64,000 nt of DNA from Arenicellales bacterium (lineage in GTDB: Bacteria; Pseudomonadota; Gammaproteobacteria; BMS3Bbin11). The stretch lies in the NCBI GenBank assembly GCA_029287915.1, contig JARFQE010000029.1, forward strand, positions 7,245-71,244. Reading direction: 5' to 3'. Of this stretch, positions 1 to 64,000 are shown in pieces; position 1 is the first letter of the stretch; each line of letters starts with the position of its first letter. Below the pieces are notes generated by a model, which was not told where the DNA came from, made no database searches, and saw only the letters and a list, made by a program, of their open reading frames with translations. The translations under genes were made by a program, and so were the position numbers.

Positions 1-216
1 TTACTACCCGATGCCGGCCGCTTCACCTATCGGACGTCCCGTCAACTCACTGACAAGCTGAGTACTGCAATGAAAATATCTTTACAGGGTGCACAGGATA
101 TCTTCCGCAGCACACCGCTGGCTGATCGTTACCTGGCAGCGTGGCCGACTGGTAGTATGGTAATGTGGATCGCGATAATTCTTGGCGGATATTTGTTGCT
201 CGATCATTTTCTATAA
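1..216 (+). CDS. Partial (3' end) Na+/H+ antiporter subunit D (MrpD/PhaD-like)
   Basis: Open frame 1 from the window edge to TAA at 214-216; ends ...LAAWPTGSMVMWIAIILGGYLLLDHFL, resembling the WPTGSMV-LW hydrophobic tail of proteobacterial MrpD-type subunits. Only 71 residues are visible. Confidence 0.6.
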   Translation, partial: LLPDAGRFTYRTSRQLTDKLSTAMKISLQGAQDIFRSTPLADRYLAAWPTGSMVMWIAIILGGYLLLDHFL

Positions 217-321
217 CAGGCCCAGCAATTACTGGATGGTATATCTAAGAACGAGACCTGACCGGGACAAGGACATATAAACAAAGACATATAGAAATTA
301 CCTGATTTGATGGCTCAGCAA

Positions 322-1065
322 TCAGATAGATAGCAGCCTGCCTCCATCCACCGCGATGACCTGACCGGTCACGTAATCAGCCGAAGCCAGAAAAGCGACG
401 GTCTCTGCGATATCATCAGGACTGCCAATGCGTTCTAGGCTGGTGTTTTCAAGGATCTCCTTCTTACGTTCATCGGAAATGTCTGAGTCCGGCCAGATTA
501 TAGCGCCGGGTGACACGGCATTGACCCGGACCTCGGGACCCAGTTCGTTGGACAGTGATTTCGTCAGCATGATCAGGGCAGCCTTGGTCATCGAGTAAAC
601 AGGATGATCATGCAATGGGCGGTGTCCATAGACATCGGTGATATTAATGATACAACCCCTGTTTTTCTTCAGTTCAGCATGCAACGCCTGGGCGAGCAGG
701 AAGGGTGCGCGCATGTTCGTATTGACGAGGTTGTCCCATTGTGTCAGTGTCACCTCCCCAACCGGAGTAGGAAAGAATCGCGAGGCGTTATTGACCAGGA
801 CATCCAGTTGCCCGAAGCACTGGACTGCCTTAACTGCCAGCTCATTTATTGCTTCCGGCTCTGAGAGATTTGCCTTCAGCATGTCGGCGGATTCTGCTTT
901 TTGCCCGTTCAGTTCATCTACCAGTTTTTGTGCAGCATCCGACGATGAATGATAATGAATGATGACACGGTAGTTCCGCTGGTTCATATGCCGTGCAATG
1001 CAGGCACCTATGCGGTGGGCACTGCCGGTTATCAATACAACGGGATTGTTTTCTTTTTCTGACAT
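322..1065 (-). CDS. Pteridine reductase (FolM/PTR1-like SDR)
   Basis: TGSAHRIG Rossmann motif, NNAS, YSMTK catalytic motif, VNAVSPG. Start taken at MSEKEN (1065); the ORF track extends to 1083. Confidence 0.85.
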   Translation of the reverse strand: MSEKENNPVVLITGSAHRIGACIARHMNQRNYRVIIHYHSSSDAAQKLVDELNGQKAESADMLKANLSEPEAINELAVKAVQCFGQLDVLVNNASRFFPTPVGEVTLTQWDNLVNTNMRAPFLLAQALHAELKKNRGCIINITDVYGHRPLHDHPVYSMTKAALIMLTKSLSNELGPEVRVNAVSPGAIIWPDSDISDERKKEILENTSLERIGSPDDIAETVAFLASADYVTGQVIAVDGGRLLSI

Positions 1066-1067
1066 CG

Positions 1068-2258
1068 ATGAATTTTCCTCCACAGAATATAACAGGATTG
1101 CCAGAGCCAGATAAGGCCTCAGCGGAACATAGCCGCAAGCTGGCTGTGCTTATCCATCAGGTTATTGAAGAAAAAGGTGGTGCAATTCCATTTCGAGAGT
1201 TTATGGACCTTGCACTTTATGCACCGGCCCTGGGTTATTATGTTGCTGGTCAGCATCGATTTGGTGCCGATGGTGATTTTGTCACGGCGCCGGAACTCGG
1301 TGATGTTTTTGGTCGCTGCCTGGCTAAACAGGTGGCACAGGTTTTCCAGCGCATTGAAGGGGTTTGCGAAATTCTTGAATATGGTGCCGGCAGTGGCAAG
1401 CTGGCAGCGACACTGCTTGAGGAACTGGCATGTCTCGATGCCATGCCAGAACGCTACCTGATTCTGGAAACTTCACCGGATCTGCGACTGCGCCAGCAAC
1501 AAACGCTGAAGCAAAAAATACCACAGTATTTTGAACGTATTATCTGGCTGGACCGTATGCCAGAAATGGCTATTAGCGGCGTCATACTGGCCAATGAAGT
1601 ACTTGATGCGATGCCGGTGGAAATGTTTGCTGTTGATGACGAAGCTGTCGCACAACAATACCTTGTGAAATCTGCTGATAATGGCTTTCAGTGGGATAGC
1701 CGACAGGCGACGGGTGAACTTGCCGGGCAGATTGAAAAACTTGCGTTGCCTGCAGGTTACAGCAGCGAATTGAATCCTGCAGTTAATGGCTGGTTGGAGA
1801 TGCTTTCTGATGTACTGCAGCAAGGTATTGTTTTACTGATTGACTATGGCTTTCCGCGACATGAATATTATCATCCACAGCGAACGGGCGGTACGCTGAT
1901 GTGTCACTACCGGCATCATTCACATAGTGATCCACTAACACTGGTGGGTATCCAGGATATCACCGCGCATGTTGACTTTACAGCAGTTGCTGAAGCAGCC
2001 GTTGAAGCAGGCCTGGATGTGGTCGGATTTACCACACAGACAAATTTTCTGCTTGGCAGTGGCCTGGCAGATATCATCACAACCGAGAAAGCGGGTATTG
2101 AACATGTTGAGAAAAACCTGTTGAAGCTTAACCACGAAGTGCAATTATTGACATCCCCTGCAGAAATGGGTGAATTATTCAAGGTTATGGCCCTGGCTAA
2201 ACAATTTGATCATGAACTATCCGGTTTCAGCATCCGTGATATGCGAGGAAGGTTATAA
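1068..2258 (+). CDS. SAM-dependent methyltransferase, MidA/NDUFAF7 family
   Basis: FM..ALY.P..GYY, GDFVTAPEL, EYGAGSG, ANEVLDAMP, IDYG, QDITAHVDF and MGELFKV motifs. Start moved from 993 to the ATG at 1068 to avoid overlap with the opposite gene. Confidence 0.85.
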   Translation: MNFPPQNITGLPEPDKASAEHSRKLAVLIHQVIEEKGGAIPFREFMDLALYAPALGYYVAGQHRFGADGDFVTAPELGDVFGRCLAKQVAQVFQRIEGVCEILEYGAGSGKLAATLLEELACLDAMPERYLILETSPDLRLRQQQTLKQKIPQYFERIIWLDRMPEMAISGVILANEVLDAMPVEMFAVDDEAVAQQYLVKSADNGFQWDSRQATGELAGQIEKLALPAGYSSELNPAVNGWLEMLSDVLQQGIVLLIDYGFPRHEYYHPQRTGGTLMCHYRHHSHSDPLTLVGIQDITAHVDFTAVAEAAVEAGLDVVGFTTQTNFLLGSGLADIITTEKAGIEHVEKNLLKLNHEVQLLTSPAEMGELFKVMALAKQFDHELSGFSIRDMRGRL

Positions 2259-3055
2259 TGACAGATATTCAGGCCATCTGGCTTGCCGCCGTACAGGGCT
2301 TAACCGAGTTTCTGCCAATCTCCAGTTCGGCTCATCTGATTTTGTTACCCCGCCTGCTGGGCTGGCCTGACCAGGGACTGGCTTTTGATGTTGCCGTCCA
2401 TGTTGGTAGCCTGACGGCAGTACTATTCTATTTTCGACATGAACTGGTACCAATGATTCGTGACTGGAGTTTGACGCTGGCAGGCAGACCAAACACCGAA
2501 CACTCGAAGCTGGCATGGGCGGTAATCATAGGCACTATCCCGCTCGGTATTGGCGGGGTACTGATGAAGGTGGCTGTCGGCGGCGAATTAAGGTCGCCCC
2601 TGGTGATCGCTACGACGACAATAATTTTTGGTCTGCTTCTGGGATGGGCTGATCATGTCGGTAAAAGACAACGGGATGAACATTCGCTGAAGTGGCAAGA
2701 TGCCCTGCTAATTGGGGGTTCCCAGATACTGGCATTGATACCCGGTACTTCACGCTCTGGCATTACCATTACCACCGGTCTGTTGCTGGGCCTGTCTCGT
2801 ACCGCGGCAGCTCGATTCTCGTTTCTGCTCTCAATTCCAGCTATTGTTTTACCCGGGCTTCTGCTCGGTGCTGATCTCGTTGAATCAGCTGAACCTGTAC
2901 ACTGGCGCAGCTTTACAATAGGCGTCATCTGTTCCGCACTGTTTGCCTATATCTGTATTCGATTGTTTCTTTCGCTGATTCAGCGTGTGGGAATGACAGT
3001 ATTTGTGGTTTATCGCCTGCTGCTGGGTGCGTTTTTGTTCTATTTATTTTTATAA
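2258..3055 (+). CDS. uppP: Undecaprenyl-diphosphate phosphatase
   Basis: QGLTEFLPISSSAH and PGTSRSG motifs; multi-TM protein; 1-nt TAATG overlap with the upstream gene. Confidence 0.95.
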   Translation: MTDIQAIWLAAVQGLTEFLPISSSAHLILLPRLLGWPDQGLAFDVAVHVGSLTAVLFYFRHELVPMIRDWSLTLAGRPNTEHSKLAWAVIIGTIPLGIGGVLMKVAVGGELRSPLVIATTTIIFGLLLGWADHVGKRQRDEHSLKWQDALLIGGSQILALIPGTSRSGITITTGLLLGLSRTAAARFSFLLSIPAIVLPGLLLGADLVESAEPVHWRSFTIGVICSALFAYICIRLFLSLIQRVGMTVFVVYRLLLGAFLFYLFL

Positions 3056-3748
3056 AATCGCCCTGGCGACCACTATTCCGCTCACGCTCGCTGCACCAGC
3101 CATTTTAAGCGCTGATGAAATCGCTTCCAGTGTGGAGCCAGTGGTCATTACATCATCCACGATACAGATGTGACGATCTTTAACGTCAGTTGTAATAGCA
3201 AATGCCTGTTTCAGGTTGTGTCGCCGTTCACTGGCTTTCAAGCCGGTTTGCAGTGGGGTTTTTATGGCTCGACTGCAAACTCGATGATCAATGGGTATGT
3301 TGGTGAGCCTGGAAAGATGTTTTGTCAGTTCCCAGGCCTGGTTGTATCCACGCTTGCGCAGACGGCTACTATGCAGAGGAACAGGGATAATTAATTCTGG
3401 CTGCTCAGCCAGTATTTCTATTTTTTCTGCTATCAATGCACTAAACAGTCGGGCGTACTCAAGCTTTCGGTTGAATTTAAACTGCTGGACCAGAAATTTA
3501 ACTGGCTCCTGATAGAGAAACAGGGCGTGTACCTGGTTATAGGCTGGTTGATGCTGCTGACATTTACCGCAGGGCACTGCACTGGTGACTGGCAGAGCAC
3601 AAACCGGGCACGCATTGATGATTACTGGTAGTTCGTTTTGACAGGGCCGACAAAGAGGAAAGCGTCTGTTGGTCGGTGCATTGCAGAGCCCGCATGACAC
3701 AGGCAGCAGGAAATTCAGTAGCTGTTGCGCGCTAAAGTTGTAAACCAT
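3050..3748 (-). CDS. comF: ComF family protein (double Zn ribbon plus PRTase domain)
   Basis: CGLC/CRPC/CPVC/CGKC pairs, RGYNQ, VDDVMTTGST. Start placed at MVYNF (3748); the ORF track start at 3841 would overlap bioB. Confidence 0.9.
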   Translation of the reverse strand: MVYNFSAQQLLNFLLPVSCGLCNAPTNRRFPLCRPCQNELPVIINACPVCALPVTSAVPCGKCQQHQPAYNQVHALFLYQEPVKFLVQQFKFNRKLEYARLFSALIAEKIEILAEQPELIIPVPLHSSRLRKRGYNQAWELTKHLSRLTNIPIDHRVCSRAIKTPLQTGLKASERRHNLKQAFAITTDVKDRHICIVDDVMTTGSTLEAISSALKMAGAASVSGIVVARAIL

Positions 3749-3770
3749 CCTTGGTTCTCCAGGTTGACAA
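3738..3770. promoter_or_regulatory. BirA operator (bioO)
   Basis: TTGTAAACC-N15-GGTTGACAA matches the proteobacterial BirA consensus TTGTAAACC-N14-16-GGTTTACAA and lies 70 nt upstream of bioB; the right half contains TTGACA. Confidence 0.9.
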
Positions 3771-3839
3771 TCAAAGTCGAAAAACTGAGACTTCGAAACC
3801 AGTATACGTCCTGAACCAATTATAGGGTGAAGAATTACC

Positions 3840-4895
3840 ATGAGTAAATCGCAACAAACGACGCAAGCTGTACGACACGACTGGCAACGTGAGGAAGTGC
3901 AGACACTTTTTGATCTGCCGCTGAATGATTTGCTGTTTCATGCGCAAACAGTACACCGTCAGCATTTTGATCCCAATGCCATTCAGCTCAGCACATTGCT
4001 TAATATTAAAACAGGGGCCTGTGCAGAGGACTGTTCCTATTGTTCACAGAGCGTAGTGCATGACACCTCTCTGAAGGTTGAGCCATTGATGAATGAGGCC
4101 ACTGTTATGGAAAGTGCCATCGAAGCAAAGAAAAATGGCGCCAGCCGGTTTTGTATGGGCGCTGCGTGGCGCTCACCAACACCAAAAGGCTTTGAACGTA
4201 TCCTGAAAATCATCAGCGGTGTTAAATCACTGGGTCTCGAGACCTGCGCTACGCTGGGCATGCTAAGTAGTGAGCAGGCACACCAGCTAAAGCAAGCCGG
4301 TCTCGATTATTACAACCACAATCTCGATACCTCTGCAGAATACTATGGCAAGGTGATTACTACACGTAGCTACCAGGACAGGCTGGATACACTTTCCTTT
4401 GTGCGGGATGCCGGTATGAAAGTCTGTTGTGGCGGTATTGTTGGTATGGGTGAAGAGCAGACAGACCGGGTGGGCTTGTTGCTGACACTGGCCAATCTGG
4501 AGCAGCATCCGGAAAGCGTGCCGGTTAACCTGCTGGTAAAGATCGAAGGAACACCTCTGGCTGACACTGAGGAGCTGGATATATTCGAATTTATTCGCTG
4601 TATCGCTGTTGCAAGGATATTGATGCCGCAGTCTCTGGTAAGGCTATCTGCTGGCCGGCAAAGTCTGTCGGATGAAGCACAGGCTATGTGTTTTCTGGCA
4701 GGGGCAAACTCCATTTTCTATGGTGAACGATTACTAACCACTGAAAATCCGCAAGCAGATGTTGACAGGTTGCTGTTTGATCGTCTGGGTCTGCATACTA
4801 TGGAATCAGATCAGCAAGCCGAAGTGGCGGGCGACGAGAAAAATAGTTCTGACCCCACTGCGTCTTCTGCGAGAAATGGGTCTTTGGTTTTATGA
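3840..4895 (+). CDS. bioB: Biotin synthase
   Basis: CAEDCSYC radical SAM motif, [29 protein letters not shown]. Confidence 0.97.
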
Positions 4896-4934
4896 TTAAA
4901 ACGTAAAACTTTTATAACCTGGCAATGAAGCACA

Positions 4935-6116
4935 ATGTTTGACTTGGCCAGCCAGCTGCTGGCGCGTAAAAAAGCCGGCCTCTACCGCAGCCGACTGACC
5001 AGCAGCAGCCCTCAGGGAGTGCATGTCGAAATCGACGGTAAAGAGTACCTGTCATTCTGTAGTAACGATTATCTTGGACTGGCCGCACATCCACAGTTGA
5101 TACATGCCATCTGTGAATGTGCCAGCAGCTGGGGTGCGGGTGCCGGTGCCTCGCATCTGTTAGGTGGTCATAGTGAACCTCATGAGATGCTGGAGCAGGC
5201 CCTTGCAGCTTTTATGGGAACTGATCGTGCGCTGTTGTTCTCAACCGGCTACATGGCAAATCTTGCCGTGCTGACTGCGCTGGTAGGGCGTGGTGATGTC
5301 ATTCATCAGGACAGACTGAATCATGCTTCGCTGATTGACGGCGCGCTGTTATCACGGGCCAGTTTAAAGCGCTACCGCCATGCCGATATGCAGGATTTAC
5401 AGGGACAGCTTGCGAATATAACTGCTGACAGAAGAATTGTCGCCAGTGATGGCGTATTCAGCATGGATGGTGATCTCGCACCACTAACGCAGATACTGGA
5501 ACTGTGTCGAAACAACGGCGCACTTTGCTATGTCGATGATGCCCATGGATTCGGCGTGCTGGGTGATAAAGGAAGAGGTATCGTCGAGGTAAATAATGTC
5601 AGTTGTAGAGACTATGACGATGGCCATCTATTATCGATGTGTACCCTGGGCAAGGCGATGGGAAGCTTTGGGGCATTTGTTGCAGGCAGTGATGAAATAA
5701 TTGAAACACTGATTCAGCATGGTCGCAGTTATATCTACACCACTGCCTTACCGCCTGCCATTGCTGCAGCGAGTTACGCAGCTCTCGAGGTGATCAGTGC
5801 AGAAGGCTGGCGGCGACAGAAGCTGACCGGCCTGGTTGATTATTTCAGATCGGCCTGCCGGCAGCGAAATATTCCGGTGATGGATTCATCGAGCCCGATA
5901 CAGCCCGTCCTCATTAGAGACAATGATCAGGCTGTGGCGATTGCCGAGCGACTGAAACAACTTGGACTACTGGTCTTTGCCATTCGCAGCCCCACTGTCG
6001 CAGCGGGAAGTGAACGCTTGCGGATTACCTTAAGCGCGGCTCACAAGGAGACTGATATTGATGCATTGCTTGATGCCCTGGCGAATATCATGGAAGACTT
6101 GAGTGCAATATCATGA
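4935..6116 (+). CDS. bioF: 8-amino-7-oxononanoate synthase
   Basis: FCSNDYLGL, NHASLIDG, DGVFSMDGD, VDDAHGFG, TLGKA PLP lysine; position in the operon. Confidence 0.95.
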   Translation: MFDLASQLLARKKAGLYRSRLTSSSPQGVHVEIDGKEYLSFCSNDYLGLAAHPQLIHAICECASSWGAGAGASHLLGGHSEPHEMLEQALAAFMGTDRALLFSTGYMANLAVLTALVGRGDVIHQDRLNHASLIDGALLSRASLKRYRHADMQDLQGQLANITADRRIVASDGVFSMDGDLAPLTQILELCRNNGALCYVDDAHGFGVLGDKGRGIVEVNNVSCRDYDDGHLLSMCTLGKAMGSFGAFVAGSDEIIETLIQHGRSYIYTTALPPAIAAASYAALEVISAEGWRRQKLTGLVDYFRSACRQRNIPVMDSSSPIQPVLIRDNDQAVAIAERLKQLGLLVFAIRSPTVAAGSERLRITLSAAHKETDIDALLDALANIMEDLSAIS

Positions 6117-6808
6117 GACGAGTCCTGATGTTTCATGGTTGGGGGTTTCCAGCGGCGATATTTTCTTCGCTTATAGACGATTTAACACCAGGTTTTGTCG
6201 TTGAAACACCAGGCCGGACAGGTTATGGCACACCGCATGAACAGTCAGCGGGTACGATAGCTGTTTCTTTGCAGTCGCCGACATTGCTAATTGGCTGGTC
6301 TCTTGGTGGACAGGACGCGCTGAAGCTTAGTCTGCAGCAACCCGAGTTGGTTAGTGGGGTGGTGTTACTGGCGACGACACCGTGTTTTGTTAATCAACCA
6401 GGCTGGAACGCAGGCATGGATCAGGCAGTTTTTGATGCCTTTCGCCAACAGATGATCGATGATCCGCTAGCGGCGATGCAGCAGTTTGTGCGTTTAAACG
6501 CGGGTGATAGAGCCGATCGCCAGAGCAGAGCGCGGCTCAGTGAACTATCTGTTGGTGTTGCGCCGTCTGTTTTGCTGAATGGGCTCGATGAGCTTGAGAA
6601 TACAGATCTGCGTGATTCGGTGAGTGAGATAAAGGCCCCTGTTTTAATTTTACATGCCGTAGATGATCGAATAGTTCCAGTTGCTGCCAGTTACTGGTTG
6701 CAGCGGAATTTGCCGAATGCCAGATTAGTAGAGTTTCCACATGGTGGCCATGCATTTTTTCTTCAGCACACCAATAAAATAGCCGATTTGGTCAGGGCAA
6801 TGGCATGA
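6113..6808 (+). CDS. bioH: Pimeloyl-ACP methyl ester carboxylesterase
   Basis: HGWG, GWSLGG nucleophile elbow, GHAFF; lies between bioF and bioC with ATGA overlaps. Confidence 0.85.
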   Translation: MRRVLMFHGWGFPAAIFSSLIDDLTPGFVVETPGRTGYGTPHEQSAGTIAVSLQSPTLLIGWSLGGQDALKLSLQQPELVSGVVLLATTPCFVNQPGWNAGMDQAVFDAFRQQMIDDPLAAMQQFVRLNAGDRADRQSRARLSELSVGVAPSVLLNGLDELENTDLRDSVSEIKAPVLILHAVDDRIVPVAASYWLQRNLPNARLVEFPHGGHAFFLQHTNKIADLVRAMA

Positions 6809-7671
6809 GCAGTCAACTGAATAATCAAAACAGGATTAATGCAGGCTTCGACAGGGCTGCCGGGACTTATGATGAGTACGCTGTATTACAGCGTAAGGTG
6901 GCTGAAGAGATGCTTGAGCGGCTGCAGGTGATTAAGATCTCGCCCAGCTATGTCATCGATGTCGGCTGTGGAACCGGTTTTTGCACGCGTCAGTTGCACA
7001 AGATCTGGAGCAGGGCACATATACTTGGGATTGATCTTGCTGCCGGGATGGTTCACCAGGCCAGTGCTCAGAAAGGCTGGTTCAGTAAACAGGCCTATTG
7101 CCAGGCCGATGCAGCTTTCCTTCCTGTTGGCGATGCAGCTATAGATATCGTTTTCTCCAATCTGATGCTGCAGTGGTGCGAGCCGTTAGCCGTGTTTACT
7201 GAGTTTCGACGTGTGCTAAATGATAATGGTCTATTAATGTTTTCAAGTTTTGGCCCGGATACGCTTAAAGAATTACGTCAGGCCTGGGCGGCGATTGACG
7301 ATCGACCTCACGTGATTGATTTCGCAGATATGCATGACCATGGTGATGCGCTGCTGCAAGTTGGATTTCGCGAACCGGTAATGGATGCTGATCGTTTTAC
7401 ACTCACCTACAGCGATGTGCTCGGGTTGCTGCGTGATCTGCATGGTATCGGATCAAGAAATACCATGGCAGGTCGCAGGACCGGACTGATGGGACGTGAT
7501 GTTGTACACAGGCTGGAACAAGCCTACCGCCAGTTTGCTGATAATGAACAGCGCCTGCCGGCAAGTTACGAAGTGGTTTATGGTCATGCCTGGTCCGGTG
7601 GCAGGCAGATAGCAACTCATCAACAAGGTACAGTACATAAAAATATAGACCTTCTCAGGCCGCCCCAATGA
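6805..7671 (+). CDS. bioC: Malonyl-ACP O-methyltransferase
   Basis: FDRAAGTYD, DVGCGTG, SNLMLQW, FGPDTLKELR, HDHGDALL, YEVVYGHAW. Confidence 0.95.
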   Translation: MSSQLNNQNRINAGFDRAAGTYDEYAVLQRKVAEEMLERLQVIKISPSYVIDVGCGTGFCTRQLHKIWSRAHILGIDLAAGMVHQASAQKGWFSKQAYCQADAAFLPVGDAAIDIVFSNLMLQWCEPLAVFTEFRRVLNDNGLLMFSSFGPDTLKELRQAWAAIDDRPHVIDFADMHDHGDALLQVGFREPVMDADRFTLTYSDVLGLLRDLHGIGSRNTMAGRRTGLMGRDVVHRLEQAYRQFADNEQRLPASYEVVYGHAWSGGRQIATHQQGTVHKNIDLLRPPQ

Positions 7672-8339
7672 TTCAAGGCTTTTTCGTCACCGGAACCGAT
7701 ACCGGGGTTGGAAAAACGCTGATATCTACGGCGTTGATTCATGTTCTGCGCCGTCTGGGTTTACGAGTTTCCGGTATGAAACCGGTTGCCAGCGGCTGTA
7801 TCGACACTGATTATGGTCGAAGAAATGAAGATGCCGACCGGCTGCTCGAGGCAGCTAATGTTTCCGCTGATTATGATTTGATATGCCCATATCGTTTTAT
7901 GCCACCGATTGCCCCGCATATAGCCGCACAGCAAGAAGGCATTGATATCAAAACTGAGCAGATTTTGCAGTGTTACCAAAAGCTACAGTCCTGTTCGGAT
8001 GCTGTGGTAGTTGAAGGTGTCGGTGGCTGGCAGGTGCCAATCAAAGAGGATCAATTCATGTCAGACCTGGCAGTCGAAGCCGGGCTGCCGGTAATAATAG
8101 TCGTGGGTGTACGCCTTGGCTGTATCAACCATGCACTGCTGACAGCCGCAAGTGTCCTTGCCAGTGGATTGCCGGTAGCTGGCTGGGTGTTCAACCAGCT
8201 TGATCCCGACATGCAGCAGCTTGATGCAGTGAAACAGACTTTACAGGCTTATATGCCGGGAACTATGTTGGCGGAGATACCCTTCCAGGATGACCCGGAT
8301 GTTGAAGCAATCGCCAGAAGTTTTCAGCTTTCCAAGTAA
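7668..8339 (+). CDS. bioD: Dethiobiotin synthase
   Basis: TGTDTGVGKT, KPVASG, VEGVGGW, LGCINHALLT. Confidence 0.95.
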   Translation: MIQGFFVTGTDTGVGKTLISTALIHVLRRLGLRVSGMKPVASGCIDTDYGRRNEDADRLLEAANVSADYDLICPYRFMPPIAPHIAAQQEGIDIKTEQILQCYQKLQSCSDAVVVEGVGGWQVPIKEDQFMSDLAVEAGLPVIIVVGVRLGCINHALLTAASVLASGLPVAGWVFNQLDPDMQQLDAVKQTLQAYMPGTMLAEIPFQDDPDVEAIARSFQLSK

Positions 8340-8374
8340 TTTGTGATACTTAAATCGTAAAAAAAAGATGTTTT

Positions 8375-8719
8375 CTAGAACGTCCGTTTATCCCAGCCCC
8401 ACATGTGCCGTTCAGGCCCGCTGAATTCTATATAAATTCTATTAGTTGGGATCCCCGTCTGCTGGTTGAGAAAATTACAAAGAGATTCTGAAAACTCTGC
8501 TGTTTGCTGCTCCGGCAGGCCCAGTGACTTCAGATGCATCATTGCACAGGGTGCAGAGTCGCCTGCAAAACTCATGGTTCTACCGTGTTGAACGGCTACC
8601 ATTACATAACTCTCGGGTTTGCCGAGTAACTTGGACACATGTGTCGATGCTTTATTACACAATGTCTGTGCTGCCTGATCATCGAGTGATATATTGGTAC
8701 CGATTGTAAGTAGTGGCAT
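8375..8719 (-). CDS. MIF-like phenylpyruvate tautomerase family protein
   Basis: N-terminal Met-Pro, GKPESYVMV, KSLG, RIYIEF, WGW..TF C-terminus; 114 aa. Confidence 0.85.
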   Translation of the reverse strand: MPLLTIGTNISLDDQAAQTLCNKASTHVSKLLGKPESYVMVAVQHGRTMSFAGDSAPCAMMHLKSLGLPEQQTAEFSESLCNFLNQQTGIPTNRIYIEFSGPERHMWGWDKRTF

Positions 8720-8752
8720 AACAGGCTCCTGACAGGAAAGAGTTAACGAATT

Positions 8753-9349
8753 ATGAAGGAATACGCACCCGCCTGCGACCGCAACCAGCAGGTGATCCTT
8801 GATGTACTTGAGCAGATTTTAACGCGTTCAAGTTTTGTATTGGAAATTGGTTCAGGAACTGGTCAGCATGCTGTTTATTTCGCGGACGCTCTCGGTCATC
8901 TTAACTGGCAACCCACAAACAAAGAGCCATTGGACAGTATTCATGCGTGGCGAGACGAAGCTAATCTGGAAAACCTGTTAGCGCCAGCATCTCTTGATCT
9001 ACTGGATCTGCATAATTCCACAGTAGACACTACGAAGGTCGATGCAATCGTCTGTATCAATACCATCCATATTATGGCATGGCAGGGAACGGAGAATTTA
9101 TTTTCTCTGGCTACCAATGTTTTACCTGTTGGCGGCCTGATTTATGTCTATGGGCCCTACCGGTATTCAGATCGTCCACTTGAGCCGAGTAATGAGAACT
9201 TTGACCTGTGGTTGAAAGAACGGGATCCTGTCAGTGGCATTCGGCATTTTGATGAAGTCAATAAACTGGCACAACGAGGAGGTTTGGAACTTGAAGGTGA
9301 TATGGCTATGCCTGCTAACAATCGTTCCATATGGTGGCGAAAAAGCTAG
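8753..9349 (+). CDS. DUF938 family methyltransferase-like protein
   Basis: APACDRN, LEIGSGTGQHA, WQPT, INTIHI, YGPY, SNENFDLWL..RDP..GIR, MPANN. Confidence 0.85.
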   Translation: MKEYAPACDRNQQVILDVLEQILTRSSFVLEIGSGTGQHAVYFADALGHLNWQPTNKEPLDSIHAWRDEANLENLLAPASLDLLDLHNSTVDTTKVDAIVCINTIHIMAWQGTENLFSLATNVLPVGGLIYVYGPYRYSDRPLEPSNENFDLWLKERDPVSGIRHFDEVNKLAQRGGLELEGDMAMPANNRSIWWRKS

Positions 9350-9387
9350 TGCACCGTTGCCTGTCACGGCAGACACTGAGGAACGAG

Positions 9388-10494
9388 CTAGTTATACTGT
9401 GTTGCAGATTGCCTTGCCCGCCTGACAGCCTCCTGTAATGTTGAGGCGCCGCTTTGTTCGACACGTTGTGCCAAACCGCTAACAATCTCACCTATGATGC
9501 CAGGCCCGTGATAGATTAAACCGGTATAGATCTGCACCATTTCCGCACCTGCAAGTAATCGCTGCCAGGCATCTTCAGATGAAAAAATCCCGCCGACGCC
9601 AATGACAGGTACCTTACCTGCAAGTTCCTTATATAAAAGTTTAACAACTTCATTAGCTCTGTGTTTCAAAGGGGCACCGCTCATACCACCGTCTTCATCC
9701 GCGTACTGGCTTCCGGCAATTGCAGAATGGTCGATGGTAGTATTGGTTGCAATCACCGCATCAATGCCGTGTTGTACTAACAATCCGGCAAGTGATGGTA
9801 TTGTGACGTTATCAATATCAGGAGCTATTTTTACGGCCACAGGCACAGTGCGGCTGAATTCATCTGCAAGTTCCTGACGCATTGTCATTAACCTGTCAAG
9901 CAGGGCATCCAGTGCATCCTCAGATTGTAAATCACGCAGGTTTTTGGTGTTCGGCGAGGATATATTAATCGTAAAGTAGTCAGCATAGAGATAGAGTTGT
10001 TTCAAACCTGTTATGTAGTCTTCAGCGGCATGCTCGATCGGTGTTATGGCGTTTTTCCCCAGATTGATTCCAAGCGGTACTGTTTTTTCTGTCCTCGCGA
10101 TATTTTCCAGGAACGGTTTGATCCCGCCGCTATTAAATCCCATGCGATTGACAATTGCCTGATGTTCAGGAATGCGGAACATGCGCGGTTTAGGATTTCC
10201 TGACTGTGGTTTTGGTGTTACGGTGCCAAGTTCAAGGTGACCGAAACCAAGGGCTGAAAGTGCTCTAATACAGCGTGCTTCCTTGTCGAGGCCGGCCGCC
10301 AGGCCTACTGGTCCGGGAAAATGAATACCCATCAGTTCGACAGGAAGTTCGGGAACTCTGCTGCCATATAGTTGATTCAGCAGTGATTTTGTAACAGAAA
10401 ACCTGCCAGCCCGCGACAGCCATTCGACGGTGATTTCGTGGGCTAGTTCGGGATCGAGCCTGAACAGAAGTGGGCGCAGTAGTGATTTGTACAT
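9388..10494 (-). CDS. pyrD: Quinone-dependent dihydroorotate dehydrogenase
   Basis: GLAAGLDK, GTVTPKPQSGNPKPR, NRMGFN, NISSPNT, KIAPD, GGMSG, GVGGI. Confidence 0.95.
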   Translation of the reverse strand: MYKSLLRPLLFRLDPELAHEITVEWLSRAGRFSVTKSLLNQLYGSRVPELPVELMGIHFPGPVGLAAGLDKEARCIRALSALGFGHLELGTVTPKPQSGNPKPRMFRIPEHQAIVNRMGFNSGGIKPFLENIARTEKTVPLGINLGKNAITPIEHAAEDYITGLKQLYLYADYFTINISSPNTKNLRDLQSEDALDALLDRLMTMRQELADEFSRTVPVAVKIAPDIDNVTIPSLAGLLVQHGIDAVIATNTTIDHSAIAGSQYADEDGGMSGAPLKHRANEVVKLLYKELAGKVPVIGVGGIFSSEDAWQRLLAGAEMVQIYTGLIYHGPGIIGEIVSGLAQRVEQSGASTLQEAVRRARQSATQYN

Positions 10495-10654
10495 TATTTA
10501 AAGATCTGGATGGGAATGTTGAATGAGCATCGCCCTGGGTCGTTATTTATTCGCCTAAATTCGGTTGATGAAGCTAAGGTCGATCGAAATTGTATCCGGT
10601 TAGATGGCTAAGGAGAAACCAATCCTGCCAGACGATTTAATTAAATTAATGATT

Positions 10655-10668
10655 TTGATGTAGATCAA
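10655..10668. promoter_or_regulatory. FNR/Anr-type binding site
   Basis: TTGAT-GTAG-ATCAA, a perfect match to TTGAT-N4-ATCAA, in the pyrD/coxB divergent region. Confidence 0.8.
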
Positions 10669-10812
10669 GGAATTATTTATTTCAATCTCAACATATTCAT
10701 GGCTATTATTATCTCAAAATTAGGCACTAAAATGGGGCATTCAATAGAATATATTAATATTATTAATATCTTATAGTTGTGTGATTTAACTCAGTGTTTG
10801 TGCCAAATGCCC

Positions 10813-10841
10813 TTGTAAAAATGCGCATTAATAAGTAGCAT
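10813..10841 (+). promoter_or_regulatory. Putative sigma70 promoter for coxB
   Basis: TTGTAA-17 nt-TAGCAT about 140 nt upstream of the coxB ATG; found by visual match only. Confidence 0.45.
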
Positions 10842-10983
10842 ACGCGCCGTCGCTATCTGCAGGAGTGTAAAATCATGGCTAAATATTTACGCAATCCTGG
10901 CCAGCGTTGAAAGTACACATAAAAAAATTATTACACGAACAAATAAGCGAATTTTCATTAAATCTTTTAGTCAGGAGTAAATA

Positions 10984-12105
10984 ATGAGAGCAGCAATACG
11001 TGTTGCCGGCTTTATCAGCATGATGCTGTCCAGTTCTTTGGCACTGGCAGAATATAAACTTGATCTGGAACCCGGGGTGACAACATTCAGTCAGGGAGCA
11101 TACGAAATTCATACAATGGTGATGTGGATTTGCGTTGCCATTGGTGTTGTCGTGTTTGGTGCGATGACCTATGCGATCATCAAACACAGAAAGTCAAAAG
11201 GTCACGAAGCTGCCAGTTTCCATGACAATACAACACTGGAAATCGTCTGGACGATCGTCCCTTTCATTATCCTTGGGTTCATGGCTGTCCCGGCAACCAA
11301 AGTGCTGCTCAATATGGAAGATACCTCAAACTCTGATATGTCGGTTAAGATCACTGGCTACCAGTGGAAATGGCATTATGACTATCTCGGTGAAGACGTC
11401 AGCTTCTTTAGTAATATAACCACTCCTGATTCTCTCAGCCTGGCCACTAGCGCAAATGTCAAACAGGATGAAACTACCCTGCTGGATGTAGACAACAGGA
11501 TGGTGATTCCAGTCAACAAGAAAGTTAGACTACTGTTCACCTCCAATGATGTTATCCATGCCTGGTGGGTAAATGATTTTGGCGTAAAGAAAGATACGAT
11601 CCCCGGTTATATTAATGAAAGCTGGATCAAGACGGACAAGCCTGGTGTTTATCGTGGGCAGTGTGCTGAGCTTTGTGGTACTAACCATGGTTTCATGCCT
11701 ATCGTCGTCGAGGTCAAATCTGAAGAAGACTACCTTGACTGGTTAGCAGGTAAAAAAGCCGCTGCGGCAGAAGCAGCGGCGAGTGCTGAAAAAACCTGGA
11801 CCAAGGATGAGCTGATGGCACAGGGAGAAAAAGTCTACGCAACGAACTGTGGAGCCTGTCACCAGGCTTCAGGTCAGGGCATACCAAATGTTTTCCCTGG
11901 TCTAGTAGGCAGCCCGATAATCATGGGTGATGTGGCCAAGCATATTGATGTTATAGTAAATGGTGTTTCCGGAACGGCAATGCAGGCATTTGGTGGACAG
12001 CTTAATGACGCAGACATCGCCGCAGTTGTAACCTATGAGCGGAATGCCTGGGGCAATGACACCGGGGATGTGATTCAGCCATCGGATATCAAAGCGGCAC
12101 GTTAA
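10984..12105 (+). CDS. coxB: Cytochrome c oxidase subunit II with fused C-terminal cytochrome c
   Basis: DVIHAWW and CAELCGTNHGFM CuA ligands; CGACH heme c motif; AGGAG RBS. Confidence 0.95.
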   Translation: MRAAIRVAGFISMMLSSSLALAEYKLDLEPGVTTFSQGAYEIHTMVMWICVAIGVVVFGAMTYAIIKHRKSKGHEAASFHDNTTLEIVWTIVPFIILGFMAVPATKVLLNMEDTSNSDMSVKITGYQWKWHYDYLGEDVSFFSNITTPDSLSLATSANVKQDETTLLDVDNRMVIPVNKKVRLLFTSNDVIHAWWVNDFGVKKDTIPGYINESWIKTDKPGVYRGQCAELCGTNHGFMPIVVEVKSEEDYLDWLAGKKAAAAEAAASAEKTWTKDELMAQGEKVYATNCGACHQASGQGIPNVFPGLVGSPIIMGDVAKHIDVIVNGVSGTAMQAFGGQLNDADIAAVVTYERNAWGNDTGDVIQPSDIKAAR

Positions 12106-12166
12106 GTTACAGATAAACTAAGAAAATTATTCACTGAAATAATATTTTAAGATAAAAGAGGCAATT

Positions 12167-13768
12167 ATGAGCGCTGTTATCGAAGAGCATCACGAAGAGC
12201 ATCACGATCACAAACCGACAGGGATCGGCCGCTGGCTGTTCAGTACCAACCATAAGGACATTGGTACCATGTATCTCTGTTTCAGCTTTCTCATGCTGTT
12301 TATCGGCGGCGCGATGGCACTGGTTATCCGTGCCGAGCTGTTTCAGCCAGGGCTGCAGTTTGTAGAACCTGAATTCTTCAATCAGATGACCACGCTGCAT
12401 GGGCTGATCATGGTATTCGGTGTGATCATGCCTGCCTTCGTTGGTCTGGCGAACTGGATGGTGCCAATGATGATCGGTGCCCCGGACATGGCCCTGCCAA
12501 GGATGAACAACTGGAGTTTCTGGTTATTGCCCGGTGCATTTGGCATACTGATCGCTAGTCTGGTAATGAGCATCATGGGTATGGGTTCAGCACCGAACTT
12601 CGGCTGGACATTCTATGCCCCGCTGTCAACCAAGTATGGTCCTGCAAGTACCGATTTCTTCATATTCTCGGTGCACATGATGGGAATTTCATCCATCATG
12701 GGTGCAATCAACATTATTGCCACAATCATGAATTTAAGAGCGCCGGGCATGACTTACATGAAGATGCCTATCTTCGTCTGGACATGGTTCATTACTGCCT
12801 ATCTGCTGATTGCAGTAATGCCGGTTCTCGCCGGTGCGGTAACGATGATGTTGACTGACCGCAATTTTGGCACCAGTTTCTTCGATGCTGCCGGTGGCGG
12901 CGACCCGGTTATGTTTCAGCATATTTTCTGGTTCTTCGGTCATCCTGAAGTGTATATTATGATTCTGCCGGCTTTCGGCGTGATCTCCCAGATCATTCCG
13001 ACTTTTGCCAGGAAGAAAATATTCGGCTACAGCTCAATGGTGTATGCGACCTCGTCAATCGCCTTCCTGTCATTCATCGTCTGGGCACATCACATGTTCA
13101 CAACAGGTATGCCAGTTACAGCGGAACTGTTTTTTATGTACGCAACAATGCTGATTGCTGTACCGACAGGCGTTAAAGTTTTCAACTGGGTCAGTACGAT
13201 GTGGAAAGGTTCGATGACCTTTGAAACACCGATGCTGTTCGCCGTCGCATTTATTATTATGTTTACTATCGGCGGCTTCACCGGTTTGATGCTGGCTATT
13301 GCACCAGCTGATTTCCAGTACCACGATACCTATTTCGTTGTTGCGCATTTCCATTACGTACTGGTGAATGGTGCGCTGTACTCAATCTTCGCAGCGGTAT
13401 ACTTCTGGCTGCCGAAATGGACAGGGAACATGTACGATGAAAAACTCGGCAAGCTCCATTTCTGGGTATCGACGATCTCAGTCAACCTGCTGTTCTTCCC
13501 GATGCATTTCGTTGGTCTCGCAGGCATGCCGCGGCGTATTCCGGATTACAACATGCAGTTTGCAGAGTTTAACCAGTGGGCGACCGTTGGCGCATTCATC
13601 TTCGGCTTCTCGCAGCTGATCCTGCTATACAACATTGTAAAAACTGTTCGTGGACGTCGTACTGTAAAAGCGACCGATCAGGTATGGGAAGGTGCGGATG
13701 GCCTTGAATGGACCCTGCCTTCTCCGGCTCCATTCCACAGCTTTACAACACCGCCAACAGTAAAATAA
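12167..13768 (+). CDS. coxA: Cytochrome c oxidase subunit I (A1 type)
   Basis: TNHKDIG, PDMALPRMNN, WFFGHPEVY (A1 Glu), WAHHM, VAHFHYV, GVKVFNW. Confidence 0.97.
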   Translation: MSAVIEEHHEEHHDHKPTGIGRWLFSTNHKDIGTMYLCFSFLMLFIGGAMALVIRAELFQPGLQFVEPEFFNQMTTLHGLIMVFGVIMPAFVGLANWMVPMMIGAPDMALPRMNNWSFWLLPGAFGILIASLVMSIMGMGSAPNFGWTFYAPLSTKYGPASTDFFIFSVHMMGISSIMGAINIIATIMNLRAPGMTYMKMPIFVWTWFITAYLLIAVMPVLAGAVTMMLTDRNFGTSFFDAAGGGDPVMFQHIFWFFGHPEVYIMILPAFGVISQIIPTFARKKIFGYSSMVYATSSIAFLSFIVWAHHMFTTGMPVTAELFFMYATMLIAVPTGVKVFNWVSTMWKGSMTFETPMLFAVAFIIMFTIGGFTGLMLAIAPADFQYHDTYFVVAHFHYVLVNGALYSIFAAVYFWLPKWTGNMYDEKLGKLHFWVSTISVNLLFFPMHFVGLAGMPRRIPDYNMQFAEFNQWATVGAFIFGFSQLILLYNIVKTVRGRRTVKATDQVWEGADGLEWTLPSPAPFHSFTTPPTVK

Positions 13769-13777
13769 TCAACAGTA

Positions 13778-14374
13778 ATGTCTGAAAAACCGAACAACGA
13801 AAAGGCGGACAACAGCAGGATCATTACGCGTTTAGTGTTCCTTGTTGTCGGCATGTTCGGGTTTGGTTTTGCCCTGGTCCCGCTGTACGATGTTTTCTGT
13901 GATGTTACTGGCCTGAATGGCAAGACCGGGGAGCAGGTAAAATCAGTCGAGACATTCAGGATAGATGAGCAAAGAAGTATCAAAGTAGAGTTTCTGGCTA
14001 ATCTGAATGAAGACATGCCGTGGGAGTTCAAGCCGCTGCAGAATTCGGTCACAATACATCCGGGGCAACCGGTCAAGATCGACTACCTGGTAAGAAACAT
14101 GACAGCTAAGGATATTATCGGACAGGCAATTCCAAGCGTATCACCCGGGCTGGCTGCCAAGTATCTGCAGAAGACAGAGTGCTTCTGTTTTACGGAACAG
14201 GTTCTAAAAGCGGGTGAAGAAAAGATTATGCCGGTCATTTTTGTAGTAGATCCGTCGCTATCTGCGGATATACATGAAATGACACTGTCATACACGTTTT
14301 TTGTGAAACCAGGTACGGAGGGAGCGGATAGAGGAGTAAAAGTTTCTTCTGTCAGCAAAGCTTTGGCGAATTAA
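13778..14374 (+). CDS. ctaG: Cytochrome c oxidase assembly protein CtaG/Cox11
   Basis: VPLYDVFCDVTGLNGKT, KTECFCF copper motif, TLSYTF. Confidence 0.92.
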   Translation: MSEKPNNEKADNSRIITRLVFLVVGMFGFGFALVPLYDVFCDVTGLNGKTGEQVKSVETFRIDEQRSIKVEFLANLNEDMPWEFKPLQNSVTIHPGQPVKIDYLVRNMTAKDIIGQAIPSVSPGLAAKYLQKTECFCFTEQVLKAGEEKIMPVIFVVDPSLSADIHEMTLSYTFFVKPGTEGADRGVKVSSVSKALAN

Positions 14375-14402
14375 ATTCATAATTATCTAGGGAATAATAA
14401 AG

Positions 14403-15278
14403 ATGTCTACCACAAACCATGGCGATTATTACATACCAGAACCTAGCAAGTGGCCTATTGTCGGGACCATAGCCCTGACGACAGCGGTTATTGGCGCAGT
14501 GACTTCGATACATGGCGGTTCCATCAACTGGGTTCTGCCTGTCGGTATGCTGCTGATCGTGTACCTGTTTTATGGCTGGTTCGGTGCTGTCATTGATGAA
14601 TCGATGGCCAACAATTACAACGAACAGGTCGACAGGTCTTTCCGCATCGGAATGCTCTGGTTTATTTTCTCGGAAGTCATGTTTTTCGCGGCATTCTTCG
14701 GCGCACTGTTCTATGCGCGCATGATTGCCGTGCCATGGCTGGGTGGTGCCGGCAACAATGCAATGACCAACGAACTGCTGTGGCCGGGATTCGAAGCTGC
14801 CTGGCCATTGCTAAGCAACCCAGACAATTCACTGTTCACGGCACCTAAGGAAGCAATGCATGCACTGGGTCTGCCTGCAATCAATACGGCGCTGCTGCTG
14901 GCATCCAGTGTGACAATAACCATTGCACATCATGCACTGCGTGCAGGTCATCGCAAACCACTGAAAATCTGGCTTGGCGCTACCATCATTCTCGGTATCG
15001 TCTTCCTTTTCTTGCAGGTAGAAGAATATATGATTGCCTACAGGGAAATGGGGCTGACCCTGTCTTCAGGCGTTTACGGCAGCACCTTCTTCTTGTTGAC
15101 CGGCTTCCATGGCTTCCATGTCACCATGGGTGCGACCATGCTGCTGATTATTTTTATTCGTGTGTTGAAGGGGCACTTCACTCCGGAAAAACACTTCGCG
15201 TTCGAAGCAGTTGCCTGGTACTGGCACTTTGTCGATGTGGTCTGGCTTGGCCTTTATATCTTCGTATACTGGCTATAA
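14403..15278 (+). CDS. coxC: Cytochrome c oxidase subunit III
   Basis: FIFSEVMFF, NTALLLASS, GFHGFHV, WYWHFVDVVW. Confidence 0.96.
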   Translation: MSTTNHGDYYIPEPSKWPIVGTIALTTAVIGAVTSIHGGSINWVLPVGMLLIVYLFYGWFGAVIDESMANNYNEQVDRSFRIGMLWFIFSEVMFFAAFFGALFYARMIAVPWLGGAGNNAMTNELLWPGFEAAWPLLSNPDNSLFTAPKEAMHALGLPAINTALLLASSVTITIAHHALRAGHRKPLKIWLGATIILGIVFLFLQVEEYMIAYREMGLTLSSGVYGSTFFLLTGFHGFHVTMGATMLLIIFIRVLKGHFTPEKHFAFEAVAWYWHFVDVVWLGLYIFVYWL

Positions 15279-15297
15279 GAGACTGGCAAGAAATGCT

Positions 15298-15322
15298 TTG
15301 ACTGCACGTTAAGGGCAGTCAA
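15298..15322. terminator. Hairpin between convergent coxC and DUF2909
   Basis: TTGACTGC-9 nt-GCAGTCAA perfect 8-bp stem; the flanking U-tracts are weak. Confidence 0.5.
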
Positions 15323-15337
15323 CAAACAAGCAGATCA

Positions 15338-15544
15338 TTACAGGCCATGGGAGGTAATCACCCCCGTGGCCTGTCCTATTATTAACAGGATAAAAAGAAA
15401 GACGGACAGTCCTATTCGCCAGGACAGCGATCTCACCATCTTGCCAGAGGTGTCACCCTTGATCATGCTGAAGAGCGCCGAAAACAGACTGATCATGATC
15501 AGTAAAAGCATAAATAGCACAATGTACTTGTATATCGGTGACAT
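15338..15544 (-). CDS. DUF2909 twin-transmembrane small protein
   Basis: Two TM helices, MVRSLSWRIGLSV..F motif, antisense position between coxC and SURF1 typical of these clusters. Confidence 0.8.
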   Translation of the reverse strand: MSPIYKYIVLFMLLLIMISLFSALFSMIKGDTSGKMVRSLSWRIGLSVFLFILLIIGQATGVITSHGL

Positions 15545-15582
15545 AAATATCTCTTTTGTGAAAACGTATTCGTGAATATTCT

Positions 15583-16359
15583 ATGATGTGGTTCCTTAAT
15601 GTCCGCCTGTTCAGTCTTCATATAGGAAGGTTTAACTTCAGTCCCGGGTTGTTCATGACAGTACTGACCTTTGCCATTGTATATACAATGTATTCGCTTG
15701 GACTGTGGCAATTATCACGCGCGAAGTATAAAGATAATCTGCAGCAGAAAATAGTCGAGCGTCAAAATAAACCGGCTGTCAATTATAACCAGATACCTTA
15801 CGAAGAAGACGAGAGATTATATTTACCCATAAAGATTCGCGGTAAATATGATAGCAAGCATATAGTGTTGCTTGATAACAGGATTGTCGACGGTGTGGTG
15901 GGTTATGATGTCTATACTCCTTTCACGATGTCAAATGGCACTGCAGTTCTGGTGAATCGGGGATTCATTCCACAGGGAAAATCCAGGCAGGATCTACCGC
16001 ATATTGCAACGCCCGAAGTAGATATTGACATCCAGGGGATCCTCGAAAAACCACCATCAAAGGGTGTCATCCTTGCAGAAAACCTGCACACATCGATCAG
16101 CTGGCCGATGGTTATGCAATATATCGATATTGAAGAAATTGAGACGAAATTATCTATAGATTTGATGGATATGATTGTACGTCTCGACAGCAATGAAGCA
16201 GGTGGATTGATATATAATCAGCCAGTTGTGAACCTGAACAGCTCAAAAAATTACGGCTATGCTTTTCAGTGGTTTGCAATGATGACAGCGGTCTTCAGCC
16301 TTTTTCTAGTAATGAATACAAAAAAGCGGACAAAAGCAGATGAATCAACCAGCAAATAA
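15583..16359 (+). CDS. SURF1 family protein
   Basis: LGLWQLSRA, LLDN, VLVNRGFIP, NYGYAFQWF. Confidence 0.9.
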   Translation: MMWFLNVRLFSLHIGRFNFSPGLFMTVLTFAIVYTMYSLGLWQLSRAKYKDNLQQKIVERQNKPAVNYNQIPYEEDERLYLPIKIRGKYDSKHIVLLDNRIVDGVVGYDVYTPFTMSNGTAVLVNRGFIPQGKSRQDLPHIATPEVDIDIQGILEKPPSKGVILAENLHTSISWPMVMQYIDIEEIETKLSIDLMDMIVRLDSNEAGGLIYNQPVVNLNSSKNYGYAFQWFAMMTAVFSLFLVMNTKKRTKADESTSK

Positions 16360-16936
16360 TGTAGAGAACAGAAATCCATATACCCTCTGGTTTGTTGTAC
16401 TTGCATTTGTTGCCCCAGTGATACTGGCATATATCTTATATTTCTCCGGTGCCATCAAGACTTTTGCCAATCATGGTGAAATCCTTGATCCAGTAGTTGA
16501 TATAGTCAAGCTGGAACTGATGGACGATAAGGATATATCTATACCCCGGGATAGTTTCACCCGGAAATGGCGGCTGATTTCATTTGTCGGTAGTAATTGT
16601 GATGAATCATGCAATGCCAAACTATATGATGTCCGCCAGGTCCATATATCCCTGGGTAAGGACCAGGACCGAGTTGAAAGACTGATTGTGCACCTCGAGC
16701 CGCCGTCCGAGCAGCTGATTCAACTGTTAAGGAAGGAATATCCGAAAGCGATTAATGTTTACGGCGATGAAAAGAAGATTTCTGCAGCTCTGGGTAAAGA
16801 TGCGATGATAGGCGAGAATGAACTTTACATAATGGATCCAATAGGAAATGTAATGATGCGCTTCACACAGGATCAGTCGAAAAAAGATTTCCAGTCAGAT
16901 CTAAAAAAATTACTAAAAGTATCGCAAATCGGCTGA
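16340..16936 (+). CDS. Cytochrome oxidase-associated membrane-anchored thioredoxin-fold protein
   Basis: N-terminal TM, NHGEIL, CDESC (CxxxC), RQVH..LGKDQDRV, DPIGNVMMRF; usual position after SURF1. Confidence 0.65.
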   Translation: MNQPANNVENRNPYTLWFVVLAFVAPVILAYILYFSGAIKTFANHGEILDPVVDIVKLELMDDKDISIPRDSFTRKWRLISFVGSNCDESCNAKLYDVRQVHISLGKDQDRVERLIVHLEPPSEQLIQLLRKEYPKAINVYGDEKKISAALGKDAMIGENELYIMDPIGNVMMRFTQDQSKKDFQSDLKKLLKVSQIG

Positions 16937-16970
16937 GCCTGCCTAATTTACAGACCTCTATATCAAGGTA

Positions 16971-17867
16971 ATGGGAATAGATTCTACAAAAAAAGAGCAG
17001 GCGAAATGGAAAGCTTATTTCGATCTCTGCAAACCCCGCGTAGTTGCCTTACTGGTAATCACAGCTATGGTTGGTGTAGTTCTTGCCAGTCCTCCTGGTG
17101 AGCTGTCGCTGTTCATTCTGGTCGTTTCATCAATCGGTATAGGGCTTGGTGCTGCCGCTGGGGCGGTGATCAATCAGCTGGTTGAGCGAGAATCAGATGC
17201 GAAGATGGCGCGTACAGAAGGCCGGCCACTGCCTCAGGGCAAGCTCGATCAGCAACATGCTTTCGTTTTTGCGTTATTACTGGCGGCTAGTTCTGTCTTT
17301 ATTCTGACCGCCTGGGTCAATGTATTAACCGCCATCCTCACCTTCGTCAGCATGATCGGGTACGCGGTGATTTATACCATGTACCTGAAAAAGGCAACTC
17401 CGCAGAACATTGTTATTGGAGGGCTGGCTGGAGCGACACCGCCACTGCTGGGCTGGACATCAGTGACCAATAGTATAGACCCGCAGGGGCTGCTTCTGGT
17501 CCTGATTATCTACACCTGGACTCCACCACATTTCTGGGCGCTTGCAATACATCGCCGTGACGATTATGCAAAGGTGAACCTGCCAATGCTTCCGGTAACC
17601 CATGGGATCGAGTTTACCAAATTTTCAATACTAGGCTACACGATCATCATGATACTGGTTACACTACTGCCCTACCTGATCTTCATGAGTGGCTGGATAT
17701 ATTTACTATCTGCAACGGTGCTAAATCTTTATTTTCTATATATGGTCCTGCTGCTGACTTTCAGTAAAAAGGAAAATGCAGCAATCAAAACATTTGTTTA
17801 CTCCATAAATTATTTACTGTTGCTTTTTATTTCCATGGTCGTTGATCATTACCTTGTAGTTATCTGA
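16971..17867 (+). CDS. cyoE: Protoheme IX farnesyltransferase (heme O synthase)
   Basis: KPRVVALL, DAKMARTEGRPLP, QNIVIGG, WTPPHFWALA..R..DY. Confidence 0.95.
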   Translation: MGIDSTKKEQAKWKAYFDLCKPRVVALLVITAMVGVVLASPPGELSLFILVVSSIGIGLGAAAGAVINQLVERESDAKMARTEGRPLPQGKLDQQHAFVFALLLAASSVFILTAWVNVLTAILTFVSMIGYAVIYTMYLKKATPQNIVIGGLAGATPPLLGWTSVTNSIDPQGLLLVLIIYTWTPPHFWALAIHRRDDYAKVNLPMLPVTHGIEFTKFSILGYTIIMILVTLLPYLIFMSGWIYLLSATVLNLYFLYMVLLLTFSKKENAAIKTFVYSINYLLLLFISMVVDHYLVVI

Positions 17868-17877
17868 GATTATTGCT

Positions 17878-18555
17878 ATGAAACCTGGCGTTAGAAATAC
17901 TGTCCTGATTTTGGTTGTTGTTGTGCTATCAATTGCCGCCGGCAGCTTCTTTTCGATAAGAAATAAGATGGCTGAAAAGGAAGAAGCGGCACTGGCAGAG
18001 CGACAGAAATATGCAAACATACAGGGAAATGTCCTGTCGCCGGTACGCAGGATTGCTGTGCCCGTACTTGAACAGCATGACGGGACACCTTTCACGATTG
18101 AATCTCTACAGGGCCACTGGAGTATTCTGTTTTTTGGTTTTACCCATTGTTCGGAAATCTGTCCGGCAGCGATGAGTGTTCTTGCACAGGCTAAAAAGAT
18201 GGCAGAAAAGCAGAATGTTGAATTTCCGCAAGTGGTTCTTGTTTCTGTCGATCCGGAACGAGATGATCTGAAGGCACTTGGCAAGTTTGTTACCGGCTTT
18301 GATAGTGACTTCAGCGGTGTTACCGGTGATCCCGAGCTAATAAAGGCATTGTCATTACAGATGAGCGTGATCTATATGCGTGCTCGGTCGGATAACAAAA
18401 ATGATGAAAAGAAAGAAGATGAAAATTATCAGATCGATCACAGTGCCGCACTGTTGCTGTTGAATAAACAGGGCAACCTAGTTGCTTTTCTTAATCCTCC
18501 CCACACTCCCGAGAAGGTTCTTCAAGACGTCAGAACTATCATTGATGAGAGCTGA
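17878..18555 (+). CDS. SCO family copper chaperone
   Basis: FGFTHCSEICP (CxxxC), VSVDPERD, IDHSA. Confidence 0.92.
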   Translation: MKPGVRNTVLILVVVVLSIAAGSFFSIRNKMAEKEEAALAERQKYANIQGNVLSPVRRIAVPVLEQHDGTPFTIESLQGHWSILFFGFTHCSEICPAAMSVLAQAKKMAEKQNVEFPQVVLVSVDPERDDLKALGKFVTGFDSDFSGVTGDPELIKALSLQMSVIYMRARSDNKNDEKKEDENYQIDHSAALLLLNKQGNLVAFLNPPHTPEKVLQDVRTIIDES

Positions 18556-18612
18556 TCCAGACGGATATAGTAGCTAAGAAGGCATAATACCTCGTGGCGG
18601 TGATAACGGACT

Positions 18613-18840
18613 TTATGCGGCTGCTGCCGACATGACCAGCTTAACTATCCCTATGACTGCGAGAACAAAAAGTATTGCGAAGAGGATTCCACCAATAATG
18701 AAATGATGGAATTTTCCGTGTTTGAAATCCCGTTCACGGTTTGCATTGGTTTGTACACCAAAGGCGCCTGCAAACAGGCTTCCGATCAGAGACAAGGTAG
18801 ATAACTTCTTTTCTTCGTGTTGCTCATTTTCATTATTCAT
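18613..18840 (-). CDS. DUF2970 small membrane protein
   Basis: AFGVQ...NRERDF..G....FII pattern with a C-terminal TM; this family is usually found near cox genes. Confidence 0.75.
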   Translation of the reverse strand: MNNENEQHEEKKLSTLSLIGSLFAGAFGVQTNANRERDFKHGKFHHFIIGGILFAILFVLAVIGIVKLVMSAAAA

Positions 18841-18943
18841 TTTTTTACATCAACCAGTTTTCCTTAGTTGAAAGAATATTAGTGTTTGCTAATGACTAAT
18901 TCAAGCTTTAACTATCCTCATTTAACTGAAAATGGGCAGCTCT

Positions 18944-19699
18944 CTAGAAATGTTCATCTTGACGGAGATAACGCCACTTTCCACCTGGCAGGTCACCCAG
19001 TTGTATATTTCCTATTCGTGTGCGTGTGAGGCCGGTGACTTTTAAACCAACCTCTTCGCACATGCGGCGAATCTGGCGTTTTTTCCCTTCGGTAAGAATG
19101 AACTTCAGGCGTGTTGGATTGAGTTGTATGACCGTTGCGGGCTTCAGTGCTTTGCCGTCCAGGTGGATGCCATGACGTAAGCGATCGAGTGTCTGGTCAG
19201 TAATTTCTCCCTTAACCCAGACCAGGTACTCCTTTTCAATTTTACTATCAGCTCCTATCAACTTGCGTGCAATGACCCCATCCTGGGTCAAAACCAGCAA
19301 ACCACGAGAATCAATATCCAGTCGTCCTGCTGGTGCCAGTCCCTGCAGAATGCGTGTGTTGAATTTTTTTTTCTCCCACGGCGATGAAAGGTGCTGATTC
19401 TGTGGCAGGATGAGCCGGATAGCCGGCTTCTGTCCTCTTTCAGCCTGTCCTGAAACCACACCAACAGGTTTGTTTAGTAAGATTGTGACGCGTGCCTGCT
19501 GCTGTTCAGCAGCGCTCTTTGTCAGGGTGATGATCTGTGCCGGGTATACCCTGGTGCCTAGTTTATCTACCACCTTTCCATCAACCATCACCAGTCCCTG
19601 CTCAATGTACCTATCGGCCTCGCGTCGCGAACAAATACCCCGTTGCGACATTAGCTTCGACAGCCGTACCGCTTGATTTTCTGTATTATTATTATTCAC
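18944..19699 (-). CDS. rRNA pseudouridine synthase (RsuA/RluF family) with S4 domain
   Basis: [33 protein letters not shown] catalytic Asp, [10 protein letters not shown]. Confidence 0.9.
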
Positions 19700-20100
19700 T
19701 GGATGATTTATGTTTTAAAATGACTCGATAGTTTAGATTGTTTGATTGATCAACAGGGCCAGTTTCCTGCAGTATACGATCAACACAATAGATTATATAG
19801 CAGGAAGATAGAATGTTCTCAGGCATGTTATTAACGTTTACAGGCTTGTTATTAATTGCACCGACTAAGATGTTTGTGGAGCAGTCGCTGCTGGCGTCGC
19901 CTTGATGGGGCAGGCAAGGGGGATAGATTCATTCTTAGCTCATTTTCTCCGGGGCTGTGCAATTGGCCGCAGCTATGCGGCAGGCACAGCTATACATTTC
20001 CTGTTTATTGTAGTGAGTTTTAAGTTTGAAAGGATTTTGTAGGTTCTGATGATGGTTTTGTTATATTTCATAATAGTCGCTCCTGAAGGAAATATGCATC

Positions 20101-20652
20101 GTGGAAATTGATCTGTACGGTGATCCGCCAACGGCAAGGCAAATCGAGACCGAGCGGACAGAACTGGATAACTCGCGTCTTTTGATCGTACAGAATGAGG
20201 CCCATGTGGCAGAGCTTTACAAAAAATTATTGGTCAAGGTGGTTGTTATTGCTGCAATACTGGTGATTGTTGCAGTGCTGTATTTCATCCTGCCTGCCGG
20301 TATGTTTGGTATGGTAAACGGTCGGACTGTAATGCTGGTGACGGTCAGTATTATGTTGATGACATCCTTGTTATGGATAGGCTGGCGCACCTGGAAGGAG
20401 GCCAGATCCATTATTCCGAGCAGAGGTTATGCAAAAGAGCAGTTACTACGGCTTCAAAAAAGGGAGGATGATTTGGCAGATATCGATATTAAGTTAAGAC
20501 TAAATATAGTTAACTTGAGCAGAATGGATGGGGTGCTGGCTGAATATGTAAAAAAAGCTAGCCGTGAACACCGTCATCTTATCGGTCTGGAATATGCTGC
20601 AATCAGGGATCATATTCAAAACAAGGGTCATGTACCTATCCACCATAGATAG
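20101..20652 (+). CDS. Hypothetical membrane protein (2 TM, His-rich C-terminus)
   Basis: 183-aa ORF with a GTG start and GAAGGA upstream; ends 5 nt before the metal-binding protein gene; no family recognised. Confidence 0.6.
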   Translation: MEIDLYGDPPTARQIETERTELDNSRLLIVQNEAHVAELYKKLLVKVVVIAAILVIVAVLYFILPAGMFGMVNGRTVMLVTVSIMLMTSLLWIGWRTWKEARSIIPSRGYAKEQLLRLQKREDDLADIDIKLRLNIVNLSRMDGVLAEYVKKASREHRHLIGLEYAAIRDHIQNKGHVPIHHR

Positions 20653-20657
20653 TCATC

Positions 20658-21503
20658 TTGAGGAAGCCACTTCTGTTTATCACCGTGCTGCTGATGCTTT
20701 TTTCAGTTTCCGATGCCAGTGCGCGTTTGCTTGTCGCAGTAACAGTGCCCGCCCAGGCATGGTTAGTGAACCAGCTTGCGGGTGACCATGTCGACGTGCT
20801 TACGATGATTCCACCGGGGCATGTACCAGAATCTGCACAACCAGGACCACGTAATCTTGCTCAGTTCCAGCATGCTGATATTCATCTTATTGTTGGCCAT
20901 CCAGACTTTTTTTTTGAAACACGTTACATCAAATCCCAGCTGGATAAATCTGAGTCAGCAACATTGCTTAGTATGTACGATATTGCAGCTCAACTATCAC
21001 CTGTACACCCGTTAACAGGAACAGACCCACATCTCTGGACAAGCCCATTGATAATGATGGCAACAGCAGTTGCTGTCGAGCAGAATCTGGTCAGACTGGA
21101 ACCTGAGAATACTGATGCGTATCGCAAGAATCTTCATGACTTGCTGGAAAAAATAACCAGACTTGATGTTCAAATAAGATCTCTGCTGGAAAAACGGAAC
21201 TCTAAAGTATTGCTGGTATATCACCCTGCATGGGGACATTTTAGTCACGACTTTGACTTACAGCAGATTGCCGTAGAAGATGAAGGCAAGGCACCGGGCG
21301 CTGGAAGTTTATCCGCCCTGTTTGACGTGCTGGAGAAGAAAAATATCGACTTTATTATTAGTTCTCCAGGCTCTGATCAGCGAATTGCCGGTATGATTGC
21401 AGAGCAATTTAAGATAAACCTGATTTTGGTTAATCCAATGGATCCAGACTGGATGAAAATGATGCATAACATGAAAGACGCACTGGAGAAAAATAGTGAC
21501 TGA
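20658..21503 (+). CDS. Zn/Mn ABC transporter substrate-binding protein (ZnuA/TroA cluster A-I)
   Basis: Signal peptide, DPHLW, YHPAWGHF, EDEGK. Confidence 0.85.
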   Translation: MRKPLLFITVLLMLFSVSDASARLLVAVTVPAQAWLVNQLAGDHVDVLTMIPPGHVPESAQPGPRNLAQFQHADIHLIVGHPDFFFETRYIKSQLDKSESATLLSMYDIAAQLSPVHPLTGTDPHLWTSPLIMMATAVAVEQNLVRLEPENTDAYRKNLHDLLEKITRLDVQIRSLLEKRNSKVLLVYHPAWGHFSHDFDLQQIAVEDEGKAPGAGSLSALFDVLEKKNIDFIISSPGSDQRIAGMIAEQFKINLILVNPMDPDWMKMMHNMKDALEKNSD

Positions 21504-22296
21504 TTTACAAACACCGTTGATCTCAGTGCGTGATGTGTTTTTCTCATATGCTTATGAACCGGTGCTAAAGAAAATTAGCCTGGATATCTATGACAAAGAT
21601 TTTCTGGCAATCATTGGTCCGAATGGCGGTGGTAAAACTACTTTATTGAAGATAATCCTAGGCTTACTAAAGCCTGACTCCGGAAAAGTCATCTGGACTG
21701 AAAATTCAACCAGGAATCAAATTGGTTATGTACCGCAGTTTGTTACTTTTGAAAAGGAGTTCCCACTATCTGTACGGGATGTGGTTTTGATGGGTCGGTT
21801 AAGCGGTAGTCTCTGGTGGCAGAAGGTGTCGGTTGAGGATCAAGACGTGACAACAGATGTTCTCCACAGTCTGGGTTTGGGGCCATTTTCTGACAAACCG
21901 GTAGGATATTTATCGGGCGGTCAATTGCAGAGAGTAATGATAGCCCGGGCACTGGTTTCTGATCCAAAAATCCTGTTTCTCGATGAACCTAATGCATCGA
22001 TTGATAGAGACTCGCGCTTTAAATTGACTAACATGCTGACAGAATTGAACAAAAGTATTCCCATTGTTGTTATTACACATGACATTACTTCATTTGCATC
22101 GAATGTTGAGCATATAGCCTGTGTCAACCAGACACTTTACTATCATGGCGATGCAGAGCTCGCCAGTGGTTGTCTAGATGAAGCCTATGGCTGTCCGGTC
22201 GAGCTGGTTGCTCACGGCGTACCACATCGGGTATTACAGGACCATGCTGAACAATCTTCCCCATCACCCTGTTCACACCACGGATCAGGTAAATGA
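21496..22296 (+). CDS. Metal ABC transporter ATP-binding protein (ZnuC-like)
   Basis: GPNGGGKTT, YVPQ, LSGGQLQR, LDEP, ITHD; C-terminal YGCPVELVAHGVPHRV. Confidence 0.9.
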   Translation: MTDLQTPLISVRDVFFSYAYEPVLKKISLDIYDKDFLAIIGPNGGGKTTLLKIILGLLKPDSGKVIWTENSTRNQIGYVPQFVTFEKEFPLSVRDVVLMGRLSGSLWWQKVSVEDQDVTTDVLHSLGLGPFSDKPVGYLSGGQLQRVMIARALVSDPKILFLDEPNASIDRDSRFKLTNMLTELNKSIPIVVITHDITSFASNVEHIACVNQTLYYHGDAELASGCLDEAYGCPVELVAHGVPHRVLQDHAEQSSPSPCSHHGSGK

Positions 22297-23117
22297 CCGG
22301 TCTGTTATCAGTATTGCAATATGATTTCATCCAGAATGCTCTGATTGGCAGTCTGCTGGTGGCGATTATGTGTGCGATTACCGGTACCTTTATCGTTATT
22401 AAGAGGCTGGTTTTTCTTAGTGGTGGTATTTCGCACGGCGCTTTCGCTGGGCTTGGTGCTGCCTATTTTCTGGGTATCACTCCAATGCTTGGTGCTATGC
22501 TATTTGCTGTATTATCGGCAGTTGCCATTACCGGGGTGATCATCAGACAGAGTCAACCAGCTGATGTGACGATAGGCATCTTCTGGGCTACAGGAATGGC
22601 AACGGGTGTCCTGTTTGTATACATAACTCCGGGTTACGTCCCTGATCTTATGCCATATCTGTTTGGGGATATTCTGACAATTAGCAGTCAACAATTATTC
22701 TGGATGATGGTTTTCAGTCTGATAAGTTTGCTGATCACAGCTTTGCTATTTCGTCAGCTGCTTGCAGTGAGTTTTGATGATGAATATGCCCGCCTTCAAG
22801 GTTTGCCAGTAGGGATTATTATGGTAATCCTCATGATCATGAATAGTGTAGCCATCGTAATGATGATCCAGGCGGTGGGTATTATTCTTGTTATGGCTCT
22901 GTTGACCATCCCGCCATTGATCGGTCTTACACTAGCAGCTGAAATAAGAACGGTAATGTTCTATGCATTTATCAGTGCAGTGTCTATTACAATTGGTGGC
23001 CTGGCAGTTTCATTTCTTCTTGATCTCCCCAGTGGGCCTGCCATTGTATTGCTGGGTGCCGGAATATTGATGATCGTCAAGCTTTCAGCCAGGTTCACTC
23101 AGGCCAGTAGAACTTAG
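22293..23117 (+). CDS. Metal ABC transporter permease (ZnuB-like)
   Basis: GGISHGAFAG, YLFGDIL, SFDDEYA, DLPSGPAIV. Confidence 0.9.
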   Translation: MTGLLSVLQYDFIQNALIGSLLVAIMCAITGTFIVIKRLVFLSGGISHGAFAGLGAAYFLGITPMLGAMLFAVLSAVAITGVIIRQSQPADVTIGIFWATGMATGVLFVYITPGYVPDLMPYLFGDILTISSQQLFWMMVFSLISLLITALLFRQLLAVSFDDEYARLQGLPVGIIMVILMIMNSVAIVMMIQAVGIILVMALLTIPPLIGLTLAAEIRTVMFYAFISAVSITIGGLAVSFLLDLPSGPAIVLLGAGILMIVKLSARFTQASRT

Positions 23118-25386
23118 AAAGATTATTTAATGGCTTTGGATCAATAAGGCGCTGATTCGTCAGTGTCGGTATTGTAAAGTGAGTGACAACGTAGACGAAT
23201 TTTGATCCGTACGATCGTTCTCCCATAGGGCAATCAGGATCACGACCTAGGGAGATGATTTTTCCTTCACCCTGAGGTAAGTCAGCCAGAAGGTTACTAT
23301 GGCATATTATGACGTCCTCATCAGAGGTAATGGGGAGCTTTAGTACAAAATAAGAAGAGAAATTATATCCAACCATACCTGATGCTCTTATATCAGCAGG
23401 CCCATTGTTCATCACAAGGAATTCCAGATTTTTCCCTTTGAAATTAGTTCTGGCAATTTCAAGATCAACTGTGATCTCATCTTTATCTCGATTGATATCG
23501 GGTAGATTAAAACTGACAAAGTTAGGTAATAGTTCAATTTCTTCAGTTACAGCAAGAACTTTACCATCCATTGTTTGTGCTTGCAGGCTGTAAATACCAA
23601 AAGTGCTTCCATCATCAGGAACCTGCCAGGAAAATTGAGCATTGGTGATAGCTATGGGTTTTTGATTTAGTTTCATAATCTTGTTGCTGCTGCGTTCCTG
23701 CAAAACTAAATCTATTAACAGGCCCGGTTTCTTTTTCATGCTCTCAGGCCAGATAATTTTTATCTGTTGTCCACCCCGGTAGGATGTGCCGCTAAGTGGT
23801 GCAATCAGTCGTTGTATATTTGCCGGGTCCTGGCTGGCAATGATGAATTTTCTTTTAGTGGTTGTGTTGGTCCCATTTTCATCTTTGATTGAAAGTATGT
23901 ATTCGCCACTCTCCTGCGCAGAGAGATCAAGGGAAAACTGGCCATCGTTACTGGTTAGCGAACTCAGAACCTTTTCATTTGTGCTGCTTTTTATAACAGT
24001 AATGCGTACACGCTTTCCTATATCGCCACTAGACTTCCAGTTTATCGTCAATTTTCTATTGTCAGTCAGTCGTTCATTTTGACGAGGGCTAATAATAGTA
24101 ATTTCAGGTGGTGACTCAGCCGGTGACTCAGCCATTGCAAGGTCAGCCTTGTTTGCTACCGTGGACATCACTCGGAATGGCCGGCTGTGGTTGTCTCGTA
24201 CATCTGTTTCATCAACAACACCTTCAATGTCGACAGTTGCTACATACAGGTTTTCTGTCGCAAGCTGAGACACTGGCCAATTAATGTTAAGCGTGGCTGT
24301 TTCCCCTGCTTTCAGGGATTTAACCGGTTGTTTTATCAGCCATGGTTTGTCCTGGTTATCCTGTAATATCTGTACCCCCATGATAAATGGTTTTGTCTCT
24401 GAGGCCTGGCTATTGTTAGTAATATAGAATGTAACCTGTCCATCGGTTGTATAGTGCACACCAGATATAGTTTCAATATATACAACAAGATTTGCTAACT
24501 GCTTCGGTCCTGTTTTAAGCCCGGGTGCGGCAATAATTTGTTTGTTTTTCTTCTCTGTGCCAGCAGGTCGGACTACCAGGGTTTTACTCAGCAGGTTATT
24601 TCTATTGGATTCCTCGTCTATTACTCCATCAGGATTGACTAACACAAGGATATCTTTTTTACCCTCACTGGTGGGCTTGAATTCAGTCTCAATATCAGCC
24701 TGACTGTCCGCCGCAATATTCATCATGATATCCTTTCCATGCGGCTGACCATTAATGAAAATTCGGATTTTTACATTGTCTGCCTGTACAGAACCCGTAT
24801 TAGAGATTCTACTTTTAATACGAATTTTCTGTCCAATCCGAGGTGAAGCAATGTTGAAAGTTATTACCTCTGGTAGCAGGTCTGGTTTCCCCGATACTGA
24901 TTCATCCTGCAATGTTTGTTCATCAGCCTGACCGGAAAACTGCTTATCCGTCATCCCGCCGGGAAGGGAAAGAATAGCAAGCTGACGTGAAACTTCATCT
25001 GTTTTGAATTTTTCACCCTCTATATCCAGCACCACTCGAAACTGGTAACGCCCCTCAGGAGAGTCCTTGAATCGAAATACAGTTTTGGCATTTCCGGTGG
25101 AATCAAAGTCGGTTACGGTTTGCCTGCCAATTTCATTTTTGTCAAGATAGTAACGCAGGCGGAGGACTTTATTACGTAACGAAGGCTGTACACTTACTGT
25201 GATGTCGGCACTGATTTCTTCACCGAGATAGGCAACACTGCGGTTGAGTGAAAGATGCTCGATCTTGATTGGTTCTTCGTCAGCAGCATAGACCGTAGCA
25301 GCAGACAGAATGATTATAGGCAGGAGACATGCGCGCGCCAGTATATTAATTATCCCGTCTATATTTTGTCGCATTCGGCTGTACAT
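23095..25386 (-). CDS. Secreted multi-Ig protein with CARDB domains
   Basis: Signal peptide ending VYA-ADEE; PDL...ISNTG...VNPDGVIDEESNRNN and VDIEGVVDETDVRDN CARDB signatures; two IxxP...I.W Ig-like domains. Confidence 0.7.
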   Translation of the reverse strand: MYSRMRQNIDGIINILARACLLPIIILSAATVYAADEEPIKIEHLSLNRSVAYLGEEISADITVSVQPSLRNKVLRLRYYLDKNEIGRQTVTDFDSTGNAKTVFRFKDSPEGRYQFRVVLDIEGEKFKTDEVSRQLAILSLPGGMTDKQFSGQADEQTLQDESVSGKPDLLPEVITFNIASPRIGQKIRIKSRISNTGSVQADNVKIRIFINGQPHGKDIMMNIAADSQADIETEFKPTSEGKKDILVLVNPDGVIDEESNRNNLLSKTLVVRPAGTEKKNKQIIAAPGLKTGPKQLANLVVYIETISGVHYTTDGQVTFYITNNSQASETKPFIMGVQILQDNQDKPWLIKQPVKSLKAGETATLNINWPVSQLATENLYVATVDIEGVVDETDVRDNHSRPFRVMSTVANKADLAMAESPAESPPEITIISPRQNERLTDNRKLTINWKSSGDIGKRVRITVIKSSTNEKVLSSLTSNDGQFSLDLSAQESGEYILSIKDENGTNTTTKRKFIIASQDPANIQRLIAPLSGTSYRGGQQIKIIWPESMKKKPGLLIDLVLQERSSNKIMKLNQKPIAITNAQFSWQVPDDGSTFGIYSLQAQTMDGKVLAVTEEIELLPNFVSFNLPDINRDKDEITVDLEIARTNFKGKNLEFLVMNNGPADIRASGMVGYNFSSYFVLKLPITSDEDVIICHSNLLADLPQGEGKIISLGRDPDCPMGERSYGSKFVYVVTHFTIPTLTNQRLIDPKPLNNLSKFYWPE

Positions 25387-25407
25387 TAATTACTCAGGTT
25401 TCATCAC

Positions 25408-25644
25408 ATGCAAATTGATTATTATACAAAATATGGATGCACCTTGTGTGACGAGGGACTGTCAATATTACGCGGATTCGCTGAAATTGATGTCAGAATT
25501 GTAGATGTTGAAGAGGATATTGAGAAATATCACGATTATCTGCTGCGCATTCCAGTTATCAGCTACGATAATGGAGACAAGGAGCTCGCATGGCCATTTA
25601 ATTATGAAGATATCAGGAGGATTCTTTTATCAGCTGAGGTTTAA
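25408..25644 (+). CDS. Glutaredoxin-like protein (DUF836 type)
   Basis: YTKYGCTLC, Y.LRIPV, L.WPF. Confidence 0.8.
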   Translation: MQIDYYTKYGCTLCDEGLSILRGFAEIDVRIVDVEEDIEKYHDYLLRIPVISYDNGDKELAWPFNYEDIRRILLSAEV

Positions 25645-25919
25645 TGATTTACATCATCCGTATTAGTTCAATAATTTGAGTGACACCAGCTGGGCCGGAT
25701 TCTAGTAGCCGGGAAATTGTCGTTTGGAAATGCCCGGTACTACCTGACCCGCTACCTGCTAATGATGCTATCAGAACAGAAGAGAAATTTGCACAGGCGA
25801 GCTTTTGATTAGATGCATGCGCGCATACCGCTTCTATAGTTCAGATGCCAGATACGGGTATGTAGGGCACTAGAGTACCTGACTGTAACATACCGGCTAT
25901 TGAAAGCTGCTAATCTCGG

Positions 25920-26126
25920 TTAATCTCGATAGTGTGGATCCATCCAACACTTAGGCAGGCTTTCACCTGACGGAAAGCACACATTTATTTTTTTGAAATT
26001 ATCAGGTTCAGCTACGTCTTCACCGAAGTCCAGACGACCCATAAATGAATCTTTGAAAGGGTCAGCGACCTCCGTGGGGTCAAGCACTTCGATCAGATGA
26101 CCGGTATCTTTTTCCATTAGTAGCAT
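25920..26126 (-). CDS. Conserved small protein (family often labelled 'acetyltransferase'; function unverified)
   Basis: GHLIEVLD...DPF......GE....P..F......FPSGESLPKCW.DP.YR pattern recognised; GAGG RBS. Confidence 0.65.
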   Translation of the reverse strand: MLLMEKDTGHLIEVLDPTEVADPFKDSFMGRLDFGEDVAEPDNFKKINVCFPSGESLPKCWMDPHYRD

Positions 26127-26185
26127 AACGTGCCTCGCTTATTTGATGCTGTGAATAATGGCTCATTATAAAACATGGAATCACA

Positions 26186-26199
26186 ATGATACAGATCAA
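26186..26199 (-). promoter_or_regulatory. FNR-like box upstream of the small protein gene
   Basis: Minus strand TTGAT-CTGT-ATCAT (9/10 consensus); TATAAT on the minus strand at 26170-26165. Confidence 0.45.
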
Positions 26200-26293
26200 A
26201 TTTCACCTGTTCAGCAGTTGAATATATAACAGTTGATAGATTACTTTTGATAATTAAAAACGCGGTCCCTAATGCTAATATATAAAGTAAAAT

Positions 26294-27193
26294 TTATAGC
26301 GTCTGTTTAGACGGAATTTTTTTCAGCGCCCAGTTCTGCTTACCCCAGTTAAGAATATCCCTGATACTGGACGCCTGCAGATCTTGTGGTGGGCTCTGCC
26401 CAAGATCTTGCAAGGCCTTGAACAGTGTTCTGGCTGGATCATGCATGGAGATGGGTTCGGCCCCTGTCTGCTTGGACAACTTTTCCCCACGGGTATTCAC
26501 CGCTACGGGTATATGAGCGTATTGAGGTGGTTCGATATCAAGAGCATTCTGCAGATACATTTGCGCCGATGTCGATGACAGTAGATCGGCTCCACGAATA
26601 CTCTCTGTTATATTCTGGTAGTCATCATCCAGCACGACTGCAAGATGGTAGGCGTGTAGCCCGTCCGCCCGACGGACTACAAAATCTCCATGCTCCTGAA
26701 ACAGTCTGGAAAACTGTGATCCTTGAATCATGTCATGCCATGAAAGGGTCTCCTTGGAAACTTTTAATCGGATAGCATAGCGTTGTCGACCTGCTATGTA
26801 GCCACTTCGACAGTGCCCGGTGTAGATCGACTCGCCACGCTGAACAATATCTTTTCTTGAGCAGCTACAGAGGTAAATTAAATTTTTTTTCTGCAACCTG
26901 GCAAGCGCCTCATCATAGGCCTCTAGACGTCGGCTTTGATAGAGAATGTCTTTATCCCAATGAAGTCCGAAGCTTTCCAGTGTGTGTAAGATATCGCTGG
27001 CGGCACCTGCAATTTCTCGGGGCGGGTCAAGGTCGTCGATCCGCACCAGCCAGGTCCCGTTCTGTGACCTTATATTTAGATAACTGGCTACGGCAGCAAG
27101 CAATGATCCATAATGAAGAGGACCGGTAGGAGAAGGGGCGAAACGTCCAGTTGGAGTAGTGACTGTATCAGAGGTAAAAGCCGGACTTGTCAT
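26294..27193 (-). CDS. gluQ: Glutamyl-Q tRNA(Asp) synthetase
   Basis: GRFAPSPTGPLHYGS, RIDDLDPPR, CSCSR, YHLAVVLDD, RGADL, KLSKQ; no anticodon-binding domain (299 aa). Confidence 0.92.
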   Translation of the reverse strand: MTSPAFTSDTVTTPTGRFAPSPTGPLHYGSLLAAVASYLNIRSQNGTWLVRIDDLDPPREIAGAASDILHTLESFGLHWDKDILYQSRRLEAYDEALARLQKKNLIYLCSCSRKDIVQRGESIYTGHCRSGYIAGRQRYAIRLKVSKETLSWHDMIQGSQFSRLFQEHGDFVVRRADGLHAYHLAVVLDDDYQNITESIRGADLLSSTSAQMYLQNALDIEPPQYAHIPVAVNTRGEKLSKQTGAEPISMHDPARTLFKALQDLGQSPPQDLQASSIRDILNWGKQNWALKKIPSKQTL

Positions 27194-28263
27194 TTCATTC
27201 GGTAAAGACGATGTATGGCCCTAATTAGCAATATATTGGGTTTAGTACAACTGTGTTTGCTCGACAACCATTTAACAATCGACGTGTAGTCTTTATTGAG
27301 ACATTTATATTTTAACTGTTCTTTAGTCATCGATTGGAGTGTAGTAATCAGCTTCTTATTCTTTTCTTTATTTTCACGTATCTGCTGGCAGTCGGTGAGG
27401 TAGGTACGTATTGTGAAAAGTGCAGCCTGCTGCTCAGGAAAAGGCCACAAGATTTGACGTTCTACCCGCAAATATAGCGAAGGGTGCTGTGGATTAAAGC
27501 GAATATTTGGCTCATTTTTACTGCCGGATGACAGGCACGGACGGGGATGCTGATTCAGCTCAGCTACCGTTGTCAGCCCCCAGGCAAAACGAACAAACGG
27601 GCCCTTGTTAACGATAGTATTAACGATGGCTTTGGCATCACGCTCGCTATTTTTCATACCAGCAACCGGTTCATGGATTGACTGAAAGGGTTGTCCAATT
27701 TTCTCTTCAGCCGCCCAGTTGTTGGCCTGGCAAAGGTGAACAGCCGCGAGCCAGTCTCGGCCAAATGGGGAACGACTGATTATTGCCAGGTCTTCCTGTA
27801 TCTGGCAGGCCAGGGCGTCTAGTGAATCATGATAGTCAGGCGATGGTGCGGGACCGTTGCGTTCTGCACGGATAAACCTCAGCTTCTGATCAAATATAAG
27901 TGTTTCATTCGTGAGCTTGCAATATAGCGCCATATCATTATCTGTCTGGCTATCAAGCTGGAACAGCTCTGGGTACTCCAGTGTCAGGCGTTCAATGATG
28001 AACCTCAGGATGGTGGTCGAGACGTCTGAGGATAGCATTTGTGTGCGATAGTATTTGGACAGCCTCTCGTGACGTGCCTCAAGCTTGACCTGACGGCAGG
28101 CTGCGAAGTTTTCATCGATTTGAAAAACCTGCTGATCCACTACGCCATTTCCCAGATCAATACCAAATGCCTTTAGTTCCGGCCCGACATCGTAGATGCC
28201 TTTCTGCAGTGGAAAATAAGTTGCCGCTTGCGGTAACTGTTTGTTTTCTGATATTTCGCTCAC
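27190..28263 (-). CDS. DUF3445 / heme-dependent oxidative N-demethylase alpha-subunit-like protein
   Basis: IQEDL, W..EEKIG..F..IH.PV, RFAWGL, RVERQ.L...P...AALFTIRT. Confidence 0.8.
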   Translation of the reverse strand: MSEISENKQLPQAATYFPLQKGIYDVGPELKAFGIDLGNGVVDQQVFQIDENFAACRQVKLEARHERLSKYYRTQMLSSDVSTTILRFIIERLTLEYPELFQLDSQTDNDMALYCKLTNETLIFDQKLRFIRAERNGPAPSPDYHDSLDALACQIQEDLAIISRSPFGRDWLAAVHLCQANNWAAEEKIGQPFQSIHEPVAGMKNSERDAKAIVNTIVNKGPFVRFAWGLTTVAELNQHPRPCLSSGSKNEPNIRFNPQHPSLYLRVERQILWPFPEQQAALFTIRTYLTDCQQIRENKEKNKKLITTLQSMTKEQLKYKCLNKDYTSIVKWLSSKHSCTKPNILLIRAIHRLYRMK

Positions 28264-28265
28264 TG

Positions 28266-29150
28266 TTACTGGGCACCAGTCAGGCGCTTAACAGCCTCGT
28301 TGTATTTTTTCTGGGTGTGTTTCACTATATCATCAGGGATGGTTGGTGCAGGAGCTGTTTTATCCCAGCCACTGTTTTCCAGCCAGTCGCGAATATACTG
28401 TTTGTCATAGCTGGCAGGGCTGATACCGGGCTGATAACTGTCTACCGGCCAGAAGCGAGATGAATCAGGGGTCAGGTCCTCATCAATCAGGAATAGCTGC
28501 CCTTGATCATCAAGGCCAAACTCGAATTTTGTATCAGCAATAATGATACCGCGCTGCAGGGCGTAGTCACTTGCATATCGGTAGAGCAACAGGCTCATGT
28601 CTCTGATCTGTTCAGCTCTTTCCTGACCTATCTGACGGACCAGGGCCTCAAAGCTGATGTTTTCATCATGTTTGCCTTTGGCCGCTTTAGTTGATGGAGT
28701 AAACAGGGCATCAGGTAATTTGTCTGCCAGCTGCAGGCCCTCGGGCAGTGAGATTCCACAGATGCTCTTTGTTTTCTGATATTCTTTCCAGCCAGATCCC
28801 ACCAGATAACCACGCACTATAGCTTCAACCGGTATCACTTCGAGGTCTCTGACGATCATACTGCGCCCCTGTAACCAGTCCATTTCAGCCTCAGTAAGCG
28901 GTAGACTGGAAATATCTGTAGTGAGCAGATGATTGGGGATGATGTGACGCGTTTGCTCAAACCAGAATTCAGTGATTCTGGTTAGAATGCGCCCCTTGCC
29001 TGGAATCAACGTCGGCATAATGACATCGAATGCTGAAAGGCGGTCGCTGGCGACGAATAACAGGCGCTCATTATCAATGCGATAGATATCTCTGACCTTG
29101 CCGCTGGCAATATGTTCTAGGCTGGTGATTCGTGCTGAATTATCGGGCAT
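28266..29150 (-). CDS. purC: SAICAR synthetase
   Basis: SGKVRDIY, SDRLSAFD, IIIADTKFEFG, TPDSSRFW, DKQYIRDWL. Confidence 0.95.
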   Translation of the reverse strand: MPDNSARITSLEHIASGKVRDIYRIDNERLLFVASDRLSAFDVIMPTLIPGKGRILTRITEFWFEQTRHIIPNHLLTTDISSLPLTEAEMDWLQGRSMIVRDLEVIPVEAIVRGYLVGSGWKEYQKTKSICGISLPEGLQLADKLPDALFTPSTKAAKGKHDENISFEALVRQIGQERAEQIRDMSLLLYRYASDYALQRGIIIADTKFEFGLDDQGQLFLIDEDLTPDSSRFWPVDSYQPGISPASYDKQYIRDWLENSGWDKTAPAPTIPDDIVKHTQKKYNEAVKRLTGAQ

Positions 29151-29394
29151 TAATATAAATGGTTTGAATAGGATCTCTGTTGAATTTCCACGACAGTGTT
29201 TGTGTGCTTTCTATGTCTATAATTCAGGGCCTAATTTATTAGAACAATTGGGCATATTGAACGAATGAGTGAAGAATTTACAGTTGCAATGATCCACTAT
29301 CATTACATTTTTGGACAGTTTAATCTTCTTATCACAAAGTGTAGACCTTTTTAAATGGTATAAATATGGTCTTCTGGTGTCTGTAATTCTGTTC

Positions 29395-29769
29395 TTATTC
29401 GCTATGTGCATGCTCGATGTGCTGGTGAATAAAATCACGAATGAAATGCATCGGGCGCGCGCTGCTAAAATGGTCGATGGCTTCGCCATCTCGAAACAGT
29501 ATGACGGTGGGGAACCCACGTACATTATAGCGACCGGCAAGTTTCATGTTTTCACCTTCGTCAACTTCTACTTTTACCAGCTTCACACGACCCTGTTGTT
29601 GTTCTACTGCCTTTATCAGATTGGGTGCAAGAACATGGCAGGGGGAGCACCATTCTGCCCAGAAATCGACCAGCACCGGTGTAGTATGTGAATGATTTAT
29701 CACCTTTTCATCGAAATCTGCCAGATTACTGTCACTGACGTATGGATGGGCTGGTTTGTGGCTATGCAT
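29395..29769 (-). CDS. Thioredoxin family protein
   Basis: VLVDFWAEWCSPC, VRGFPTVILF. Confidence 0.9.
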   Translation of the reverse strand: MHSHKPAHPYVSDSNLADFDEKVINHSHTTPVLVDFWAEWCSPCHVLAPNLIKAVEQQQGRVKLVKVEVDEGENMKLAGRYNVRGFPTVILFRDGEAIDHFSSARPMHFIRDFIHQHIEHAHSE

Positions 29770-29827
29770 ATCGGTATCCCTGTGGTTTTTTCAAAGTGAA
29801 GTTTGATTTGAGAGGCTATCAAGGCGT

Positions 29828-31117
29828 TCAGGCCTGTGAAAAAACGATTTTACCTGCATGTAAGGTACTGGTGACGCGGCCTTTTAGTGGCCAGTTTTTG
29901 AACGGAGTATTATGGCCCTTGCTAAGGAGCTTTGTATTGTCTAGCAACCATTCAACATCAGGATCAAATACACAGATATCAGCTCGGCAGCCTGTACCTA
30001 AGGTGCCGGCCTCAATATTAAGCAGACTGGCGGGACCCGAGCTTAAGCTGGCGATTAATGTGTCAAGATCCAGGACTCCTTCATCAACCAGCTTCAAACC
30101 CAGCGGCAACAGAGTTTCAAGTCCCGAGATGCCGGGTTCTGCATCACTGAAGGCAGCGAGTTTGGCATCCTTCTCATGCGGTTGATGATCTGAGCATATG
30201 GCCTGGATATGCCCTGAAACTATGGCTTCACGCAAGCGGTCTTTATCTCTTTCCGATCTTAGCGGCGGCATGACACGGCAAAAGGTATTGAATTTGCCGA
30301 CATCATAATCAGTAAGATGAAGATGATGAATAGCTACATCAGCGGAAATACTAAGACCACGTTCACGGGCCTGTACAATCAGATCAACAGATCGTGCAGA
30401 TGAAACACGTGCAAAATGTGCCCTTACCCCGGTTTGTTCGATGAGTGCCAGGTCGCGTGCGATAATAGCAGTTTCAGCTGCTTCAGGAATACCAGCTAAT
30501 CCCAGCCGGGTACTGATCTCACCCTCGTGCATGCAGCCGCCATCGCTTAACCAAGGGTCATTCGCTTGCAGGATGACCAGCAGGTCAAAGCTAGAGGCAT
30601 ATTCCATTGCGCGGCGCATGACCATGGTATTGGTAATTGGACTCTCTGCATTACAGAATGCGACACAGCCTGCCTCATGTAGGGCATGCATATCTGACAG
30701 AGTTTCGCCTTGCAGACCAGTGGTCAGTGCACCAATCGGCAAAATCTGAGTCGAACCAATTTCAGCAGCACGATGTGTCAGCATATTTGCCATCGCCGGC
30801 GAGTCGATAATTGGTATAGTGTCAGGTGGGCAACAGCAGGTGGTAATGCCGCCGGCCGCCGCAGCGGCACATTCACTCTTCAGTGTAGCCTTGTATTCGA
30901 GCCCCGGTTCACGCATGCGTACACTGAGATCAACCAGGCCCGGGCACACAATTTGATTCTCTGCATCGATGCTTTCATCAGCAGTGAAACCGTCTGGCAT
31001 CTTGCCTCGGGCAATTATTTTTCCTTGGCTAATATACAGATCCTCGACACTATCAACATTATTGGCCGGGTCAATGATGCGCCCGCCATATATATGTATA
31101 TTCATCTGTTCAGACAT
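29828..31117 (-). CDS. pyrC': Dihydroorotase-like protein, probably the inactive PyrC' partner of ATCase
   Basis: Amidohydrolase fold with [10 protein letters not shown] in place of D.H.H.REPG; SDHQPH retained; follows pyrB. Start uncertain (31129/31117/31105). Confidence 0.85.
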
Positions 31118-32072
31118 CACTTGCTCCACCCAGGGTCATCGCCATCACTGCCATGCGGACAGCAATGCCGTTGGTGACCTGTGGCAGAATCACTGAGCGT
31201 GGGCCATCTGCAACCTCGGATGATATTTCCAGGCCTCGATTGATCGGTCCGGGATGCATGATGATGGCATCATCAGCTGCGGCAGCAAGGCTATCAGTGG
31301 TCAAGCCGTAGAGATTGAAATATTCCTGTTCGCTGGGGATATAGGCATTATGCATGCGTTCCTTCTGCAGCCTCAGCATGATTATTACATCAACTCCGTC
31401 AAGGCCCTGCAGAAGATCGGTATAGGTATGTACGCCCAGACGCTCAATCTGAGCTGGCAGCAGGCTGTTGGGCGCCACGACACGGATTTCGTGAACACCT
31501 AGACTGTTCAGTGCGTGAATTTGTGATCGTGCAACTCGTGAGTGCAGTATATCGCCGACAATCGTGACTCGGAGTTCATGGAATGAACCCTTGTATTGTC
31601 GGATAGTGAACATGTCCAGCATGGCCTGAGTTGGGTGAGCATGCTGACCGTCACCGGCATTAATGATATGTACATGATCTGGAACGTGCTGTGCTATCAG
31701 TTCGGCAACGCCACTTTTTGCATGCCGGATAATAAACAGGTCAGTATGCATGGCCTCAAGGATATCAACTGTATCCAGTAGTGTTTCACCCTTGCTGGTA
31801 GAGGAAGTATCTGGATTCAAATTGATGACATCAGCAGACAGTCGTTTTGCGGCAATTTCAAATGTAGTGCGTGTCCGACTGCTGTTCTCGAAAAAAAGAT
31901 TAACTACAGTATGACCACGTAATAATGGTAACTTCTTAATCTCGCGCTGACCAAATTGAGTGAACTTGTCAGCAGTGGACAGTATTTGTTCAAGTGTTTC
32001 CTTGCGCAGGTCTTCAATAGTTAGGAAATGGCGAAGTTTGCCATTGTCTGTATACTGGAGATCCCTGCTCAC
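31110..32072 (-). CDS. pyrB: Aspartate carbamoyltransferase catalytic subunit
   Basis: [47 protein letters not shown]. Confidence 0.96.
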
Positions 32073-32587
32073 GATTTACTGTCCTCTATCAGTAGTGATA
32101 GATTTTCAGGGCCGCTGAGTTTTACATGTTGCTCCGGCCTCAATTCCAGATTCATGCCACAGTAATCAGCCTGGATTGGAAGCTCGCGCCCATTTCGCTC
32201 GACCAGCACACAGAGTTTGATTGATGCAGGTCGTCCATAATCAAAGATTTCGTTCATTGCTGCGCGAATGGTGCGACCGGTGTGCAGGACATCATCAACC
32301 AGCAGTATCTGTCGCTCACTAACATCCCGCGGCAGGTCTGAAGCCTTGACCTGGGGATTGAGTCCTATACGGCTGAAGTCATCGCGATAGAAACTGATGT
32401 CCAGGCTTCCACAGGCTTCATTAATAGCCAGTCGATGGTGCAGTATTTCTGCCAGCCACGAGCCACCGGTATGAATACCAATGATAAGAGGATTGTTCGG
32501 CAGCAGCGGGGTAAGTTCAGTGGCCAGTTTGTCCAGCAGAGTGGAAACTTCGACATCAATCTTCTTTGTCATTGCTGGCCAGTCCAT
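32069..32587 (-). CDS. pyrR: PyrR / uracil phosphoribosyltransferase-like protein
   Basis: [33 protein letters not shown]. Confidence 0.92.
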
Positions 32588-32993
32588 TCAAGAAGGTTTG
32601 CAGGATCTCGCGTGCTGCATAGCTGTCAACAAGACCCTTCGAGCGTCTGTTATTATAGCCTGCCTCGCGTATTTCAGATAGTGCCGTATGTGTGCTTAGC
32701 CTTTCATCAACATGATGTACCTTTAACTGGTAACGCCCATGCAGGCGGTTGCCAAATCGCTTTGCCTTTGGGGTAACCGGATTTTCGCTTTCATCCATCT
32801 GGATTGGCCAGCCTACAACCAGTGCATCAGGCTGCCATTCTTCTATCAGGTGCGTGATGTGATCCCAGTCTGGCTGTTCGTTTTTAACAGTGATGGTGTC
32901 CAGTGCTGTTGCGCTACCAGAAACTGTATTACCAACCGCTACCCCGATCCGTTTAGTGCCATAGTCGAATCCAAGGTAAGTCGCCGATTTCAT
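32556..32993 (-). CDS. ruvX: Pre-16S rRNA nuclease / resolvase-like YqgF
   Basis: LGFDYGTKRIGVAVG, VVGWP, DERLST, VDSYAA. Confidence 0.95.
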   Translation of the reverse strand: MKSATYLGFDYGTKRIGVAVGNTVSGSATALDTITVKNEQPDWDHITHLIEEWQPDALVVGWPIQMDESENPVTPKAKRFGNRLHGRYQLKVHHVDERLSTHTALSEIREAGYNNRRSKGLVDSYAAREILQTFLNGLASNDKED

Positions 32994-33541
32994 GCCTTGC
33001 CAGAATAATAAGACATTTTGCTGAGATCTATTCCAGCCAGGCTGGCTGCAGCATTCCAGCGTCTGTCCTCGGAGGTGTTGAAGATCACCTCATTGTCTGC
33101 TGCGGCGTAGACCCAGGCGTTTTCCGACATTTCGTTCTCAAGCTGGGAAGGACCCCATCCGGCACAACCCAGCGCAAGTAAATAGTGACCCGGCTCTTGA
33201 CCTTCTTCTAGTGCGTCAAGAAAGTCGGCAGATGTCGTCAGGTATAGATTATTGTTTATCTGAATTGTGTTGTTCCACTGCAGGCTGTCATGCAGTACAA
33301 AGAGGTGTTCCTGCCTGACCGGTCCCCCATGCCATACTGAATGGCTTGGATGTAATAGCTTATCGGTGGCTAATCCGGCATTACTGAATAATTCCGCCAC
33401 AGTTAAATCAAGAGCTTGATTTATTACAATCCCCATTGCTCCTTCTTCATCATGGTGGCAGATGAGCGTCACGCTGTGGCCAAAGTTTTCGTCATCAAGG
33501 CCGGGCATGGCGATAAGAAAATGATTAGCGAGTGATTTCAC
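32990..33541 (-). CDS. yqgE: YqgE/AlgH family protein
   Basis: HFLIAMP, GAMGIVIN, GGPV, GCAGW..QLENE. Start placed at GTG 33541 (GTGA overlap with the tonB stop); the ORF track start is 33577. Confidence 0.92.
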   Translation of the reverse strand: MKSLANHFLIAMPGLDDENFGHSVTLICHHDEEGAMGIVINQALDLTVAELFSNAGLATDKLLHPSHSVWHGGPVRQEHLFVLHDSLQWNNTIQINNNLYLTTSADFLDALEEGQEPGHYLLALGCAGWGPSQLENEMSENAWVYAAADNEVIFNTSEDRRWNAAASLAGIDLSKMSYYSGKA

Positions 33542-34428
33542 TGGCTTGTCAGCCTGTCCCCATGCTGGAATTTCCATGTCCGGGTGATATGAATAATATC
33601 GACCTCATCACGAAAGTTCTTCGGGAAAGGGGCGTACGGCGATGCCAGGCGTACGATTCGAATTGCTGCATCATCCAGTGCCTTGTGTCGTGAGCTACGT
33701 ATGACATTTATGTTATCCAGCTTGCCATCCGGAAGAATGGCGACATCCAGTACCAGGCTGCCGGTGAGGTTGCGACGCTTGGCCTCTTCAGGATAATTCA
33801 GGTTGCCGATGCGCTCGACTTTGGCACGCCAGGCATCCATATAAGATGCAAATTTATATTCACGTGTGCGTGCCGTTAGAAATTTCTTCCTCGGCCGTTT
33901 CTGGTAGTTTTGCTGTTGCAATGATATTTCAGCCATTAAGCGTTCACGTTCGCTATTAAGGTTTATCGGCTGCGGCAGACCTATCAATGGTTTTTGCTGT
34001 GGTGTTTTCTTTTTCTTCTTTTCAAGCGGCTGGGATATCGGCTTCTTCTTACTTGATTCAGCCACCAGTACCTTGTCAATATGAGTGATGCGGCTTTCAC
34101 TAGCCTTGCTTTCTGGTCGTAACTTTGGCTGTGGCTGTGCTTGTTTGCCTGTCCCTGGTAATGGAGTTTTAGCTCGTAATTGTTTTTCAGTATCACCACC
34201 GCCCTGTTGGCTGGCATTGGCAAGAAATTCTGCATCATCAGGCGTTTCCTGTGCATGCGTCTGTACCAGTGTGATTTCGAGCTGTGGAGGGTCGTCGTTG
34301 ATTCGCTTTTTTGGTAGCGAGAATGTGATACCAAGTATCAGGACGATATGTAACAGTGCTGCACCAACCAGAGTAATACCAAGGTCACTGCTGTTGTCCT
34401 GGTCACTGAATATATCGGCGTAGCTCAT
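33538..34428 (-). CDS. TonB family energy transducer (TonB3-like)
   Basis: N-terminal TM, Pro/Lys linker, YMDAWRAKVERIGNLNYP, DDAAIRIVRLASPYAPFP, ITRTW; Pseudomonas-like synteny. Confidence 0.85.
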   Translation of the reverse strand: MSYADIFSDQDNSSDLGITLVGAALLHIVLILGITFSLPKKRINDDPPQLEITLVQTHAQETPDDAEFLANASQQGGGDTEKQLRAKTPLPGTGKQAQPQPKLRPESKASESRITHIDKVLVAESSKKKPISQPLEKKKKKTPQQKPLIGLPQPINLNSERERLMAEISLQQQNYQKRPRKKFLTARTREYKFASYMDAWRAKVERIGNLNYPEEAKRRNLTGSLVLDVAILPDGKLDNINVIRSSRHKALDDAAIRIVRLASPYAPFPKNFRDEVDIIHITRTWKFQHGDRLTSQ

Positions 34429-34940
34429 AGGGTTCTTGAGAGTCTATTTTCAATCGAGGAGGTAATTATAGCGTTAAATATGCCAAAAAGAATGCCTGCT
34501 GTTATCAGTACAGGCGTCAATACAAGTATTCCGGAATGGGGTATGAAGAGCCACCAGGCGACTAATAGCTGAGCCATGACATGAGAAACGCCGGCCGTTA
34601 TACTCACTCCCAGTAGTCCAACCCAGCGGCGCATTACAGTCCATAGCACCCACATTGATAGCAGACTGGCAAGCGCTCCACTGAGGCTGAGAAAAAAGGT
34701 GGGTGACATGAATGTTCCCATCAACAGGCTACCTGCTGTCACGCGCAATAGACTAACCCAGGCAGCGAATCGCCAGCCGTAGCGGAAAAGCACAAGTAGA
34801 GTGATGATATTTGCCAGGCCCGGTTTGATGCCAGGAACAGGGCTGGGAAAGCCACTTTCCAGCACGTGGATGGCGATCGCCAGTGCTGCAAATGAAGCAA
34901 TTTTCCTGTCTTCCTCAGTAATTTCTATATTTTTTTCCAA
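34425..34940 (-). CDS. Gx transporter family protein (heptaprenyl diphosphate synthase component I-like)
   Basis: LE...P.P.PG.KPGLANI.TL, F.LSL.G, GVSITAG..H...QL; TTG start. Confidence 0.85.
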   Translation of the reverse strand: MEKNIEITEEDRKIASFAALAIAIHVLESGFPSPVPGIKPGLANIITLLVLFRYGWRFAAWVSLLRVTAGSLLMGTFMSPTFFLSLSGALASLLSMWVLWTVMRRWVGLLGVSITAGVSHVMAQLLVAWWLFIPHSGILVLTPVLITAGILFGIFNAIITSSIENRLSRTL

Positions 34941-35022
34941 TGAAAAAAGGTATCAGTTTTCATTTTCAGCTTTCGATATTTTATGTTCTGCACACAGAAA
35001 ACCGAAAACTGAAAGCTCGTTA

Positions 35023-35391
35023 TTAAAAATTTATACCATCAAAGCGATCTTGTTCTGCCAGCAGTGATATGCTTACCCTGTTTGGCAGGCATACAATATG
35101 GTCGCCACTGTGCTGATGCCAGCCACTCAATATACAAACCTTGCCACTGCAGGGTGAGTTGGTGAAGCGTACTTTCCCATCTCGTATTTCTATGACACTA
35201 TGACCGAGCTCTCCTGCTACATTTATCTGGGTTTGTTGCTTAATCGAATAAGTGGTGGGGGAGGCATCGGCAACAGTTATTTCTATCGCGCTCGTCTCTG
35301 CTGACGGATGGTCTATCAGTGACCATGACAATGGTATCAGTAGCAGAGAGAAAATTAATACCAGCCAGTCACCAGGTTTCATTTCTATCAT
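35023..35391 (-). CDS. NusG domain II-containing protein (DUF1312)
   Basis: N-terminal TM; G.LG.S.IEI.DG.VRF..SPC..KVC...GW......IVCLPNRV. Confidence 0.88.
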   Translation of the reverse strand: MIEMKPGDWLVLIFSLLLIPLSWSLIDHPSAETSAIEITVADASPTTYSIKQQTQINVAGELGHSVIEIRDGKVRFTNSPCSGKVCILSGWHQHSGDHIVCLPNRVSISLLAEQDRFDGINF

Positions 35392-35417
35392 GATCTCTCC
35401 ACAAATGACCTGTAAGT

Positions 35418-36455
35418 TCAGGGGTCAGTGATAATAACGCTAGTTTCATCTACAGCAGGTTCAAACTTAATCCGTTTATGCATTGATGGGCTCATTATGA
35501 TCCGGCCCTGTTTATCGACCATCATTACATCACGCACCCCCATCTTTTTTGCAATTTCCTGCCAGCCATCCGGGCCTGCAATAAACAGGGCAGTACTTGC
35601 TGCGTCAGCAATCGCACCATCGAGGTGAAGGACAGTGACCGAAGTGACCTTGTCGGCAGGGTAGCCACTGCGGGGATCAATGATATGGTGGTAGCGTTTG
35701 CCGTTATGGTTATAGTAGCGCTCATAATCACCAGAGGTGAAAACACATTCTTCATTTTCCAGTTCAATACTTGCCATGATACCTTCACCAGATGGATTGC
35801 GTATGCCAATTCGCCAGGGTCTTTCCCCCTGATTGCCGATTCCGCATAGATCGCCACCTGCATTGATCAGGGCATGATTTAAGCCCTGGTCACGAAGCTT
35901 GTTAATACCAGCTGATACCGCATAGCCCTTTGCTATTGCACCAAGGTCCAGTTTAAGGTGAGGATTTCGGCCGCGCATTTTATCACCATCAATGTCTATA
36001 TCTAACACCGCTGGCAGATCTGCCAGAAGACTGTCAATTTTTGCTTCGGTGGGCGGTAATCGGGGTAGTTCAGATGCCTGAAAACCCCACGCCTGGATCA
36101 GCTCTCCAATAGCAGGGTTGAATAAACCGTTGCTCCGCAGGGAGTATTGCTTCGACAGTTTAATAATATCCTGCACTGCCTTGTCAGCAGTAAACCATTC
36201 TCCTGTAGCGAGCATGGCGCTGGTCTGCGTGAGTTTGCCCGCTTCCCAGGCATGCCAGTCGCTATGCATTTCATCAAAATCAGAAAATAGACTTGCACTT
36301 GCGCGGTCGGCCAGGGCCTTATCATCGCTGCGGATTTTTATTTCAATTAGTGTACCAAATGCAAATGACTGGTAACGATTGAGGTTCTGCTTTTCGCAGG
36401 CTGCGAGCAAAACTACCAGGGCGAGAATAAACAGCGAGGTCTGTAAGCATCTCAT
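35418..36455 (-). CDS. apbE: FAD:protein FMN transferase lipoprotein
   Basis: LAAC lipobox, DLGAIAKG, NAGGD, TSGDYER, YHHIIDPRSGYP, ADAASTA. Confidence 0.93.
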   Translation of the reverse strand: MRCLQTSLFILALVVLLAACEKQNLNRYQSFAFGTLIEIKIRSDDKALADRASASLFSDFDEMHSDWHAWEAGKLTQTSAMLATGEWFTADKAVQDIIKLSKQYSLRSNGLFNPAIGELIQAWGFQASELPRLPPTEAKIDSLLADLPAVLDIDIDGDKMRGRNPHLKLDLGAIAKGYAVSAGINKLRDQGLNHALINAGGDLCGIGNQGERPWRIGIRNPSGEGIMASIELENEECVFTSGDYERYYNHNGKRYHHIIDPRSGYPADKVTSVTVLHLDGAIADAASTALFIAGPDGWQEIAKKMGVRDVMMVDKQGRIIMSPSMHKRIKFEPAVDETSVIITDP

Positions 36456-37408
36456 GCAGATAATCGCAGCTCAATGGCATCCATTAAATCGCCAGCGATA
36501 TCGAGTCCGTACTGTTTGTCCAGTTCCCGTATGCATGTCGGGCTGGTGACATTGATTTCAGTCAGGTAGTCACCAATTACATCCAGACCAGCAAAGAGTA
36601 TGCCTTTTTCTTTTAGTACAGGGGCAACCTGCTTGCTAATCCAGACATCACGCTCACTTAAAGCGATGCCTTTGCCGGTGCCACCGGCAGCAAGGTTGCC
36701 GCGTGTTTCTCCCGCTTTAGGAACACGTGCCAGCGCATATGGAACAGCCTTGCCATCTACCATCAATATGCGTTTATCCCCTTCGCTAATTTCAGGAATA
36801 AAACTTTGAGCCATGACGGAAGTAGTTCCATCACGCGTCAGTGTCTCTATGATGACCCCTTTGTTTGGGTCGTCGCTCTGTACCCGGAAAACTGATGCGC
36901 CACCCATGCCATCAAGGGGTTTGAAAATACAGTCACCATGATCACGGATGAACTGCCTCAGTAACTCAGCGGAGCGAGTAACCAGAGTGGGCGGGGCACA
37001 TTGCGGAAACCAGGTGGTGAAAAATTTTTCATTACAATCACGCAGGCTTTGTGGCTTGTTTACAATCAGCGTGCCCCTTAGCTCAGCTAATTCCAGCTTA
37101 TAGGTGGTGTAGATATATTCCAGATCAAAAGGTGGGTCCTTTCGCATCAAAATGGCATGGCATTCTGATAATTCATGGGTAGTCGCTTGCGAAAGCTCCA
37201 GCCATGGGTCCTGTCCAGGCAGTAATGTGACTACTCTGCTTTCTGCGTAGACCTTGCCATTACTTGCGTACAGGTTAGACTGTTGCATGTAGCGAACCTG
37301 CCAGCCACGGTTTTGTGCTGCCAGGATCATTGCCCATGTACTGTCTTTAGTAATATTGATCTTCTCAATCGGGTCCATTATGACACCGATAACGATTGGC
37401 TTGCTCAT
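36452..37408 (-). CDS. gshB: Glutathione synthetase
   Basis: MRKDPPFD, KPLDGMGG, GDKRI, RGNLAAGG, EINVTSPT. Confidence 0.97.
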   Translation of the reverse strand: MSKPIVIGVIMDPIEKINITKDSTWAMILAAQNRGWQVRYMQQSNLYASNGKVYAESRVVTLLPGQDPWLELSQATTHELSECHAILMRKDPPFDLEYIYTTYKLELAELRGTLIVNKPQSLRDCNEKFFTTWFPQCAPPTLVTRSAELLRQFIRDHGDCIFKPLDGMGGASVFRVQSDDPNKGVIIETLTRDGTTSVMAQSFIPEISEGDKRILMVDGKAVPYALARVPKAGETRGNLAAGGTGKGIALSERDVWISKQVAPVLKEKGILFAGLDVIGDYLTEINVTSPTCIRELDKQYGLDIAGDLMDAIELRLSA

Positions 37409-38697
37409 AAAGCACCCACGAGTGTGTTCATCTCACGTGCAGCAGCCAGTAAAGCCAGTCGACCGATTACGCCGTAAGTATAAAACCTGTTGGGTTCGGC
37501 ATCCGGATCTGCCGACATATCCGGTAGTATGCATGTTTCGGCAAAGGCCAGTGGTTCAAAGTGCATGCCTGGTGCATTCAGGTTTTCGTTGATGCCTCTG
37601 TTGGTGTGGACCCGGTAAAATCCACCAACCACTGAGTGATCAATCATATATACTACCGGTTCGGCAATGGCATTATGATTTCCCCATGTTTCAAATGTAA
37701 AAACCCCCTCCTGTACCAGTACGTCGCTGACACTGCTGCCACCTTTACCACGTGCCATCTTGTTTCTTTGTTTTCTGTTCAGCCCCTTGATTTCAGATGG
37801 ATCACGTATGGTCATTATGTTCATTCCATAGGTGCCTGCATCGGCCTTGGCAATGACAAAAGGTTCCTCCTTGATGCCATACTCCTGATATTTATTATTA
37901 ATTATTTCGAGTACATCAGCGACATTATCAGCCAGGCATTTTTCACCTTCTCGCTTTTGAAAGTCGATCTTTCCACAACGCCTGAAGTAAGGATCGATCA
38001 GCCATGGATCGATATCAACGATATCGGAGAACTCTTTTGCCACTCGCTGGTAATGGGCAAAATGATCTGATTTTAGCCTGCTCGACCAGCCCATCGCAGG
38101 TGCTGGAGTGACGGTTTGATCAGGGTTGATATTTTCGAGTATGGATGGGATGCCATTAGACAGATCATTATTGAGTAATATGATACAGGGTTCGAAATCA
38201 CCGCTATGCAATCTGTCACCGGATCTTTGCAAAGGGTATTGGATCATTGTTCTCCCTGATGACAGGGCGAGTTCTCTTGTTTGCTGATCTTCGCTGATAT
38301 GGCCAATACGTACATCTAGCCCAGCCTTCTCTATAATAGCTTGCAAAGTGGCGAGGTTCTCCAGATAAAACCTGTTACGGGTATGAGATTCCGGCACGAT
38401 GATTAACCGTCTTGCCTGCGGGCATAAATGTTCTATCGCTGCCTGCACAGCATGCACACAAAGTGGCAGGAATGCAGGGTTGAGGTTGTTAAACCCTGCA
38501 GGGAATAGATTGGTATCAACTGGCGCCACTTTGAAACCGGCGTTCCTCAGGTCTACAGAGCTGTAGAAGGGTGCTCGATATAATATCCATTGACTGCGGA
38601 ACCAGTGCTCAATTTCGGTTTGATTTGCCAGGATATGCGTTTCCAGATCTTGCAGCGGTCCAGCTAATGCGGTGGTTAAATGAGGAACTGAAGTCAT
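37405..38697 (-). CDS. gshA: Glutamate--cysteine ligase (beta/gammaproteobacterial GshA type)
   Basis: PFYSSVDLRNAGFK.APVDTNLFP.GFNNL, KADAGTYGM, EPVVYM, NLNAPG.HF.PLAF; directly upstream of gshB. Confidence 0.92.
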   Translation of the reverse strand: MTSVPHLTTALAGPLQDLETHILANQTEIEHWFRSQWILYRAPFYSSVDLRNAGFKVAPVDTNLFPAGFNNLNPAFLPLCVHAVQAAIEHLCPQARRLIIVPESHTRNRFYLENLATLQAIIEKAGLDVRIGHISEDQQTRELALSSGRTMIQYPLQRSGDRLHSGDFEPCIILLNNDLSNGIPSILENINPDQTVTPAPAMGWSSRLKSDHFAHYQRVAKEFSDIVDIDPWLIDPYFRRCGKIDFQKREGEKCLADNVADVLEIINNKYQEYGIKEEPFVIAKADAGTYGMNIMTIRDPSEIKGLNRKQRNKMARGKGGSSVSDVLVQEGVFTFETWGNHNAIAEPVVYMIDHSVVGGFYRVHTNRGINENLNAPGMHFEPLAFAETCILPDMSADPDAEPNRFYTYGVIGRLALLAAAREMNTLVGAL

Positions 38698-39021
38698 GAT
38701 TAATATTACACCTGTCAGGGTGCCTGCTAATTTTTAACAGTAACCCTTTATTATTGAAAAAGCTGGTCTACACTCTATGAATATATTCGGCATGATAGCA
38801 AAGCATCGTGTAAATGCTAAATAGGTAATAAAAAATTACTGACAGATAGCTAAATATTGCACATTTTATTGTTTTTGTCTGTGAATAAGGACTTTTATGG
38901 CAATATTCCGGTCTTTGTGCTATCTATATAAAATAATAACTTATATAAAGGAATAAATAATTTACATTAAGGATAGGGTGATGGTGTATATACTTCTGAA
39001 AATTCAACTGTGTGAAATTTT

Positions 39022-39408
39022 ATGACTGTTAAAATTATGGTCATTGATGACAGCAGCACTATTCGTAAAACTGCAGAAACTCTCCTTAAAAGAGCGGGCT
39101 TTGAAGTTATAACCGCTGCAGATGGTTTTGAGGCTATGTCTGTTGTCGCTGACCAGCATCCAGATATTATTTTTATCGACATTATGATGCCACGACTGGA
39201 TGGTTATCAAACGTGTGCATTAATTAAAAACAATAAACAATTTGGTTCTACTCCAATTGTAATGTTATCGAGTAAGGATGGTCTGTTTGATCGTGCCAGA
39301 GGAAAGCTGGCTGGGTCAGAACAGCACATTCATAAACCCTTTACCCAGGATGATCTTGTTAGTGCAATCAACAAGTATGTAGCTACAGATGCAGCATCTA
39401 ATGCATAA
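39022..39408 (+). CDS. pilG: Twitching motility response regulator PilG
   Basis: VIDDSSTIRKTAETLL, DIMMPRLDGYQTCALIK, KDGLFDRARG. Confidence 0.93.
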   Translation: MTVKIMVIDDSSTIRKTAETLLKRAGFEVITAADGFEAMSVVADQHPDIIFIDIMMPRLDGYQTCALIKNNKQFGSTPIVMLSSKDGLFDRARGKLAGSEQHIHKPFTQDDLVSAINKYVATDAASNA

Positions 39409-39452
39409 AATCTGCGGGTTAATGAACAATAAATAAAGTGAGGTACAGCTAA

Positions 39453-39818
39453 ATGAAGTTTCAGAAAATACTGGTTGTGGACGATTCCCCGACAGAACTT
39501 CATATGGTAGTTGATATTTTAAATCGGCAAAAGATACCGGAAATAATTACCGCGACAAATGGCGCTGACGCTGTTGCCAGGGCTCAGTCAGATATGCCTG
39601 ACTTGATCCTGATGGATGTAGTAATGCCTGAGATGAATGGTTTTCAGGCAACACGAAAAATAAAAAAGAACACCGAAACAGCAGGAATACCAGTAATAAT
39701 TATTTCAAGTAAAGATCAGGAGACTGACAAGGTGTGGGGTAAGCGTCAGGGGGCAGATGAGTACCTCACCAAGCCAGTTAAAGAAGCAGAGCTAATCAGT
39801 GTCATGGAGGCTCTGTAA
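39453..39818 (+). CDS. pilH: Response regulator PilH
   Basis: VDDSPTE, LMDVVMPEMNGFQATR, KDQETDKVWG.RQGA. Confidence 0.93.
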   Translation: MKFQKILVVDDSPTELHMVVDILNRQKIPEIITATNGADAVARAQSDMPDLILMDVVMPEMNGFQATRKIKKNTETAGIPVIIISSKDQETDKVWGKRQGADEYLTKPVKEAELISVMEAL

Positions 39819-39822
39819 CACG

Positions 39823-40356
39823 ATGTCTCGCCAGCCATTAGAAATTCTTCAGCAAATGGAGCAGGAAGTGCTCGCGGCAGATGTTTCACTGCCAGAGGAA
39901 GTTGTTGTTGCGGAGCAATGGGTTGGTTTGTCTTATAGAGTTGGTGATCAGCAATTTGTAACTTCTATGGATCAGATATCAGAGGTTGTACCGTCATCTC
40001 CGTTTGCAGTTGTTCCCCGATCACAATCATGGCTACGTGGCATTGCAAACGTCAGAGGTCGATTACTTACGGTCATTGATTTACAGAATTTTTTGGGTAT
40101 GGAACCGGTTAGGACTGATCAGTATTCACGGCTAATAGTTATCAATAATGATCAGTTATCTTGCTGCTTACTGGTAAGTCGTCTACAGGGATTGCGGCAT
40201 TTTGACCCTGTTGGTGATGTTTGTGATACCGGGAAAATGAGTGAGCACTGGGCAGGATATATAGCCGGGGCATTATGTCGGGATCAGGAGAAGTGGATGG
40301 TATTTGATACCGACCGCCTGGTTGAAGAAAAAAGTTTTCTAAACGCCGCGGCGTAA
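39823..40356 (+). CDS. pilI: CheW-like adaptor PilI
   Basis: VP...WLRGIANVRGRLL..IDL. Start moved to MSRQPL (39823) to avoid overlap with pilH. Confidence 0.88.
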   Translation: MSRQPLEILQQMEQEVLAADVSLPEEVVVAEQWVGLSYRVGDQQFVTSMDQISEVVPSSPFAVVPRSQSWLRGIANVRGRLLTVIDLQNFLGMEPVRTDQYSRLIVINNDQLSCCLLVSRLQGLRHFDPVGDVCDTGKMSEHWAGYIAGALCRDQEKWMVFDTDRLVEEKSFLNAAA

Positions 40357-40427
40357 TCAGTACATATGTACAAAAATATGTAAAAAATAAGTTATTCAAA
40401 TTATGAGCTATTTTTGAGGGTAGTCTA

Positions 40428-42515
40428 ATGGCAGAACAAAGTAAGTTAGCGGGTGAAAATGTGACAGATGCAGGTGTAGTTGATATTGTTCCTGATAAGG
40501 GTTCTCCTCCATCAGGTAAGGGAAAGTCAGCTCCATCTGCATTAGGTAAATTGGCAAACAATCTACCACTGCTAGGTATTGGCATGGTGATTTCTGTTAT
40601 CGGGCTGATTGCTGTGCTTATGTGGCAAACAAGGACAACGGCCCTGCAGTCAGGCTATGTTGAAGAATCAAGCCTGCTGCTTATGTTGTCGCAGAGGGTT
40701 GCTAAAGATGCGCGTGAGGCTGTATTGGGTAGTGAAGATGCGTTTGCCTCACTGCAGGATTCAAAAAACAGAATCAATACTATTCTAAATACCCTGGTTG
40801 AAGGTAATGACAGGCTGCCTGCTTCTCCTGAGACTGTAAACGATACACTACAACCGGTGCTAACGCTCTGGGAATCACTTGATCAGGATGTTGCTGCTAT
40901 TCTGACCAATAAACCGGCACTGCTTTCTATTCGTGAGAATGTGGCTTCTATAAATCAGCTGTCACCGATGCTTCTGGCAACCTCGGATGAGGTGGTTGAA
41001 GCCCTGATTTCCGAGGGTGCATCTCAGGATGTTGTTGCCCGAGCAGGTACACAGCGCACCTGGAGTCAGCGAATTACCAAAGATGTAAACGTGTTTGCAC
41101 TTGGCGGTTTAGATTCAGCTGTTGCGGCAACTCAGTTTGGTAAAGATGCCAAACTATTCCAACGTATTAACCGTAGTTTACGCAGAGACGCAAGCCCTGA
41201 AGTCATTGAAAAAATCGATGCATCTGATGAGATTTTCAAGCAGTTGAATGAGTACATCCAGGCTGCACAACAAGTTGTAACTGAGTTCTTCGTTTCACAG
41301 CGTTCTGCTCAACGTATTACTGAAAATTCAGAGAAATTTCTGGCTGACGCTGAGGCTCTGGTAGGCAGCTATCAGGGTCTGTACTCTGACATTAAGTACC
41401 TAAAGTTTCTACCCTTTGTCCTCGGTGGTGCTGCATTGTTGTTCTTTTTGATGTTCATTCGTTCGCTGGTAGGTAGTGCGCGCGAGCGAGAGTTTGAAAG
41501 TAACGAAAAAAACAGAGAGACGCAGGCGGCTATTCTGAAGCTTCTTGATGAAATGGGCGATCTTGCTGATGGTGACCTTACCATCGAAGCGGAAGTGACC
41601 GACCAGGTGACAGGTGCTATCGCTGACTCCATGAACTACGCGGTGCTGGAAATGCGCACCCTGGTAAGACAGATTAATAATGCATCTGATCAGGTAGCAA
41701 CGGAGTCTGAAGGTACCCGTGATAAAACTTCGGCATTGCTGGCGCAGTCAGGCCAACAATCTGATGAGATTAGTACAGCAACTGAGGCAATTTCAACTAT
41801 GGCCCAGTCAATGGAGCAGCTTTCTGAAAGTGCTGATGGATCTGCTGAAGTTGCGAATGGTTCGGTAGAACTGGCCAAGCAGGGTGCTGAAGCGGTGTCG
41901 TCCACCATCAAGGGCATGAATAATATGCGTGACAAGATGCAGGAGACGGGTAAACGAATCAAACGTCTTGGTGAAAGTTCGCAACAGATTGGTGAAATTG
42001 TTGGATTGATTGATGATATCGCTGAGCAAACCAATATCCTGTCATTGAATGCCTCAATTCAGGCGGCGATGGCTGGTGAGGCAGGCCGTGGCTTCGCGGT
42101 CGTTGCTGACGAAGTCCAGCGACTGGCTGAACGTTCTGCTGAAGCAACAAAACAGATTGCTGATCTGGTCAGTAATATTCAGGCAGATACCAATGAAGCG
42201 GTAAGTTCGATGGAAGTAGCAACACGTGAAGTTGTGGAGAATACTCGACTTGCTGATGAGGCCGGTCGTGCACTGGGTGAGATTGAGACAGTATCGGAAG
42301 AGCTTTCCACCCTGATTTCTGCTATGGCCAATACGGCACGGCAGCAGTCCGAGGAGGCGACTGGTGTATCCGGCACTATGGTGCACATTAGAGAACTTTC
42401 AAGCCAGGTGTCATCAACGACGAGTGAGACTGCTGAGTCAGTAGGCAGGTTGTCAGTTCTTGCCGGGCAGCTTAAATCTTCTGTAGCTGGGTTCAGACTG
42501 CCATCAGAATCTTAA
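40428..42515 (+). CDS. pilJ: Methyl-accepting chemotaxis protein PilJ
   Basis: Two TMs, [57 protein letters not shown]. Confidence 0.93.
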
Positions 42516-42782
42516 CATCCATACGATTATTATAAGTCTTAATATACAAAGGGCATCTCGAGTAATTCATGAACATACATCCTGTGTCTGAAATGAGCAT
42601 TCTCTGTGCTGTGAGCATCTGCAAAAGGAAGCTGCTAAACCGTATCTTGAGACGTGAGTATCATGGTAGCAGGGCATCGTTGCACGATAGTGTGGTTGAC
42701 GACTAGATATGTTTAATTTTGCTGCGCAATCTGAAACGCCTGGAGTTACAAATGGTTTCCTTAAAGCAGGACAGGTGATGAC

Positions 42783-45700
42783 ATGAGTCGAGTAGACCCC
42801 AGTACATTTAGTTGGGTTAAAGATGAGATAGATGAGTCAATCAAGCAGGCTCGATTATCGTTAGAAGCCTATTCCAGCTCAACTGATGACTCCAGCCAGA
42901 TGCGTATGGCTGTTGCTTTTCTCCATCAGGTTTCAGGTACTCTACAAATAGTAGAACTTGATGGTGCAGCAAGGCTTGTTAATGAACTGGAGTTGGTTTG
43001 CGAGGGGTTAATAGATGAAAGCATCCAGGCAACAGAAGAGATTCTGGATTCACTAAGCCGTGGAGTGCTGAGCCTTAGCACCTATGTCTCTCAGTTGCAT
43101 GCCGGATATCCGGATTCCATTGTCGCGCTGACGCCGCTGATTAACGAACTGCGTACTGCACGAGGTGCTGATCTCGTTGATGAGTATGAATTGTTTAATC
43201 CAGAACTTGATATTTATCCGGAATTCAAAGGTGATAGGCCTGCCCGTTTAAGTGATGATGATTTCAAAGCTGAAGCTATTCAGGCACGTAATCAGTTGCT
43301 TGCTACAATGGTAAGCTGGTTTGCCCAAAAAGATGAAGCACAATCTCTTAGCACCATTCTTCTTTTATTTACACATCTTAAGAACATCTCCCGTTTCGAT
43401 GTCACTTCCCAGTTATGGTGGGTAGCAACTGCCCTGACTGAAGCTTTGCGAGATGGTGGATTAAATAGTACAGATAAGGAAACAAGACGTTTTTTTGCAA
43501 CACTGGAACAGGAGCTGAAACGTATTATAGAGAAAGGCGAGTCTGCACTAGTCAAGTCGCCACATGAATCTCTATTGAAAAGAATGCTTTTTAAAATAGG
43601 AAAGGCAGAAAGTCATGGCCCAGTGGTAACTGAACTGGTGAATGCTTTTGCACTTGATGAGCAGATCAGTGGCAAGCCATCGGGAGATGTAGTCGAAATC
43701 TTTGAGGCCACCAGTCCTGAAGTTTTGCAACCCATCATGAAGGCCCTGGCAGAGGAGCTCTCAGGTGCCCAGGATCATCTCAATGATTATTTTGAGAGTA
43801 ACGATCCCGCTACTAAATCGATAGAGCCTTTGCTTTCCAGTTTAGATAAGACTCGTGGTGCTGTCGACGTCATCAATAAGAATAAACTACGGGACCTGGT
43901 CGAAGAAATCTCCAACGCAGCACAGGCCTATGACGCTGGCAACCTGGTAATCAACAATAATGTTGCTCTTAATCTCGCTGAAGGACTGCTGACACTGGAA
44001 AACGCATGCAATGAACTTGATGATCCTGCTTCTGACTGGGAAGAGAAGGTGGATCGCGCAATATCTGATTTGTATTGGATCAGAACAGGTGAACAGCCCA
44101 ATATTGCTGCTACATCTGCTGTCGATGGTATAGACATTGATGAAGAGGGCACATTAACTGATGTTGAATTTTCTCAACTTGTTAAGGTTGTCGCCAGCGA
44201 AATCGCTACTAACCTTGTTGATGTAGTTGAAAAATTCGAGAAATATTCATTAAACATGCATCTTAATGAAATTCTCAAATCCGTTCCGGAAAAATTACAT
44301 CAGATAGAAGGTGCGCTGCAGATTCTGGAACGTGAGCGCGCAATTGAACTTGTTTTACTGATAAGTGAACAAGTTGCTAGCATGGCTGAAGGGCGTATCA
44401 AGCCATCAACAGAACATGTCGAATCTACTGCGCTTGCTATCAGTGCAATAGAGTCCTATGCAGAAGCACTGCAACATGATCAATCAACGAGTGAACTGGT
44501 CATTGAGCGTGCAATGGAGGAGCTACTACGTACAGCTCCTTCAGACATTTCAGACCGGCCGACGGCTTTGGCGCGTGTCAGGCATATTCGTAGCGAAGCT
44601 GATAAATGGTTACGCAATCCGGAGGATGAGCTTTTTCTTGCTACGCTGCGCAAAGACATGGCAGCTATTGTTGCCTTAGCTAAAATTAACAAGGATGCCA
44701 AGCTCGAGAAGATCGCTGACGAAGTTTCAAATCTGGTTAATATGTTATCAGATGATCCGGAGTATCTGACTGATGACGTCATGAGCACTTTCCATAAGTC
44801 ATTATTGATACTCGAAAGTCTAACCATTAAATTACCTGCGGAAGCATCGCTGGCAGAAAAGGCAGATAATTTAGAGGTTGAACTTGACGCTGTAGAAACT
44901 CCATCCATTGATAGTGGTCTTGGTATTGAACTGGAAGAACTCATCGAGCCTGAAAAAGATTCTGGTGCTACTTTAGAAGATAGTATTGTCGAGGATGAAT
45001 TAGTTTCTGATGAACTTGAAGCAGAAGAGCCTGTAGTTAGTGAACCTGTAGTTAGTGAGGAAGAAGAAAGAAAGCCTGCGGTTTTCGATGACGAGATACT
45101 GGATATTTTTCTGGAAGAAGCAAGAGAGATAGCTAATTCGGGAAAAGATCTGTTACAAAAATGGAAGTCTGATACTGCTAATGAAGATGCGTTGGTAGAT
45201 TTACGGCGTAGCTTCCATACCTTAAAAGGCAGTGGCCGGATGTCCGGTGCTGTCGAATTTGGTGAATTCGCATGGTCGCTGGAAGAATTGTTAAACAATG
45301 TAATTGCCGGCAAGCTCGAACCGAATGACCAAATGTTTGCCTTACTTGATGAGGCACTTGGTAAATTGCCATCAATGCTTGATGATCTAGAAAGGCACGA
45401 TGAATCAAATATTGATGTTCCCTACTGGCAGACATACGTTGCCAAAGCAGGTAGTGCCGAAGATCAAGTAACAGAAATTTCAATAGACAAAGAGGAAAAA
45501 GAAGAAGGCGATTCAGAAATCGAAGAAATAGAGGCTTTACTTGATGATGAGATCGATATACACGAAGAAGATGAAGATTTGTTTGAGACGGAAGATATAT
45601 CGCCTGACGCTGAATCTGAAGAGACTGAAACCATACATGGCTTACCACCACCCCTGCAGTCGGCCGTTGTTCGTGATATTTATGCAACTGAAATAAACAA

Positions 45701-48695
45701 ACATCTTGATGATCTGTTAATTGAGCTGAATAAAAGTCGCGATCATCAGGAACCAGAAGTCACAGAAGTGATGCACAGGCTGATTCATACACTTCGTGGG
45801 AGTGCTCGATCAGTGGGTTTTGATTTGGTCGCTGATACCTATGAATCTGTAGAAAATTTACTAGATGGACTGAGTGCAAGAAGCCTTGATCTAACGAAGG
45901 AAGATATTGATATTATTCAAATAGCCCATGACCTGGGCATGCAGCTGCTTGAATCAGTACGGCAGCCGCATGCACTGGAAGATCATTTACTTGCAGGCAT
46001 GGGTGAACTCTCAGCTATTTGTAATAAACGACTTGTTAACCTGCCTAATCCACAGATGCATGATGGCACAATCGAGATGCCACGTTATCTCAGTGTGGAA
46101 GAAATAGCGGAGATAACTAAATCTGCAGAGTCAGCACAAGAACAGGTGGCTGAAGTCATTGACGAAGAAGTTGCTGAGGAAGTTGTCGAGGAAGTTGCCG
46201 AGGAAGTCGCTGAGGAAGTTGCCGAGGAAGAACCGCTTGATGAGCTGGTCGAAATCTTTCGTGAAGAAGCTGAAGATTTATTGTCACGCTTCCATGAGAC
46301 ACTGGATAACTGGCGCAACGACCCGGGCAATACTGAAGCCAGCAGTGAATTAAAACGTATCTTTCATACCATCAAAGGCAGCGCCAGGATGACCGGGATC
46401 AGCAAAATCGGTGACCTGGCCCACAATACTGAATCGATACTTGAGCAGGCGGAGCGTGCAGACAATAACATCGATGAGTCCTTATTTGAGCTGATTGAGG
46501 AAGTGCATGACACCCTGCAAATGATGGTCGAGAATCCCGCCAGCAGTAAATTTGATAACCAGGCAGTTGAAATGAATCAACGTGTGCTGAACCATTTCTC
46601 CACGGCTCAGGATGAGCAGGCCGAGGAAGTTGTCACAGAGTCAGAAGTACCAGCTGTCGGTACAGCAGATGAGCTTGCACAGATAGATGAGGATGCAGTG
46701 GAAGAGGTTTCAGCTGCACTGATTGAAGCTGAGGAATATACAAAAGAAAAGGTAGCCAGCACGGCAGAAGCTAAATCCGAAACAGCACTTGCAACAGAGA
46801 AGAAAAGTGCTGTACCTGTGGTGGAGATTAAGAAAACTGGTGCTGCCAAACAGACATTGGTCAGGGTAGATTCGAAATTACTGGGAACACTGGCTAACTA
46901 TGCTGGTGAAGTAAGTATCGCACGATCACGGATTCAACAGCAGGTTTCGAACTTCAAGGAAAATCTATCTGAGTTACATAACAATATTGAGCGATTTCAT
47001 ACACAGATACGTGAGCTCGAAATTCAGGCCGATAGTCAAATTCTGTCTGGCACTGGAGCTACCTTTAATGAGAATGATGAAGACTTTGATCCTCTTGAAT
47101 TTGACCGCTATACGCAATTACAGTTTCTGTCCAGAAACCTGGCCGAGTCTCTGAATGATCTAGTGATGATCCAGACAGGAATGGACAACTTTGCCGGTGA
47201 TGTCGAGATGTTGCTTCATGAACAATCTCGCTTGAATACTGATCTGCAGGAAGGCTTGACCCAGACAAGGATGGTAGCATTCTCGACCCTGATGCCAAGA
47301 CTAAGGCAACTGACAAGAAAAACATCACGTGAATTGTCCAAGCCAGTTGACCTTGAGCTAGAAGGTGGAGAAGTAGAGCTGGATAGAAATGTGATTGATC
47401 AGGTTGTTCCTCCATTGGAACATCTGATTCGAAACTCAATTTCTCATGGTATCGAAAGTGCTAGCGATAGAGAGAAGCAGGGCAAATCAAAAAAGGGTCT
47501 GCTGAAGCTTGATATCACTCGCGAAGGTAAAGACATTATTATAGGTTTTTCTGATGATGGCCGGGGCCTGGATCTAGAAAAAATTCGTAGCAAGGCTGAA
47601 CAGAGGGGTCTAATTGACCGAGGAATGAATCCTTCAGATGATCATCTGGCCAATCTTATTTTTGTGCCAGGATTTTCAACTGCTGACAGTATTACCCAGG
47701 TTTCAGGTCGAGGGGTAGGCATGGATGTGGTTCAAAGTGAGCTCAAGCAAGTCGGTGGATCTGTTTCTCTAACTACTGAAAAAAACAACGGAACACGTTT
47801 TAGTATCAGATTGCCATTATCAATGACAGTTGCCCAGGCAATGATTATTGCTTCGGGTGGACAACGCTTTGCAGTGCCATTAATGTCAATAATGTCCATC
47901 ACTATAGTCCTTAGAAGTAGAATTGTTACTGACTCGGACGGTGAGCGAAGCGTCTCAATTGGTGATAACACCTATCCATACATCTCGCTGGCTGAGCGGC
48001 TTGGTCTGCTGTCGCAACTGGAAGATGATAATAAAACGCCTGCTTTAATAATGAATTCTGCCACCGGTCCTATAGTGGTAGGTGTAGATGAGCTAATCCA
48101 TGCTACTGAAATCGTTGTCAAGCCTGTTGGTATTCAAGTTGCGTCTCTTGATGGTATTGAAGGGGCAACGGTAATGAGTAATGGTGACGTTGCTCTTATT
48201 CTTGACATGGTTGATTTATGGAATACCCGCCATATAGAGAGGGAAGAGATTGATCAGAGCAGCCTGGTAGCCAAACTTGAAGAAGAAATCAGCCCGGCAA
48301 CAATAATGGTTGTAGATGATTCATTGACGGTTCGACGTGTAACAGAGCGAAACCTGAGTAAGTATGGTATCACCACATTACTGGCATCTGATGGTGTAGA
48401 TGCAATGGAAAAGCTATCAGATGAGATACCTGATGCTATGCTCGTTGATATTGAAATGCCGCGAATGGACGGTTTTGAGCTAACTGAACGCGTTAGAGAC
48501 GACCCCGCCTACAAAGATATTCCTATAATCATAATTACTTCACGTTCTGGTCCTAAGCATCGTGAAAGAGCAATGGCGCTTGGAGCAACACTTTATTTGA
48601 CCAAACCATATCAGGAGCTGGAATTAATGAACGCTATCAATTCGGTGCTGCCGCTAGAAAGCTCTCGCAAGATAAGCGCAATGATGAAGGCCTGA
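42783..48695 (+). CDS. chpA: Chemosensory histidine kinase ChpA (multi-Hpt, HATPase, CheW, receiver)
   Basis: Multiple Hpt motifs (HQVSG, HQIEG, HTLKG, HTLRG, HTIKG), EHLIRNSISHGIE, DDGRG, SGRGVGMD, C-terminal receiver VDIEMP. Confidence 0.95.
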   Translation: MSRVDPSTFSWVKDEIDESIKQARLSLEAYSSSTDDSSQMRMAVAFLHQVSGTLQIVELDGAARLVNELELVCEGLIDESIQATEEILDSLSRGVLSLSTYVSQLHAGYPDSIVALTPLINELRTARGADLVDEYELFNPELDIYPEFKGDRPARLSDDDFKAEAIQARNQLLATMVSWFAQKDEAQSLSTILLLFTHLKNISRFDVTSQLWWVATALTEALRDGGLNSTDKETRRFFATLEQELKRIIEKGESALVKSPHESLLKRMLFKIGKAESHGPVVTELVNAFALDEQISGKPSGDVVEIFEATSPEVLQPIMKALAEELSGAQDHLNDYFESNDPATKSIEPLLSSLDKTRGAVDVINKNKLRDLVEEISNAAQAYDAGNLVINNNVALNLAEGLLTLENACNELDDPASDWEEKVDRAISDLYWIRTGEQPNIAATSAVDGIDIDEEGTLTDVEFSQLVKVVASEIATNLVDVVEKFEKYSLNMHLNEILKSVPEKLHQIEGALQILERERAIELVLLISEQVASMAEGRIKPSTEHVESTALAISAIESYAEALQHDQSTSELVIERAMEELLRTAPSDISDRPTALARVRHIRSEADKWLRNPEDELFLATLRKDMAAIVALAKINKDAKLEKIADEVSNLVNMLSDDPEYLTDDVMSTFHKSLLILESLTIKLPAEASLAEKADNLEVELDAVETPSIDSGLGIELEELIEPEKDSGATLEDSIVEDELVSDELEAEEPVVSEPVVSEEEERKPAVFDDEILDIFLEEAREIANSGKDLLQKWKSDTANEDALVDLRRSFHTLKGSGRMSGAVEFGEFAWSLEELLNNVIAGKLEPNDQMFALLDEALGKLPSMLDDLERHDESNIDVPYWQTYVAKAGSAEDQVTEISIDKEEKEEGDSEIEEIEALLDDEIDIHEEDEDLFETEDISPDAESEETETIHGLPPPLQSAVVRDIYATEINKHLDDLLIELNKSRDHQEPEVTEVMHRLIHTLRGSARSVGFDLVADTYESVENLLDGLSARSLDLTKEDIDIIQIAHDLGMQLLESVRQPHALEDHLLAGMGELSAICNKRLVNLPNPQMHDGTIEMPRYLSVEEIAEITKSAESAQEQVAEVIDEEVAEEVVEEVAEEVAEEVAEEEPLDELVEIFREEAEDLLSRFHETLDNWRNDPGNTEASSELKRIFHTIKGSARMTGISKIGDLAHNTESILEQAERADNNIDESLFELIEEVHDTLQMMVENPASSKFDNQAVEMNQRVLNHFSTAQDEQAEEVVTESEVPAVGTADELAQIDEDAVEEVSAALIEAEEYTKEKVASTAEAKSETALATEKKSAVPVVEIKKTGAAKQTLVRVDSKLLGTLANYAGEVSIARSRIQQQVSNFKENLSELHNNIERFHTQIRELEIQADSQILSGTGATFNENDEDFDPLEFDRYTQLQFLSRNLAESLNDLVMIQTGMDNFAGDVEMLLHEQSRLNTDLQEGLTQTRMVAFSTLMPRLRQLTRKTSRELSKPVDLELEGGEVELDRNVIDQVVPPLEHLIRNSISHGIESASDREKQGKSKKGLLKLDITREGKDIIIGFSDDGRGLDLEKIRSKAEQRGLIDRGMNPSDDHLANLIFVPGFSTADSITQVSGRGVGMDVVQSELKQVGGSVSLTTEKNNGTRFSIRLPLSMTVAQAMIIASGGQRFAVPLMSIMSITIVLRSRIVTDSDGERSVSIGDNTYPYISLAERLGLLSQLEDDNKTPALIMNSATGPIVVGVDELIHATEIVVKPVGIQVASLDGIEGATVMSNGDVALILDMVDLWNTRHIEREEIDQSSLVAKLEEEISPATIMVVDDSLTVRRVTERNLSKYGITTLLASDGVDAMEKLSDEIPDAMLVDIEMPRMDGFELTERVRDDPAYKDIPIIIITSRSGPKHRERAMALGATLYLTKPYQELELMNAINSVLPLESSRKISAMMKA
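45027..45056 (+). repeat. 15-nt tandem duplication in chpA linker (EPVVS x2)
   Basis: GAGCCTGTAGTTAGT GAACCTGTAGTTAGT. Confidence 0.9.
46164..46223 (+). repeat. 12-nt tandem repeat x5 in chpA linker (EEVA-like)
   Basis: GAAGAAGTTGCT GAGGAAGTTGTC GAGGAAGTTGCC GAGGAAGTCGCT GAGGAAGTTGCC. Confidence 0.92.
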
Positions 48696-48721
48696 CAAAA
48701 GATACAAGAGGGGAGCAGTAA

Positions 48722-49165
48722 ATGGTAGAAAAAACATTACAGCCGGTACGTTGTCTAGTTGTGCCGGCAGAACACGGTTTTCTGGTTATACCCAGTGCTG
48801 CAGTAGCAGAAATTGTTCCACTGTCGCTCAATGAGGGTGAGGCTGAAGGCGATTTGCTCGGGCATATGCCCTGGCGCGGCATTCAGGTTCCTGTATATTC
48901 TATGGAAGGGCTCTCGGGTCTCAATACACCGGATTTTAGCAAGCGCAGTAAGGCGTTAATTTTCTATCCATGGAAAGGGGCGGATAAAAATATGTTTTTT
49001 GCTATTGCAACATTGCATGACCCACGCCCCAGGTTGCTATCAAGTAATGATATTCAGGCAAGTGATGATGATCAGGCAGAAAGTGAATTTATTAGTGCAA
49101 GCTTTCTTTATGACGGTGAGCTTGCTTTCATCCCTGACCTTCAGGCAATCTCCCAACAGCTTTAA
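48722..49165 (+). CDS. chpC: CheW-like protein ChpC
   Basis: L.IPSAAVAEIV, LLG...WRG..VPV.S.E; follows chpA. Confidence 0.8.
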   Translation: MVEKTLQPVRCLVVPAEHGFLVIPSAAVAEIVPLSLNEGEAEGDLLGHMPWRGIQVPVYSMEGLSGLNTPDFSKRSKALIFYPWKGADKNMFFAIATLHDPRPRLLSSNDIQASDDDQAESEFISASFLYDGELAFIPDLQAISQQL

Positions 49166-49299
49166 CCCGCCCATTCTGTGCTGCTTGTTATGAGCACTCG
49201 CGGGTGTTGTTGATACTGTCGATACCCCACAGTGCAATCTAATGCATTGAGCTTAATTGTCTTTTCTTATTGTCCAGTACGACAGAAGGTAGCGGTTCA

Positions 49300-49649
49300 A
49301 GGATGTTACCGAGGAAGAGCCGCTCGATGAACTGGTCGATATCTTTCGTGAAGAAGCTGAAGATTGATTGTCACGCTTCCATAAGACACTGGACAACTGG
49401 CGCAATGATCCGGGGAAGACTGCAGCCAGCAGTGAATTAAAACGTATCTTTCATACCATCAAAGGCAGCGCCAGGGTGAGCGGGATCAGGCAAATCGGTG
49501 GACCTTGCCCACCATACTGAATCGATACTTGAGTAGGCGGAGCGTGCAGACAATAGTCTAGAATCCTGCCAGCAGTAAATTTGATAGCCAGGCAGTTGAA
49601 ATGAATCAGCATGTGCTGAAGCATTTCTCCACGGCACAGAATGAGCAGG
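49300..49649 (+). pseudogene. Degenerate duplicate of the last chpA Hpt domain (chpA 46213-46620)
   Basis: Hand alignment: about 29 substitutions in about 349 nt, stops at 49365, 49534 and 49559, a +1 G at about 49500, and a 59-nt deletion relative to chpA 46468-46526. Confidence 0.92.
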
Positions 49650-49931
49650 TTGCGGCAGTAGCCGAGGTAGTCGCCGAGAAAATCAACGAATACGGTAATC
49701 GCCTGAGTCTCGCACTACCGTAGTTCGTCCTTTCCTGGTTTGGTTCGTAATGCGTGCCAGATCCTGCTGCACCTTCTTAATGAACGCTGTGTGCTTCACA
49801 GTTTAGATATGTCGGGATACTTTGTAACAAAACAGGGAAGGAACATACGAGGAAGAGTTAGATAATTCTGTTCCATCGACAGTAATAAAAAACAAAATGG
49901 TCATACCCAGGATTACTTGGAATCCATTAAC

Positions 49932-49964
49932 AAAAAAAACCCCATAAGGATAATCCTTATGGGG
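49932..49964 (-). terminator. Rho-independent terminator of the PhnD-like gene
   Basis: CCCCATAAGG/CCTTATGGGG stem followed by U8 on the minus strand. Confidence 0.85.
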
Positions 49965-50095
49965 TGTTTAATGGAATGGATCACTTATTATCCATTCTTT
50001 TCAGCTACCCTCTTTATAGTTATTACCCCCCCCTGGAATAATAGTTTCTTTGTTATTAAAAAATCTTTTTTTTTCGATTTTTCAAGGTTCTGTAA

Positions 50096-50980
50096 TCAAT
50101 CGTTTACTACAACCTGTATATTTAAAAAGTCATCAAGGAGTTTGGCATAGCCAAAAAAATCTTTATTACTTGTCTTTTCAAATGGGTTCAGCTTCGTCTC
50201 GCTGAGCATCTTTTTGCCTTCCGGGGTCTTGTCTGCTTCGAGTAGACCCTTAACAAGCTTTTCCCTGATATCAGCGGTAACATTGGGCGATACTGACATA
50301 CCCATGCTGGGTATTGGTTCAGTTGTTGTGACAACTGAAATGCCACCTTCGTTAGCCATTATTCCACTGACCAGTGGTGTTGGAATCATGCCGGCATCAA
50401 CATTTCCATCACGCAACATTTTTATAACGCCCTGAGAATTATTGGCTTCTACAATGGTAGGCTGGCGTACTGGGTTGTTATACATCTCATCGATGTTGAC
50501 AGCTGCAACGCTTGGTGGGCCGAGTGTCGATATTTTCTTTCCTATTAATTCTTCAGGTTCGAACACCAGGGCATCTTCTGAAACAATTAGAGAGATACTG
50601 ACGCTGCCAGGTTGCTTGGCAAATGTCGTGAAATCGTGGTTCTTGTTGCGATAGTCGATAAAGTGTGCGGCATCGAAAACAATATCATATTTGTCGCCTT
50701 TCTGAGTATCAGTCCAGAACGAGAGGAAATTTGGATAGGTCACAAGTTCTACCTTCCGTCCCGTCAGATGCTCAATATAATCCGCCATGGGTTGAAATAT
50801 TTCTCGCGTCCGTTGTTCTGACTGAATTGGTTGAATGCTCAACCTCAGGGTTTCCTGTGCAAATGCAGCTTTAGGTAGTAAAGTTACAAAGGCTATAGTG
50901 ATAGAGAAGGCGACAATCAGCAGAATATTACTAACTTCTGAAGCCTTCCGTGACATGGTGTTAATGGTTAAGTTAAACAT
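50096..50980 (-). CDS. Phosphate/phosphite/phosphonate-type periplasmic binding protein (PhnD-like), stand-alone
   Basis: Signal peptide, LSIQP.QS...T...FQP..DY, L.GKKI.T, D...DAG, SMG.SV.P.V...IRE.L...LL. Start may be MSRKAS. Confidence 0.7.
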   Translation of the reverse strand: MFNLTINTMSRKASEVSNILLIVAFSITIAFVTLLPKAAFAQETLRLSIQPIQSEQRTREIFQPMADYIEHLTGRKVELVTYPNFLSFWTDTQKGDKYDIVFDAAHFIDYRNKNHDFTTFAKQPGSVSISLIVSEDALVFEPEELIGKKISTLGPPSVAAVNIDEMYNNPVRQPTIVEANNSQGVIKMLRDGNVDAGMIPTPLVSGIMANEGGISVVTTTEPIPSMGMSVSPNVTADIREKLVKGLLEADKTPEGKKMLSETKLNPFEKTSNKDFFGYAKLLDDFLNIQVVVND

Positions 50981-51478
50981 TTTTTTTCCCTACATATATG
51001 AATAGAAATATTTTATCCATGCTATGTCCATTTGTTATGAACAAGCTCCGTTTATCTATAAAGGTAGACCACTAATCTGCAAAATCAAGCCACTTGTCAA
51101 AAAAATTCCGAAGTATTTTTGTTGTGCCTGTACAACGTTTTATGAAGGCTCATTAATTAATAGAGTGCTATTAGTTATTGCTGGGAAATTTCTGTTTCTT
51201 TTTAGCAACATTGGCATGGTGGAATGTTACATAATTGACCGTCATCAAAACCACATTGATCGCTAAGAGGCCTCTCCTGATATAGCAAGTCAAGTTGTTA
51301 GCGAACCCGGTTGATCAAAAGAAGAAAGAATTTCTCTATTGCTGAAAACATCGAAGTAAGGGAAAATAGAGCGTTTATGCACCCAAAAATATTTGCTTTT
51401 TCGGCTATCAGGATTTCAATTACCCGCTAAAGCAACGGGGGAGCCAGCAAGAATCAACAATTACCAAGAGGAAGTCCC

Positions 51479-53476
51479 ATGTCAGCAACTAACGATCGAC
51501 GCAAACTTGCTAACGCCATACGTGCCCTGGCCATGGATGCCGTGCAAAAAGCAAACTCTGGCCATCCGGGTGCCCCCATGGGCATGGCAGATATAGCAGA
51601 AGTTCTCTATAACGATTACATGAAACACAACCCGGACAATCCTGAGTGGGTTGACCGTGATCGCTTTATTATGTCAAACGGACATGGCTCAATGCTGCCT
51701 TATTCAGTTCTGCACCTGACTGGTTACGATCTGACTATTGATGACCTGAAGGCGTTTCGTCAGCTTCATTCAAAAACTCCGGGTCATCCTGAATACGGTT
51801 ATGCGCCCGGTATTGAAACTACCACAGGGCCACTTGGACAGGGCATATCAAACGGTGTTGGCATGGCCATAGCTGAAAAAGCCCTGGCTGCGCGCTTTAA
51901 TCGCGATGGCCACGAAGTCGTAGATCATTATACTTATGTTTTCCTCGGTGATGGCTGTCTGATGGAAGGAATTTCACACGAAGCCTGCTCACTGGCCGGT
52001 ACCTTGGGTCTGGGCAAGCTGATTGCTTTCTATGATGATAACAATATCTCTATCGATGGCGAGGTGGAAGGCTGGTTTACTGATCATACTCCACAGCGCT
52101 TTGATGCTTATGGCTGGCATGTTGTAAAAGATGTCGATGGCCATGATGCCAATGCAGTAAAGTCTGCTGTCGAAGAGGCACGTGCTGTAGCAGATAAGCC
52201 TTCATTGATCTGCTGCAAAACAACGATTGGTTACGGCTCACCTAACAAGGGTGGCAAGGAAGACTGTCACGGAGCACCGCTTGGTGATGAAGAAATCGTG
52301 TTGACTCGTAAGGCTCTTGGCTGGGAACACGATCCTTTCGAGATACCCGATGATATCTATGCAGGGTGGAGTGCAAAGGACAAAGGTGCTGCTGCCGAAT
52401 CAGCATGGAATGAAAAGTTTGCAGCCTATAAAGCAGCTCATCCAGATCTTGCAGTAGAATTCGAGCGCCGCACATCAGGCAAATTGGTTGATGGCTGGAA
52501 TGAAAAGGCCGATGCATTTATTGCTGAAGTAAATAATAAAGCTGAATCCATTGCTTCTCGTAAAGCTTCACAGAATACGATTGCGGGTTTCTTCCCCTTT
52601 ACTCCCGAATTCATTGGTGGGTCAGCCGACCTGGCGGGCTCCAACCTGACCTTTGTTGATGATTCAGTTTCCATGCGTCATGATATTGCTGATGCCAACT
52701 ATATCAACTACGGTGTACGTGAGTTTGGTATGACAGCCATTATTAATGGTATTGCTCTACATGGTGGTTTTGTCCCATACGGTGGCACCTTTCTGATGTT
52801 TTCAGAGTATTCACGTAATGCGCTACGTATGGCTGCCCTGATGAAGGTGCAGAATATTCAGGTCTTTACGCATGATTCAATTGGTCTGGGTGAAGATGGC
52901 CCAACTCATCAACCGGTAGAGCAGATTGCGACACTGCGTATGATGCCGAATATGACTGTTTGGCGTCCATGTGATGCGGTAGAGTCTGCTGTTTCCTGGA
53001 AAGCAGCTGTGCTGAACAGAACCGGTCCGACTTCTCTGATATTCTCACGACAGAACCTGGATCATCAAAATCGTAGCGCCGAGCAGCTTCGGAATATCGA
53101 AAAAGGTGGATATGTAATTCGTGATTGTGACGGTACTCCGGACGCAATCATCATCGCGACAGGATCTGAGGTTAGCCTGGCGATAGCAGCAGCTGAAGCA
53201 CTGTCTGGTAATAAAATTCAAGTTGTTTCGATGCCCTGCACCAGTGTCTTTGACGCACAGGATGAAGCCTATCGTGAGTCCGTTTTGCCTTCAGCTGTCA
53301 GAGCACGTGTCGCAGTTGAAGCGGGAGTGACAGATTTCTGGCTCAAGTATGTCGGTTTCGATGGCAAGGTCATCGGGATTGACAGGTTTGGCGAGTCTGC
53401 ACCTGCCGGTGAGCTGTTCAAGGAGTTTGGCTTTACCGTTGACAACGTAGTCAGCGCAGTGGAATCCATCCTCTAG
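51479..53476 (+). CDS. tkt: Transketolase
   Basis: [48 protein letters not shown]. Confidence 0.97.
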
Positions 53477-53593
53477 CGAGTCAGCTGTAAACAGCCGTTG
53501 GATGAATTATCTATTCTTCAGCCGTTTACATAATTCACTTAAAAATTTTACATATTTATTTACAGAATTTATTTTTCTATCAGGAGTATTTAG

Positions 53594-54595
<1,002 letters not shown>

Positions 54596-54611
54596 TCGCT
54601 AGTACTCTAAT

Positions 54612-54645
54612 GCAACAGGGTGGGCGAGCCCACCCTGTTGCTTTT
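54612..54645 (+). terminator. Rho-independent terminator between gap and pgk
   Basis: Perfect 13-bp stem GCAACAGGGTGGG-CGAG-CCCACCCTGTTGC followed by TTTTATT. Confidence 0.85.
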
Positions 54646-54763
54646 ATTATCTGTATTTAAGTTGTTTGTTAAATGTGTTTTTTTATGAATTAAGCGTTCA
54701 TTTAAATAAATATTTAACAAATTATTTCTAGAATATTGAATTGCGCTTATTAAGGAGTTTTTT

Positions 54764-55948
54764 ATGTCTATTAGCAGGATGACTGATCTCGATCTGGCCG
54801 GAAAGCGTTTACTAATACGCCAGGATTTGAATGTGCCTATCAAAGACGCTAAGGTCAGTTCTGACAAACGTATCCGTGCTTCATTACCTACCATTGAGCA
54901 CTGCATAAATGCTGGTGCACGTGTCATGTTAATGTCACATCTCGGCCGCCCTACAGAAGGCGAGCCTGCTGATGAATTTTCCATGCAGCCTGTTGCAGAC
55001 CATCTATCTGGTCTGTTAGGCAAGGATGTGAGATTGATTAAAGACTACCTGGACAAATCTCCTGAACTTGAAGATGGTGATGTCGTTCTGCTGGAAAACT
55101 GTCGTTTCAATGCTGGCGAAAAGAAAAATGATGATGCCCTGGCAAAGAAATATGCATCACTGTGTGATATTTATGTCATGGATGCCTTTGGTACAGCACA
55201 CCGTGCACAGGCGTCGACTTATGGTGCTGGCGTATTTGCCCCAGTCGCATGTGCGGGGCCATTGCTGGCTGGTGAACTGGAAGCGCTGAGTAAGGCACTA
55301 GATGATCCTGCTCGACCAATGGCTGCGATCGTTGGTGGCTCCAAGGTGTCAACAAAATTAACCGTACTGGATTCGCTTTCAGGTGTTGTAGATCAATTAA
55401 TTCCGGGTGGTGGTATTGCCAATACCTTTATTGCCGCTAGTGGCTTCAATGTCGGCAAATCACTGTATGAACAAGACCTGATACCGGAAGCGAAGCGCCT
55501 GATGGAAGCAGCAAAAGCCAAGGGTGGAGAAATACCCGTACCGACTGATGTCGTGGTTGGTACAGAATTTTCAGAAAATGCTGTAGCGACGGTTAAAAAA
55601 GTTGACGATGTCGCTGACGATGACATGATTTTCGACATTGGACCAGAAACGGCTGAACGTTTCGGCGCCATGATGAAAGAAGCAGGAACTATAGTCTGGA
55701 ATGGCCCGGTCGGGGTATTTGAATTCGATCAGTTCGGTGAAGGAACCAAAACGTTAGGATTGGCTATCGCCGAATCTAATGCTTTTTCAATTGCTGGTGG
55801 TGGTGACACCCTGGCCGCTGTTGATAAATACAATATAGCTGATAAAGTCTCTTATATTTCAACGGGCGGTGGCGCTTTTCTGGAATTTCTTGAAGGCAAG
55901 AAACTGCCTGCTGTGGAAATGTTGGAAAATAAGTCACAAGATAGTTGA
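54764..55948 (+). CDS. pgk: Phosphoglycerate kinase
   Basis: [47 protein letters not shown]. Confidence 0.97.
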
Positions 55949-56032
55949 TAAGGCTGTAGATTTTATGCGGCAAGAAATTATATGCCGAATGGCACAGTTA
56001 CAATATAAATAATTATACAGGTCATTAAATAG

Positions 56033-57484
56033 ATGCCACTAGTTAGGCGTACAAAAATAGTAGCCACCATTGGGCCAGCAACTGAAAGCCCTGAGATGCT
56101 TGAACAGTTGATACGGGCCGGAGTTGATGTTTTCCGTGTCAACTTTTCTCACGGAACAGCAAAGGCCCATAAGCAGCGGGCCAAAGATATTCGCAATGTT
56201 TCGGAAAAAGTGGGGCGTTTTGTTGGTATTCTTGCTGACCTGCAGGGGCCGAAGATCCGAATTGAGCAATTTAAGGATGGTTATGTCAAGCTGGTAGAAG
56301 GACAGTCATTTACTCTTGATGCTGATCTGGCAGCCGAGGATGGCGATATAAACTCAGTTGGTTTAACTTACAAGGCACTTCCTTCTGATGTTAATGTCGG
56401 TGATGTACTGCTGCTGGATGATGGTCTGATTGTTCTCAAAGTCGAGGATGTGACTCGCAGTAAAATATTCTGTATTGTTGAAGTTGGCGGCAAGCTGAGC
56501 AATAACAAAGGTGTGAATCGTCTGGGTGGTGGTTTGTCGGCCGGTGCATTGACAGAAAAAGATAAAAAGGACATCAAGCTGGCAGCGGAAATAGAAGCTG
56601 ATTTTCTGGCTGTCTCATTTGTACGAAATGCGGAAGATGTCCATGAAGCCCGTCGCCTGCTTAATGAAGCGGGTAGTGATGCGTGGATTGTGTCAAAGAT
56701 TGAGCGGGCCGAAGCCATTGACGTTATCGAAGAGATTACACTCGCATCAGATGTGTTGATGGTCGCGCGTGGTGATCTCGGTGTTGAGATTGGCGATGCT
56801 GAAATAACAGCTGTGCAGAAAATGATTATTACCCAGGCTCGCAACCTGGATCGCGTTGTTATAACGGCGACACAGATGCTGGAATCAATGATCGACAAAC
56901 AGATGCCGACAAGGGCAGAAGTTACTGACGTGGCAAATTCTGTGCTCGATGGAACAGATGCCGTTATGCTGTCTGCGGAAACTGCTGTTGGCAAGTATCC
57001 AATAAAGGCGATTGAAGCTATGGACAGGATCTGTCTTGGTGCAGAAAAGCATCGTAGTACCATTGTCAGGGAATCGCGTAATGACCAAAGTTTTCAACGA
57101 ATTGATGAGGCAATAGCCAAGGCCTGTATGTACACAGCCAACCGTTTGAATGTTCGTGCAATCATTGCGATGACAGAATCTGGTGCAACCGCACTGTGGA
57201 TGTCACGTATTAGTTCTGGACTCCCAATCTATGCAATGTCTAGCCAGTGCAGAACATTGCGCCAGGCATCAATGTATAGAGGCGTTGAGCCAATAAAATT
57301 TGAATCTAAAAGCACATCCCACTCTGTTGTAAACAGGGAGGTACAGGAAATCCTTAAACAGCGTGGTGCTATTCAGGATGATGATATTATTATCATTTCC
57401 AAAGGTGATCTGGTTGGAAAGCAGGGTGGAACAAATGCTATGAAGATTTTGCATGTTGGTGAGTATGAACATCAGACGGACTAG
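56033..57484 (+). CDS. pyk: Pyruvate kinase (PykA type)
   Basis: RRTKIVATIGP, DLQGPKIR, MVARGDLGVE, TQMLESM, DAVMLSAETA. Confidence 0.96.
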   Translation: MPLVRRTKIVATIGPATESPEMLEQLIRAGVDVFRVNFSHGTAKAHKQRAKDIRNVSEKVGRFVGILADLQGPKIRIEQFKDGYVKLVEGQSFTLDADLAAEDGDINSVGLTYKALPSDVNVGDVLLLDDGLIVLKVEDVTRSKIFCIVEVGGKLSNNKGVNRLGGGLSAGALTEKDKKDIKLAAEIEADFLAVSFVRNAEDVHEARRLLNEAGSDAWIVSKIERAEAIDVIEEITLASDVLMVARGDLGVEIGDAEITAVQKMIITQARNLDRVVITATQMLESMIDKQMPTRAEVTDVANSVLDGTDAVMLSAETAVGKYPIKAIEAMDRICLGAEKHRSTIVRESRNDQSFQRIDEAIAKACMYTANRLNVRAIIAMTESGATALWMSRISSGLPIYAMSSQCRTLRQASMYRGVEPIKFESKSTSHSVVNREVQEILKQRGAIQDDDIIIISKGDLVGKQGGTNAMKILHVGEYEHQTD

Positions 57485-57571
57485 TTGATCAATATCAGCA
57501 TTCCATGGGCTGAATGTTTATCAAGAATTTATAAACTTAACAGATATTAGACACTTAAAAAGGAGATACAT

Positions 57572-58609
57572 ATGGCTCTTATTTCAATGCGACAGCTGCT
57601 GGATTACGCAGCGGAAAATGACTTTGGCATGCCTGCTTTTAATGTTAATAATATGGAGCAGGTACACTCTATCATGCAGGCGGCTGATGCTGTAGATTCA
57701 CCAGTAATCATGCAGGGTTCTGCGGGTGCGCGTTCTTATGCCGGCGAATCATTTCTACGACACATGATTGCTGCAGCAATTGAGCAATACCCCCATATCC
57801 CCGTTGTTATGCATCAAGATCATGGTTCTGAGCCAGCAGTTTGTCTGCGCTCAATCCAGTCAGGATTTTCTTCTGTCATGATGGATGGTTCCCTGATGCC
57901 TGATATGAAGACTCCTGCTTCTTTTGAATACAATGTAGGGGTCACCAAAAAAGTTGTAGATATGGCTCATGCCGGCGGCGTTTCAGTGGAAGGCGAACTG
58001 GGTTGCCTCGGATCACTGGAAACCGGTGAAATGGGTGAAGAAGATGGCCATGGTGCAGAAGGCAAGCTGGACATGGATATGTTATTGACCGATGTTGATG
58101 AAGCGGTTGCTTTTGTCGATCAGACCGGTGTAGATGCTCTGGCTATAGCGATTGGAACTTCACACGGTGCCTACAAATTCACCAAAGAGCCTACCGGCGA
58201 TATCCTGCGTATTGACCGTATCAAGGAAATTCATGATGCACTTCCCAACACTCACCTGGTCATGCACGGTTCATCATCAGTGCCTCAGGACTGGCTGGAA
58301 ATCATCAATAATTACGGAGGTGACATGGGCCAGACTTATGGAGTGCCGGTCGAAGAAATTCAGGAAGGGATCAAGCATGGTGTAGCAAAGGTTAATATTG
58401 ATACCGACCTGCGCATGGCGTCAACAGGTGCGATTCGCAAGTTCCTGAGCGAGAATCCTTCTAACTTTGATCCGCGCAAATTCCTCAAGGCCTCAACTGA
58501 TGCCATGCAGGCAATTTGTCAGGCACGCTACGAAGCCTTTGGCTGTGCTGGACATGCCAGCAAAATCAAAGCAAAACGTCTGGAAGAGATGGTTTCATTC
58601 TATAGTTAG
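57572..58609 (+). CDS. fba: Class II fructose-bisphosphate aldolase
   Basis: [44 protein letters not shown]. Confidence 0.95.
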
Positions 58610-58637
58610 TAGTTTTACTTTAACAGATGTTACAACT

Positions 58638-58671
58638 AACGGGTGTGAGGGTTCCTTGCACCCGTTTTTTT
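58638..58671 (+). terminator. Rho-independent terminator after fba
   Basis: AACGGGTGTGAGG-GTT-CCTTGCACCCGTT stem (two G-U pairs) running into a T-tract. Confidence 0.75.
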
Positions 58672-58739
58672 ACCTTGCAAGTTTAGTGATTTATCTAATC
58701 CCAATCATAAATTTAATACTAAATTATCGTCCCATTACA

Positions 58740-59207
58740 TTAGAGGCTTTTTACAAACCCCAGAACTTCCTCTGCATGACCTTTGACTTTTACCTTGCGG
58801 TACTCCTGTTTCAGAATGCCTTTCTCATCAATAACGAAGGTGCTTCGTACAATGCCCATATGAACTTTGCCATATAGTTTCTTTTCATGAATGACATCAA
58901 ACTGTTTGCATAGTTTTTCATCGGGATCAGAGATCAGGTCAAAGGGAAATTTCTGTTTAGCCTTGAAGTTTTCATGTTTTGTCAGGCTGTCACGAGATAC
59001 TCCAAAGATTTCGCAGTTTGCTTTCAGGAACTCGCCGTACAGGGCAGAGAAATCTCTCCCCTCAGTAGTGCATCCTGGAGTGCTGTCTTTTGGGTAAAAG
59101 TAAAGGACAAATTTTTTCCCCTTTAAATCTGATAGCTTGAACGATTTCTGTGACGTTGCCTGTACTTCACAATCAGGAATTTTCTTGTTTATTTCGGGTG
59201 CGGACAT
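58740..59207 (-). CDS. bcp: Peroxiredoxin Q / Bcp
   Basis: YFYPKDSTPGCTTE, GVSRDS, RSTFVID. Confidence 0.92.
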   Translation of the reverse strand: MSAPEINKKIPDCEVQATSQKSFKLSDLKGKKFVLYFYPKDSTPGCTTEGRDFSALYGEFLKANCEIFGVSRDSLTKHENFKAKQKFPFDLISDPDEKLCKQFDVIHEKKLYGKVHMGIVRSTFVIDEKGILKQEYRKVKVKGHAEEVLGFVKSL

Positions 59208-59286
59208 GTGTTTTCTCCAGCTGGATAATAATTAGTCTTTAGTAGAAATACGTAATATATAAAACCTGTTATGTATTTTCTCTCTT

Positions 59287-60261
59287 TCATCTACTTTTAT
59301 ACTGATTCTGTAACAACAAAAGAAACAATGGCACACCCAGCAAGGCAGTGAGGACACCAACAGGGACCTGTTGAGGGGCTAATAGACTACGAGCCAGTGT
59401 GTCGGCGAGTACGAGAAAGCTGCCGCCGGTAAGGATTGTTGCTGGCAGTAGTAGTCGATAGTCTCGAAACCCGATTAGACGAAGCGCATGTGGAATGATC
59501 AGTCCAACAAAGCCAATGCTGCCTGCCATGCTGACAGCAGTAGCTGTCATTGCAGCTGCGAGGATGAAGATTATCATCCGCAGTTGAAGAATATTTTCTC
59601 CAAGTGCAGCTGCCTGTTGCTGGCCTCTAACTAAAAGATTGAGGGGTCTTGCAATTGCCCAACTGATGGTAAATGTAATTATAAGTACGAAAAAGCCGGT
59701 AACTGTATGGCTAGCCTGCGACAGATCACCCATTAGCCAGAATAACATCCCATGAATTTGCTGCTGCTTTGAAATCGCCAGCAGAAAGCTGATGATAGCA
59801 CTCCAGCCAGCCGCTATAACGACGCCCGTCAACAACAGGCGTTCTGTCGTCCAGTTGCCATTCGAAAAGGAAATACTAAAGACCAGAAGGGTGGAAACAA
59901 GTGCTCCGGCAAAGGCAGTCACTGGTGTCCACGTGGATGAGAGGCCAAGCAACAGGGCAATAAGAGTGCAGGCACCAGCTCCGCCGGAAATGCCAAGGAT
60001 GTATGGTTCGGCAAGTGGGTTACGCAGTAGCACCTGTAAAAGAGCACCTGCCATTGATAATAAGCCACCGACAATAAAGCCATCGATTGCCCGTTGTGTC
60101 CGTAGGGTGATAATAGTCGTGGTGAAAGAGTTTGCTTGTCCGGACATATATGACCAAAGTTCATCTATGCCTGTATCTGAACTGCCAATGACTAGCGCCA
60201 GAATCCCACTAAGCGGGACAAGTAGTGTAAGCAGAGCCAGTAGTTTGTACTTGGTGCTCAC
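59287..60261 (-). CDS. FecCD/BtuC family iron-chelate or cobalamin ABC permease
   Basis: LLRNPLAEPYILGISGGA, FWLMG, GSIGFVGLIIPH, PVGVLTALLGVP. Confidence 0.88.
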   Translation of the reverse strand: MSTKYKLLALLTLLVPLSGILALVIGSSDTGIDELWSYMSGQANSFTTTIITLRTQRAIDGFIVGGLLSMAGALLQVLLRNPLAEPYILGISGGAGACTLIALLLGLSSTWTPVTAFAGALVSTLLVFSISFSNGNWTTERLLLTGVVIAAGWSAIISFLLAISKQQQIHGMLFWLMGDLSQASHTVTGFFVLIITFTISWAIARPLNLLVRGQQQAAALGENILQLRMIIFILAAAMTATAVSMAGSIGFVGLIIPHALRLIGFRDYRLLLPATILTGGSFLVLADTLARSLLAPQQVPVGVLTALLGVPLFLLLLQNQYKSR

Positions 60262-60920
60262 TCAGGATCCGCTAAGGTAAGTACCTGCCAGCCAGCCTGC
60301 CTGGCATGCCTTGCCAGTTCCGGGTCAGGATTTACGGCGACAGGATTGTCGACTTCCAGTAGTAGTGGCAGGTCATTGTGTGAGTCGGAATAAAACCAGC
60401 TGCCCTGCATATTATAGTTTTTTTCGTTTAGCCATTTATGCAGACGGATTACTTTTCCCTCTTTATAGCTGGGCACACCACTTACAGCACCTGTGTACTG
60501 GTTTTCAATGATCTCAGCAGTGGTAGCAATTAATTCATCGATGCCGAAAAGATCTGCGATAGGGCGGGTAACAAAATCGTTGGTCGCCGTTATCAGGAGC
60601 AGGGTATCACCACGTTGCCGGTGCTTATCTACGAGTTTCAATGCCTGCGTGGTAATGATTGGTTTGATGTAATGCTCGATGTAATCTTCCCGCATTTGTA
60701 AAAGCTCAGGCATAGGAATACGTGCCAAAGGCGCCAGTTGAAAACGCAGAAAAGCCATGATATCCATCTGGCCGCTTAGGTATTCCTGATAGAAACGATC
60801 ATTCTCACGTTGATGTGACTCTCTTTCTACAGCGCCTTTGTCGATAAGGTACATTCCCCATAGATAATCACTGTCTCCTCTGAGAAGTGTGTTATCAAGA
60901 TCAAAAATTGCTAGTGCCAC
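60258..60920 (-). CDS. HAD-IB hydrolase (histidinol-phosphate phosphatase-like)
   Basis: FDLDNTL..GDSD..W, TATN, GKV, FYSDSHNDLPLL; divergent from rppH, as for Pseudomonas PA0335. Confidence 0.8.
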   Translation of the reverse strand: MALAIFDLDNTLLRGDSDYLWGMYLIDKGAVERESHQRENDRFYQEYLSGQMDIMAFLRFQLAPLARIPMPELLQMREDYIEHYIKPIITTQALKLVDKHRQRGDTLLLITATNDFVTRPIADLFGIDELIATTAEIIENQYTGAVSGVPSYKEGKVIRLHKWLNEKNYNMQGSWFYSDSHNDLPLLLEVDNPVAVNPDPELARHARQAGWQVLTLADPE

Positions 60921-61056
60921 GTTTCAGTCCAGGTATTTTTGGCGGCCTATTCTACAGCGAATTCCTTGTTCGGGCGATAATGTACGCGAAAATGTGACAG
61001 ATAGCTGACAGTATGTTATTTTTTATAAATTAGTAAGAAATTATGGAAATTGAGCT

Positions 61057-61521
61057 ATGCTAGACAAAGAAGGCTACAGACCTAATGTCGGCATCGTTTT
61101 ATGTAATGATATTAAGCAGGTATTGTGGGCTCGTCGCATTAAACACGATGGCTGGCAGTTTCCACAAGGTGGAGTGAAGGCAGATGAATCTCCAGACGAT
61201 GCCATGTATCGGGAACTCAGAGAGGAAATTGGGCTAAAGCCGCACCAGGTAAAAATTATCGGGCGAACCAGCGACTGGTTGCATTATGATCTCCCATATT
61301 CCTGTCGCCGTCACGGCCATTCACGCTTTCGTGGCCAGAAACAGCTGTGGTTTCTGTTGCGTTTCACCGGCTCTGATACAGATGTCTGTCTAAATCAGTC
61401 TGATTGTCCTGAATTTGATCACTGGCAATGGGTAACCTACTGGCAGCCACTGAAACACGTGGTGCATTTTAAAAGAGATGTCTACCAGGCTGCATTAAAA
61501 GAACTGGAAGCCTTTCTGTAG
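61057..61521 (+). CDS. rppH: RNA pyrophosphohydrolase
   Basis: GYRPNVGI, WQFPQGG, Nudix box RELREEIG, GQKQ.WFLL, EFD.W.WV.YW, FKRDVY. Confidence 0.95.
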   Translation: MLDKEGYRPNVGIVLCNDIKQVLWARRIKHDGWQFPQGGVKADESPDDAMYRELREEIGLKPHQVKIIGRTSDWLHYDLPYSCRRHGHSRFRGQKQLWFLLRFTGSDTDVCLNQSDCPEFDHWQWVTYWQPLKHVVHFKRDVYQAALKELEAFL

Positions 61522-61560
61522 CAGGGCTTAATCTTTTTTATAGGCCCTCGCATCGGCAGC

Positions 61561-62166
61561 TTATTTTTCGGTCTTGTGTGAAGGGCCCTGTTTTCCGATT
61601 CGACTTATTTTCAGGATTTCTATGGTGTTTACGGGTACATCGCTGCGACCCAGCTTTGATGTAGTGGGAGTGCCTTCAATTTTCATCACGACGTCCATGC
61701 CGCGAGTTACTTTTCCAAATACAGTATAGCCCCAGCCACGGATTGTTTTGCTGGTAAAATTCAGGTTGTCGTTATCTTTAGTATTGATGAAGAACTGATC
61801 TGTGGCTGAATGCGGCTCGCCAGTGCGTGCCATGGCGATGCTTCCTTTTACATTCTTTAGTCCATTATCAGCTTCATTTTTAATTGGCATAACACCTCCA
61901 AGCTTTTTCAATGACTTGTTCAACCCGCCACCCTGAATCATGAAGTTTTTTATTACCCTGTGAAATATTGTGCCGTTGTAATGCTTCTGCTCAACTAGTG
62001 AGAGAAAGTTGTTAACAGTAACAGGTGCTTGTTGTGGATATAAAGTAACTTCGAAATTACCGGCACTGGTTTCAAATAAAACTACCGGATTGTCTTCGGC
62101 ATGTGCCGAAATCAGGCTAACAGTCGTCAGCAGGGAAAGTAATAGAATTGCATTAATAATTTTCAT
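61561..62166 (-). CDS. ppiA: Periplasmic cyclophilin-type peptidyl-prolyl isomerase
   Basis: Signal peptide, FHRVIKNFMIQGGG, IAMART, QFFIN, GYTVFGKV. Confidence 0.88.
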   Translation of the reverse strand: MKIINAILLLSLLTTVSLISAHAEDNPVVLFETSAGNFEVTLYPQQAPVTVNNFLSLVEQKHYNGTIFHRVIKNFMIQGGGLNKSLKKLGGVMPIKNEADNGLKNVKGSIAMARTGEPHSATDQFFINTKDNDNLNFTSKTIRGWGYTVFGKVTRGMDVVMKIEGTPTTSKLGRSDVPVNTIEILKISRIGKQGPSHKTEK

Positions 62167-62244
62167 AGATATATCCTTATACTATAAATACAGGCGCCAG
62201 ATTGCAGGATTGTTAGTCTCGAAAAGGGGAACTTGAGACTGCTG

Positions 62245-62703
62245 TTATTCCATATCAAGAATCATCTGCCAGTGTTCCTTGCTCACCGGCATTATGGAAA
62301 GGCGATTCCCCCTCCTTAACAGGGGCATGCCGTCGAGTTCAGGTAAACTCTTTAGCTCCTTAAGTGTAATATTGCGCTTGAGATCACGTACATATTTCAC
62401 ATCTACCATGTACCAGCGCGGATTATCAGGATCACTTTTGGGATCGTAGTAGTGTTGTTCAGGGTCGAATGCTGTGTAGTCCGGGTAACCTTCGCGTGTT
62501 ACCTCCATAATGCCAACGATACCGGGTTCCTTGCAGTTCGAGTGATAAAAAAAGACCTGGTCACCGGCTTTGATTTCATCGCGCAACATGTTTCTGGCCT
62601 GATAATTTCGTATTCCATCCCAGTGGTCAGTCTGATTCGGTAGTGCTTTAAGATGCTCAATGCCAAATACATCAGGTTCACTTTTGAATAGCCAATAGCT
62701 CAT
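62245..62703 (-). CDS. EVE domain protein
   Basis: YWLFKSEP, WDGIRNYQARN, FFYHSNC, Y.DPKS....PRW.MVD, RLSIMPV. Confidence 0.95.
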   Translation of the reverse strand: MSYWLFKSEPDVFGIEHLKALPNQTDHWDGIRNYQARNMLRDEIKAGDQVFFYHSNCKEPGIVGIMEVTREGYPDYTAFDPEQHYYDPKSDPDNPRWYMVDVKYVRDLKRNITLKELKSLPELDGMPLLRRGNRLSIMPVSKEHWQMILDME

Positions 62704-63011
62704 TGTTTAATCTCATATTTACTGTGACTAGGGTAGAAACCAAACCAGCCTGATAAATGCTGATAAGCTTGCTTTGGCTCAGGATAAACCCAGCAGATAT
62801 CATTAATCCAGCCGAGTTCAGTTTTCAGATCTACCCACCGGCATGTGCCTTTGATCGGGCAGATATATATACGATCACTAATCTGAAACAGATCCATATT
62901 GATCAGATCAGGATGAATGTAATAGTTGTTTTCAATCAGCTGCAACTGGTCACCATTTGCCTGCAGTAAAATACTGTTATCATGTTTCATACATATTGTT
63001 ACTGAGGACAT
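62700..63011 (-). CDS. Divergent DUF427 family protein
   Basis: ENNYY..PD, CPIKG, W.YPEPK.....L.GW.GFY resemble the DUF427 pattern EGN.YFP, CP.KG, W.YPEP, AF. Confidence 0.6.
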   Translation of the reverse strand: MSSVTICMKHDNSILLQANGDQLQLIENNYYIHPDLINMDLFQISDRIYICPIKGTCRWVDLKTELGWINDICWVYPEPKQAYQHLSGWFGFYPSHSKYEIKQ

Positions 63012-63014
63012 TCT

Positions 63015-63650
63015 TTAACCCTCTGAAATGTAATGTGGTTTGATGATATGGCCTGGCGTTATCGTCATATCAGGCACGATGTCCCAGCTATCACGAGGTA
63101 AATAAGGGATATACTGGATGTCATGACCTGTAGCGATAAGAACAGGGCGTTTTCCTGTATTGACATTTCGAGCACTAGCGCTACTGCCAGATGAGCAGCA
63201 TTCAGCAAGTGATCGGTCATAATAACCTCCCCCCATCCCCAGGCGGTTGCCATTGGCATCAAATGCAACAAGTGGCATAAATATCAGCCCCATCTCAGCT
63301 GCCGTTAAACGTTGGCGATGATGTACTATTGGTTCCGCTATACCATAGCGGTTATATGACATGGGCTGTCTTGGTGTCCACTCGGCAAAATTCAGTTTTT
63401 TGTTGTCCGGCGTCCCTAGTACCGGTAGATAACACCGCCTGCCCTGGTTGAAACAATGGACCATCAATGGCAGCAGATCAATTTCACCATCTTGTGCCAG
63501 ATAAAAGGCAATTCGATCTACATGATGTATGGCAGTTACATTCGACAATATTCTTCGAACAAGTGCCAGGCTTGCAAGATGCTGGCGAAAAGCAGGCAAG
63601 CTGGCACGCTTTTTACGAATCTGCTGGCGAATGGCTATCTTGTCTGTCAT
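63015..63650 (-). CDS. fau: 5-formyltetrahydrofolate cyclo-ligase
   Basis: K..IRQ..R.KR, DGEID, YLP, NRYGIAEP, MPLVAFD..GNRLGMGGGYYDRS, WD. Start set at MTDK (63650) because the longer ORF start lies inside the 6S RNA. Confidence 0.93.
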   Translation of the reverse strand: MTDKIAIRQQIRKKRASLPAFRQHLASLALVRRILSNVTAIHHVDRIAFYLAQDGEIDLLPLMVHCFNQGRRCYLPVLGTPDNKKLNFAEWTPRQPMSYNRYGIAEPIVHHRQRLTAAEMGLIFMPLVAFDANGNRLGMGGGYYDRSLAECCSSGSSASARNVNTGKRPVLIATGHDIQYIPYLPRDSWDIVPDMTITPGHIIKPHYISEG

Positions 63651-63680
63651 CAGCTGGACATATTGATATAGGTGAGGTGG

Positions 63681-63866
63681 CGCCCCCGCCTGTGCCGTAA
63701 TACTCATTTTCCTTGAACCAAAGGTTCAAGTGGGACTCTTGGCCATGCATCAGACTATCAACATGAGGTTCATGAAGACGGCTCAACAGCGTTACCTCTG
63801 AATCCCGGAATTGTGGATTAGGTTCTAAGGGTTGTCAGAGCACTACGCACACCGCAGCAGACGCCA
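63681..63866 (-). ncRNA. ssrS: 6S RNA
   Basis: About 185 nt between zapA and fau; conserved CTTGAACC...GGTTCAAGG hairpin; 5' GTGCGTAGTGCTC pairs with 3' GAGTATTACGGCAC. Ends approximate. Confidence 0.88.
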
Positions 63867-63873
63867 CGGCTTT

Positions 63874-63879
63874 ATTATA
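63874..63879 (-). promoter_or_regulatory. -10 box (TATAAT) of the putative ssrS promoter
   Basis: Perfect TATAAT on the minus strand about 10 nt upstream of the 6S 5' stem; contains the zapA stop codon. Confidence 0.6.
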
Positions 63880-64000
63880 GCTCCATTTCGGCCTGGCCAT
63901 CCAAGGCTTCTTCAATATTTCTGCGAAGTGCCTTGATGCGAGATTCCATTTCAAGGGTAAGACCAGTTTCCTGACGGAGGGACAACAGGTCATGGGCAAT
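63875..64000 (-). CDS. zapA: Cell division protein ZapA (partial, 3' end)
   Basis: IAHDLL...ESRIKALRRNIEEALDGQAEMEL* and the zapA-ssrS-fau synteny. Confidence 0.8.
   Translation of the reverse strand: MAHDLLSLRQETGLTLEMESRIKALRRNIEEALDGQAEMEL

Follow-up and report, generated by a model that had tools for sequence, protein, structure and literature searches.

A decayed ectopic copy of the last ChpA Hpt module in uncultured Arenicellales, with a probable history of single insertion, gene conversion and neutral decay

In the window, which is the whole stretch of 64,000 nucleotides analysed here, the segment at 49299-49694 is very probably a non-functional pseudogene fragment that arose when a single module of chpA was copied, passed through a phase of gene conversion and then decayed neutrally. 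The relatives show all stages of such a history, namely an empty site, an intact near-parental copy for which conversion is the best explanation, and a neutrally decaying relic.

Results

The Pil-Chp cluster of the window, recognised from the ORF list and Pfam matches, consists of pilG (39022), pilH, pilI, pilJ (40428-42515), chpA and chpC. The parent gene, chpA (42783-48695, plus strand), encodes a Tfp-class CheA of 1970 aa with Pfam matches to Hpt, H-kinase_dim, HATPase_c, CheW and Response_reg. The parent module, delimited by alignment at 46213-46634 on the plus strand, comprises the last EEVA unit, the last Hpt domain, whose best Pfam stretch covers ChpA residues 1154-1245, and a trailing AEEVV motif; its phospho-His codon lies at 46365-46367. 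Just 5' of this Hpt, at 46164-46223 (plus strand), the repeat finder detected an array of the 12-nt unit GAGGAAGTTGCY (family D2), which encodes (EEVA)n, and on the 3' side the parent segment has a single EEVA-type motif, GCCGAGGAAGTTGTC, at 46620-46634. The array counts 5 units in the window and 6, 7 or 12 in independent contigs from other strains of the same species, which results in ChpA lengths of 1970, 1974, 1978 and 1998 aa; these lengths come from short-read assemblies and should be taken with some caution. Tandem duplicates of the same last Hpt were found in chpA of two congeneric species, G007 and G008. The proposal of the preliminary description that Hpt number varies in ChpA is borne out by these duplicates.

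The same ChpA linker is built in congeners from quite different repeat units, for example EEPAREEIAEEVVT and AEAVEEEQAEEV. The two tandem copies of last-Hpt type are located in each chpA of G007 (L019 1134-2021) and G008 (L021, reverse strand), and those of G007 group together (91/93), as is expected from species-specific duplication or concerted evolution. In a more distant relative (L115 3823-4080, JGI 3300041074), gene calling splits chpA into three ORFs, with an interruption within the Hpt (…EEVHDRKCMTPC) that may reflect either a frameshift or the misassembly of tandem Hpt repeats.

The ectopic copy is positioned 3.1 kb downstream of its parent, beyond chpC and in direct orientation. Its limits, 49299-49694 on the plus strand, were determined by alignment to the parent and from the empty site of lineage D, and are slightly wider than the 49300-49680 given before. 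The inserted module is composed of a remnant of a 5' EEVA unit (49299-49320), the Hpt body, and a 3' EEVA-like remnant with 15 further nt (49650-49694). The 3' end of the copy, GTTGCGGCAGTAGCCGAGGTAGTCGCCGAG (49650-49679), is EEVA-like and is missing from the present chpA after its Hpt. At 49695-49723 (plus strand), as judged from the alignment and the lineage D empty site, the frame of the module enters the original spacer and ends at a TAG (49721-49723), the equivalent of which closes an intact frame of 155 codons in lineage E. Using MAFFT and repeat finding, window 49300-49649 was aligned with chpA 46213-46620. The core of this alignment (46222-46620 against 49309-49649) contains 313 matches and 27 substitutions, which corresponds to 92.1% identity, and a second alignment of parent and copy gave 29 substitutions, with 12 synonymous and 14 non-synonymous changes (NG86). 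A search of the own genome returned only these two copies, parent and ectopic, and no third.

Five lesions break the frame of the window copy, all of them located by alignment on the plus strand. A TGA stop at 49365-49367 (TTA in the parent) is common to clades A and B of the species, and the same is true of the 59-nt deletion at 49555-49556 (parent 46469-46527), which takes out part of the helices and is absent in lineages C and E. An extra G at 49500-49501, causing a +1 frameshift, and two TAG codons, at 49534-49536 (CAG in the parent) and 49559-49561 (GAG in the parent), are restricted to the clade of the window; the clade B copy has a different extra G, after 49473. An in-frame stop also lies at the left edge of the copy, and a start codon is lacking. 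The FHTIKGSA codons are kept (49449-49472, plus strand), with the His codon at 49452-49454. As a coding sequence for an Hpt domain (Pfam PF01627) the window copy fails, whereas the parent and the intact ORF of lineage E are both recognised as Pfam Hpt. The features of a duplicated pseudogene fragment, namely homology within the same genome combined with lesions, neutrality and a derived insertion, are all present. Every factual statement made earlier on this copy of the last Hpt (decayed, repeat-bounded, about 92% identical, with three stops, a +1 frameshift, a 59-nt deletion and retained FHTIKGSA codons) holds in the formal alignment.

Public gene calls at 49601-49723 contain an ORF of 40 aa (59 aa in clade B). 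These calls are an annotation artefact: they cover the 3' part of the dead module, read out of frame, and its continuation into the spacer.

The copy is situated in the 930-nt spacer between chpC (48722-49165, plus strand), which is the last gene of the pil-chp cluster and encodes a CheW-like protein of 147 aa (Pfam CheW), and a minus-strand gene for a phosphonate-binding-protein-like (phnD-like) product at 50096-50980, followed by a transketolase gene. The identical ChpC protein occurs on at least 24 contigs. Right after the chpC stop, hairpins at 49165-49225 (plus strand; RNA fold -18.4 kcal/mol, z -2.2) precede a U-rich run and form a candidate weak terminator upstream of the copy. The sequence of these hairpins is conserved across lineages A-E, and judging from this structure the putative terminator may end transcription of the operon before the Hpt copy. 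The far end of the spacer is occupied by the intrinsic terminator of the phnD-like gene (49939-49965, minus strand), identified by the terminator scan, with a palindrome that is kept in relatives G001 and G009. The Rfam scan of the spacer gave matches only below the gathering threshold, all of them on the phnD terminator, and the promoter scan of the spacer performed no better than on shuffled sequence.

Several further observations concern the phnD-like side of the spacer. The palindromic terminator region (49927-50016, stem 49939-49965) is strong and about 75% conserved in G001 and G009, and the sub-threshold Rfam matches on it (PyrR, trpB motif) look like generic terminator matches. The phnD-like gene itself (window 50096-50980 against L025 5374-6258) has a dS of 0.005 between clades A and B, compared with 0.02-0.06 in chpA, chpC, tkt and the adjoining spacer, and this low value suggests a recent recombination or sweep patch over the gene. 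In some congeners a second phosphonate-binding-protein paralogue is inserted between chpC and the phnD-like gene (L015 5631-6593, L016 5509-6438, L018 3146-4072, L019 4573-5583); it is 40-46% identical to the 50096-50980 gene, occupies the site orthologous to window 49166-50095, and has no counterpart in the window, G004, G008 or lineage D. A relic of this paralogue was sought in the spacer of the window and none is present, which leaves the idea of the copy as a filler at a deletion scar unsupported.

The own assembly of the window is MAG-like, with 139 contigs and a size of 2.78 Mb, and this speaks for the reading in which the copy was produced by chimeric assembly or represents a piece of a foreign allele, from another strain, that was joined in by the assembler or came by horizontal transfer. 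However, exact look-up of the ChpC protein led to ten independent metagenome contigs in ENA and JGI that share the gene order and the 930-nt spacer of the window. All ten contain the whole spacer and the copy with both junctions, which in practice excludes an assembly chimera. Identity to the window is at least 99.5% in eight of these contigs (clade A) and 98.5% in two (clade B), the two clades differing at about 45 spacer sites. Exact-pattern scans of metagenome contigs with the deletion junction and with a 36-mer common to parent and copy gave no match, and a genome-contig scan with ChpC found no relative. Moreover, the copies form one clade with their own parents (support 100/99) and do not group with other species, and lineages C and E have the same insertion site. 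The probability left to a chimeric or foreign origin is vanishingly small. Among the origins proposed earlier, that of a foreign allele fragment is contradicted by this clustering with the own parent, together with an insertion shared by A, B, C and E and an empty site in D, and the suspicion of artefactual junctions is dispelled by the ten contigs.

To follow the fate of the copy within the species, parents and copies of clades A and B were compared site by site. Twelve substitutions, the TGA stop included, and the 59-nt deletion are common to both copies against both parents. The presence of this stop and of the deletion in both copies indicates that the copy was already dead before the A/B split. 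The A copy has 12 changes of its own, of which 11 are substitutions (two create the TAG stops) and one is the extra G, the B copy has eight (seven substitutions and its extra G), and at one additional site both copies differ; the changes specific to each parent number three. The within-genome (abab) pattern, in which parent and copy agree with each other and differ between genomes, was sought among the A/B sites and found at none, and therefore no conversion is detectable since the A/B split. The two copies differ from each other at 20 of 340 positions (5.9%) with an omega of 0.91. The two parents differ at 7/399 (1.75%) in the site-pattern alignment and at 6/399, with an omega of 0.12, in the second alignment, and the background dS between A and B lies in the range of 0.02-0.04 (chpA 0.040, chpC 0.031, tkt 0.021). 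Read from these substitutions, the evolution of the copy since the split is one of neutral drift or decay, independent in each clade.

The same comparison bears on the speculative option raised in the preliminary description, a silent donor cassette for gene conversion, which in its active form would mean that the copy here still exchanges sequence with chpA and varies the expressed Hpt. Conversion between parent and copy is evident in sister lineage E, and the homology of 92% is left over blocks of about 250 nt and about 105 nt, which would suit such a role. Nevertheless, the parent Hpt is invariant in clade A, the few sites at which the A and B parents differ include three where one parent matches both copies, which is the pattern of an ancestral state and not of tracts, and the absence of abab sites points the same way. 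No polymorphism of the parent needs the copy as donor, and 11 sequences already suggest that there are no chpA alleles with runs of copy-specific bases. Only a single cassette exists, and its stops, frameshifts and deletion would be lethal to ChpA if transferred. Neither cassette-derived tracts or a variable expressed gene nor several variant cassettes, as known from the pilS type, were found. An active cassette in this genome is thus very improbable. What remains of the earlier option is its conversion component, which is evident in lineage E over 320-394 nt of identity; in the window's species it fails on a copy that died before the A/B split and evolved neutrally.

The time of insertion was determined from sister lineages C, D and E, which were found through ChpC homologues of 90-95% identity. 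The tree of the chpA 3' part and chpC has the topology (D,(C,(E,(B,A)))), in which the D clade and the A-E group as a whole are each supported at 100/100 and the insertion-bearing clade at 92/92. Pairwise dS amounts to 0.16-0.20 for A-C, 0.24 for A-E and 0.33-0.6 for A-D. Lineage D (NCBI, JGI and Logan contigs L113 and L116-L127) has an empty site, with TAGTTGA (7 nt) between the equivalents of 49298 and 49695, and it is this site that sets the limits of the insertion at 49299-49694. In lineage C (L111, L112) the module is present at the same left junction, with one extra 12-nt unit, and it has neither the stop nor the deletion as far as the contig end. In lineage E (L114, L128-L133) both the left and the right junction are the same, and an intact frame of 155 codons spans the module, opening in the left flank and closing with a stop in the right one. 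The empty site in D and the shared junctions in C and E indicate a single insertion on the stem of A+B+C+E. At the same place in more distant congeners the copy was sought and is absent, the second phnD-like paralogue or a short spacer being found instead. A region search with full-length ChpA did not recover the ChpA of lineages C and E.

Lineage E, in which the parent Hpt is represented by contig L128, provides the main evidence on conversion. E copies from three different sequencing runs match the E parent without a difference over 320 nt (L114), 378 nt (L131) and 394 nt (L133), an identity of 100% that comes from short-read assemblies able to collapse near-identical repeats; beyond the identical tract, each of the three contigs passes into the tail specific to the copy. 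The E parent and the E copy have in common about 15 substitutions that are specific to E when set against the parent of the window, and the E copy differs from the window's parent by about 5%. With a dS of about 0.24 between A and E, tens of differences from the parent are expected of an unconverted copy, and none is observed in E. Ectopic gene conversion in lineage E, with tract ends varying between strains, would evidently be the simplest explanation of these identities, and its direction was, most simply, from parent to copy. Paralogues within a genome are closer to each other than orthologues are in lineage E, on short-read data, and are not in the window's species. The divergence of 8% in the A/B copy is about half of that expected of an unconverted copy since the A-E split, which indicates that conversion probably continued for a time and then stopped. 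In the window's species the stop can probably be placed around the time of the deletion and the stop codon. The C copy differs from the window's parent by 5.0% (omega 0.08), approximately what the C parent should show, and conversion in lineage C therefore seems likely from distances alone. Between the C and E copies, omega is 0.12, with 12 synonymous and 6 non-synonymous differences; with conversion, so low a value would be inherited from selected parents and is not evidence of selection on the copy.

One Logan contig of lineage E (L129 1377-2153, SRR34468997) runs from the spacer through the copy into the chpA dimerisation region and is identical to the E parent throughout. The cause is probably an assembler that switched paths at an identical repeat, and not a longer duplication. 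The switch confirms the existence of a long near-identical repeat, yet it warns against over-reading the value of 100%. The 259-codon ORF of this contig was also considered as the predicted intermediate of a tandem duplication and was rejected, as L129 shows no difference from the E parent once the repeat is entered and the other E contigs leave into the tail.

The intact state of the module in C and E raises the possibility that the fragment is the remains of a once-functional stand-alone Hpt gene, encoding a small phosphotransfer protein downstream of chpC, which is alive in C and E and was lost in the window's species. An Hpt protein of 133 aa is called within the open E frame (P0062, P0185; Pfam Hpt), in C a change of ATC to ATG creates a start at 'DMFREE', and the low omega between the C and E copies is also what such a gene would show. 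However, overwriting by selected parents is sufficient for both the low omega and the intactness, given that the E copy is identical to its parent. In lineage E the first 26 codons include no ATG, GTG or TTG, and the called TTG start would cut most of helix 1, the start differs between lineages, an in-frame stop is located directly upstream, and the conserved hairpin lies 3' of chpC. No stand-alone homologue was found outside the narrow group, and an own start with a ribosome site and a complete domain, conserved across the carriers, was not observed. A lost stand-alone gene is considered unlikely, and the intact C and E frames together with the ATG of C leave room, with modest probability, for what may once have been a functional small Hpt ORF.

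Discussion

The history that best accounts for the fragment begins with the copying of a chpA module of about 460-480 nt, which would have happened once and in direct orientation into the chpC-phnD-like spacer, in an ancestor shared by lineages A, B, C and E of an uncultured genus within the Arenicellales. The copied module would have consisted of partial EEVA repeats, the last Hpt and further EEVA repeats. The presence of EEVA-type units at both ends of the module, compared with an array only upstream in the present parent, implies a donor in which the Hpt was flanked by repeats on either side. This donor may have been a tandem-duplication intermediate of the form array-Hpt-array-Hpt, and such an arrangement, or at least tandem duplicates of the last Hpt, is present in G007 and G008; alternatively, it may have been a looped-out module, bounded by the array on the upstream side and by the EEV motif on the downstream side. 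The insertion route may have been repeat- or microhomology-mediated ectopic recombination or templated repair, as suggested by the EEVA ends and by a short likeness (AGTTG/GAG) at the target. Stretches of the empty site (GGAGGTGGTGGATATAGTTGAG) that briefly resemble the 12-nt unit, for example AGTTG and GAG, are compatible with microhomology-mediated capture and are no proof of it, the junction evidence on the mechanism being limited to 5-7 nt of resemblance. A tandem duplication of 3.1 kb followed by a deletion of 2.6 kb was rejected as unparsimonious, with the flanks 7 nt apart at the empty site. The earlier proposal of a relic of a single-Hpt duplication, both ends of which lie in 12-nt repeats of EEVA type, gains support from the ends of the module, from the length-variable array and from the history in the sister lineages.

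After insertion, the copy would have been kept parent-like for a time by ectopic gene conversion, which is apparently ongoing in lineage E and probably in C. In the ancestor of the window's species it would then have gained the TGA stop and the 59-nt deletion, escaped conversion and decayed at the neutral rate, separately in clades A and B. Its present effect in this genome is predicted to be a longer spacer, possibly a longer 3' untranslated tail of the operon, and nothing else. A more far-reaching proposal is that, in C and E, this module and the last Hpt of ChpA make up a pair of copies exchanging sequence in both directions, with the ectopic copy as a back-up or reservoir of variation for a phosphotransfer domain that is essential, or as a nascent small Hpt protein tapping the Pil-Chp phosphorelay, and that the window's species has lost it; this is considered quite improbable.

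Partial-duplicate pseudogenes and the concerted evolution of nearby duplicates are both classical phenomena, and the ectopic Hpt copy is an ordinary pseudogene fragment with a well-resolved history and no function in this genome. Its significance lies in providing a natural example of the movement of domain-sized modules in a multi-Hpt ChpA, with breakpoints in a length-variable repeat coding for acidic linkers. The copy also constitutes a small internal neutral clock for this uncultured marine Arenicellales species complex.

Like other partial-duplicate (non-processed) pseudogene fragments of bacteria, the copy is truncated, lacks an own start and promoter, carries lesions, has an omega of about 1 and is missing at the orthologous site of a sister. 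It is unlike them in that its life history can be read in relatives (empty, intact and homogenised, decayed) and in that both its ends lie in a length-variable coding repeat of 12 nt. Silent-cassette systems of gene conversion are represented by the Neisseria pilE/pilS type. The likeness to pilE/pilS consists in a promoterless partial copy near an expressed gene of a type IV pilus system and in the evidence for conversion in a relative. However, there is one cassette here and no family, purifying selection acts strongly on the target, a cytoplasmic phosphotransfer domain, chpA as expressed shows no cassette-derived variation, and the copy is dead in this genome.

Ectopic (interlocus) gene conversion that makes a gene and a nearby duplicate evolve in concert is known from the bacterial tuf genes and from the chloroplast pair of rpl23 gene and pseudogene (cf. 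PMC6620283). As in these pairs, the paralogues of lineage E are identical within a genome, the orthologues of different lineages are separated by a dS of about 0.2-0.3, and the tract ends vary between strains. The present pair differs from them in that only a domain-sized module of 0.4 kb is involved and in that conversion has stopped in the window's species.

That the number of Hpt domains varies in Tfp-class CheA kinases is well documented; it reaches up to 14, and more than half of the multi-Hpt CheAs have five or more (PMC10542144). Compared with the variation of Hpt copy number in ChpA, the present copy is unlike in being located outside the gene, with the ChpA architecture left unchanged. 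It is alike in its multi-Hpt architecture and acidic linkers, and two congeners have duplicated the same last Hpt in tandem. The copy supports the idea that repetitive linkers drive changes in Hpt copy number in Tfp-class CheA kinases.
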